A stretch of 62,919 nucleotides of DNA, filler included, from Bipalium vagum (Eukaryota), in assembly GCA_037834085.1 (NCBI GenBank). It is 3 parts of 3 records of this genome, joined end to end, with 100 filler letters (N's around TTAATTAATTAA, not from the genome) between each part and the next. Parts side by side here need not be neighbours in the genome. Positions count along the whole stretch, not along the records: positions 1 to 22,033 come from JBBMKC010228094.1; 2 more parts are not named here. The stretch is one strand, 5' to 3'. Below the pieces are notes generated by a model. That model worked only from the letters and a program-made list of their open reading frames with translations. It had not been told where the DNA came from and ran no database searches. Positions within the stretch are counted from its first letter, which is position 1. Each line of letters begins with the position of its first letter. The position numbers and the translations under genes were made by a program. Below are positions 1-62,919 of this stretch, one piece after another.

Positions 1-226
1 TTATATTTGATCTCTTTTGAGAATAATAATAATAATAAATTTATCTAACGTATTCAGAGCAAATACTCTGCAGTACGCCTTTTTAATAATTTTCCTATTT
101 CTTTTGTTTGTTCTCTTGACAATTTGATTCTGCTTTGCTCTAGGCGACAGAATACGTATTTTTGACATCGGGGCTTCTTCGGTTATCATAAAACCAAGAA
201 GACATTAATTAATTAATTGATATTAT

Positions 227-456
227 TGTAACTATGATAGAAAGATTTGTAATTGTATTACAAAATATATTTTTGTTAACAAAAAACGTGTCATTTTAGT
301 TAATTTAATTAAACTTAGTTCGTATCTATTTGTACCTATTTGTTACACTACCTTTGACGTAGTTGGTTAGCCCAGTTCTAACTTATATCAATAAAGTTAG
401 CATTTTTATATTTTCGAGATTAGATCTCGCAGTAAGTGTCGCATCAAACACTTACA
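227..456 (+). mobile_element. 5' LTR of a Gypsy-type retrotransposon (~230 bp; start could alternatively be 248)
   Basis: Begins TGTAA and ends TTACA (inverted termini), AATAAA at ~390, followed after 2 nt by a primer-binding site and gag. Confidence 0.7.
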
Positions 457-458
457 TT

Positions 459-476
459 TGGTGAGCCCGACGTGAT
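459..476 (+). promoter_or_regulatory. Primer-binding site complementary to tRNA-Trp 3' end
   Basis: TGGTGAGCCCGACGTGAT is 17/18 identical to the canonical tRNA-Trp PBS TGGTGACCCCGACGTGAT; lies 2 nt after the LTR terminal CA. Confidence 0.85.
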
Positions 477-483
477 CATAAAA

Positions 484-2157
484 ATGGGTGAAGAACGAAC
501 TAAAGTTCCAGTATTTAATGGAAATCCAGTAGATTTCCCAGAATTCACATCCGAGTACTATCTCACAATGAAAGCATTGGGGAAGACGGATGAGCAGATG
601 ATGACACGATTACCACTGTCCCTTAGAGGACAAGTGCAGGCTTTGGCTGATCACGAGGCTGCAGTAGCCCTCAACAGCTGAATGAAGGCCCGAATGCAGT
701 GGTACAGCCATACAAACTAATTACCTTTAAAGAGATATTAAAGGAATTAGAATTAAAAGTTCTCACAGGTGATGTGAGCAGATTATTAAGGAATAAAATT
801 TATGAGCTAAAACAGCGTCATAATGAACGTGTAGTAGAATACACGTATCAATTAAATTTATTGACCGAAAGAGCCTTCAGACTAAAATCAAATTGGCCCG
901 CAACTACGACAGTGATCGTAAAGGATCAATGGTGGGCAGGATTAATCCCAGCCACTAGATCTCAATTAGTATTATTTGGCACAGAACCAATGGATCAACT
1001 GGCACATAAGGCCACGATAGTAGAAGAAAGTCTAGAAACAAAACCAGTTTTAACTACTACGGTATCTCATAAAAAAACATGCAGTAATTGCAACCGAATA
1101 GGGCATTCTGCTGAACTTGTCTTTTCAAATCCAGAAATAGCAATAATAATGGTAGCAATAATAATAATAGCAGTAATAATAATAATGATCGAAATAATTA
1201 TAATAATAATAATTATGAAAATAATCTTCAGAAAAGAAGTTCTGTAAGAAATAATGAAAAATCAAAAGCAGAAGTATGTCAGAAATGTGGTAAATCAAAT
1301 CATAACTCAAAAAATTGCTTTTTAACCAATCTTCATTGTCAGAATTGTGGAAGAGATGGGCATTTACAAAAGGTTTGCTGGCGGACGCAGAGAAACCCCA
1401 GAGAGGATGCATCCAGACGAACCACAGTAAATTCAGAGGGTAAAATCCAATGTCACCTATGTGGGATATATGGACATTTAGCCCGAAATTGCACAAAAAC
1501 TAGAAAAAAGGAAAATGAATCAAAAACTCATCTCACCTCAAAAATGGATGAAGAATTTTTTGAAGAAGACAATGGATATGAGTTATATTTAGAGTCACTT
1601 TTGCAAGAGGAGCGTAGGAAAAACGCCCGAAAATCAAACGATGGTAAAATATCGTCCACTATATCGAAATCGTCTAGTCCAAGAGAAGACTCAGAAGACA
1701 TACCTGCACTAGTATTATCAGCAGAGGAAAAATTGAAAAAATAGTTATCAGAACCAATTAATATTGAAAATAGTAATGAAATTTTTACCACACTAAGAGA
1801 CCCTTGTATTAGCAAAAAGCAAAAAGAAATACTGTCAGTTTTAAGAAAATTGGGAACTGAGCAGCAAAAACAATATAAGGCGTTGCAATAAATTGCTCCT
1901 TATTGTGAATTTACTCGTTCTAGTATGTTCGAAGTAAAATTAAAATGGCCCGAAGGTGGTATAACGACAACAATAATGCATCCTTTAATGGATATTGGTG
2001 AGTTTGTACGAGATGTACAAGCCATGTGCTCAGAGCAAAATTAAAAGTTGATATAACTTACTTTACTGAACCATTATTGGAAGATAAAAATCCAATATAA
2101 AACGGTCTATTAGATGGATGGGATAATATTCGTATAAACCCGAAGAGGTGCTCATGA
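484..2157 (+). pseudogene. gag: Degenerate retrotransposon Gag with four CCHC zinc knuckles, acidic linker and C-terminal ubiquitin-like segment
   Basis: ATG at 484; VPVFNGNPVDFPEF..LPLSLRG capsid-like start; LKQRHNERVVEY major-homology-like motif; knuckles CSNCNRIGHSAE(x)C, CQKCGKSNHNSKNC, CQNCGRDGHLQKVC, CHLCGIYGHLARNC; frameshifts near 670, 1117 and 2040; in-frame stops at 1742, ~1890 and 2098. Confidence 0.85.
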
Positions 2158-2859
2158 ATGAAAATTTATTTTATTTTGAAAATATATAAAAATATATAAA
2201 GATTTTAAAATTCATTTTATATTCTTCATTAAAAAATTTCATATATGTAAATATATCTTTTGTGTTATTATTGTAAAGTAATAATTATTAATTCAACTTT
2301 TATTATAAAAAATAAAATTTCAGAACTGATTAAAGTTATGTAAGTTTGTTTATATGCATTATTTTAAGGTAATATAAAATGGATATTGTCTAAGTAAACT
2401 AAAACAGTTTCCATTTTTCAACAATTTTCGGTATTAATGGCTGTGAAGTAGTGTTTTTATGGTTTGAGAATTCTTTTCGATAAGAAAGTATTCCAACTAC
2501 TTGTTTTATAACTGCAGAAAATTATTTGAGGACAAATTATTTCTGAAGGAATAAAAACAAAAGGATATAAATCATAGTAAGGATATTCGACAAAACAACA
2601 TTTTACTGTGAACCAGGTAAATGTAATTTTAATATTTGTGTTCTATTTTTTATGAAAACAAGTAGTAGATATTTATATATTCACTTGAAATAATTATAAA
2701 TTTTTCTTCTGCGCGATGTCTTTTATTTTCGACTTATTTTTAAATATTTTATTTGTATTTTGTCTCAGGATGAAAATTAATAATTATAGCCCTGAAACTA
2801 ATATTAATAACAATTCTGAATTTTTATTGATCATTTATGGTTCTAATGAAGTAAAGTTC

Positions 2860-3610
2860 GCTTGGTATGCAACAAAAACGATAAAAAACCGATTTGTTAC
2901 ACGCTTATTTTGTTTCCGAGACATTGAGAACCGTTGTAGAAACCAATATATCAAACAGTATAAGCAAAATACCTGCAGGCGTTAGTGCTTTTAAAGAAAC
3001 TACATGGAGACATTTTCATAATCTGCGCTTAACCAATAAGACTTATGGAAGTTTTCCTCAAGAATTAATATCGAAACAGACAAATAGGCGATTGAATATT
3101 TTAAGTTAACAATTGCAAGATCCTCAAAGTTTTCTTCCTAAAAAGAATTGTGACTTGTGACGAAAATGGGATTTACTAGTAAAATTGACTTGACAAAGCA
3201 ATGGATTCAGAAAGACCTCTCTGCAAAGCAAGTCCCAATAAGAATCCGCTTCGATAAAGTGTGCGTTCGTGGAATTATGAAGACTTATTTTATTTCGAAA
3301 TTCATATTTATATTTTCAACAAATCGCTAGAATGTAAGCGCTTCTGTACCAACGATATAAAGCATAAAAAAGTTAAGAGTTATTTTTTATTAAGATAATG
3401 TTAGGCTGTTGTAGAAAAACAAAAATGAACAGTCTAGATATTGAAATCCTATCACATTCAGCTTATCGTTCCGATATCAGCTTGCATCTATTTCAATCAA
3501 TGTCTAAATTTTTGAAAGGAAGTAAATTACTAGATCTTACTGATACTATAAAAACATGTGACAAATTCTTTGTATTGCTAAAAGATGGCATATTATTTAC
3601 AGTATAGAAT
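2860..3610 (+). mobile_element. Degenerate mariner transposase remnant
   Basis: RIVTCDE(K)W-like motif ~3145; EILSHSAYRSDIS (HPPYSPDL-like) and LFQSMSKFLKG; many stops and frameshifts. Confidence 0.8.
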
Positions 3611-3677
3611 TCTTATCATCTTATTTAAAATTAATATTAAAACTAGAATACAATGCATTTTTTGAAGCCATCTAGAT

Positions 3678-3953
3678 CAGTGGCCTTCAACCTTCTTTTA
3701 GCCTAACGTCCACTTTTGCTACATTCCCATCTATAAAAAAAAATCTGTAGTCCATCCAAACTTTGAAAAACTTATTAAAATCCAAATAATGTTTATTGAC
3801 AAAAGAGAATTCAATATCTAGAACTAGTATAGTTGAAAGAGTTAATGAGACCCCTGTGCTTGATGTTTCGATGCCAAGGAATTCTTCCTAACGCCTACCA
3901 AATATTTCATAATGCCCACTAGTGGGCGATATCGCCCAGGTTAAAGGCCACTG
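3678..3953. mobile_element. hAT (Charlie/Buster-like) MITE, 276 bp
   Basis: TIRs CAGTGGCCTTCAACCT / AGGTTAAAGGCCACTG; 8-bp TSD ATCTAGAT / ATTTAGAT (7/8). Confidence 0.9.
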
Positions 3954-3968
3954 ATTTAGATAAATTAA

Positions 3969-3971
<3 letters not shown>

Positions 3972-4001
<30 letters not shown>
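3972..4001. repeat. (AT)n microsatellite
   Basis: Perfect dinucleotide run. Confidence 0.95.
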
Positions 4002-4005
<4 letters not shown>

Positions 4006-5329
4006 GTTATTACATAAATTATTTTTTCGCCTCTGTAAATTCTGATAAATGAGGCAAAAACTTTTTTTGTGTTATTACCATTTACAGAGTTTACAAAATT
4101 AATGGAATGGTTAAGCACTTTATGATGCATATTTAGCATATATTCGACCTCACTAGTCATATGTATAGATGATCAATTTTGGTTGTTTTCATATATTTTA
4201 TTTATCTAATCTGGGTTGAAATGGATTATAATAACATCTAGCAGTATTTCTGCATTTTTTTCAATAAATTTTAGAAACAGTTTCCTGTCTAAGGTTCTCT
4301 CTACTTCTCACAAAAATAAACACCTTTAACGTGATGATCACGTTTATATATTCTTTTCCCAAATAGCAACGACTATTTTCTCGAAATTTTCATTTCTTTG
4401 TCATTGAATCGATATCTAATTTAGCATTCATGATTTAGGAAGAATATGAAAATTTTAGCTGAATGTGTTATCATTGTATTCGTTAGGGTTGCAATACAGC
4501 CCTTTAAATAATTATACAATATTTATATACAGTATATATATAATTTATAAATTCTTATTTTTACTATAAATTAAAATTTTTTTACAGGGTTTGTCATGTC
4601 ATTTTATTATTTTATAATTCAATTTTGTTAATTAATAATTAATCTTTGTTTTATACTGTTTACATGTAGCAGAATTAAAAAAATTAAATTAAATTAAAGA
4701 ATTAAAGAATTAAAAAACCAAAATATATTTCCTAGAAGTAGAGAAATATCTAAAATATAGGTATTTCTTAAAATATACCTTTAGGGAGGAAAGAAAAACG
4801 TGAAATAACTTTTATCAAAATTTTAAAAATCCAAACATTAATTTTAAAAAAACTGAGTGTAAACCATTTAGAAATCATTTACAATCTATTTGCTTCCTCT
4901 AAAATTATTTTGAATCCAACCAAAAATTTTCTTATTATTTTTATTAATTAATACAAAATTTTATAACATTTGAAACAAATATTCTTATTTTTTACTTCGT
5001 TTTATTCTGATTTTTAAACTGCATTTGAAAATAAAAGAAAAACTATTGTATATCTTCATCTTGTTTCATTTTTTTAATTTCAAAAAACTAAAAATAATTC
5101 TGTTAAATCTAAATAATTTACTGTTTGTAATAAACTAAAAGTTGAAATTTCATTTTTACTTAAATTTATTACTGTTCAAGAATTTAAAAAGTTTTTGAAT
5201 AATCAGTTATTTTGTTAAATTTTTTTTTACCAAAGTGAGTTATGATAAACTCTAATTTTTCAAATTCTCTTTTTTAGTTCTAATAAATCAATATAGAAAT
5301 TTTGAAGGCGATTTTTATGATTTTCTTTT

Positions 5330-6530
5330 GGGTATTTATACTATTTCTCATCATGTGTGCTAGTGTTTCTGTGATTGTCATTGGTACATTTGTGAATGAC
5401 GTTATTTCCCCTATTATTTTTATTGACATCATTATTCGTGTTTGTCTTAATCATATCAAAAATTTTTACTGACTTCATTTATTATTTTAATCGGTTTTAT
5501 TATATTATTTTGGTTTAATTGATTTTATTATTTTATTATATTAAATTGATTTTATTATATTATTTTGATTAAATTGATTTTATTATGCTTAATTTTTTTT
5601 GTATCACTTATGGGGCTTTAAGCACTTTCCTAATGCCCCTATGGTGGTTTAAAACCCAAATTTTTTGCTATGACTCCAAGTCGAAAAGGATTTGTTGATG
5701 ATACTAAGTTCTTATTTCTTATTGCTGGGGCTGTAGATAATTCTCTGATGCCCTGTAAGATTGGTATTGGGATTTTGCAAATATTCACGACCTCATATAT
5801 ATTATATCCTGAGTCAGGGTTCTTAGGCAATACTTGAAATGATATTCATCCATTCCATGTTCTAATTGATCTTCTGTTATCCCTGTTTGTGGAACATTAA
5901 TTGTTGGTACTCTTCTTCTAGGTGCTACTATTGTATTTAATAATATTTTGCCTTCTAAATCCATTAAAGTTGCTGATAATATTTCTTGGATTTGATTGTG
6001 ATCATATTTCATAGAGTTATGGTTAACATGCGTATATTTTCGGGGTTTACTTCATTGTTTGTAAAGGTTATAGATTCTTTGTTTTCCAGCTGTTTCTTGT
6101 ACTGGTGGAATTCCTCAGGCATTGGTTCAGTTTGAAATGGATTTTCTGTAAAGATTGCTTCTACGGTTATTATTGTATCATTGTTTAGGACTTCGAAACA
6201 GACTATTCTGACGTCCTTTTAGGTTAAAAGCCTTAATTGATTTTTCTTGTCCTACTTGGATGGGGTTAGTTTCAGCTATATGTAATAAAACTGGATTTTT
6301 TTATTACATGTATGTATATGTTTTCGGTTAAACGTCCTTTATTGTTTGTTGTACTTCTGATTAGGTCTTTTCCATTTAGCGTTAGACCTGGCTTGCTCAT
6401 GTAAAAAATCCATAAGCTTTTATTTTGTATTTCGTGTGTTTTACATTGATTGGGAATATCTTTTGGTCTTGGATTATATAGGAAATTTTTGAATTGGTTG
6501 TCTGCCTAGGACTTCTCTGAGTTTTTTGTA
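5330..6530 (-). pseudogene. Decayed intronless ORF containing a REX1/REX4/ISG20-like DEDDh 3'-5' exonuclease domain (~5600-6030)
   Basis: QEILSATLMDLEGKILLNTIVAPRRRVPTINVPQTGITEDQLEHG matches the REX pattern (vsLvD..G.vlldtyVkP..........tGIt.e.L); GIRELST..FRLGVIAKNLG; (H)SPISDT ExoIII-like; catalytic ExoI and ExoII regions damaged by indels. Confidence 0.65.
5470..5590. repeat. Short degenerate tandem repeat (TTTTATTATATTATTTTG..TTAATTGA units)
   Basis: 3-4 imperfect copies visible. Confidence 0.6.
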
Positions 6531-7599
6531 ATTATGATTAAAAGTGAAAAGATAAAATTAAAATTGGTTTTATATACACAAATGTTTTTAATTAAGTGGC
6601 TGTGCATGTTTTTATAAACCTGCACAACCTTTATAATTGTCATTTTGATTTTTGATATAATTTTCTTCTATTGGCTATTTTTACAATTAATATTATTATT
6701 ACCATTAAGCCAATAAATCAAGAAAAGGCACTAAAATTGGAATTAGAATTAGATAAATTAATAAATGATTATAACAGCAAACAATTAGAATTAAACTTAT
6801 CCTCACCATAAAATTATAAGATATTATTAGTTACCATAGAAAAACATAAAGGAACACAGTTAGCAAGAAATTTCATAAATATATTTGTGGAATTACATAA
6901 TAAATTAAATTTATTTAAATTACATAAAAAAGAAACCAGTTATGCATATTATACCATAGAATATATGACAACGAATTTCATAGATAGATGGAGTAATATA
7001 TTTCAGGTTCCTATAAATGAACAATGGATAAAAAATCAAATTTAAATATTACAAAGACACCTATAATAAATAAGATTTCACAAATTGGGAACAAAAAGAA
7101 TGGAAACAAAATAATGATTACATCAATACTAGGTCTGCAACTGTCCTCGGCAAAATTGGTCGTAGCTTTCTGCAAATCCTCCGAAAACGAGACCCACTGT
7201 TTTCCTTCCAAAAATAATATTCTCCTAAACGAAATTATGATAAACTGTTTTTCTTTTTTATATTAACTTAAAAAATATATTGATGTTGTATCATGCTATA
7301 AAATAAAACAAATAAAATTGTATTTTTCAATGACAATGCTATGATATTGTATTTGAATTGGTTAATTGTTGCGACCTTTGATTAAATTTGAGCGTAGTCC
7401 TTTTTGACTTCCACATTAGATATTTATAATATAGAATTTGTGTATAAAATAAATTCTTCTTTTACTATAAATTTTAATAAAAATACTAAGTAATAAAAAT
7501 AAAAACTATGGAGATTGAAATTTTAAAAAAAATTGATTGGAAATAATTAAAAAAAAATTATGGAAACTAAAAAATGTTAAATGGAAATTAATGGAGAAT

Positions 7600-8040
7600 T
7601 TTTGAAAAAATATTTTATTGCATCAACAATTGATAGGCATAAGAAACCAATGAGTTTTTCAAGACTAAATTGCTACGGTTTCGATTACAAAACTTCAAAC
7701 AAAAAGAATAAGATAATTTTTACCATGAAATCTGAAAATTAATTAGAGAAGAGATCCTCAGTTCTGTGATTCCAAACTATTTTTTAAAAAGTGAAAACTT
7801 GAAAAATTTTTAATATTTTTACAAAATTTAATATTAATCAAGCAAATTATCCTTTTACTCAAAATCTAATAGTTGAATTCGCAGTACAATAACAAATCCG
7901 AAAATCTAAGACTTATTAAATTGATAAAAAACACAGCAGCGATGATCAAATTAAATATTGTCTCAAGTCATTTCACCAAATACAATGTCTTAAAATGTTT
8001 GATAAAATCTCCACTATTTATAATCCTGTGTTGTAGCGTA
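7600..8040 (+). mobile_element. Possible MULE transposase remnant
   Basis: NLIVEF (iitDfe-like) and QIKYCL..FH (CxxH-like) motifs in broken frames. Confidence 0.3.
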
Positions 8041-9779
8041 TTACAATAATTATTAAATAAGAATTAAATAAAAAACTAAAGAAAAAAATTTCATTTTTTA
8101 AATTTAAAACAAAAGAAAACGTTCAAAATTATGTTACCTTAAGTCAACTTTGGTTTGCGTTCAACGAAGATTGCCCTGGTCTATTACGACATCCTTCAAC
8201 ACTTTCATCTGTCTTTCAGACAGCATGCAAAGAATTAGTTGGTTCTATTCCGGACATCCAGAAAAATTCTTAATATTTTCCCATTTATTTCTACCTCAAC
8301 TCATGAATAATTAGCGTTGAAAACAGTAAATTTAAAACTACTTCCAAGTTTGTCAAAATTGATTACTTTCAACTTAATCTGGACATGAATTTTTAAAAAA
8401 AATGTTTTATTAGTATTATTATTATCATTAATATACCTTTAAAATGGTGACTCTAAAAAAGGGTACAGACCGGGGAATCAACCGCCAGTTATTCTTAATA
8501 ATAAATCTGTGAAAGTCAAACAGAAAGGAAATATTTTTCAAGTACCAATTATCAAGCTCTAAATTTTTATTCAAGAAGGCAGAAAACCTTTTGTCATTGT
8601 GATTTGATTACTTTAATTACATTTTATTGTAGCGGGGTGAAAGCAGTCTATTATTCAATTGATATTTAGTTACTTTGTTCACATTTTCTTTTAATATTTT
8701 AGGTGAAATAATAATCAATAATCAATGAAAAGTTTTTAAAAAAATGTTAATAATAGAAAAATTAATTATTAACTTGTCATTCAAAAGTGAAGAGCATAGC
8801 TGAGCTAGCAGAAGGAAAGCGTGATTGATCTAGAAAGAAAAATATAATAATAAAATAAAAATACTTCTCCATAACAGTCTTCAAAGTTTTCCATCCTGAA
8901 AAACGTAAACAAAATGAATTCTCTTACGATCCTTTAATTGAAACTGAAACTGATTCTTGTCTAAAAAATTAAAAATACAGAAATCAATAACACTCACAGA
9001 ATCTTACAGGAAATAAATAAATAATAAATTATACGTATAAATTATGACATAAAATTAATATAAAGTAATATATTTAATAAAAAGTAAGCTTAATATGATG
9101 ATATCCGTCTAGAAGATAGTTAGCGGCATTGAGATTAAAGAAAATTTAGTAAAATAAGATGAAAGAAGCTCGAAAGGTTGAGAAGAAGACTGGCTTATAT
9201 GGATATACCACCTGTCAGCTTAAAGGAAATGCTGCAAAAAAAAGGAAAGTAAAAATAAATAATCGCAATAATTCAACGATGTTTCCACTAGACATCACAA
9301 GGACGAACTGCTCAGCAAGAAATTTGCTCTTGTGCATGAACAAGAAATTTACCTACACCAAGAAAATGTGTCAACAATTTTTAGTCTTCTCAAAAAAATA
9401 TATATCTAAAAGTTAATTTATAAAAATTTAATTAATTGATAAGTTAAAACAAATGCCTAACCTTGAAATTTGGAACAGCACATATTTGAAATTCGTGCGC
9501 ATGGATGTAAATTCATTATGCTCATCCGAAAATATATTTATATATTTGTTAAACAATTCTTAATTATGATAGTTAAGCAAAACTAATTAACCATACTATT
9601 TAAATAATGTTTATAAAATTAATATTCTTTAGAATATATAAGAAGTAATTATTTTGGTAATAAGAGTTTTTTATAACCAAATATTGATAGAAAATTTTAT
9701 TCGGTTAAATATTAAGTATTTTAATATTTTTTCAATGTTATAAAGTAGCAATTATATTCAATAGGTTAAGTGCAGAAAT

Positions 9780-10210
9780 AACTTAAATCAGTTATTTTAT
9801 CTGTTGATCTATTGATCCAAAAATTATTAAAGTTTTCGGAGGTATGGTAATGTAAGAAAGAAATGAAGTCAGCTAATGACGACATCAGTCTTTTTGAATG
9901 AGAGTAAACATGCTAATGATTAGTATAACTCTAAACTTTGACTCTGTGCGAATATATCATGAAGAGCTTTGTCCTGAACACGTATTCCAAAGCGACCATC
10001 TGATCTGAATGATATATCTACGATGCCAACACCATTATATAATTGGAGTTCTTGATTCTATCCTTTTCAATGGTAGGTTATTGGGTTCGACTCTCTACAG
10101 TCAAATAATTCTGTCAACTGAAATAATGACTTGCTTATTGCATTTTTAAAGTCCATTGTATCAAATTCTTTTTGGTTTTGCTCAGGGTGGGACAAATAAC
10201 CATTAAAAAG
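9780..10210 (-). mobile_element. Possible non-LTR retrotransposon remnant (post-RT region, CRE/R2-like)
   Basis: ISFRSDGRFGIRVQDKALHDIFA resembles the asLp...GGLGir...la..afla motif. Confidence 0.3.
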
Positions 10211-10339
10211 TTTCTTAATTTTAGTTATTGATGAGTAATGAGACAAGGACTAGTAATTTCTTGACCAAAGAATAAAATGGATCCAGAAAATATATATTAG
10301 TACTACTAATAAAAAAAATATAAAAACAAAACCAACCTT

Positions 10340-11050
10340 ACTGTTCATTATGTAAAATATAATCAAACTATGGGACATTTTCTAGCGAATATTTGGGTGA
10401 CAATAAATCTATATAGAAAACGTACTATATCCTACAGAAGATATTTTCTGTGAATTGAAATTTAAAATATGGAATATGGTTATTTTGGTATATTATAAAA
10501 CTATAAACACATAATATTCAATGGATATATTTCAGAAAAATTACAAAAGGATACATATTCGAATAGTAAGAAGTGGAAAAGATTCTTAATAATACTGTTA
10601 ATAAATTAAATACTCTGAAAGATATTGGTTAAAAGTAATTTAAAATAAAAAAACAGGAAAATGGATGAAATCAAGCGATTACTAAGAAAACTATTTTCAA
10701 TAGAAATTTTCAAAACGCGACAGAGGAAGCTATTGTAAAAATTTAACGACATTTAAAACGAAACATTATTTAAAAATTAAAACACCAACGCTTACAACAT
10801 TGCTATTAAATTCGTATGCCAATTTAAATGTTATGAATATAATAGTCAATGTAGAAATGGACTGACTAAATTTTGAATGTTCATTAATAAGCAGGAGCAG
10901 TAAAGTTTAAAACTATTACACGAATAGCACTGTAAGAAAAAGAAAGTTAATATTGAAATATTTAGAATTTTTCTTAATAACAAAGAAAGAAAGATATGCG
11001 AATCATTATTGATTAGAGAAAGAAATCCACAAATCAATATAAAAACTGAG
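10340..11050 (+). mobile_element. Penelope-like element remnant (RT C-terminus + GIY-YIG)
   Basis: TMGHFLANIW, IYRKRT, VCQFKCYEYNSQ (VY..kC..C...YiG-like), ERKICESLLIRERNPQIN. Confidence 0.75.
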
Positions 11051-11755
11051 ATTTTTATTGAGCTGAGGTCTCATTATTTTGAATATTAATAACAAATTTT
11101 TCTTTCTTCATTATCAAAATTACTCATTACTACAGAAAATTCATTTTCATTCGTATATTTCTATTTTCTTACAACTTCAAATTGTTTTTTGAGAATGCTC
11201 ACTAATTCGAGTTTCTAGGTGACATTCTCTAATGAATAATTAATTTCTCTCTTGTACTGATATTATCTTTGACCCATATGATTTTGTTTTTGATGTTTTT
11301 TAAATCCACCAGAAAATGGAATTTCAATTATATTAAACTGTTTCTTTTTATTGTATTTTTACTCATAAATCTTAAATTTATCCTTCGTTACTTTTATAAA
11401 TTTTTCACTTTTCCATTCATATTAATATTTTGCTTTCATCCAAGTCAAAATTCAACCTGCTTATAGTCCGATGTTAATGACCAAACTCTGAGTATGGACC
11501 TATAGTTAAACTTATATAACATTAGCTATTGTTTGATGTCCACAATCAAGTATCTACTTTCTTTCTATAAATTGATAATTTCCACGTTTTATGACCAAAA
11601 AATCTAAAAATAGTAATTTATTTCCTTTCATTTTTCAATGATGAATTTTATATTCTAATGCAGATTATTCATGTATTTTAGGAATGAATCGATTTCTCAT
11701 TTTTCAATATTAGAAATGCATCTTCAACATTATTTTTAAACACCAAATGATCTCT
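11045..11755 (-). mobile_element. Penelope-like element remnant (RT domains 5-7 + GIY-YIG)
   Basis: FKNNVEDAFLI (RYVDD), MNNLH*NIKFIIE, NKLLFLDFLVIK, YRK..DT, HLETRISEH, MRPQLNKN. Confidence 0.85.
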
Positions 11756-11785
11756 TATATATAATTAAATATTATATTATATATA

Positions 11786-12190
11786 TGGTGCACTCGTGAG
11801 ATCGAACGGCATTTTATTAAACTCAAATAACCCTTTATTTGTTACAAAAGCAGTTATTGCTTTTGACTCTTCCTCTATCTCAATGTTGAGGTATCCACTT
11901 CATAGATTGATCGTACTGAATATAGTAGATCGTCCTAATGCATCATACATCTCGTCAATAAGTGGTAAAGGATAGTTATCCTTTATTGTTACCTCGTTTA
12001 TTTTGCGGAAATCAATACATAGTCGCCATTCTAAACCTTTCTTTTTTACTAATAACATCTGGTTTTTGGTCATTGGCTTTTTTTCTATGTGATTATTAGT
12101 TATGTAGTTGTTTTTCAAAACTGTATAAATTCATCTTTAATTGGAATTGGTATGTTATTAAATTTTACATAGGTTTTTTAAAAAAACATT
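11786..12190 (-). mobile_element. pol: Ty3/Gypsy reverse transcriptase fragment (domains 1-4)
   Basis: LLVKKKGLEWRLCIDFRKINEVTIKDNYPLPLIDEMYDAL..IFSTINL*SGY..ITAFVTNKGLFEFNKMPFDLTSAP. Confidence 0.95.
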
Positions 12191-13789
12191 TCCTATTTAA
12201 AACAACACTACTAACCTTCTCTTTATTTAATATTAAATACCCATTCCTTCTATCGAATTTCGTTATTTTCTCACATCAAAAATCTGAATATTCAAACAAA
12301 TTTTGTCAAACCATGGAAAATCAATATATCATTATAAATTACATTTTATAGTACAGATTACAATATAATTTTTAAAATAAAGTACTTATAATTAAATTGT
12401 AATTAATTCTTATTTAAATATCAATAAAATATTACATTATAAAGATAAATATGACTTTAAAATTAAAAATTCCCATGATCTGATTACACTCCTTTATTTA
12501 TATTATTCGAGATCTTGTCTTTACAAAAATTTAAATTTTTTTTGTATTAATTAATTGGATTGTTTTCACTTTTACATTTTTAATCGGTGCATACTTTATT
12601 AATTCAAGTTCACCTTGTGATACTTGAATACTTGAGAATTTTATACAACAAAATTATATACCCTTTTCTTTCATTTGATTGTGATTTTTCCTTTATATGT
12701 TTTCTTTGATTGTGTAACGAATATTCTGGAACTATTTTCTGTAGATACTTTGAATAATAATCATTTGACATTAAATAATTTACTCGTATTTTCTGTTTTA
12801 AATTTCTTTTCTGCACTCAATTGAAAAATCCAGTATACATTTTTTATCATTTAATTAATTAAAAAATTTTACTTTTATGTCCGAAATTAATATGGGAAAG
12901 TTTTTTTATCATTACACCTTGATCTATTAAAATATCACTTAAATATGTATGTACTTATTCTCTGGTTTAGCTATCGTGGTAATTAAATATACCACTTTAA
13001 AAATAAAGATAATGATATTTAGTGAAACAAAATTTTATTTATATTTAAAGAAACATGAAAATAATAAGTTTTAAATTTGATCAACCTTTGATTTTTTGAT
13101 CACTGAAATATATTTTCCCTTCAAAATTTCATTTGACAAATTTGAATGAAATAAAATTCTAATTAGTCTATATACATGTATAATGTATAGAACATATTTC
13201 AAATTGGGCACTTGCACATTTTCACAAACGTTTTCGTCAAGTCGATACATTCATTATACTCATTATTGTTCTCTTCATTCTTTAGTCATTAATATCCTTT
13301 ATTATGCTTCGGTAAATTTAAAGAAGTAAATGAACAGTAAATAATGAAATAGGCGCAAAATCCACTTCTCTCTTTTCTCTATTTGAGTGTACATCCAAAC
13401 AATTCTTAAGAAAATTGAAAAATTTGACATCTTATCAAAATCATCTTTACTTGAAAAGCTTAGAAAGAAACTTTTGTATATATCCCTATGTGGTTCATGA
13501 GTTCTCACAAAAAGTTTAAAATAAAAAGAAATTTTAAAACTGATAAAACGTAAAATAATAAAAATAGAAAAAAGAAATAAAATTTCTGCAATAAGTTTTT
13601 CGAAAAATCGATTTAAAAATTACAATAAATATTGTGAAAATAAAAAATTCATTAAAAAAATCAAATTTTCTAGGAGTCTCCACACTTATAATAGTAATCC
13701 ATATATAATAATCGTTTAGTAATGAATTAATAGAAAATATAAAGAAAAAACAATTTAATGAAAAAATATAGAGATAATGTAATAATCTC

Positions 13790-14700
13790 ACGAATTGATA
13801 TACAGTCAGGTTCCTGGGTCAACAACCAATTTCTTAGCAGTCGTTCGTGGTTGACCGAGCTTCACAAACGTGAATCTTTTCAAAAATAAAGGGTATATAT
13901 CGATCGAATCAATTCAAAGGCATTTAGGTCTGTCCATAAACAAACAAAACATTTAAGCAGCTTTAGGTGTTGAAATAAATTCTACATTATCTTCAGGAAT
14001 ATAATTATCAGGAATATAATTAAAAATACAATTAAACACAAAACCAGAGTGAAACATTATTTATCGTTTAAGAGGGACAAGGAGCTATAATTGTAGTAGC
14101 TGAGTAAATCTATGATAATCAAGTTAAAATCCAAATTTGATTAACAGTTACCTGTCACTGTATTTAATACAAAAAATGTAAACAAAAAATTCAAAAGCAT
14201 AATTAATGTAAATAACTAATAACGAATCAGAACAGATCTAATGTTCAAACCAGAATAAATTAATTAAAATATTAACAACAAAGAAGTTTTTTTTAAAATA
14301 TTTAGAGTTGGTTACTAATGAGAAAGAATATTGGGTTCTTGAGGTGTCAGTTAGGTCCAACTGGTTCGCCTAAAGACGACAAAGGTCGATAGAACCAATT
14401 CTAAATCCTCAAAATGAAGGACATACATACGTAATTGAAATTAGAACTTTCGATCAGTTTTGTAAATTTCGAGAAAATATTCCAAGAATTTCAAATATTT
14501 CTGATTATTTTCCCTCAACGTTTGATGTCAAAATTATCTTGAGGGAAAGATTTTATGTTAAATAGCAAAGAAAAGAAAATTCAAGAATAATTAAACAAAA
14601 AAATATACTTTATATCAACCCATAAAATACGAGGTCCTAGGCCGTTAGTCGAGCTCCCAGGGACCCATATGTAATCCTGTTTAATAAGCATGATGCAAAA
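13790..14700 (+). mobile_element. Possible R4/NeSL-type non-LTR remnant with restriction-like endonuclease
   Basis: RIRTDLMFKPE (i.TD...rPD-like) followed by EYWVLEVSV (iIdVav-like); GC-rich tail at 14630-14670. Confidence 0.35.
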
Positions 14701-15489
14701 GTAAACGGTAGTTTTACAAATGACACTATATATGGTTTTTAATTATATTGTAAAAACAATTTTCCAACGAAAAGTAAAAATTAAAACTTAATAGTTTTAT
14801 TTTTTAAAATACCCATGTGGTATTTTACGGTTATCTTTAGATTATTTCTTGGATAAATTAGGCTTTATCCTTATTTGAAAAAAAGTATTAAATAATATAA
14901 TTATTAGAGTTTTTATTTATATTTATATTTTCATGTTTATTTATATAATGTAGAAGTTAACAAACTTTAAGAATATTCGCCTTTACTGATTCTGAAATCG
15001 ATAACTTTCTATTCGCTGACAGAGTGCAGTTTTTTATTTAGTATTAATATTTTTTTGTCAGACTTAACTAAAATATAAAATTAAAAACATATTGTTACTA
15101 TTTTTAGATTTCCATAAATATTCTTTTATATATTTTTAAAATAAGTATTATATACACAAAATATATTAATTTATAGGAAATCTATCACTATTTTTTTCAA
15201 ATTCGCCTTAAATTAAAAATTGTTTAAATTTGGCTTGAACACGTTTTGTTTAAACGACCTATTTAGACTAATACATTTTTATCACTAATGTTAATGAAAA
15301 TGTTAATAGTCCTCTTCAGGGTAACAATTATTGATTGTAACAAAGATAGCAATCTATTTAGAATTTTTAAAGTCTTGAATACAGTTAGTAAAATACAACT
15401 TGGTATTACGAAACAGGTGCTGTCTGGTTAGAAAATTTTTTTTTAAAAAATTTTTCAAATATAATTTAAAAATTACCTTTTCAATTATT

Positions 15490-15941
15490 TGCATTTTATG
15501 ATAAAAATGATATACAATGGACCTATCAATAAGATGGCATACTCTGTCATACTGCAATAATCACAATGAAATGTCTTAATTAAAATAGAATTACTCTTTC
15601 CTTGGGCTGCATCATCGCCTGACATGAATCATATCGAGAATATGTGGTGCATTCTACAGAAAAAGGTCTGTGATCTCAATCCTACAACAAAAAACGAATT
15701 AATAACTTCTGTCTTCAAAGTTTGGAGGACAGATCCTGAAATTGGTGATTTTTGTAAAAAGTTAATCGATAGCATGCTCCGGCGAATGAAAGCTTTAATG
15801 AGTGCTAAAGGTCAACATACTTATTATTAAGATTATCAAAAACATTAATCTGCTTTTTATTTGTAAATAACGTTGATTGTATTTTAAATTTAATTAGATG
15901 ATACAAAATTATTGTGCCCCAATTAATTCCACCTATGATGT
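15490..15941 (+). mobile_element. Tc1-like transposase 3' fragment
   Basis: (Q)DG..CHTA, WAASSPDMNHIENMW, LIDSMLRRMKALMSAKGQHTYY. Confidence 0.9.
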
Positions 15942-16331
15942 AAATGCATTCCAAAAATAATGTTTTTCGACCTCCAGATGAATTCAGATAAATTAGCGTC
16001 AATTTTTGATGTTCTGTTATGTCACCGTAACAATTTCTTGTAATAACCATCTGGCATGTATAATATTTTTTAAAAATCTATTTTCAAAATTGTAATAAAT
16101 ATAGAAAGCATATCTGGTTTCAAAAAATTTTGTGGATTAAATAGTTGATTGCTGTTTCTTCAGATTGAAAAATATTGAACATATCTTCTATTTTTAAGTA
16201 TGGTAGACTCATTTTTCTGAAATTACATACATTTCACTCTAACCACATCAAATTTGTAACAATCAATACTTGTAGCCCTTAAGATGACTGTTGCTAATAA
16301 AATATTAATAAAAAGATTAATAGCTAAATAA

Positions 16332-17180
16332 TGTTGAGTCAAAGACACCCCATAGAACACCCTTTTAAAATATAAATTAATTGTTAATTAATTAATTGAT
16401 TAATTAATAATTAAGTAATTAATTAACGCCTTAAGAAGTCCTTGAAAATTTTTCCATAAAATTATTTTTAGCCTATTAATAAAATTTTAACCTATTAAAA
16501 ATAATTAAAATATTACTGAGGTTTAAAAGGGTAATTAGGGGAAGAATTTGAGAGAAAATGGGGAAAACGAAGCAATGATCATCAAGTAACAAATTTTGGA
16601 ATTTGGAGGGTGATCGTATATAGGAGAAGCATTTCCTCTCAATTCCACAGCGTACAAGAAAGAATATTGCTCGTATTACGAAGGAGATTGCTTATCGATG
16701 TTAGTTCAGAGCTCTCAACATTTTTTAAAGAATTCAAAGTAAATTCGATTATACTGATAATACATTTGGGATTATGTTTAAGTTCCACACCAGAAGGCTA
16801 TCTCTGAGCAACTGTTCGGGAAGCTTAAACGAAGCTAAATTGTAAAATAGTTTATTTTTCCTATATTATTCATTTTCTTTGTCTTTAACGTTTATTCGAT
16901 TGTTATTTCAGTATATTCTTGTTTTAATTTGTTAAGATTTGTTTTTTCAACTAACATTTTATTTGATATATATATCGTTATTACCCAAGATCTTCAAGGG
17001 ACATTCTAGAGATTATTGTGATCCCTTTTATTGTGTTTGAAAATTTTGTGATTTTTGATATTATTATCATTGAGATTTTGTTTGAGTTATTATGATATAA
17101 ATATAAATTATTGCTTTACTAATTGTTATTTTGCGCCACCTATGAGTCAGGTTTAAATTTGATATACTAAATAGTGAACA
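16332..17180 (+). mobile_element. Probable solo LTR
   Basis: TGTTGAG...GTGAACA termini, TATA-like motif ~16617, shares the TGAGCAAC..TTCGGGA block and TGTTGAG start with 38142-38640; TSD not clean. Confidence 0.55.
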
Positions 17181-18959
17181 ATATTATAAAATCAAAATTG
17201 AAAAATTTTTAAAAAAATATTTTATTTCACCTTTAAAATAATTATAATTAGTCCGTTAAAACAAAACACGGCCAATTCGAGTTTAATCCTAAAAAACATA
17301 AAGAAGAACCATAATTTACATGTAGATGTATATCTGCTTTTTAAAACATTATCCTAATTTTTCATATTTTAATCTTTATATTCTTGAATTTTTATTGGAA
17401 CATGAAAGTTGTACTACTATGATAAAATTTTTTGAAAAAATATTTTATTATTAACTGGGATATCGAAAGAACATTAATGAACAGTTTTCAGATGTATAAG
17501 ATAATCAAGACATACCTCATTAAATAAATAAATTACAAAGGATTTTTCATTGGCCTCTTCATATTATTATCATCTTTAATAAATAAATAAAATTAACAAA
17601 ATTTACTAACAGTCATGAGATCTATTGAAAAAAGAAAATGTGTTTAAACTAATTTCAGCTTCATCCCATTGATGGACTACCCTCGTCTTTACAGAACCAA
17701 CTAGTCTCCAAGGTTGCTAGAGATCCGAGTACAATTTTTGTCGTAGAAGATCATAAAAGTCAATTAACCTTTTTAAAATTATAAAGTCTAATTCGCTCTA
17801 TTCAAAAATTTAAATAAACTTTAAAAATGTGTTGAGTTACATTTTATTTTTATATAAAAACTCGTTGGTTCCATTATGGAAAGTTGAGAGTATAAATTCT
17901 TCGTGGCAGTTGATATTTGTTGACTGATGTTGACTCATGTCAGTGTGGTTAATAGTTGTGTTGGGTTTTTGAAAGATGGTAATATTTCTGACTCTTATAT
18001 GTGAAGGTAGTGTACCAATCACAGAATGATTTTAGATATAATAAAAAAGTAACTCGAAATTCTTTTTAAATCTTAATTTTTATGAAAATATACTAAAATG
18101 AAAAATTTTTATATCTAATTGATTGAAACGACAATATTTAATTTTAAAAAGAATTCAATCTTAAATAGAAAGATTGTGACGCCCTGAAGTTAAAATAGCG
18201 AACTAAATTGTTAGATCGTAAATGTTGGAAGCAAACAAAAAGAAAATCTTGAAAATTTATTTAAATTGAATAAAAACAGAAACGTGAAATAATATTCCCG
18301 TTATGTAAAATTAATTAATTACTTATGTGAATTCTCTTAGCTCTTTTTTCGGAGTTATAATAAACACGATAATTTTTACAAAATCTTTATTAGTTCTGAT
18401 AAACTAAAATTTAAATTTTTTGTAAACTGCAAAATTATGAGTTCTGTCTCTATTTATACTATTTTTTAGCTAGGTTATTTTTATTTTTGACGTCATTTTT
18501 ATTTTTACTACTGATGTCATTTTCTGTATTTGCTTTTGTTATTGACGTCATTACGTTACTTTTATCTCAAGTTTTCCTTTTTCTGACGTCTTCTCAAACT
18601 TTCCTTCTTACTTATTATTATCTTTATTACTATTTTATTTATATAATGTTGTTTTTAATATTTTAAATTTTATATTCGTTACTTATTAAATTTTATTTTA
18701 TTATATGGTTATTTTATTATTGTTATTATTTAAATATATTTTTTATATTACAGGTTAGAACCTTATTTGTTAAATTATTATTATTATTAAGGTCATAAGA
18801 CCTTTGTTTATTTATTTTATGTAATTTTTAAGGGTCATAAAATTTTTTGAGGTAAATCAATCAAGAGGAAATCTTCATGAAGTCATTTTTAGACACTTGA
18901 AGATATCAGAGAAAACTATTTATAAAAATGGTCGAAGTTCAACAAATCTATATCAAGCA

Positions 18960-19260
18960 AATATATATACTGTCAATAACTTCTTATACTTGATATGATT
19001 AAACTATTTGGAAGAACATTTTTTCCTCTCGCTTTATTTATTAGACATCTTGGTCCAACGAATTGTCCACCTCCTGAAAAAACTGAAAAAGTCCAATAAT
19101 AAAATTTATTATTAGGTGATACACATAATGCACACATAAAGAACACCAATACAAAACTATTGCATATAATGTCATCAATATTTCGTGTATGAGCCCTTCG
19201 GTTTGATGAACACATTAATATGGGACTTCATGCTTTTCATTAATTTTTGTTTTTAGGCAT
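18960..19260 (-). mobile_element. Possible Merlin (ISXO2-like) transposase fragments
   Basis: KNVLPNSLIISSIRSY (v.pGsiIiSD.w.aY-like) and RAHTRNID (gaHTn.IE-like), but in non-canonical order. Confidence 0.35.
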
Positions 19261-20479
19261 CATCGCTCATTTAAATATTCCACAAGATTTATTTTTAAAG
19301 TAAACGAAGCCCACTATTACCTAACTTCAATATTTTTTGGTTAGGTTCGTTAATAATTACGAAAACAGGCCTACAACTTATTTAATCTCATCACAAATTA
19401 TCAAAGAGATTAGAAAATGTCTCAAGATACATTACAAGTTATCAAAATGTCCCATTGATATTATAAATCACAGTTTCTTGTCAATACTGCAATGAATGAT
19501 AAATATAAAATAAAATTGCTATAGATTATTTGAAATAAACTTTAAGTTAATTATGTGGGAAAAATCAAGAGATATAAATAGGAAACGAAGGCAATAATGT
19601 GATTTCAATCATTTCAATTCAAATTTTAAACAATGATTGTAAGTTAATCAAAAAATGATATAATTTTATTGATTTCTTGTGATATCGAACAATTTGTGAT
19701 CTTAATGAGTTCATTATTTTTTATTAAATAATTTTAAAAATTAAATATTTTTTTTTAAAAAAATGATAATATAATAAAATATTACAAAAAAATGTCAATA
19801 AATAGCATAACCTAACAGATAAAAAATATTTAATGAAGCCATAAACTTTAAAGTTGCGTATGGCGCTAAAAATAATATAAATAAAATTAGTATATAATAT
19901 GCAATCAAAAATTGTATAACCATCCTTCTAAAGCTAAATTATAGTTTTTTATAACTAATAGGTATGTTAAGATCCTAAAAGATGGATAGAATGTTAAAAA
20001 GTGGAGCTTACTGTGTTTAGGTCTTAATGTTTGAAGGTTTCTTATTAACGTGTTCGTTAATATTATTTAAAGTGATTGAGAGAAAAATTTTGTTTTTAAA
20101 ACTTTATAAAATAAAGTATAAATTTACAAACGAGTGATATCGTTCCTGATTGATTGAAAAATAAGTTATTAATTATATTTATTATTATTATTATTTGTCT
20201 AACAAGACACTTGTATTAATTAAAATCAAACGATATAAAATAACTTTACGATCAAATCTTAATTATTATTTTTATGAATCGGTTGAATAAATTTATTAGT
20301 ATATTATTATCAAGGAACTAGTCTTGACAACTCTTGGTTTCAAGCTAGTATAAATTAATGATATAAATAGAGTTAGTGAAGTCTGATAAAGATATTAAAA
20401 TAATATTGTAATAAAACTTTGTTACACAAGTGCAACAAGTTGTATATATAACAAAAAATAAAATTTACTGTATTTAAAA

Positions 20480-21189
20480 AATTCAAACTGGATTAAAGCA
20501 TAAACTGTTTATTGATGAAAATTTTTGGTGGTTTTGTGAATTTTATTTCTTTCTGTATATAGTTGGTACAACGCTTATTTTTTACTCTGATGTGGACCTG
20601 TGACTTGATTGTTGAGTTAGTTTTTAACTTTCTGGTATGGGCCTTTAGTTGAGTAGGTTAACTGCTATGACTGAGATTTACGTCTGTTGGTATTGATTGA
20701 TAATTTGAAATCCGTTGGAGTGCTTAGACTTGTTTTTGTAAGTATAATTCTGTCTTTAATCTACTTTTCTTTTCTTCTGACTGCCTCTGTTTTTTTTCTT
20801 TTTATATTAAAATTTCTATCCTATTTTCCTTTTAAAACAACTTTCCATTTCCTAGTATAATTTTTCTACTCATTCTTATTACTATTTTTAAAACTTTTAC
20901 ATAAAATTCTGACCAAAATATTATTACTTGATTATAACCATATATACAATTGGATCATAAACACAAAAGGATCATTAAAAATCAAAACATAAACATAATT
21001 AAAATTCCAAAGAAAAGTTAAAATTCAGATTTGAAAGGATAAGGATCACAGCACTGTTAATATTTCGATCAGTCTTTGGTTGTTGATTGTGGTTGTTGAC
21101 GAGTTGCTTTTGGTTGTCTCCAATTGCTTCGTCTTTTGCTTCGTCTTGGAGTCTCCACAGATAACTAGAAAGTTACCAATATTCAAAAC
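20480..21189 (-). mobile_element. Internal 5' region (UTR and decayed gag-like start) of the LTR element at 21190-21957
   Basis: A-rich minus strand directly downstream of the LTR end; TGGTAAC shortly after the end; KFTKPPK gag-like peptide. Confidence 0.45.
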
Positions 21190-21957
21190 TGTTACTATTA
21201 TACTTAGACGTAGTAACGTGTGCTCATGAGTCCTCACTTTTTATAAATCGTTGTGTCCGTAACTCCTCTCAACCTTATCGAATCAATACACCAACAACAA
21301 TACTGTATTAGCACCCTAAGAACTGAATCAAAACTTTTCAATAAAATTTATTGATCAAAAGCACAATCACAATATCAATTACCAGAATAAGTCCCCAAGA
21401 TATGTCTAATAAATAATAATAAAATGAATATACTACTATTATTGAGAGGAAAGAAAAAGATAAACACAAAGAGAGAAGTTCATGAAGAGTAATACTAGAA
21501 ATAAACACAAACAAAAATAATGAACGGTCTCACCGTCCCCGAGTCGCCCTCTAGGTCCTTCTCAGGTCACTTAGGAGTTCCCAAGCTCTCTGGGTCCCCT
21601 TGTAGAATCCTTCTGCGAAGTCATATCCACTTGAAAATACCTTAATGTCCTTCCTTCGGCTCGTAGTCATCCTGAATTCGTAGTTTCCTGATAGACGCTT
21701 CCTTGAATTATCATTCTCCGTTGACGTATTGTGTTTTGATGTACTAGCGGTTTTTTGGCAAATTGACGGGAATAGCCGTCTCTTTATATAGTCGCAGAGA
21801 TTGATCTACGATTACCAATCTCTACTCTTCGGGACGGTTATTTCCAACAATAGCCTCTAATTGCTATTTTTGCCTCTACCCCGAGAGAAAAGAATTTAGT
21901 AATTCCATCGATAGAGTACTATTTCCATTCCCAACCTCGACGCTGAGGTTAATTACA
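21190..21957 (-). mobile_element. LTR (~770 bp)
   Basis: TGTAATT...ATAGTAACA termini on the minus strand; TATATAAA; homologous to 36315-36708 at start (CTCAgCGTCGA), core and end (GTATAATAGTAACA). Confidence 0.7.
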
Positions 21958-21959
21958 AT

Positions 21960-21963
<4 letters not shown>

Positions 21964-22033
<70 letters not shown>
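21964..22033. repeat. (ATT)n microsatellite at scaffold end
   Basis: Perfect trinucleotide run. Confidence 0.95.
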
Positions 22034-22133
22034 NNNNNNNNNNNNNNNNNNNNNNNNNNNNNNNNNNNNNNNNNNNNTTAATTAATTAANNNNNNNNNNN
22101 NNNNNNNNNNNNNNNNNNNNNNNNNNNNNNNNN
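22034..22133. other. Artificial scaffold-joining linker
   Basis: N44-TTAATTAATTAA-N44, 100 bp, stops in all six frames; identical to 44102-44201. Confidence 0.95.
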
Positions 22134-22209
22134 AAAAAATTAAAAATACACGTGTTTGTAAAAGTTATTTTTGTTTTACATCGGTTAGTCTTTTAGTGGC
22201 CACCCTGTA
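22134..22209. mobile_element. Right end of a Tc1/mariner element
   Basis: ...GGCCACCCTG-TA terminus (CAGGGTG-type TIR). Confidence 0.6.
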
Positions 22210-22212
22210 TTA

Positions 22213-22277
<65 letters not shown>

Positions 22278-22469
22278 TATGTTTGTTCAAATTAAATCGA
22301 TCCGCTTTCAAAAGATTGCTCTGACTAATAAATTTTAATTAATCATAGATTCATAATAATCATTAATTCAATTGATTCAGGAAGATTAAACATCTTTGAA
22401 TAATTTTCAGTTAAATTCGAGTTGATTTTCTTGCAAGACGACATGTTTTACTAAATCAATTATAACAAA

Positions 22470-22735
22470 TTTCAAATAATAAAACCATATATGATATCAT
22501 TTTCGAAGACAAACCTTTTGTAGTCAGCCAAAAAAATATGAAGACAAAGATTTTGAAGCATTACTCGATGAAGATCCCAATCAAGAACATGAGGAGCTTA
22601 CAGAATCTTTTGAGTTACTTAACAAGAGCAAAATTGAAATCAATGAGAATTATACATAATCAATGAAATTGTGTGCCCGTGAAATAAAACCTAGAGATGT
22701 TGAAAGGCCATATTTCACTTGCGAGCAATTTGTTT
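22470..22735 (+). mobile_element. mariner (mauritiana/Mos1-like) transposase fragment
   Basis: QPKKYEDKDFEALLDEDPNQ..EELTES; VP.EIKPRDVERPYFTCEQ. Confidence 0.9.
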
Positions 22736-22739
22736 ATTC

Positions 22740-23400
22740 AGTTCGTCAGTTGTGCCTGCTGACATCCATTTAAGGAAAAGCTTGTTTCATTAGTAAATAT
22801 CAGTTTTTGAGGAAAAGATTGATTTTTGTCGATTTGATTAATTAGGCTTTCGCACTTTGCAATTCTTTCTGGATAGTCTTTGTCATATAGCTTAGGAATA
22901 ATTTAGATTTTGTTTGAATAAAATTGAAGATCTTTTCAATATTGTGTGTAGCTTTAAAAGTGTATCCTTTCTTACCAATATCTCAGGTTCTTCTTCATAA
23001 AAATAATGTGTTTCGTATATTTTTTCATCTTCAAACTTCTAAATATCACTAACCCTCCCAGTCTCTTTGAATTTTACAAATATATTTCACTTTCCCGGTA
23101 TTATATATTTTTCAATTTAGGGTGTTTTGTTAATACACTGACTATTGTGATTTATTCCATCTTACACTTACTTCAACGTAGAACATTATTAAAATTCGAA
23201 TTTATTGAATTTAAATTAGATAACATCGATTTATTATTTAACAATTTAACATCTACATTAAATTTCGAAAATTCTTTTCCGAATCAAAAGACATCAAAAT
23301 TTAATCAAAAAATTAGCCATCATTAATATTTATGACCTTCCTGCATAAGCCTATCAAATTTTCAATTAAAGTTTTATAAATGATTGGGGTTCTGGAGTTA
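22740..23400 (-). mobile_element. Tc1/mariner (rosa/DD41D-like) N-terminal remnant
   Basis: KFKETGRVSD; DYPERIAKCE..LIFTNETSFSLNG; same family as 61700-62780. Confidence 0.75.
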
Positions 23401-23856
23401 AAGTACGATTAATATCTGTAAAAATGTTTATTTTCAATATTTTTGATACTTCCAAATATTTTTATTTTAAATAAAAGAAATTCAATAATTTTTCAAGAAT
23501 TATTTTAATTTAAAATAAAATAAATTAATTTTTTCAGAATTAATTTTATTAGAAACATTATTAATTTTTCTTTTCCAGATTTAATTTATTGATTTATATA
23601 ATGATGGAAAAATGTTCACAAATCTAGAAATTTTTTTTTTTAATTGAAAATTAAATTAACAAAAAAAACATTAATTGATTATAGACATTTTTTTGGTTTT
23701 GAGCGAAATCGAGATTTTGAAGACCTTTTCAGTGCAGAGCTTGGATGGATGAGTTTGCATGAATGTAATTTCTGACTATAAGATATATTAATCATAACGG
23801 AATTTCTTTTTTGACAAATAAACATTGACAAAAATTTAGTCTTTTGTTGTTTTCAG

Positions 23857-24021
23857 TATTAGAAGAACTCTCAGTGAAAACAATCCTGTCAAAATTCGGT
23901 CGAACTGGTTTATCGAAGGCATCGTTCGAGAAGAAGGGGTCGCTATGTTACGCAATAAACCACACGGGACGTTCCTGATCAGAAAAAGCAAAGAGCATAA
24001 TAAATATGCGCTGGATATTGT
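23857..24021 (+). CDS. PIK3R: PI3K regulatory subunit p85-like, penultimate exon (first half of C-terminal SH2)
   Basis: tttcAG acceptor, GTaata donor; IRRTLSENNPVKIRSNWFIEGIVREEGVAMLRNKPHGTFLIRKSKEHNKYALDI(V) with the FLVR-type motif. Confidence 0.9.
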
Positions 24022-24384
24022 GTAATACTTTTCATTCTGTACCTTTTTACTGGGAACTGGGCGGGGTTAGGAACGAAATTGAAATTGGATTTTGCTTTTG
24101 TAATAGCATGAATGATTCAATTTAGTACATAAATTTAGCACAATAGTTTTAATGGAACATAATAGTTGCAATTTGAAACTTGGAAGTACTGTTTTAATTT
24201 TTTGATTAAACGTTTTTAACTTATTTCAATATTGGAACCTCCATAAAAAAGTTTAAAGTTACCGTTTTATGCAAATCATTTATTGATCTGATTTTTCAGT
24301 CGAAAACTACTTCCTATTTTTTATTCATGATTTATGGATTATTTGTTTAAAATATTGATGTTGAATTCTTCAAATTCAAGGGAC

Positions 24385-24455
24385 GATCTTTTGTAATTGA
24401 TCTTTTGTAATATTTTCAATTGATCTTTTGTAATTGACCTTTTGTAATATTTTAA
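24385..24455. repeat. Intronic minisatellite (TTGATCTTTTGTAA-like x4)
   Basis: Four near-identical copies visible. Confidence 0.8.
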
Positions 24456-24524
24456 AATATCATTTGTACTGGTTTTCAGATTTAATTTCTTGTCGTTTTG
24501 GTTTTATGTCGTTTTTTTCAATAG

Positions 24525-24708
24525 TGTCGATCAAGGAGTTCAACATTGCCTGATCCATTGTATTAATGGCATGTACGGGTTCGTCGAGAACGACTGTTCA
24601 CATCCTTCGCTGGAAGATCTTGTTAAGAAGTACAATTCGTGCTCACTGTCTCGCTACAATCCAGCATTAACAACACAGTTGATTTACCCCGTCAATTACA
24701 AGTCCTAG
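24525..24708 (+). CDS. PIK3R: PI3K regulatory subunit p85-like, last coding exon (second half of cSH2)
   Basis: caatAG acceptor, phase-2 join gives DIV-VDQGVQHCLIHCINGMYGFVE..HPSLEDLVKKYNSCSLSRYNPALTTQLIYPV, matching p85 cSH2 VVDGEVKHCVI..GYGFAE..SLKELVLHY..SL..HN..L...LAYPV; TAG at 24706-24708. Confidence 0.9.
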
Positions 24709-25018
24709 TTGTTTTGATATAGTAGTGATATATTCGTCCAGATGGAATAATTTTCATTGATGATGTCTGTGTAACTTATTCTCTCTTTATTTTGTATCAG
24801 ATTTTTATATAAATAATATTGTTGTGATTTTAATTATTTACCGTCGATTTTCTACTTTGTATACATATATATTGGAACGACAATGTAATGATTTCCTTTT
24901 TATCCTATCAGAATGTGTATTTTGTTTTAATCGATTTGAGCTGATGATTTTAAGTCTTAGAAAATTATTATATCCTTTCGTTCATGGCAGAACTGATGAA
25001 ACATATTTTTCAATACAC

Positions 25019-25024
25019 AATAAA
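25019..25024 (+). terminator. Candidate polyadenylation signal of the p85-like gene
   Basis: AATAAA ~310 nt after the stop codon; the motif is common in AT-rich DNA. Confidence 0.35.
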
Positions 25025-25844
25025 AAATCTTTATTTTGTCTAAAAATATATTCAATTAAACCACTTTCATTCTGTATTTTTTGATATTTTCTTCAGACGA
25101 CTTTTAATATGTAACATGATTTAGTCTTTTAAGAAAAGCCTATTATTTATTTTAATAAAGAAATTTTAACTTAATTTTTAAAGGGCTTTTGTGATAATTA
25201 ATAAAGTTTTAAATTATTTGATTAGTTTGGTTTCTCAGTTCCTAGCACAACCTAAGTTTAATTAGTGATATATATTGTTTTTAAATAATTCTCCAGATAA
25301 AATATTTAGGTCTTAATAATAGCTTTATAAAATATTTGGATTGAAATGCTCTGCCTATTACATAACTTCTAAAACTCAAATTTCTTTTAACAATTATCGT
25401 ATAATGAGAGTGTTAGTTATATTTGAATCATATTTCCGTCTCGTAGAACAAATCTATGAACTTATATGAGAATGTCATCTAGAACTATTTTGATTCACAT
25501 AAAAATCCAATTCTAACATACGTCGAAAAAGTTTTCGACAAAAAGTTAATTAAAGATCCAGTGAATCTCTTCGAAAGAGAATGAAACAAGACAAAAAACT
25601 TTGACAACAGTATAATTTAATACGAAAAGAATCAAGCAATTTATTGTAATTTTGGTAGTAACAATAACTAGTACAGAAGTTAAATTAAAATAATTAAAGA
25701 TAAAGAAATAAATTATATAAAAATAAATAAAATGAAATATATAAATTTTCAAGAATCAACATTTTATCTTTGTTGATAATTTTATTAAATTATTTAAAAC
25801 TTTTGGAAATATACAATCAATAAAATTTATAATTGAGATCTCAT

Positions 25845-26700
25845 GTAATGTTAAAGACTTCGAAGTTGTAATAATTTCATACTATGTACATTGAAATAAA
25901 AAGGAATTATATTTATTGGGTTTGCCAGAGGCAAGACCCACAGAGGCCAGAAGGAATCGGAGAATAATAATAGTTAATTAATAACAGTTTAAGTTTTAAA
26001 ATGTGGGTCGATAATAATAAAGAAAAAAGAATATTATTCTGAATTACATATAATAATAATTATTATTATTTCTAAAATTATTATTATTATCATAGAAAAA
26101 ATAACAATATTAATTAATCATTAAATTTATCAAGTTTCAACATGGGAAATTCCGTTAGGCCGTAACTAGGGTTGGAAGATTAATTAAGAAATATTAACCA
26201 ATTTTTGTAAATGAATAGATTTTGCGGTGCTTAGTCAATATACAGAATCAATAGTATAAGGCAGAATCCTTTGTGGACGGCCGCAAAGAAAAGATTTTTT
26301 GATTGAATACAATAGGGGATATAGTAATTTTAAATCCATTGGAAGCATTAGAATATTTGATAATAATTGAAAGCATTGGTAAAATTGTTAATTTTAAAAT
26401 CGCCAGAAGAATTATTTTTTTCAGATCTTGAGGAAAGTTTTCCTTCTTTTGATGTTTAGGATTCAACAGGATTATTCATTGAGTCCCATGGAATTTGAGA
26501 ATCAATTGGCGACTGTTCATGGCCTAGCGGTCGACCCGCGACCTATTGTTCGCTTTGGATGAGATTTTTCTAGGTAAATTTTAAAAGTTTTGTTGTGGTC
26601 AATTAAAATTCTTTTCTTTTGATTCCATTTTAATAAATCGTAACACTATTGTGTTCAGTATTAATTATTCTATTGTAGTCCCACTGTAATAAATCATTTT
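25845..26700 (+). mobile_element. Probable LTR-derived sequence
   Basis: Shares GGGTT(T)GCCAGA...GAATAATAATA with ~38178-38208 and GTAACACTATT with ~36703; boundaries uncertain. Confidence 0.4.
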
Positions 26701-27624
26701 TATTATTGTGATCGATAACAATCATTCTTTACAGTTTCTGCCTTGACTCGAAAATAGACAAACTGTCGTGATTTTTTTTTGTATTTTGTGCTGAAATAAA
26801 GTGTTACTGTGATTATTTCTGATCTATTAAATATCACGGCAGGTATGCGTCAGATTTAATTGATCATAATTTTTACATAATCATGCCGTCACATTTAATA
26901 GATTCATTTAAGGTTTAATGTGAATAATTTGATTCGTACAGTAAAGTTTATTTTGTATAAATTGTAAGCTTAAATTACCAAATTAGTATAAGTTAAAACA
27001 TGGTGCTTTTTAAATTTGATGAAGTTGAATTTCATTTTAAAAATTGAAATCTTTCAATTTCAAATACTTCAAAGTGAATAAGATTTGACATAATGTAGAT
27101 AATTCCATTTATATTCAAAAATGTGCTGGAAAATCAATGTCAGCTGTATATCCGAATAAACGAAACTTTTATTGTTATAAAAATGTAAATTTATCAAAAA
27201 CTTTTCTGATAATCTTCATTTCAAACACCCATTAATAAAATAGCTGGACAATGAAATAATACTAATACTAATGCAATTTTGTTTGAAAACCAATAATTTT
27301 TGCATTAGAAATTGTAAAGTAATTTCTTTTACTTTTTGTAAATAAAACGGAAATTAACAAATAAATAATGAAAATTAAGTAAAGAATTAGAACATCAAAA
27401 AGTATATGTCATAAAGAGAATAAACAGAATTTGAACTAATAAATATTTCGATAAATCTTGTGAAGAATTGTGATAAGTAATATGGTAATGTCTAGACAGG
27501 TTATTAGTTCATACGCAAAGCATATCAAAATAAAAAATTAAAACAAAAATAATAATAAGTCAAAGTTTGTCTGCGTATTTAGATATTTTTTCTTTTATAT
27601 TAATTTTTAAAAATCTTTTAATTA

Positions 27625-28130
27625 CACGGTGGTCATCCGAAAACCGGGAAATTAAAAAAAATTGTATTTACAACAAATATACATGAATTTCATAAATGTT
27701 CAAAATGGCTTCCTTGCGCAGCATGACATCGTCCTAATCGTGGAATCCAAGCTTCCGTTGCCTTTCGAAATACGGCTAGCGAGATGTTGTTCCAAGCTTC
27801 TAGCAAGGTGAGTTTGAGTTCATCAATTGTATTTGTATGAGAACAATTTTTCTATGTCTCTGCCAGTAACAAACTCAAAATACAATAATCCATCACATTT
27901 AGATCTGGACGTTTTGAAGACCAATGTTCAGGTTCTATGAAATCTGGAGTAACTTTTCGCAGAAAGTCAACAGTAGCCCTGGCAGTGTGAGCTTTTACCC
28001 CATCATGTTACCATGTCCATGCTTCTTCTGCCATAACATTCCTTTTCTCTGTGAACATTTGAGGACACATTTCGTCACAATAGATATTGTGATTTACCGT
28101 TTTCCTTTTCCTTCTGTAACAAGGGAAATA
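27625..28130 (-). mobile_element. maT (DD37D) transposase C-terminal fragment with TIR
   Basis: HDGVKAHTARATVDFL..WSSKRPDLNVMDY with 37 residues between the Ds; TA-CACGGTGG terminus at 27625; possible partner end near 28910-28935. Confidence 0.9.
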
Positions 28131-29737
28131 TTATATTAAAATATATTACTATTTTGAAATATTTATAAATTTATGTTTAATATGATTTTTTATTAAAATT
28201 AATTTGTTTTGTTTTTCGGTATTGTCTGAAGTAACCCTAAAATTTACGAAATACTTTTTTAAAAAAATTTTCTCTACCAGAAAAACTGTAAAGATATGTA
28301 TTGTATTACCGCAATAATTTTTTGTTTTTAATGCGAAAATTACTTTTAATATTAAAAGAAAATACGATTCTCTTTCAATAAAATATCTTCAGTATTTTGA
28401 TGATTCTCGATAATATAAATACAAATATTTTGAATTATTTATCTGCCTCCTGAACAAGAGATTCGACAGTAAAACGTGACATTTATGAAGATTTTTCACA
28501 GAATAATTTTCAATGGGAAATTTCAGTTTAATTATTGAGTAATATTATTTGGTTTCTTATTTTCTAATTTATTAATGATCCAATTATTATATGTTTATAA
28601 TTGTTAAAGCATTGTGATTTTGTCTTTTCCTTTCAGCTATTTTATCGTTTATCATATTCTCTGTTTCAGATATAAAAATTATTCAAATTGGCTTATGCTT
28701 TTTAATTTTATCAATATATTATCGAATACATCTTTGATATATTTAAACAAAATTACAAATGTAATAAATATTTATTTCAATGACAGTAAATTAAAAGAGA
28801 TTTACGAAATATTATTCGTATGTAAATGATTTTTTAAAAAACATAAAATATTTTTTCTTTTTAATGATTCTTATATATTTTAATTTTTCAATCAATTTTA
28901 AATTCACAGTTCCCGGAATTTCTGGGTCTACGTTTTATTAAGATCTTTATATTTATAACTTTTTCTAAATTTTCAGTTCTCATTTTTAATGAAGAAAAAG
29001 AAAAAAATGTTAACTTGGTCTTTTTGAATAAATAAATAATGATATTGTTTTATGTTATGAAGAAAGATATGAATTGACGTTTTGAGAAAAAGTGAATATT
29101 AATGATTCAAAGGGGTTCATTGTTTGATAAAGTAGTCTTCCAAGGATACATCAAAGGCATCGAATGTTTGAACAAAATTGTAATTTTATATTGAAAACCT
29201 GATAAAAATATGGATATATTTTGATTACATTTTTGAAAGAAATTAATTTTTTATCAAAAAAGTAATATTTTCAGTTTATTTTATTTTTCACTTTAGATCC
29301 TTTGTTTTGATAATTTATCATTACCAAAATAAAATGGAAATGTTTTCCATAAAAAGAATAATAATAATTATTAATTATAATTAATTAGAGAATTTTGAAG
29401 GTATTTTTATGTTATTTTTTTTCGCTAGTAAGTTAAATTTTTGGGTTTTTTTTTAGAAGAACAAATACATTTTTTGCAATTATTTTAGGTTTTATTTGAA
29501 CTATTAACATTTAGTCCTTAAATCACTGAGAAAAATAATTAATGTCATTATTTATTTTAATTATCATCGAAAAACCTTTCATATATTATAAAAAAACATG
29601 TAAAATTAAATAATTAATTTATTTTAAAGATTACAGTGATAATACATATTAATATTATATATAATAAATATTAAATATTATGTACTGTATTCCATAATAT
29701 ATAAAATAAAAAATATTTAATTTTTATCATTTTTGTA

Positions 29738-30770
29738 CACAGTCTGACCAAAAAATTATCCAGATTGGATTTTTTTGAAGAACTACTCTAAATAATACCC
29801 GAAAGTTCTAATTTTGGGTTTAAATATAGAAAATAGTTACTAATTTATTAAATAAAACTTATTGTATTGAAAACTTTTAGAAATTAATAATTGTAAGCAA
29901 ATATTCAAAATTTTCTATAAAAAGAATTTACCAAGAATATAATCACCAAAGATTTTTTTGTTAAAACTAATGTACAAAAATTGTGCTTGGAATAATTTAT
30001 TTATATACATAAATAATAATTATTAATAAGTAAGTAATATTTAATTATATCATGTAATTTAAATTTAGATTAACATGGGGAAAACAGCCGATCTTTCAAA
30101 TCTTGAAAAGGGACAGATAGACACCTTTAAATTAGACAATAAATGGAATGCTGAGATAGGAAGACTTGTTAACAGGGATAGAACAACTGTTATAAAGTAT
30201 TGAAGTAGATTAAAAAGGAAAATCTAAAGAAAAATTCGGGTAGGAAACATATTCTATCAGTAAAGGACAGAAGAAGGTGTATGGAATTAGCAAAAATCAA
30301 TAATTTATCAACAAGAAAGATAGCAAATGAACTTTCAACGAAAGTCAGTCGTTCAAAAATCTTAAACGAACTACAGAAATAACAATATAAAGTTTACTAA
30401 AATGGAAATTCGGCCAAAATTAAAATTACATTTACATAAACGAGTTTTATGGTCTCAAGAACATCAGACTTCGAATGTTAAAAGTGGAGCAAACTATATA
30501 TAGCGATGAAAAGAAGTTTAATCTAGATGTCCCTGATAGATTTAATTTCTATTGGGATGACGTCATATTTGTAAAAAGTACTTTTCAAAAAGGCCATTCG
30601 AGGGCTGTGGATTGCTGGTTTGGAGAGCGAGTGGATATAACAGAAACTTTTCTTTAGCAATAATTGATTGAACTCAGAATTGTTAAATAATTGACCAAAG
30701 GAAACATCTTCAAGCATTTTTCATAATCATGTGATCCTAAAGTTTAGAAATTTTTTCTGCAGGACCCAGA
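29738..30770 (+). mobile_element. Tc1/Tc3-like element, 5' part
   Basis: TA-CACAGTCTGACCAAAA terminus; ATG 30075 MGKTADLSNLEKGQI HTH; SGRKHIL; IYSDEKKFNLDVPDRFNFYW. Confidence 0.9.
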
Positions 30771-31379
30771 AATAAAATAATGATGATCTTTAGTCAGAAA
30801 ATAAAAAATACCTTTTTATATAAATAAGTCAATTAATTCTTTTTTTATTTAGACTTTTAAGAAATATTAATTTTCTCTGCTTTAGGGCCTTACTATCTTT
30901 AATATACTCACAAATAATGTAAAAAAATATTAAAAATCAAATAAATACTTTTCTTAATTCAATTAATAAAATAAAATAATTTTTATTAAAAAATTATGAA
31001 CTGAATTTATCACTTTATAAATTATGTCAAAAGATTAATTAAATTTATTTTTATGAAAATGATTGGTAGTTAAACTTTTATTATAATTAAAATTAATCTA
31101 AATTCATAATTATTTAATGTAATGAATTAAGGTTGTAAGTTTGTCAGAATAATTGAAAATATCTTAAACGAGTCTTAAAAATCATTTTTGTAACAAAAGC
31201 AATTTTTTTAATTACAAAAATTGAGAAATTTTGTTTTTAAAAAGATGTATTAATTCAAACAAATTTTTAATTATTATTAAAATAATTTAAGGGAAAGATT
31301 TTAAGTTTTATTATTTAAAATTAAAGTTACAATCAATACATTTAATATATGGCCATAGGATCTTTTTCAGATGTCCCTT

Positions 31380-32180
31380 TAAGAATATAAGAATATAATT
31401 AATATAATATCCTCTTCAATAGATGAGAAAAACAATAATAATAAAAATTTTAAAGATAGCCACTGAGAAATACATATTAAAATTAACAAATATTTGAATA
31501 AAAAGGAGAAAAAATAATGAAAAATTGAGCAGCCAAGATCGGATTATCACAAAGTTTGATAAAGAAAATGGCTAGGTAATTCTACAAAAGACCAATATTT
31601 AGAAAAAATTAATTAGCATACTCTGTTTTGATTAATTTTAATTAATATATAAAAGCAGCAATATATCAATGGTAATTAAAGACAAAACCAAATCAATAAA
31701 ATGGTTTTAAAAAGTGGATAGAAACAGGAATATAAAAGATCAAATTTTAATAAAAAGATTATTTAGTCAATTTATTATTTCAAAAACCTTTAGACCACTC
31801 AAATAATTGAGTTATGCGAAAAAGTAAAGCTAACGCAAAATAATTCAGAATAACTTTGAGAAATCTCGACAATGACGATGAATGAAGACAGTAAGTCATT
31901 TTTAATATTATGACTGATATTAACCACTGATATTATTTTAATATTATCCAGATATTAATATTCAAATAGGAGAAAGTAAAAAACACTAAATTGTCAGTGT
32001 GTTCTCTGATCAATTAAAAATAGTATTTAAAAAACTTATGCGATCATTTAAATTATAAATTAAAGTATTAAAATTTTTAATACTAATGACTGACCAAGAA
32101 CTAAAAACAAAGTTCGAAACACGTTTCACAAAAATAAATTATTTTAAAAATTTTTTAACAACCAAAAATATATTTTGTCT
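31380..32180 (+). mobile_element. Penelope-like element remnant with 3' hammerhead-like motif
   Basis: RIITKFDKENG*VIL (iI.kaDKGn.vVi); 31845-32140 homologous to 46370-46700. Confidence 0.75.
32086..32129 (+). ncRNA. Minimal hammerhead ribozyme-like motif (core mutated: CUGACCA)
   Basis: ATGA CTGACCA A GAACT-AAAAACAA-AGTTC GAA ACACGT T TCAC. Confidence 0.6.
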
Positions 32181-32469
32181 CCTTCAAAGTATACTGATCT
32201 TCATAATTTTTCAAACACCACATAATTATTTACATTCCTTTTAAATAATTTTATTTATGTATAATGTCAAGTTCAAGTGTTTTGTACATTACTTCAAAGT
32301 AATATATCTTTCATTATATTAAAAATATTAATTATTTAAATAATATAAATAAGGATTGTGTTAAAGTCTACATTTTAAATTAAAGCATAATTTTTCAAAC
32401 AGTTTATAATTAAGCATTTCCTTATATTTTGTTAAACGTTATTTAATTATTTGTTATTTGTGCATGATG

Positions 32470-33052
32470 TGTTTTCAAATTTTAGCAATTAAATGAAAAA
32501 TTTTGGTGGTAAAATACTCATGTCTTGGCTTTAAAAGAAGATGGATTAAGTTACGCTAAGATAGGAAAAATTATCAAAATAACAAGAAACTCATCAATTT
32601 GTTTATGCAGATGTGTAAAGAAGGATATCTGTAAGAAACGTGGACTAAAGTTTATAATAAGTAAACGAGAGAAGTTGAGTAAGAAAAGAGAAATAGATAG
32701 TAATGTAAATGCAAATAAATTAGAAAGTCTAAATTGGCAATACTTACAGCACAATGGTGCCCCTTGTCATCGTTCTCGGTAGGTAACAAACTGGCTGACA
32801 GCAAACCATGTTTCGGTGATAGGTCCATGGCCAGGTTACTCACCTGACTTAAATCCGACCGAGAATTACTGATGCATGCTCAAATTGAAAGTGCAGAAGC
32901 TCCATCCTTCATCTGTGGTTGATCTACAAAAGAAAATTAAACATGTATGGTTGCAAAAATTTCCTCTCGAATACTGTATTAATTTGACTGATTCAATTTC
33001 ACAACGTTTGAAGTCTGTTTACGCTGCCAAAGGTCATATGACTAAATATTGA
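32470..33052 (+). mobile_element. Internally deleted Tc1-like transposase (35-residue D-E spacing)
   Basis: HTH (LKEDGLSYAKIGK) fused to QHNGAPCHRSR..IGPWPGYSPDLNPTEN..AAKGHMTKY*. Confidence 0.9.
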
Positions 33053-34559
33053 AACCTGTGCTCAATATTCTGGTGCTTGTGTTACAAATTTTTAAAATAT
33101 ACTTTGTGGTATTTAAGATTTTTTTAATTTTATAAAGTTTTTTTAAAAATATGCTACCTTTATGGGCTACTTTATGCTACTTTAGAAATAACAGTTTTTT
33201 GTGCTCCAACATTAGCCTGAGCTTCCCATTTATAAGTCATTTACTTTTTGAACATAGCAAATAGTATATGAAATTTAATAATGTTAATTTAAAATTATAA
33301 CCCATTAAAGAGAAAATAATAAAATTCAATAAATTTGCTCAAGCTTTTGAAATATTCACTCATTTCCCGTAGAAATGCTTTAGACAATTTCTAATTACCA
33401 AATTATCTTAAGATGTCAGTTCTTCTTAAACACCGACGCACTGATGATTTTTGTTGAATATACAATTACTTATAATTAAAATTAATATTAAAAAATTCTG
33501 TTCAACTTTTCACAACCTATCGAACAGTCAGGTTTTCCAAAAGAACATTTAACAAAAGCATTTATCAAGAATTCATGAAAAATCAGTTCTTTCCTCGAGT
33601 TTTGAACTACCACAATAACATTATGCCACATAATAATACAATAGAAGATTTTTACAGATTGGTATCGTTTATGGTAATCATGAAAGATGATTCTGAGGTA
33701 TCACACGAAAAATGTTAAGAGAATATTGACGACTGAAATTCTGGTGAATATAAATAATTTTAATAATATTATCGAATTAATATTTTTCTTTAGGAAAGCT
33801 AAAAAAACTAAAATTCATTAATTTTATTTCCATATAATTCGTGAATTTACTGGCCTCGTTGTTAGGCAAAAGAACTTAGGCCAAATCAAGCAAGCTCTGG
33901 ATGATAAATTTATTTATTTATTATCTTAAAGAACACGTAATTTTTTAATTATTGAAAAACGAAATAATTGGTTATTATATTTTTAAGTATTTATCTTTCT
34001 TTTAATTTGATTTTTAATTACGTTGAAAAATCAAATTCGAGGATTAAAATAAATAAATAAAACATTTCAAATATGACATCAGAAGCATTTCAAGGTTTAT
34101 TTAAAAATATTTTCTGATTAAAATTTCTATGGCAGTATTCCCCAAAGGTTTTCTCTATGATTTCAATATTCAGTTCTGTTTGAAATGTTGAAATGTTATT
34201 TTAGTTTCGTTATTTACTTCTTTGAACTTTCCAGTGGTTAAAATGATACAATAATTTCACGATTCTATGAAATATGAATTTAATTGTTTTAATTAACTGA
34301 TTAATTGCTTTAATATTGTCCATTGTAGGTGCTCTCTGATAATTATGTTTATTTCGATGAATGTTTAGATTGGATACGCATTTTCTCAATTCACATTTCT
34401 CGTTCATATTCATTCCAGTGTGAATATAATATGAATATAATACGAGATATTCGGAAAACGTTTGGGGGTTAACTTGGATAAATTTAGAACCGATAATTTA
34501 AGTCTTTTGATATTTGAGATTTGAGATTTTTCGTTTAATATCAGAAATATTATGTTAAT

Positions 34560-35090
34560 GCAAAAGAAATTCCAGTTTTTCATCTTTCATTTTAAATGGA
34601 TGACATAGTTATAATAATATTTATTTCTGCAAATAAAAATCTGTTCTGTTTGCAATCAGGTCTTTGATGTCGCTTTAATATTGATATTTTGCTCAGAAAA
34701 TAGATGTCTGAGAAATATTCAGCAATATCTTCTTAGATGATCTGGTAAAATAATCGATTTTGATGGACCACCTAACCTTGATTTATCGAACAGAAACATG
34801 TCAGATTCGAATTCCTTGCACTAATACTATATTTAAATATCAATTTTAAATGACCAAAACATTGTTGCTGTCTCACATCATGTAAAAAATAAAAATATTG
34901 AAAGTATATTTCCTTTTTAGATTCTTTTTTTGCTCCGCATTCATCTTCAAACTTCCAAATATAAAATAATTAAAATCTTTCGGATGTTTTCACATTTTAT
35001 GAGTATGTAAAATGACCTTTCTCAAATGACCATTTCCCAAAGCACTTCGATTGACCTTCCTAATTTAATATAAAATTCCATATTTAGATG
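34560..35090 (-). mobile_element. Degenerate mariner fragments
   Basis: LFDKSRLGGP (D..RsGRP-like), LWE..FGSLK. Confidence 0.45.
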
Positions 35091-35094
35091 CCTA

Positions 35095-35998
35095 TTAGAT
35101 TGTGTCATACATTGTGTATGAAATATCCCATTTCAATAGTTCATTTTTATAAAAGTTCTACAATCTTTTATAGTTAAGTTACCAAAGTAAATTAAATTGC
35201 ACTTAGAAATCTTCATATTAAAATATTTTATATTTGCTGAAATCATCCAAAAAATATTTGGAAAATATCAGACATTTCGCACAAACTGACAGCAAAAGAA
35301 GTTCGAAGAGTAAAATTAAATGAATGGAACACCAATGTATTTAATGAAAAAATCATTAAAAGGGACTAAAATTTGCTAAAATTTAGGTCGCATCATAATA
35401 TGTGATGAAAAATGGGTTCTCTACAATAATCGAAGACATTAAGAACATATTAATCCCCGTCTTCTTCCCCGAAACCTTCTGTGAACCTAAAATAATAATG
35501 CTTACTGTCCTGTGAACCATGGCTGGTGTCAAATATTTGTACAGCTAGATCCTAGCAAGACTATCACAGCAGATATGTACTGTTCTGATCTAGAAATAAT
35601 GCACCAATCCATTAGGATATCTTCAATGGTCAACAAGAAATGAAAGATCCTACTGTATGACAATCTTTGACCACATATATGCAAAAGCGAATTGAACTAA
35701 GTATAAAAAGTCTACAGCATCCACCGTATTCCCAAAACCTGACATCAATGGATTACCATATATTTAAGCATCACCATAATTTTCTGACCAAGAAAATCGT
35801 TACAAGTTGGAAAAGTAACTTTTTTGAAAATCTTTTCTTGAAAATCAGATTTTTATTTAAATGATATTCAAAACCTGGTAACTTGTTGGGACACATGTGT
35901 GAATGCAATGGTGATTGTTTTAATTGAATCAAAAGTCATACTTGTTTCAATTTTTCCTATTAATCACGTAATTGGACATTTCATATGATATAACCTAA
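35095..35998 (+). mobile_element. mariner (cecropia subfamily-like) element with both TIRs
   Basis: TA-TTAG(A/G)TT..ATCATA..GAAAT TIR pair; RIIICDEKWVLYNN, LQHPPYSQNLTSMDYHIFKH, CWDTCV..NGDCF. Confidence 0.9.
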
Positions 35999-36314
35999 TA
36001 AATCAAACTTTTGGAAATCATTATTTTACCAATCATTTATTTCTGAATTTTCTAATTAAATTTAGTTGAATGTGATTTTTCTTCTGTTTACATCATTTTA
36101 TATTTATCATTACAGCAAATAAAATATTAATTGAGAGTACCAATTTATCAAAACAATGCAAGGAAATGCGATTGTTTAATTCAAATGTTTTATCAAATGT
36201 AATTGAAATTTGGTAAGCAGAGATTATTACTATTGTTTGGTTTGCTAAAGGCACAAACCGTGATGATTGTGGTAACAATAAAATTTTTAATTTTTGAAAA
36301 ATTACAAAAAACAA

Positions 36315-36708
36315 TATTTAAAATCTCATCGTCGAAATTTTGATAGATTAGGGTAATTTAAATTTAAATTAGGAGAGTTATATGATATAATAATAAATAA
36401 ATAAAAGTCGTGGGAATAATAAATTATTATTATTTTATCTCCACGCCAAGATAAAATTAGGATTTTTGGGCTATTGAAGGAAATAGTCGTCTCAAAGCGT
36501 AGGGATTGATGATCGTAGACCAATCTCCACGACTTTATAAAGAGATGGCTATTCCCAGAAATTTGCTCAGAACGAGTACAAAAATTTTATTGCCTTAAAG
36601 ATTATTGCCGAAGAATTTCGTTGAGGATTTGCTATTGCCGATGAATTATTGCTGATGATTCATTGCTTTCCGTAATTTTATTTTCTTTGATAAGGTATAA
36701 TAGTAACA
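36315..36708 (+). mobile_element. Solo or internally deleted LTR of the same family as 21190-21957
   Basis: Clear nucleotide similarity over the ~110-bp core and both ends; internal 14-bp ATTGCCGATGAATT-like repeats at 36603-36668. Confidence 0.7.
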
Positions 36709-37420
36709 CTATTACTGAATTATTTTTATTATTATTATTATTAAATTATTAGTTCATAATATTAAAATTTTAGAAAATTGCGTTTAGAAAACAAATAATA
36801 CAACTATAAAAAACTAAATTAAAAGATTTATCCAAAGTTTAAGGTATAAAGTCACCCAGTATATAATGAAATCCATAAAAATAGTGTATAAAGATTTTAA
36901 AGGAAAATCAAAGCTGAAAGGATAACAGGGGAAATGGGAAACGGTAATGTAAAATATTAGAGAAATAGTGAACTTGTTTTATTGAATATTGAAAACTAAA
37001 TTATTTTGTTTAAATGCAACTAATTATTCTCTTATTATTTCTTATTATTTCGACGTTGATTTTTCATTCTTTATTGTTAGACTAATAGACTGTTCGTGGC
37101 CTCGTCGAAATAATTTCAATTTTCTGATTAAAAAATTCTGTTAAATGAAAATAAATTAACGAGACATTCTGTCGAGGAAAGGGAAATAGAAAAGCCTTAT
37201 GTAAAATATCACAAGAATGACTTATTTAACAATAAATTTGCTTTTTCCCATGTGTTCTAAATTATCTTTTAAAGAAAAACAGCCTTGTTTAAATCTATAA
37301 AATATTGCCTGTCGATATTAAATAAAAAATATAAAGACAGAAAAAAATTTTGAAAAATTGTTCAATCGATTTTTCTTTATTTTCTGTAATATGATAAATT
37401 TGATTTAAAAGTCACTTTTA

Positions 37421-37582
37421 AAAATAATATCTATTTAAAACCCCTCTTTTAAAAAGGAATCGATAAAATATGTAAATGTCTTCTTATTATAGATCTGTAA
37501 ATGTGTAAAATATTAAAAATAATAAAATAATATCTATTTAAAACCCTCTTTTAAAAAGAAATCGATAAAATTTGTAAAAGTG
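37421..37582. repeat. Local tandem duplication (~58-bp unit, ~104-bp period)
   Basis: AAAATAATATCTATTTAAAACCC..TCTTTTAAAAAG..ATCGATAAAAT.TGTAAA occurs twice. Confidence 0.85.
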
Positions 37583-38141
37583 AAATATGTAAATATGTAA
37601 AATATTAAACGGGATAATTTTTAATTAAATTTCTGTCACCTACTTCACAATTGATTCCATCGATCCATGATCAACTTATAACATATATTACCTTTTGAAT
37701 TGTTTTTTAATTTTGCAATGTGAAATTAATTTAATTTCTTTTTTCAGATTTTTTATTTTTATCTAATTATTTAACCTTTCTCAAAAGGTTAAAGAAATTC
37801 ATTACAATAAAAAACGTGCCTTTACCAAAGCAATCTGCTCATTGCTGCTCACTCAACCGCTTAATTTTGCAGAACTCCGTGTTTAATTTAAAAGGTCTCA
37901 TTTAAATAAATTATTTCGATTCAATAAAAAATTATAAAAATATCAAATTCAAATAATTTGAGACTTTTTTGCATTAATAAAATTTTATTTTATTTATTTT
38001 ATTTTCAATTTCCGACTAAATAAAACTTAATTACCATTTGCGAGTAATTATGAATTTTATTATTTAAAATTATAAATTACAATAAAAATAATTATTGATT
38101 ATTATGTTTGTTTTTCAATAAAAGTATATTCAATAGAGATA

Positions 38142-38640
38142 TGTTGAGACATTACCCGATCAGGGTGGATTATGGGAGGGTTGCCAGAAAAGATGCGAAT
38201 AATAATAAAATCGTATCAATATTAAATAATAGTACAAATACTAAGAGAAAATTCAACGTAAAACTTACCAAAAAATAAGTAAAGAGGTTTTAAATAGTTT
38301 TTTCGGAAAAAAGTTTTTCAAAGATAATAGGGATCGTTAAAAGTAATTCAGGGAAATTTAAAGAGGTATAAAAAAATTTTAAAGAATTTTCAAGATAATT
38401 CAAGTATGATCCTCAAATTCAAGAACCCTTGTAAGATATTGTAGTATATAAAGAGAGGGACTTTTAGTATAACTGCAGAAATAGTGCTCATAAAAAGTTA
38501 TCTATGAGCAACCGAAAGGGTCAGCTGATAGTTCGGGAGTCTTGACTAGAAGTTATCTTGTAAAGTATTTTTCTTTCATTATCTTTTGTTGTTTATAACT
38601 CTAGAAAATCAAAGAATTTTCAAGATTGAATGTGACATTT
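38142..38640 (+). mobile_element. Probable solo LTR (related to 16332-17180)
   Basis: TGTTGAG start, TATATAAAGAGA, TGAGCAAC..TTCGGGA block; 3' end uncertain. Confidence 0.5.
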
Positions 38641-39129
38641 TTGCTTACTACTGCGGACTTTCAAAATTAAAGAGAAAAATTGAAATTAACAAATTATTCT
38701 TTATCATCTCTCATTTGGTATATCGATCTCAAATGTCGAGTTAATGACACATAACCTATATTTACCTGGTGACATTTTTACTTTTCGCAATCATCAAAAT
38801 TAAATTACGTGGTAAATCCTTTTGTCGCTTGGTACATCTATTGCAAAATCCGAGATATTGGTATCTGAAGTGTCAATTTCATGATGGAAAAATGCTTCAA
38901 AATGTGTTTCGATCACAAGCAAAAATGTGTTGACTTTGAAGTTCGATTACCTTGACACTATCAAATGTATTTTTGGCTTGGTTTGTTTAAAGACTTAATT
39001 CTCCAAACTTTCCTAATAGCCTTCATATCGATTAATTATTTAATATTTTGAACAAAATCAATTTATTTTTCAAATTAATTTCATTTTTTTATCAGCTGAC
39101 AACCAAAATCTGCTTAAAGAATTATTATT

Positions 39130-39170
39130 ATGAAACATGTTTTGGACTGGTCTCAGTTTTTCATTACTCT
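39130..39170 (-). ncRNA. Degenerate hammerhead-like motif in a Penelope-derived fragment
   Basis: GTAATGA A AAACTG-AGAC-CAGTCC AAA ACATGT T TCAT; AATTCAGAGTAAT nearby as at 46370. Confidence 0.45.
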
Positions 39171-41888
39171 GGTGTCATAGTCAGCTCAACTTTAATGCTT
39201 AACAATGATGCTTAAAGTTTTATTACATTTGGTAGTGAGAACTGAGTGTAGAACAAATTCAGAGTAATGTGGAATAAAAATAATGACTTTGTCTGGTATT
39301 TCATTAAATAATATGTTTATAATTTGTTTATATTGTTTTCAGTTACTCTGGGAACATAAGAAATAATAAATTTTAAAAATCTAATAATTACAAAATTTAT
39401 AAAGTACATTTGTCAATTTACTGAAAATTAAAACAAATGTTCAATTTTAATTAATTGTTCATCCAATATAATTTTATTAATTTATCCAATCTCATTTTTA
39501 TTAATATTTTCATAACGGCTATAATAAGCAATTTTATAAATTTCTTTTTAAAATTATTTATACGACTAAGTAAACTTTTAATGCATTTATGTTTCAAAAT
39601 TTTTTTCTTTGATAACCACAAAGTTATCTATTCATTTAATCCGAAGGAATGTAACATTATTTTTCTTCACATTAAGAAATTTTAAAAACATTCGTAATTG
39701 TGAATATATTTGTTTACATTTTTACAATTTTGGAAAATTTATATTAAAATACAATTTAATCTTTCACTTTTTTTTTCACTTTAATCATTGGGATTCATTT
39801 TAGAATTTGCAAGTAATGCATTTTTTTTTCTTTAAAAATTAATATATTTCCATAAATTTCCTAATGGATTTAATAATTTTATAATTTTACAATCCTTAAT
39901 TCGTTTAAGTTATAATAGTAAAAATATAAGTTAGAGGACCAGCTGAAAAGTAAAATTCAAAAAGGCTTTTAAAATTAATTTATAGCGAAAATTAATTAAT
40001 AATGTTTATGTGCTTTNNNNNNNNNNNNNNNNNNNNNNNNNNNNNNNNNNNNNNNNNNNNNNNNNNNNNNNNNNNNNNNNNNNNNNNNNNNNNNNNNNNN
40101 NNNNNNNNNNNNNNNNNNNNNNNNNNNNNNNNNNNNNNNNNNNNNNAATATTTTTATGACATTGTCCAAGGAATATTTCAATCACTGTTCAATTTTTGAG
40201 AATATTAATTTCATTTTCCTTTGGTTTTCATAAATAATAATTCAGTGCATGCAGGGATAATAATGGATAATGAGATAACGTCTCTAAGTTAACATCCATG
40301 CAATAATAAATGATAAAAATAATATCAAAATATCTACAAGCTGCGGGGCACATCTATTTTAAGAAGCTGTAATTTAAGTATCTGAGTTATGGATTTTCAT
40401 AATGCACAGTAATCATCTCAATAAAAAATTTCGATATTGAGAAAATTGTGGAAAGTTCAGAAAAATTAATGAAAAATATTTTTTATGGTCATTTTTAAGC
40501 TTTTCACTGGAAATTTTTGTAAATAATTGTGATCAGATTTTTTAATAAAAGTATTTATACTTGGCAAATTTCCAAAATAAAAAAGAGAATAAAACTTTTT
40601 AAAATTACCCTATTCAACAAAAGATTCAGTTGAATGATATTTACTCTACGGATATTTACAGAACGGATTCGAATGACTGAGTTTCATAAAAACTTTCATT
40701 TGAGCCAAGAATCGGGTTAAGCATTTTAAAAAAATCAGATTCAATAAAATTTTAAAATAAAATTACAAATTATATATTATGAAATTACACAATTATAAAT
40801 ANNNNNNNNNNNNNNNNNNNNNNNNNNNNNNNNNNNNNNNNNNNNNNNNNNNNNNNNNNNNNNNNNNNNNNNNNNNNNNNNNNNNNNNNNNNNNNNNNNN
40901 NNNNNNNNNNNNNNNNNNNNNNNNNNNNNNNNNNNNNNNNNNNNNNNNNNNNNNNNNNNNNNNNNNNNNNNNNNNNNNNNNNNNNNNNNNNNNNNTGCTC
41001 AGCATTTTTTTATTTTCAACATGATCATTTTTAGATTTATCGTGTTAATGTAGTTTTGTTAGAGTTTATTATTGTTTACAGCGAACAGCCATTACGTTAA
41101 ACCATTTTAATGTTTTTCATACAAAACATTTTAATGTTACTCATGAGTCTTTGTTTATAAATATAACTGAAAGTATTAAATGGATCTCATAACCGAATTT
41201 ATAATTATTAAAAATTTTTGTTTAAGTTTTCTTTGTACAGTTTTAATTGAATATTTCAGTACAATTTTAATTTTAAAAAAACTTTCTTGAATTAATTTGT
41301 CTATTAAAGCTGAATTATTGTTATTTTTTCATTTTGATTACATTCCTTTGACTTTTACCTTTGTTGTAATATAATGGTTTTTAATTGTTTTAATGTGAAA
41401 TAAAAAGCATGTGCATAATCTAAAGATAATTTAAGAAAATTAATGAAATATATTTTTTCTGTAATATGAATATGTGAAAACATTCTTTGTCAATTAATCT
41501 TTTTATATTTTTTTCTTTTGAAACATTTCTTAAAATTTAATTTGGGAGAAGTTTTTAAACTGTCTTTTATTAAAATTTTTATTTATTTTTCTTTTTTTCT
41601 AAATGAACTTTATGCTATTTTCACAATTTATAATTATTTGTAATTTTTTGTAAATTATTTTAATTTCAAACATTTCAATATAATAATTTATATAATTTAT
41701 ATTATAAAATTTTCTGTTATAATTCAATATATAATAAAATAAAAATTTTCAAATATGTTTTCAATTTTTTCGTGTTAATATTTTTATGAAAATTATTTGA
41801 ATTATATTGAAATAAAATATACTGAACATTTTAATTAAATTTTGTAAACATGTTACTTCACATTTAACCAAATTCAATTTTATTCTAG

Positions 41889-41945
<57 letters not shown>
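41889..41945. repeat. (AAT)n microsatellite
   Basis: Perfect run. Confidence 0.95.
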
Positions 41946-41949
<4 letters not shown>

Positions 41950-42429
41950 AAATTATTATAAAAAATATTTATATGTAATTAACATTATTATAAAAATATT
42001 TCGTGCATAATTCAAGCGGAATTAAAGATATTTTTATTTATTTAAAATTTTTTACAAATTATTTTTCATTAAAGTGCAAAAGAAAAAATAATTGTTATTA
42101 TTTGACCATCTAAAATCATTTTAATTTAAAGCTGAAATTATTAAATAATGTAATAATTCTATTTTTTTATATTGTCTATACTTATTGCTTATTCTTTATA
42201 ATTATAATAAAACTTATAAAAAGGAAAAAATACACAGGTTTCATTAGGTCAAAGAAGAATCTATTGTATTTTGATTGTATTTGAACAAAACATTTTCCTC
42301 AATTCAATTTGTTTACCCATTTTCGTTGCTAATATTTGATGTAAAAAATCAATAAATTATTTAGATAATATGGTACATAAAGAGTTTAATTTATAAAAAT
42401 AATCAAAACTAATCAACTAAGCAACCTAA

Positions 42430-42890
42430 TCAAAAAGTTATCACAGTTTGTAATCGACCACTTTTCATTATGGGCTATCTTTAGATCATAAAATAATTTT
42501 TCGAAAGTCAAAAAAACAGAAAAACGATAAAATTGGCGATGTTTTGGTTACGATTAAACGAAAAAGAATGTCTAATTTTTCCGGTACTGTTAAACAGAAA
42601 GGAACTAATCGTTCTCTATGATACTTGAATACATTACACATTAAAGGTTGTGGAAATCTGTATGAGATCTAGCACTTCCTTTGCCCCTTGTCATATAGAC
42701 TATCATATTTTCAAGTTTCGGATGAATTTGGTTCTGAGAAAATTTTCAGAATTTTAGACATTCTCTAAACTCCATTCACAAATTTTCTATCAACCAGAAC
42801 TTCACATTATTATTGCAAGTGAATAAATGAGCATGAATATTGTTGGGAAAGATGTGTTCAATCTAGCGGATCTTACTTCAGTTAATTAAA
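42430..42890 (+). mobile_element. mariner (cecropia-like) C-terminal remnant
   Basis: NRKELIVLYD, DYHIFKF, CWERCVQSSGSYF. Confidence 0.8.
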
Positions 42891-44027
42891 ATTATCAATT
42901 TGTTTTATTATTTAAAAATTAAATGTTGCGATTCGAAATTTCTATTTCATTATGTTTATATATTATTATATTAAAAAAAATTCTTTTAGATTATTAAATA
43001 TTGTTTAATTATTTCTTTTTTCGTTTTTCTCTTTCATGAGAAAATTTTAAAATTTTGAGAATTAATTTATAAAAGTTCGACATTTTTATCATTTTCTGAG
43101 ACAGTTTTATCTACATTCACCTTGATATTCCCACTAGGATTGATATAGTTAGCTGAAATCTGTTAAAATTAATTACAAGAAATTCACAATTTATTCTTAT
43201 TTAATATTTTTAAAAAATTTTAAACGCATTTAAATTTAATTTTTAAAAATAAAAGAAATAATTTTTTTTAATTTAATCAGCATTTTGAATAAGTAAAAAA
43301 AACGATAATCAATTGATAATGATTATTGTCGATTATTTTCATTTTGTCAATATTTGCTCCATTTTCCATCAGTCAATATTTTTATAATTATTTTATTTGA
43401 AGAGAGAGATGTTTTTATTTTTAATTATCATCATTAAATAAATGAATATTTAACAAATATAAAAATCAAGTATTGTAGCGCATTATTTATAGGGCATGTA
43501 CAGGAGAATGTATATACTATAGATAAGAGAAGCAACTCATGATAAACGTATTAAAAAGAAAAATATTATTTATTATTTCCCATGGAATTATTTGGTGATT
43601 TTATTTTCTTTTTATTATCGTTACAAATTACAATTTACAGGTGAAAATTCCAATTAAAGTTCAATTGTTCAAATAATCATTAATCAATTTAATTAAAATT
43701 TTTGAGAATATTCAATAAATTAAAACAATGTTGTTTTAATGTTTATTGTGCTTTTTGTTATATACATTATGTAATTCCTCTTTTAAAAATATTCTGAGGG
43801 TTGGTCATTGAATTCTGCCTGATTTTATTTATTATAGCATTAAGCAAATAAATAATTGAATAAAAACGTGTGAGCCAAAGATGAGAAAACGATGTATGAT
43901 ATAATGTTTGTTTTTCTAATGAAATACAGGCCATTTGTATTATGCGTCTTCCTGACATTTTCTCTACTCATCGTGTTCAAGTTATCTTAAAGTCTTTATT
44001 CTCTTTTTATTCTAATACTTTGTAATA

Positions 44028-44101
44028 CAGGGTGTTTCATAAGTAACTGACATTTTTTAAATGAATGATTTATTATTAAATTTAAACCATCAAAAGAGCA
44101 A
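44028..44101. mobile_element. Left end of a Tc1/mariner element truncated by the scaffold end
   Basis: TA-CAGGGTGTTTCATAA terminus. Confidence 0.6.
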
Positions 44102-44201
44102 NNNNNNNNNNNNNNNNNNNNNNNNNNNNNNNNNNNNNNNNNNNNTTAATTAATTAANNNNNNNNNNNNNNNNNNNNNNNNNNNNNNNNNNNNNNNNNNN
44201 N
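44102..44201. other. Artificial scaffold-joining linker
   Basis: N44-TTAATTAATTAA-N44. Confidence 0.95.
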
Positions 44202-44269
<68 letters not shown>

Positions 44270-44275
44270 TAATAA
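44202..44275. repeat. (AAT)n microsatellite at scaffold start
   Basis: Near-perfect run. Confidence 0.95.
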
Positions 44276-44684
44276 AATGCCTAATTAATCGAAATTTGTG
44301 TAATTCGAAGTCAGTAAAATCCAGTTAGTTTATAATTTAATGTTGTTTTGTTATGATTTATTATGATTATTATTTAATTCGAAAAAGAATTTATTTTAAA
44401 ATGATCTAAAATATAATTTCAGTAAAACAAGAAGTTTAAATAAGACTACTCCAGTTCTTCAGGATTGTTCAGTATCAAATAACAATTAATATTAGCTTCA
44501 ATAGTTCCGATATTATTAGTTAAAATCTCTTTGATTGTCAATAGATATATTCTGTTTTAAGTTGACTGTTACTGTTGGCCTCGCAATATCTGGGAGATAT
44601 TACATATATCAGCCAAGGGCGTTTGTCATGAATATAGAATTTGAGTTTGATGATAATTACGGAAGCCCAGAGATAAAATTCATT

Positions 44685-44686
<2 letters not shown>

Positions 44687-44746
<60 letters not shown>

Positions 44747-44760
44747 TAATAATAATAATT
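44687..44760. repeat. (AAT)n microsatellite
   Basis: Near-perfect run; explains the poly-Asn ORF 44535-44762. Confidence 0.95.
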
Positions 44761-46247
44761 AATATTATTATAATTGATGGAATTCTTTATATATTTTTCA
44801 CGATTAGTTGAATCATAAATTTTTATATTTGTAAAAAATATTCATTTTTCCGAATCAAATAATAACATTGAATAGATGTTACGGAACGTTATCAAACTAG
44901 TTTAAATACGTAATCGAGGACATTCGGGAATTTAGCAAAGAATATAGAATATCTGGGCTTTGTCATTTTGAAAAATATTTTCGAAGCCATTCTAAGAGTA
45001 ACGGAATATCATACTATAACTCTAATTTGGAATATCAATTATTTCTATTCTTCTCAATATTTTCTGAGAACATCTTATCGCCAAATTCTGAATCTCTTTA
45101 ATTATTATTAATTTAATTATTGACTAAGGTACTCAAAGATTTCATTTCCTTCGCAATTTTCCTCATAAAATATTTTTACCACAAAGGTGACGTAATATTA
45201 TCTGTCTTTTATGAGATCATTTATTTTGTGTTGATCTGGTGTTACCCTAAAGGATAAATGAAGAAGCTTTATAATTTTAGCTGATAAATATGCATCACAT
45301 GAACGAATAATTATCTTTGTTTTCTCCCCCTCTCTCATTCTTTCACTCTTTTTTATCAATTTTTTTGTTAATAATAATTTCCATAAATCTTTTTTGGTAC
45401 AAATTATTATTTTTATCCATTTAAAATCTCTCACGATCAATAGATGGTCTCGTTTTTTTTTAATAAATTTATATCCATTCAGTTATTACTTTATTATTTT
45501 TAATTATAATTTATTATTTTCAAATAATTTAATTACATTTAACTAATTTCTGTTTATTAATTGAATTATTTGATTAATAATTCATGATTAAATTTCCTTG
45601 GAGTAAAGGGGAGCATCTACAGTAATCTCTAAATAATTTAGTGAGCATTTATATTCCCAAAATATGATATGGAAACAATTTCTTAACAAAAGCCATTTTT
45701 AATGATTTCAGGAAAATTAATAATTAAGACCTTATTTACACGACAAATTAGTTTTCCACTGTCAAAAGTACACACACGCGGACTCGCGCGCATTTCGTGT
45801 GTTATAAAAATATTAAAAAAGGTAATTTTAAATTATTATTTCCATTTGGAATTTATAATTAAAATTTTTCAAAATCTCAAAAAATATACTTAAAATGTTT
45901 TCTTCTTAACGAAATCGGAAAGTCTCGGTGATGTCTCACTTCATTCTAATATGGATATATTGATATACAAATGTGGATTCGCTTTCCGTAACAAATGAAA
46001 TTATATGAAAATTTTACTCATTTTAAAAAAATTTCTTTAAATTAAGAAAATTATTATGGAATTATATAAATTCAGTGATTGGCTGTTTCTTTATATTACA
46101 TTAAGCACTTTTATTGTTATTTTTGTTATTGTCATTTTCTACCATAAAAGTGATTTTGAAAGTTGTTTCTTTAATAATTTTTAAAAATAATTTTCGAGTA
46201 AACGCATTTTTCAAATGTCAATTAAAAATTTCTAAAAATTTATTATT

Positions 46248-46290
46248 ATGAAACATGTTTCGAACTTTTTATCAGCTCTTCTTCAGTCAT
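46248..46290 (-). ncRNA. Minimal type I hammerhead ribozyme motif
   Basis: ATGA CTGAAGA A GAGCT-GATAAAA-AGTTC GAA ACATGT T TCAT: intact CUGANGA/GAAA core, 5-bp stem II, palindromic ACAUGU stem III, 4-bp stem I, GUU cleavage triplet. Confidence 0.8.
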
Positions 46291-46648
46291 CCAATCAATC
46301 GGGTTTTACTTTCTCCTATTTGAATATTAACCACTGGTTGCCGTTCTTGTATTAATAAAATTCCTCAAGAATTCAGAGTAATTTTGAGCAATTCTGATAA
46401 TGACGATGAACGACAGATGTGAATTATCATAATTAGAAGAACGGCAACAAAAGATTAATACTCATATTGGAAAGTAAAAACCAATCAATTGTCAGTGTGC
46501 TCTCTGTTTACCTAAAAATATAATTATCATTAAGAAAAGGAATAATAATGATAATATTTTTGATTTTAATCAACCAGAATTTGATAAGTATTTAAATTAA
46601 AAATGATTCGATCATTTATTGGATTAAAATGTATAATGTCAAATATTA

Positions 46649-46690
46649 ATGACTGAAGAAGATTTGATAAAAAGTTCGAATTTATTTCAT
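46649..46690 (+). ncRNA. Degenerate hammerhead motif (stem III decayed)
   Basis: ATGA CTGAAGA A GATTT-GATAAAA-AGTTC GAA TTTATT TCAT. Confidence 0.55.
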
Positions 46691-47463
46691 AATAAATTTT
46701 TTAACAAATTTTGTTGTCAATTTATAAAAATGAGTTTACTCGAAAAATAAGTTGATTTATGTTCTATATATATGTATTGTAGGTACCAGACCTCTAGAGT
46801 AACCTCTTACGAAATCTCATGATACATAATCTGCCTATAATCTACAAAATATCTAATTATAAGCATAATAATTTATAAACAATTAATTTTGCCCCTACAA
46901 AACAGTCACGAGGCAATTAAGAATGCTTTCTTTTTCTTTTCTAAGAACAGTTCAGAAAATATTCCAACATGGAAAATTTACATATCTTTTATCAATACAT
47001 CTCGCTTACAGAATTCGGAGAAATTTCTTTGTAATCTGCGAATAGATCACAAATCTGTCAAAACAAGTAATTAACATTATCATGTAAAACAATTTTTGAC
47101 GTTGGGCTTGTCGTTGTCTTCAGATTTTTGTTGTAACTTAATACAGTTCTAGCGTACCTTTAATATAATATTACTTTTGAACGAAACTTTACAGGTAAAA
47201 TATCCACTGGTTTCGGGGTCGAGACCATTTTTATTCTAAATAACATTATCGAAGGAAAAGTTCCTTTTATTATTAATCTATTAAATATTAAAAATTTCTC
47301 TTATCACCTTTCAATTTCGTTTCAGTTTCGATGTCAATCATTTAAGTTTTGAAATCATATTTTTATAGGCGTTTTCAAAAGAATATTTGTATATTTCGAT
47401 AGGTTTAAATATGTGCAATATTAAATAGCACAATATCCAGCGGAAACATTAATTCTTAAATTA

Positions 47464-47493
47464 TTAGGTTAGTGCAAAATTTATTACCGTTTT
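47464..47493 (+). mobile_element. Isolated cecropia/Hsmar1-like mariner TIR
   Basis: TA-TTAGGTTAGTGCAAAATTTATTACCGTTTT resembles TTAGGTTGGTGCAAAAGTAATTGCGGTTTT. Confidence 0.7.
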
Positions 47494-47668
47494 ATATTAT
47501 TCCAATATTATTCCAATATTGTTGCAAAATTGTTTAAATATTTCAATTTTAAATATTGATTATTACTTTTGCATTTAATATACCTTTTTGTATTTAAGAT
47601 TAATTTTAGAGTATGAGAATCTTGACAAAAAATTAAGAAAATTGAAATGTTATTTTGCCAGAGCTTAA

Positions 47669-48043
47669 GTGGCACATAAGTCAAATCATAATTAAGTCAT
47701 ATTACATAATCTTATCATTGTTTTCTTTCATTATAAACTACCCTTAACAAACTACTAACACGCAAATTCATATTTTACAGTTTAGTTATCACAAAACACC
47801 ATAACACTGCGTGCAGACAAAACATAATACACCTGATTGTCTTGGCCATATCACACCTCTCAAAATCTCAAATAACAATGACAAAAATAAAATAAGTTAT
47901 TGAGAATCGATGAATCTGTGTAAATTAGAAAACTTTGAACCGACTTCGCCGCAGACTTATTGGTAAGCCCACTGGGTTTTTTTCTCTCAGCCCGAGCACA
48001 ATCACAAACAAAACATTTTCAAATTACAGTTTGATAATGCCAC
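47669..48043. mobile_element. Candidate TTAA-flanked non-autonomous DNA transposon (Kolobok-like?)
   Basis: TTAA-GTGGCA...TGCCAC-TTAA with further TCAAA/TTTGA subterminal match; GC-richer interior. Confidence 0.5.
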
Positions 48044-48238
48044 TTAATTAGTGCCACAAAAAATTTTCGTTTCGTAAAGTATTAGGTAACTTTTGTTAGA
48101 TTCTCAGCCCAATCTCTAATAATGATATGCTACTCCATGTCATAAAAAGTGGATTTAATAAATGACTTTTTACGTTAATCGATTGTTTTAAATGGTTAAT
48201 TTTGTTTTTATTTTATTGATAATTTTCTGAATTTAAAA

Positions 48239-48835
48239 ATGTCAAATCTTTCTGAGGATAAAATTTTTATTATTACTGAATTATGAAAGGTTGTTGGTCA
48301 AAATGGGAAACATGGAACCCGAATATGCCAATGAAATATTTATGCCAATCTTTCAATGTTAACAAAAACCATGCCAGATAATTGCTGGATTAGTTTTTAA
48401 ACGTGGTACGTTGGATAGGAAGCAAGGATCTGGAAGAAATTATATTGAAAATTATGAAGAGCGGCGAGCAGCAGTGTCAGCAACAATTCGTAAACGCTGG
48501 TCTAGTACCATCTCCGATATTTGAAATGCGACTCAAATCCCCAGTAGTAGCGTACAAAAAATTGTTGTAGCTGAACAATTTAGACTGGTCAATAAGAAAA
48601 TATGCCCTCTAATAACAGATGCTCAGAAAGAAAAAAGACTGAAGTGCTGCCAACAACACCAGAATAACACATGGGACGCATGGATGGATATTGATGAAAA
48701 ATGGGTCCAGCTACATTTGTTCAATCTCGAAAGTTATCGTGACAGAAGCCCCAGAAAGAAAGTTCCTGTAATAAGCAAGATAAATATCCCAAAAATAATG
48801 GTACTAATCGTTGTTACGAAACCGAATAAAGTTAT
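48239..48835 (+). mobile_element. DD39D ('plant mariner')-like transposase, N-terminal half
   Basis: RKQGSGR; PLITDAQKEKRLKCC; WMDIDEKWV; SKINIPKIMVLIVVTKP (cf. HIDEKWF..sK.fIpKvMfl.avarP). Confidence 0.7.
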
Positions 48836-50130
48836 ATATGTTATCGAAAAATATTTTAAACAATGGAAGGGCATTCTAAAAAGAATGGTGAATAAATATT
48901 TGATTAACGTTTTTTACATATGTCAAAGTGAACGATAATTTCCCAATCAAATAAAATTTCAATTTGAAAACAATATTATTCAATGCAAAGCTGTTTTTTT
49001 TTATAAAAAGTACTTAAATTAAATCTCCAAAATGTAATGAAAAAATATTTTTTGAATATTATAATTTTTTTGTGAAAAAAAAATTTCTGCTGAATTCAAA
49101 ATCGTTTGTGATTTTTCAGTAATTAATATAATTATAATTTATTATCAGATTTATTTTCCTTTTTATTATTTTTAAAATTTTTTTATAAACACAAACATTG
49201 ACTCAAAATTTATTTCATAATCATTTTGGAGCTTTCACTTAAATTTGGCATGGAATAATAATATCGAAATCAATTTTATACACTCTTGATCAATATTTTA
49301 TTATTTCTCTCAAAAGTTTTTGATTTATATCTTTATAGAGTGTTACGAGTTAAAAGAAAACGATTTGATATGGGATGAATAAATGATGGAATAGTTAAGA
49401 AATCATCATGAAACCTATAAAAAAATCGAAAAGTTTATATTAATCATTAAAAAGGGGAAACTGTGTCAAAAATTAAAAAATGTCCTCACGCCATCTTTCT
49501 GTGATTTATATCAATTTCGCTAATGAATTAATTTTTGCCAAGTTTAACAGAAAAAAGTCAAAAATCTTATTTTTTTTCTAAAGTATCGAAATTAATTTGA
49601 CCTAGCTTCTTTGGAATTAAATTTATAATTATTGTTTAAATCGTAATTAATGATTTTATAATGATTTTTTGAGAAAATTGATTAGAACCATATCGAATGA
49701 TTTGTGACATATGAATCTGTGGCATAAAATTAAAATTCTCAGATATGGTTTCCTATGATGTATATTTCCTTTCTTTTACAGATATTTTCAACCAATGAAA
49801 TACCTGCATTTTTCTTTATATAATGATTTGTTGAAAAATGTAATTTTTCTTAAAAATAATAAATCTTTAATGTTAAAAAGTCTGGTTATGATTTATTAGA
49901 CTAATTACCTTAATTATTGATTTAACAAAAAGCTTATAAGGATAAGAATTAATAATGCAAGTTTTAGAAAATTATTAAATTAAATTGACACAAAAATCGA
50001 AAATAAAATGAACTATTTTTTCGTTTTAGTATTTATTTTTCATAATAAAATAATTCAAAGAATTTTATTTTGAAAATCAGATCAAATTAAATATTTACTT
50101 AGTTTGAATAAAATTTAAAATCATTTAATA

Positions 50131-50453
50131 CAGCGGTTCTCAACCTTTTTTATATGGCGACCCATTTTCCAATTTCTAAGATCTTGGCAACCCCAAAGAA
50201 AATCAATATTACTAAAAATAAGTCATAACTCACCATATTTAATAAAACCTACCTATAATAATAATAAGGTGATTAGATAATAAGATTCCCTATAAAATAC
50301 TTAACGGTAGTAGTTATGGCAATTGTGAACAGAAGTAGTTTAATCAGCATCATAAACAATTTATGTAACACCATTATAAAACACGATTTTTCACGTATAA
50401 TGATTTGTACACCTATCATAATTCGGTGACCTCTTTAGAGTTGAGAACCACTG
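50131..50453. mobile_element. hAT (Charlie-like) MITE, 323 bp
   Basis: TIRs CAGCGGTTCTCAAC / GTTGAGAACCACTG; TSD ATTTAATA / ATGTAATA (7/8). Confidence 0.9.
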
Positions 50454-51249
50454 ATGTAATACATTTACATTAAAGTTTACTTTAATTTAATTTGATTTTG
50501 GTTGGCAGATTTTTTATGAAAGTGATTTTTTTTCTTTAAAAACACTTCTTTTAATAAAATGAATTTGCATAAAGTAAAACTTAAGGAAGCTAAATAATAT
50601 AATGCACAGAAGAAATACCAGTGTTTTTATTATTAATCAAAATTGTTGCTTGACTTGATAGAGCTTATCTCATCATTGCTGGCTCCTTGTCTCACCAATC
50701 GTCAGGTGTAATATTTTCCGATGATTTTGTACGCAAAAAGATAAATATATTTTTCATGCTCAACCTAACTGAAATATAAATAAAAAGCGACAATATAAAA
50801 TATAGTTTATCTTCACATTTATTATATATTATAAATAGATATATTATATTAATATATAATTTATTAATTAAATTATATATTATTTTATCTTTTCTTTATA
50901 AAAATTCGAAAGTCATTTTTACTAGTGCAAAAATAAAATTCTTTTCTTATCGAACAAATAAAAATGTCATCGGAACTTTATTTTTTATCAATTATTTTTA
51001 TTAATTTTTTAAATTCTAATCACATTTTCCTCTTTAAAATCAATTATAGAAATAAAATAATAATAAATTTTTTTAATAATAATTAACAATTTATGATAAT
51101 AACCATTTCATTTAATAAAGGTTTAATTAATATTAAAAATAAAATATAGAATATTTTTGAGCATTAAAACAAGAACGATTCCAAGAATAATTTCATATTA
51201 AAAAAAATGACAAAAATGAAAAATATTTCATTGCATGAACAAAATTTCA

Positions 51250-52489
51250 CATCCCAAAAGTTCCAACATCATTCTTCATTAATCAAAGTGCCTTTTTCTA
51301 GGGGATCAGCAACATTCAATTGTGTTTACATTTATCCATGGATTTCTTTTTGATGTTTGAAATCGATGAATAGATGAAGAAGAAAATAAATTGTTTATCC
51401 AACATTGAAAGTTTTGTTTATATTTCCTCAAAGAAATTAAAACAATTTACTTGTTCCCGTAGATTTAGACCATTTATCTAATTTATGAAGAAAAGTATAT
51501 GATAAATTGTGATAGAAATCCAATCTAAAAAGCCATTTCTCACAGAATCACACTGTGAATAAAATGAAATCAACTTGAAAAGCCACGGGAATCATTCTCC
51601 ATCCTTTGGCAATGAAACCAATTTGTTTACATTTCGTCGATACAAAACAATTAATGCTCTTGACAGTGGAATTACCATACTGCTATGCACGGGGTTTTCG
51701 GGGATAATTAAGTTAAGCTGCCCAAAATGTGTAATTCTGTCCAACATGGGGTCAGTTTTCCATTGTTGCTTTATATTTGTTTTCGGATAATAATAAAAGA
51801 CCATCCTTAATTCTGCGATGTTTTTTTTAGATAAAACAATATCGATTTTGTGAGGTGTATTATTATGTTTATTTGCTTTGTACCATGGTTTGGATTCTCA
51901 AAGCTTTTGGACATTGGTTAAAAGATGATTAACAATAAAATACATTTAGGACATTATGACCTCTCAGATGACCTTAACTTTGTCTTCATAATACATTTTA
52001 TCCTATTTTATTACATAACTTTGTAAATCTCACCATTAAGCTGGTTAGGTTTATCTAATGCTTTTATTATCTCTCTTTGCCTTCACACTATCCAATCATT
52101 GGTGGTGTCCTTAATATTTCTCGATGTTATTCTTGGGAAAATAAACTTAAATTGTTCATGTTTTCCCATTAATCATATTAATGAAATCGTGGCGTCCACT
52201 GGTGATAAATTCAGTAGTAATGAGGTCATATATGGAGAATCGGAGATATAAATGTTTCCAAAATCATTAACCTGTTAATGATATAGGTTTTCTGTTTACA
52301 GGTGAAGACAGTTGGACTTGTTTTATCTCAATTGGTGACTTAGCAGTATAACGTATGTCTAATAAAGACTTCCACGATATAACCTAAACTTTTAAGAATC
52401 AGTTTCAATTTACGGGAAACTCTCCGAGAATCAAACGGTTTTTCCCCTATACCAATCATAATTACATTTTTATGATGATGAAAATAATT
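51250..52489 (-). mobile_element. Probable Ty1/Copia pol remnant (RT-RNase H)
   Basis: Ordered weak motifs: SKPWYK, RITHFG, LYRRNVNKLVSL..PWL..ISFYSQ (YrslvGsL.yl..rPd...vs.lsQ-like), NVADPLEK (ADilTK-like). Confidence 0.45.
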
Positions 52490-53458
52490 NNNNNNNNNNN
52501 NNNNNNNNNNNNNNNNNNNNNNNNNNNNNNNNNNNNNNNNNNNNNNNNNNNNNNNNNNNNNNNNNNNNNNNNNNNNNNNNNNNNNNNNNNNNNNNNNNNN
52601 NNNNNNNNNNNNNNNNNNNNNNNNNNNATATTCCTTCAACATTTATTTTTATCACCAATTATTAATATCTTAACGGAAAATTTATTTTAATAATTATATT
52701 ATATAATTGCCATAATTGATTTTCTCGGATTACTGCTAAAATGCGCTTTTTTAGATTAATATAGGAATTTCCTTTTTTAATTAATATTTATAATAAGATT
52801 TATGAATTATTATTTTTCTTTCAGAATAAAGATTTATGAAATTTATTTTTAAGAAATTTTCGTCAAAATTGAATTATAATGCACACTTTTTTCCATCTGT
52901 CATAATAAATATCAGATACAAAATTCTCATGAAAAGATTTTAATTTGAAAAATTTAGTTTTTGTAAAATGAAAAAATTATTATTGCTGGTTTATAAATTA
53001 TGACTTAATAATTTTTGAAAACCACCCAGCTATAAACAAATGTTGAAAATTAGTTAATAATAATAATTAATATAAAAAATAAATAATATAATAATAATTA
53101 ATATAATAATAAAATTTATATTAAGTAAATCTAGAAATATTGGTCAAATTTCATGAAAATATAAAATAAAATGTTCATCGTTTTCAACATTATTTTGTCA
53201 TCTAAAGGAGATTCCTTTAATAAAATCTGTATAAAAAGACAGGGTTTTCATGAAGAAAGTTTGTCTCGTCTTTTTCTTTGTATGGAAATTTTAACCTTTT
53301 ACCTTTTACTGCTTGGTACCTCCTTTATCTTTAAAGAATTACGAAATGTTGGCCATATTACTAATATATTTATATTTAGAAGACAGATTTTTGTGACTCG
53401 AAATTAAAACAATTAATTTTGTTTCAATTAATATCTGAATAGTCAAACATTTAATTAA

Positions 53459-53992
53459 TTAGGTGTAGCGCTTAATTTTGCGGATTTTTAAAAAAACAAA
53501 ATGCATTTATTTTAAAGACACAGCACATTATTATGTTATGCATGTTTTCCATCGTTAGCTATGACATTTGTCCAAATTTGCGTATTATCCTGGGGTAATA
53601 GGTCTTATAATTCTGCATCTTTAATTTTTTTGGTTGACCTGGGTGTTCCCTATCTTTGAGATCATAATTGTCTAAAGCAGCGACCGCAAGTGTCTGTTGA
53701 TAGAGTATTATCATCACAGGTTTGTCGAAATATGATACAGCTTTTGCAGTGGATTTCTTTAAATTGATAAATAACAGCATAGAATGTAGAAAATGTTCTT
53801 TCGTTGGCTCATATTTTGTCACCAACATTATTAAATATTTTGAAATTTGAAAATGTTTTGATAATTTAAATTTTAACTTTAGAAAATTTGATTTAAACAA
53901 TTATTTAAATGATAAAAAAATCATTAAATAGATCAATATAAGAAATAAATATTTACATTTTAAAAAATCCGTAGAATTAACTGCTACAGGTG
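53459..53992 (-). mobile_element. Internally deleted mauritiana-type mariner (~530 bp) with both TIRs
   Basis: TTAGGTGTAGCGCTTAATTTTGCGGATTTTT / AAAAATCCGTAGAATTAACTGCTACA; YEPTKEHFLHSMLLFINLKKSTA, DLKDREHPGQPKK. Confidence 0.9.
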
Positions 53993-56559
53993 ATAAAACA
54001 AGCCATTTTATGAAAAATTATACATTATTTATATATTCATTTATAATAATAATCCTTTTGTTTACAAAAATAATATTTTTAGCAACAGAGATTGGAATTA
54101 ACTAAAGTATCCATTTTAATAAAATCTTACATGTTAAAACAAACAAATTATTATTTTCCATTTAAAAGACATTCGCAGCAATTTTTTTTATAATTTTCTT
54201 TTTAAAATATATTTCTGTATCTGTACCGAATTTTTGGATATTCACACGTTACAAATTCATACATACATAAGTGGTAAAATAATAACTAGTATCAAATACA
54301 AGATTTGCGTGACGAAAGTCTCTGACATTCTATTTATTTTATTTAATAGGTTTTCCGGGAAATAATTAGTGATTTTCGAAAATGCCTCTATAGAAGATTT
54401 TATGGAAAATGATCTCTGTGCAAGTTATATTACAGAAATTAGTTAAACTGATGTGGTTGTAGTCAGAACTGTCATGTATCCGATTAGGTTATTCGGTTCA
54501 GTTATCAGCGTTTTATTTAATAAAGTATAGAGAAGTCGCAACCAAAGTCACTGTCCTTTAAATTACAATCAACCACCATCTTCAGTTACTTGGACTAAGC
54601 TTTGAGCCAATTTTTTAATGCCACACCAGTACCATTTCAGTGATTTTAAGACAAAGAACTCTGTGATATCAGTGACATTGAAGATAATTGTCAACTGAAT
54701 ATTCATGTTTTGTTGGTTGAAAGCAATAGACCCCATCTTGCAAAACAGATCTTGGGGATTATTTTCTAAGTGAATTAATTCTCTTCCAACTTGTGCAATT
54801 TTAATTTTGATTTGCAAAGCGATATCAATTAATTAAACGAAAAGTTATCAATGTTAATCAAATAAATTTAAGAACGACAAAATCAGGTATATCAATATTA
54901 ATAAATAATAATAAATATTTAATAAAATCAATAAATAAATTTTTCGCCCTCCAACCACAAAACCTATTCATTTCTATTTCTCATGGAAACATTTAAGGTA
55001 AGATACTGACGGTTGACTGAGCTTCCATCTTCCAAACCCTCTCTAGGCGCGTTCAGTTCACGGAGAAACGATTTTGAGCCACCTGGTAATATTTACATTT
55101 CTAAATAACAATAGTTAAATCATTGAGTCGTGTGAGCCTGACACACGAAAAATAATTAAATAAGTTTTAATAAAACGATGTAATGTTAGCGATGGCATAG
55201 AATATTAAAAACACGAGTCCCTCCCCATTCAATATTTATTTTAACGATTAAAATTGGAATTTTTCAGCGGAAAATGTACAAGAAAAATCTTTGACAATTT
55301 CAGATTTCGAAGATCAGATAATTTTGGTGGTAAATTGTTTTTCGTTACGGTAAACATTGTTTCGTATTTGAGCATAAAATTGCGTAATTTAGGGATGATA
55401 CTCAACTGACATTAGCAGCGTTGATTCCTTCGATTTTTTAATTTAATTAATGAATTCCGCCTGGGAAAAGTTAATTGTAATTCTTAGGAAAATTATCAAT
55501 GTTAAATGCAGCACTGAAAATTGATGTTGTACCACTTTTATCGTATGTTAAGAGGGAAACAATATTGCAATAGTTTCATCAACTAATATTTACCATCCAA
55601 TAAAATGATCCTGTTCAAAAATACGAAAACATGTCCAAGGTTAATTAAATTTTAATGAAAATAATGATTCTTTTTATTTTTCTGTATTTTTTAAAATATT
55701 TTAAAATATTTTGCATGAAATATTTTATGATACGTGACATTTACTATTCAAGAAATATAATAAATGGGATTAATTTTCTTTCAAGTTCNNNNNNNNNNNN
55801 NNNNNNNNNNNNNNNNNNNNNNNNNNNNNNNNNNNNNNNNNNNNNNNNNNNNNNNNNNNNNNNNNNNNNNNNNNNNNNNNNNNNNNNNNNNNNNNNNNNN
55901 NNNNNNNNNNNNNNNNNNNNNNNNNNNNNNNNNNNNNNNNNNNNNNNNNNNNNNNNNNNNNNNNNNNNNNNNNNNNNNNNNNNNNNNNNNNNNNNNNNNT
56001 TTTTATTTTTATTTATCGGATTTATTAACGATTTTCTTTGATTTTTCGGGTAGCCATTTCATTTTTAGGAACATCATAACAAAAATATACTTAAAAATAA
56101 TATTTCAAATGGAATGTTTTTTGATTAAAAATAAATTGAACACTTGGTTTCTTGGATCTAGTTATATTTATTCAAATCTATTTTTATCATATTTTTGTGA
56201 CTAACTCAATGAAGACCGTAACCTTTATATTAGATCCCAATACTTAATGAATATTAAAATTAATTTTAAACTATACAAATAAAATATTTCAATAATTCTG
56301 ATGATATTAAAGAATTAGCGTAGGACCTGGTAAATAAATACGAGGAAGAAATTTCAAGGAGGACCTTATGTAGATGAATAACAAATTTAAAGAAAAGAAT
56401 CACTAATAAAACAAAACAATCGCAAATATCCACAAAAACGTTTTTCAACAGATATGTTGAATACATATGGAAAACTTTAGAAAATGGTCAGAAATGCCAC
56501 CTTACCAAAATGTTACATATAAGGAAAAGAGACAAAACGAGTTTTACTTAAAATCAACT

Positions 56560-57270
56560 GACAGGTACTGTATTATAACCCGTTATTTTCTTTTGTATTA
56601 GAACTGGTGTTATGTTGTTGATAAATAACTCAATTGATTTGGTTGAATTTATAACCGATTAATCTAATGCATTTGATGAGAAATTTTTTTAAAGAGTCTC
56701 ATAGATCTGTTTTGCTTCAATCAGACTGACTTCATCAGTTTGTTGACTCTCTTTTGGTTGTTTTTTCAACGGAAAACTCATTTGAGTAAATAGAATTAAA
56801 ATTTGTTTCATCGGGTCAATCAAATTCATTTTCATCCATTCAATCATCAAACATCTCCTTTTCTTTTACTCGGTCAGCAATTCGTATTCCTTCAATGATA
56901 TGGTCCAAACCAGGAATTTCATTCATAATGTGTCATGCCTTTTTTCAACAATTAAAAACTGTTGAAGACGATACGTCTGACCATGAATAATGTGAGTATA
57001 TAATTGCACCTTTAATTGCAATTCTTTTATACAGCTGAAAAGTGTAATATCCTCGGAAATCTGAGACACGATTTCTCGCATTTGTAAATCATAATATTTT
57101 GGTTTGAAGTTCCCAATAAAACCGCAGTCTCAATGTTGAGTTTTTGAAGTAAAATTCTTCGGTAGAAAGAAACAGTTCAATATTGGATGGTGCACGTGTA
57201 AGCTTATGAGCCTGGTGGTTATCGCACAGAAGAAAAACATGATTTTTGGAATTTATCAAAATTTCATATT
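56560..57270 (-). mobile_element. pogo/Tigger DDE transposase remnant
   Basis: FLLCDNHQAH..SNIEL.FLPKNFTSKTQH*DCGFIGNFK; SWSDVSSSTVFNC*KKA. Confidence 0.9.
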
Positions 57271-58479
57271 TAGAGAATTTACTACCATAAAATATTATTA
57301 ATAGAATATTAATTAACAGAATATAAATAATAACTAATATTAATAATAGTTAATTAAAAATAATTAATTAATATTAATTTATTAACTGTGAAAAATAACC
57401 TTTTAATCTTTTGATTTTTTATCAGCGTGCTTAGAGAACGTCGGTAATGACATATGTGAGTTTATTTGAAACGAAAATTGTCTTTTCTTTCCTCAAAAGT
57501 TGTAAAATATTTGCAAATTATTTCAAGGCATGAAATAAGCTTCTCCAAGTCAATCCGTTTGTACATAACTTGGATTAAAATTTCATTTATTAGATTTAAA
57601 TTAGAAAAAATAATTAAATTTCCTAAAAATTTCTGATTTTTTTTTAATATTTTAAAGTTCATTTTGTTTATATAATAATAAAATTATTATGAAATCTTAA
57701 TTCAGTTTTTCATTAATTGTTTTAATGTTCAGAGCGTCTTTGTTTAATAAGTAATTGTTGAAGTAAATGTTAATTTTGTTATGCCATTGTGAAAATATGA
57801 CGAAAAAAGGACAACACTCAAAATATAATTTTATTTATTAAAAAAATACAATCACCAGATTTTTCTCACTCTGAAAACATTGTTGTTTTACTGTTAGGAA
57901 ATAATTCTCAATTATTGACCATGGAATATCAATTGGTTTTTTTTTACCTTCTTTCGATTTTTTTAATTAAAAATAGAAACGGTTTTTGGTTATAATTATT
58001 AGAAAAAATATTAATGTTATCCCATTTCAAGCGTTATTCATAAATGTAATTATTTAATAATAGATAATATTTATATATATATAATATATATAGATAATTA
58101 TTTGACCCAATAAATGAAGGGTATTAATGACCAAAATGAATCTCACTGAATTCCGCTCTGTTTTGATTTATCTTGAAAACAGTTTAAAACAAAAATAATA
58201 ATTTCTTAAGAAAATATTGTCGAAAAATAAAAATAAATAAAACAAGATCGATGTCTATGAAGAATATTTTCCACATTTTTATTAATATAATGATATAATT
58301 TGCAATGATTTCTTCGGAAAACATTTTAATGAAATCACTTTTTTTCAACAATGTGAATATTTTATTGACGTTTTAATTTGATTTGTTCTTTGTTTTATCA
58401 AACAACTTTTATTATTCTCAAATAAAATTTATATTTATTTATGCTTTTCTGTGGTTTTCAAAAAGCCCCGTTATATATC

Positions 58480-59242
58480 TGTCAATAAACCCACATAAAA
58501 ATATTAATAATGCTCTTATGAAATAACTTTGGCAACACATAAAACCCTGTAGGTAAATGCAACATTTATTTGAGAAGAAACAAAGATTCAATTGATCATT
58601 AAAACGGAGGTTATTCAAAACGCTCCATATTCGCTAGGTCTAAGTGCAAGGAAATACAACCATGGCCATTCAGTATCGAATTAAAACTTTTAAAGCATGA
58701 GGATAAATTGAAACCTGAATCAATTTCTAGGAGACCAGGGAATTTCTTGTGTAATTGTAGCGATAGTTTAGTGGAAAGGTGAAGGTCGTAAAAAGATTGA
58801 AATCATATTGATTATCAACTTGTGATTATTGCAAGATTTATACTTACGAAATAAGTGTTTCAAAAAAATAGTACAAAAAGCAAGGCATATTACAGCGAAA
58901 TATGTGGGAATAGAATTTTGTGAGAGATTGCTAATAAATCTTTTCACACGTCTGTCCTCACGAATTTTAATATGCCTACGTATTTACCGATTCGAAGTAT
59001 ACCTATTCCAGGTTATTTTAGTGAGGATTTAAACGGCATATGTACACATATGTGGAAAATGTTTTAAAAATGTGCACAGGAATTCCATTTTCAGAGATAA
59101 ATCATCGAGGTTTTTTGAAAATACTTATTATTCATTTAATACCTTCTTAAAGTAAACAACAAGAGGATGGTGTTAATATATTTATGAAAGACAGTAAGTC
59201 ACCAATTTTCGTATATCCCACATATTAATGAAACACCCTCAT
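58480..59242 (+). mobile_element. Highly decayed Tc1/mariner-like sequence
   Basis: NAPYSL, GEGRKKI, ATGAAACACCCT right-TIR-like end. Confidence 0.35.
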
Positions 59243-59315
59243 TATATCAGACGTGAATTAAAGTATTAGTGAGGTAATGGCTTCAAAATGTTTCTGGATA
59301 AAAGTGTTACACGAG

Positions 59316-60350
59316 TACGTGTACAAGTATGGTTCCACCGTTTTTTAATTATGGTTTTTATTTTTTAACAACGGAATATTTCAAAATAACGTTGTTTTTT
59401 TATCTGTAGTGCAGCTTAAGCCCTTTTTATCTTTATATTGAAATTCTGAAAAACGGTTATTCATAATTTTTGATTTTACATTTCGGATCAAGATATTTCC
59501 GACTGGATAAAAGCCATTTACGGAAATAATGGATTTTAAGCCCATAAAACGAGTATATAGGCTTATGACAATCATGTTCAATGCAAAAAAAACCTATCGA
59601 AAATGGTTTCAAGGATTTTTTTTAGTGATTTTCATGTGAATCATTAAAAACATGGAAGACCAGCAAAGAAACTTGAAGACGCTGAACTGCAAGTGTTATT
59701 AAGCGGAGATGATCCTAAAACTCAAGAACAATTGGTTACATCACTGAGTGTAACGAAGCGAGCGATTTCAAACCGCGAACATGATATAGAAAAAATTAAC
59801 GTAGGAAAATAGGTTCCTTATGAATTAGTCGAAAGAAAAAAGCAACTCAGAAAAACCACTTGGGAAATTTTGATTGAGAATAGTAGAAAGTCTTTCCTTC
59901 ATCTTATTGTCAATACGGGTGAAAAATAAATTTATTTTAAAAAGGACAAGCTTAATAGATCATGGATTAATCCAGGCTAGCCTTTATGTTCAACCGAAAA
60001 ACAATTTTCATTGACAAAAAATGTTACCGGGAGAACTGTTATCGACATTCGTTGTGAAAATCGAGTACTGTATTTAAATCAGGAACTCAAAGAAAAACGA
60101 CTTTCAGGCATTGGAAAGTGATATTGTACACAACAATGCTAGCCTCATGTTGCCAAAATTTTGAAAGACAAATTAAAAGAGCTGAATTGGAAAGTATTAC
60201 CTCATCCACCGTACTCACCGGACATGGATCCGTCAAATAATGATTTTAGTAATATTTAAATGATTATCCCAGAGAACAATGCATATTATCAAAATTTTCA
60301 TATTTTCAACTATTTTCAGATTTAATCATGACAAAATTTGTTCCTGGAAG
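59316..60350 (+). mobile_element. mariner (mauritiana/Mos1-like) remnant
   Basis: GTGTACAAGTATG TIR; HGRPAKKLEDAELQVLL; VPYEL; HNNA.PHVA; WKVLPHPPYSPDMDPS. Confidence 0.92.
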
Positions 60351-60449
60351 AAATATTTTTAGAAAAAAGAAAAGTTTTCGGGGATCATAATCAATAAGAG
60401 TTATTTTATCTTATATCACAAAAAATAGATTAAAAAACCGCATTATTTA

Positions 60450-60950
60450 ACGGTACACATAACATCTGCGAAGAAGCGATTATTATTTCGTTTATTCATG
60501 CAAAGTAATAATTCATAAAATGTTTTAATGCACGAATTGGCGACGATCGTAAATATACTCAATATTTTTATGATCTTGTATTTCTGAGTCATGGTAAAAA
60601 ACTGAAACTCTATTTTATTGTCTACTGAGAAGTAAGGTTTAAGTTTCACAAAATGGAACCGAGCTCTATTGATCTTAGGATCTCTTTGATCTAGATAGGG
60701 AAGTATCCTTTAACAATATTTGTGAAAAATATGCTCTTGTTTGATATTTCTGAATTCGATCAGTTAAGACTGTACCAACCTTTTCCGGACCATTTGTTGT
60801 AGAGAAATCGTTGTAGCTCATTATGAATCTCTCTAACATAATATAAAATTATTATTTGGAATTGAATATTCCATATTCATCTCAAACTTGTGTCAAAGTT
60901 CATATTCACCACAATCCCCATTTATGTTTATGCTTCAATAAATATTTTAA
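60450..60950 (+). mobile_element. Possible Gypsy integrase C-terminal remnant
   Basis: KTVPTFSGPFVVEK resembles the GPY/F motif. Confidence 0.3.
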
Positions 60951-61699
60951 ATAAATAAATAATAATATTTTTATTTAGACTAATAAATGAACCAGACTAT
61001 CAAGCTCTTTTTACTGTGATTTTCATATCAAAACTTTTTATTTGATCTTTACCTTGATCCTTATTTTCAACCAGTCTCAGTTTTTCAAGACCGAACTTCT
61101 CTTAATTTTATTTTTTTCAGAGAAATTGTTTAAAAATTCTTTCAATCGGATTTTAATTGCTTTATTTTTCTGAAACAATGTTACATAATAATAATTGTCC
61201 ATTCTGTGAAATGTACCATTAAAAAGTGGACATCCACTTGTACATAAATCATCATCACTGGCCAAACGTAAAAATAATTAAATTATTTTATAGTCAAATT
61301 CATCTGTTAAACGAGAATTGATGGATTCGGCTTATTTTCGTATTAAAAATAATTAAAATGGTAAAAATCCATTTAAATTCACAAATTCAATAGATGCATT
61401 AAAACAAATACGAAGAAATATACGATTTTAGGAAATTATTTCATTACTTCTATTTATTTACGCACTGAACAAATCTTGAGAACATTAAGTTCTTATATCC
61501 CTAAAGCTCTTTTTCCTTGGTATTTTTGTTTGAATGTTGATTGGGTTTTCTCAACTGAATTGATGTCCTTTTTCTTTCACTTACTCTTGAAAAGTGTCAT
61601 CGTCATACATTGTTATTTATGAATATTTATTTTCACAAAATTTTGTACTTAACACTTATCAAAACAAAATAGTACTTTTAGGTCTTTTTAAATCAAAAA

Positions 61700-62780
61700 A
61701 AAGTTCTGTATAGAAGAAGTGCAAATTCTTTTACTAATATCTAAGATGGAATCAGTCACATTAGTCCGGTGGCATTTAGATCATTTGAAACGGAAAAAGA
61801 TATTTACGGCGAGGACAGATATTTGCAAAATTGAAGGAGACTATGAGTGTTTGTGATCTTTGCAACTCTGTGAGATCATCAATTGAAGATAAAAAATTAG
61901 GAGAAATAAATCAGGTTTATGAAGAAACACTTCACACCTCGCTAAGCACTGTTGCTAAGGAATTTATATATGGTTTAATGGCTGTAAATAAGGTAGTACG
62001 AAAAACCTTTATCTTTATCCATACAAGATCCAAATCAAAATTAGTTACACGATGAAGATCATACTGAAAGAATTGCAATGCACGAAATCCTACTACTGAA
62101 ATCGATAGTAAACCTGATTTTCACTGATGAAGTAATTTTTTCTTTAAACGGCTATACTAACAGGCACAGCTGAAGAATTTACGGCACTAAACCTCCTAAA
62201 GATATTATACCACAGTCCAAATTCACTCCAAAAATTAATGTTTGATTGGATCTATCAATATTCTGCGCTTATGACACATTTTTCTTTCACGAGAATATGA
62301 ATGGAGAAAACTATTTAGACAAGCTTAGACCTGGTAGAATTTGTGGCAGAATTAAATCTAAAATAGTTTTTCAACAAGATGTTATAATATTATCGTCTAA
62401 ACAGCAATTTTTCTGGAAGATGGATTGTCTGTGCTGGATCGTTCCATTGAACTGTTAGATCACCAGGCCTAACACCACTTGATTTCTTTCGTTGTGGACA
62501 TCTGAATTCAAAGGTATATGAAAGAAAACCAAAAAATATCCAAGATTTGAAAGATATTATTAAAATGAATGTAACTAAAAGTTCACCAGGAATAAGTTAA
62601 AATTTTATGAATGACTTTTACAACCACTTTCACAAGTGTATTAAAGCTAATGATAATTATGTAGGAAAATATTTAATTTTGATAAATAAATGTTCCTGTG
62701 TGGAAAATTTGCAGTCTTATTTTGAATATATTTTACGATGTTACATTTTAAAATCGAATACGTACTTTATACACACCCTG
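61700..62780 (+). mobile_element. Tc1/mariner (rosa/DD41D-like) element with right TIR
   Basis: LIFTDEVIFSLNGYTNRH, MNGENYLDKL, VFQQD, RSPGLTPLDFF.CGHL.SKVY; CACCCTG-TA end. Confidence 0.9.
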
Positions 62781-62784
62781 TATA

Positions 62785-62863
62785 ATAATAATTAGTTATT
62801 ATATTACTTATTTTATATTATTAATATTAATATTATTATTAATATTATTTATTATTATTATTA

Positions 62864-62919
<56 letters not shown>
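62785..62919. repeat. (ATT)n-rich microsatellite
   Basis: Degenerate then perfect ATT run to the window end. Confidence 0.9.

Follow-up and report, generated by a model that had tools for sequence, protein, structure and literature searches.

The window, by which is meant the whole stretch of 62,919 nucleotides (filler included) from Bipalium vagum that was analysed, is AT-rich eukaryotic DNA with a GC content of 16-34% per 2 kb. Its positions 1-2149 are occupied by an LTR retrotransposon copy, in which the LTR, a tRNA primer-binding site (PBS) and gag stand in the order that marks Ty3/gypsy elements (Table 1).

Table 1. Parts of the retrotransposon copy in the window, with positions counted along the whole stretch
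Feature	Position	Strand	Remarks
5' LTR, 3' part	1..456	+	runs off the window start; terminal CA
PBS, tRNA-Trp-like	459..476	+	18-mer
Gag capsid region	484..1115	+	ATG 484; frameshift at about 650-680
CCHC knuckle 1	from 1080	+	split where the frame shifts, near 1112-1118
Asn-rich tract and CCHC knuckles 2-4	1118..1500	+	complete knuckles at 1277, 1337 and 1451
Acidic/Ser linker and helical unit ahead of the ubiquitin-like domain	1501..1924	+	stops 1742-1744 and 1889-1891; aligns with P0001 aa ~385-430
Predicted ubiquitin-fold (beta-grasp) domain	1925..2130	+	frameshift near 2041; stop 2098-2100; indel break near 2125-2129
Last element-derived bases	2131..2149	+	3' breakpoint of the window copy at 2149

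Sibling contigs were taken from three public runs containing part of the stretch and were compared with the window over 1-4000 and 1900-2300. In run X1, the contig depth, which was summed as a sign of repetition only and gives no copy number, was about 1e5 over most of 1-456 and between 700 and 4,300 in the internal part, and behind 456 a total of 58 contigs diverged into varied flanks in the manner of solo LTRs. No second LTR copy was found within the window. In the coding region of the window copy, the frame is broken at four or more places and three stops lie in frame, and the stops at 1742, 1889 and 2098 are absent from most of the sibling depth. The window copy is thus one of many copies of a repeated LTR element, is decayed, and as a dead fragment makes no protein in which Gag is joined to the ubiquitin-like domain (UBL).

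The gag start codon, the Asn-rich tract and the three further CCHC knuckles were found as the initial annotation had given them, and its total of four knuckles was reached with three full ones and a first one cut by a frameshift; the two frameshifts in gag were missing from it. The Gag pieces were matched by Retrotrans_gag of Pfam with an E value of 8.8e-4, a match that falls short of the curated cutoff, and the knuckles by zf-CCHC with an E value of 3.6e-8 over three stretches. The identities of the Gag pieces to P0001, the protein of the intact relative described below, were 52% to aa 8-55 and 37% to aa 71-213, respectively. The frame that was said to be open from 1118 to 1925 is interrupted by the two stops of the linker, and the peptide from ATG 1925, with its frameshift (placed at ~2040) and its stop at 2098, was recovered on translation as described.

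The UBL segment of the window gave no match when searched by itself: zero were obtained for the peptide in Pfam, PDB, the Atlas (none usable) and the protein library, no Pfam match was obtained for pieces of 1892-2154, the protein searches with window pieces returned 0 matches among 354 and 498 candidates and 0 in the 1.84-billion library, and the peptide-pattern search of metagenome contigs with window pieces returned none. The pieces 1745-2038, 1925-2038 and 2041-2124 were aligned in order to P0001, with 0, 8 and 0 per 1000 shuffles, respectively, reaching the score. Among the 11 single-base differences listed between copies in the segment (a list that is not the full alignment and from which six rows at breaks were left out), 8 were synonymous as compared to 3.2 expected (P=0.0015), and in either other frame 2 of the 11 were synonymous. 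This excess of synonymous differences in the UBL frame indicates that the frame was under selection.

Over 1900-2300, the siblings are set apart from the window by indels, one near 2041 and one near 2125-2129. At 2149, the match ends in one contig of each of the three runs, the contigs continuing for 34, 43 and 94 nt further, respectively, and the GC content falls from 35% to 17%. A single-depth contig of run X1 (depth ~22, unique flank) was identical to the window over 2085-3725. Because the siblings and the window are out of register from the indel at about 2125-2129 and part at 2149, the terminal residues of the window and the stop at 2155-2157, at which the segment had been taken to end, are not those of the family. 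No protease, RT or integrase was found downstream on the plus strand of the window. Since the siblings continue past 2149, and neither a second LTR nor pol follows, the lack of pol is an effect of the breakpoint.

An intact relative and the predicted fold of its ubiquitin-like modules

A scan of metagenome contigs with the PBS yielded 37 loci, with one true relative among them, L022, which matched the window Gag pieces and carries the identical 18-mer ahead of its gag. PBS scans that gave 13 loci from viral sequences and 25 from prokaryote genomes brought up two weak RT matches and no relative besides, and no relative was found in viral contigs. In L022, the ORF extends over 2,664 codons until the locus ends; the complete protein, P0001, has 3181 aa in a single ORF. 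Its order is Gag, four CCHC knuckles (found by pattern), two units of a helix and a UBL, a weak BCL2-like candidate, a fusion glycoprotein and PR-RT-RH-IN. The Pfam scan, which covered aa 1-2664, gave in order zf-CCHC, a weak UBX, Monjiviricetes_fusion (E 8e-91), gag-asp_proteas, RVT_1, RT_RNaseH and rve.

The window was collinear with P0001 over 502-2130 and aa 8-495, respectively, with identities of 52, 37, 26 and 39%, the value of 26% being that of the region from the knuckles to the UBL and marking a distant relative. The unit of helix and UBL is doubled in P0001 (aa ~345-500 and ~512-678; 0 of 1000 shuffles reached the score), and the window segment corresponds to module 1. The pol order PR-RT-RH-IN is present in L022 and absent from the window copy, which ends at 2149; the mononegavirus-type env, which lies in frame between gag and pol in P0001, would fall past the breakpoint. 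The initial annotation was correct in finding no pol after the segment in the window copy; a lack of pol from the element was not supported, as P0001 has a full pol in the same ORF. Its placing of the UBL at the C-terminus did not hold, as the window copy breaks at 2149 and P0001 continues into a second UBL, the envelope glycoprotein and pol. Whether intact copies join Gag, four knuckles and the UBL in one ORF with pol behind, a point it had left for checking, is answered by P0001 in the affirmative for a relative. Because the window copy ends at 2149 and is compared with one distant relative, the second module, env and pol of its family are inferred from P0001, and this family presumably continues beyond 2149 as P0001 does.

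For the assignment of the fold, a profile was built from the two P0001 modules and two window pieces as separate rows. Against PDB, it matched 12 sequences at E<=10, all 12 being of ubiquitin fold (best E 7.6e-4). AlphaFold was applied to module 1 of P0001, the counterpart of 1925-2130, and not to the broken peptide of the window; the model had a pLDDT of 83 and the order b-b-a-b-b. The top Foldseek rows were SUMO1 (first), redesigned ubiquitin and ISG15, with TM values of 0.78-0.86, and VIA gave a Z of 12.3 and an rmsd of 1.6 over 74 residues, with the rows of SUMO, ISG15, Rad23, BAG6 and UBX nearly tied. The ubiquitin-like fold proposed for the segment was thus borne out, and the analysis supports a ubiquitin-fold domain in the window, in frame behind Gag and four knuckles, as predicted from the model of the relative's counterpart.

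UBX domains have an FPR-type loop motif. The P0001 module shares the beta-grasp with SUMO1/2, ISG15, the UBLs of Rad23, Dsk2 and BAG6 and UBX domains (TM ~0.8, Z 11-12), has 8-26% identity to them, and differs from them in having neither a diGly nor an FPR motif; the latter was absent from both UBL modules. With the structure rows tied in Z, the domain can be named by its fold and not by a subfamily. Module 2 scanned alone was matched by Pfam UBX at 22.3 bits as compared to the cutoff of 21, over 33 residues only, and module 1 had no match. The GG by which conjugatable ubiquitin-like modifiers are recognized does not follow either UBL of P0001, and no diGly was found in the window frame, as the initial annotation had stated.

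Motifs like BH1 and BH2 were seen at 5338-5730 of L022 on the minus strand (P0001 aa 755-885), directly ahead of the signal-like stretch of Env. When the stretch from module 2 to Env, which was picked by eye, was searched against PDB, all three matches at E<=10 were Bcl-xL, at non-significant E values of 1.5-1.8, and in another search of the BCL2-like stretch Bcl-xL was found at E 2.1 among 4 matches. The Bcl-2 family had no Pfam match in P0001, the Atlas search with the stretch returned generic helical clusters only, and the single-sequence model of aa 365-890 was unusable (pLDDT 36.5). A BCL2-like domain ahead of Env is accordingly kept as a weak candidate from sequence motifs. The search with the accessory region of P0001 found only itself among 7,795 candidates (cluster of 2). 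For a dUTPase-like domain, no Pfam or PDB match was obtained in the spacer of ~110 aa between PR and RT.

Past the L022 edge, at aa ~2840-3181, about 340 residues follow the integrase in P0001. They include hydrophobic stretches at 2847, 2890 and 3126-3165, and this part of the ORF resembles a further membrane protein.

Comparison with Burro and possible role of the domain

The planarian Burro (GYPSM1) elements are giant gypsy elements with one ORF of 4,873-5,140 aa, in the order retrotrans_gag, two or three CCHC knuckles, a Ubi2/SUMO-like domain, a BCL2-like motif, env, PR, a dUTPase-like domain and RT (PMC6431247). Their env is in frame and related to mononegavirus fusion proteins, their Ubi2/SUMO-like domain was reported from a profile match, they carry BIR, MATH and ankyrin domains, and decayed Burro fragments were described in another planarian (PMC6431247). 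The architecture had been regarded as undescribed in Gypsy Gags, and this has to be withdrawn, as a Ubi2/SUMO-like domain stands behind Gag and CCHC in Burro. P0001 and Burro both have Retrotrans_gag with several CCHC knuckles, a UBL between Gag and env (SUMO1 being the top Foldseek row for P0001), a mononegavirus-type fusion glycoprotein and PR-RT-RH-IN in one ORF. P0001 differs in its size of 3181 aa, in its four knuckles and in its two modules of helix and UBL, and MATH, BIR and ankyrin had no Pfam match in its aa 1-2664. Because of the smaller size and the lack of these three domains, P0001 and the window element were filed as Burro-like and not as Burro.

GAG-ENV-POL Ty3/gypsy errantiviruses of Nematoda, Bryozoa and Platyhelminthes share with P0001, in the available part of PMC13524379, an env between gag and pol and a glycoprotein of class III type. 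The words 'ubiquitin', 'UBX' and 'Bcl' do not occur in the main text of that source as available; in the accessible rows of its table, the Trp_CCA 12-mer differs by one base from the first 12 nt of the window PBS, and no element has the exact PBS 10-mer of the window. According to the available part of PMC13465017, which cites a 2026 study, Burro1 occurs in both freshwater and land planarians and counteracts apoptosis, and a benefit of its anti-apoptotic region for the regeneration of planarians is reported. The accessible portions of PMC8532177 and PMC5408684 added nothing on the UBL. Titles on gag with a ubiquitin-like or UBX domain gave no precedent; descriptions of compact Burro elements or of their UBL may exist, including in supplements.

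The window contains a decayed LTR retrotransposon copy with Gag followed in frame by the predicted UBL, cut at 2149, whose intact form was likely a Burro-like Ty3/gypsy element with a single Gag-accessory-Env-Pol polyprotein, and this reading is given with good confidence. The copying enzymes are likely absent from the window copy alone, because the intact relative has them. The window fragment led to an intact and much smaller relative, whose accessory block is cut down to a pair of UBL modules and possibly a BCL2-like domain; the fold model of P0001 gives structural support for a domain known in Burro from a profile match, and purifying selection on the UBL is shown in a second family.

As for function, a UBL that is internal and has no diGly would not be conjugatable, and it may act as a non-covalent dock or decoy in an accessory block between the nucleocapsid and Env. 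The hydrophobic stretch at aa 881-905 of P0001 would be the internal signal of Env, by which Gag, both UBLs and the BCL2-like region would be left in the cytosol; together with the hydrophobic stretch at aa 1448, it would place Env in the lumen, and the flanking parts, Gag and the accessory block on one side and Pol on the other, would be cytosolic. Signal peptidase and the protease of the element could then cut the chain and release the pieces, and the accessory block could bind host proteins of the ubiquitin, SUMO or p97 pathways and damp cell death, as was proposed for Burro. A docking or decoy role towards host proteins is put forward tentatively, and is the most likely one when compared to that of a processing spacer. 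The initial annotation had suggested that the domain may engage ESCRT, the proteasome or p97. If the reported anti-apoptotic region of Burro1, as given in the available part of PMC13465017, is considered, a compact form without BIR makes the role of the UBL easier to study.

In gypsy elements, a single ORF needs some means of setting the Gag:Pol ratios. The UBL might serve the element itself, either as a folding or solubility spacer or as a handle for cleavage or degradation by which the amount of Gag relative to Env and Pol is set, and its internal position, its duplication in P0001 and its lack of both diGly and the FPR loop motif of UBX would suit such a role. However, the block is shared with the BCL2-like candidate, and Burro has BIR, MATH and ankyrin domains, which argues for host control; we regard service to the element as unlikely, and as less likely than the dock or decoy.

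A wider proposal is given lower credence and treated as speculative: a compact Burro-like enveloped lineage, possibly outside planarians, in which tandem helix and UBL/UBX modules would bring in p97 or the proteasome for the processing of a Gag-Env-Pol that spans the membrane, the Env signal would double as the tail anchor of the BCL2-like domain, and the whole would be a minimal core of the host-control cargo of Burro.

That the window's family is non-autonomous, with Gag and the UBL block only and with Env and Pol supplied by an autonomous partner, is an account close to the initial annotation and would agree with the absence of pol behind the segment, with the fall of the summed depth of run X1 beyond ~2125 and with the family's own sequence being known up to 2149. 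The depth drop, however, coincides with an indel private to the window copy, the siblings run past 2149 with other sequence instead of ending at the annotated stop, no 3' LTR is found in the window, and P0001 is autonomous in its layout, so that this account is judged improbable. A chance likeness to ubiquitin, the segment being a common spacer or the beginning of pol, could appeal to the window pieces having no matches by themselves, but is largely refuted by the 12 of 12 profile matches and the confident ubiquitin-fold model, and by the P0001 protease motif lying ~1,180 residues beyond the UBL, and hardly any credence is left to it.

Other features of the window

At 11789-12058 on the minus strand, an isolated fragment of a gypsy-type RT with one stop was found (59% identity to the RT of P0001; RVT_1 E 4.7e-10), which may derive from a related element. 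It was considered as the pol of the window copy and rejected, as it lies on the opposite strand and 9.6 kb away. At 3670-3961 lies a short, MITE-like repeat of raised depth, the terminal inverted repeats of which agree in 22 of 25 bases. The region 2880-3600 had no Pfam match and is presumably, by its motif, a decayed Tc1/mariner-like remnant, and another such remnant, with HTH_Tnp_Tc3_2 at E 0.0024, was found at 48525-48935. An SH2-domain exon at 23840-24022 on the plus strand (E 1.2e-7) was the sole host-gene signal among the 82 of 151 short ORFs that were scanned.
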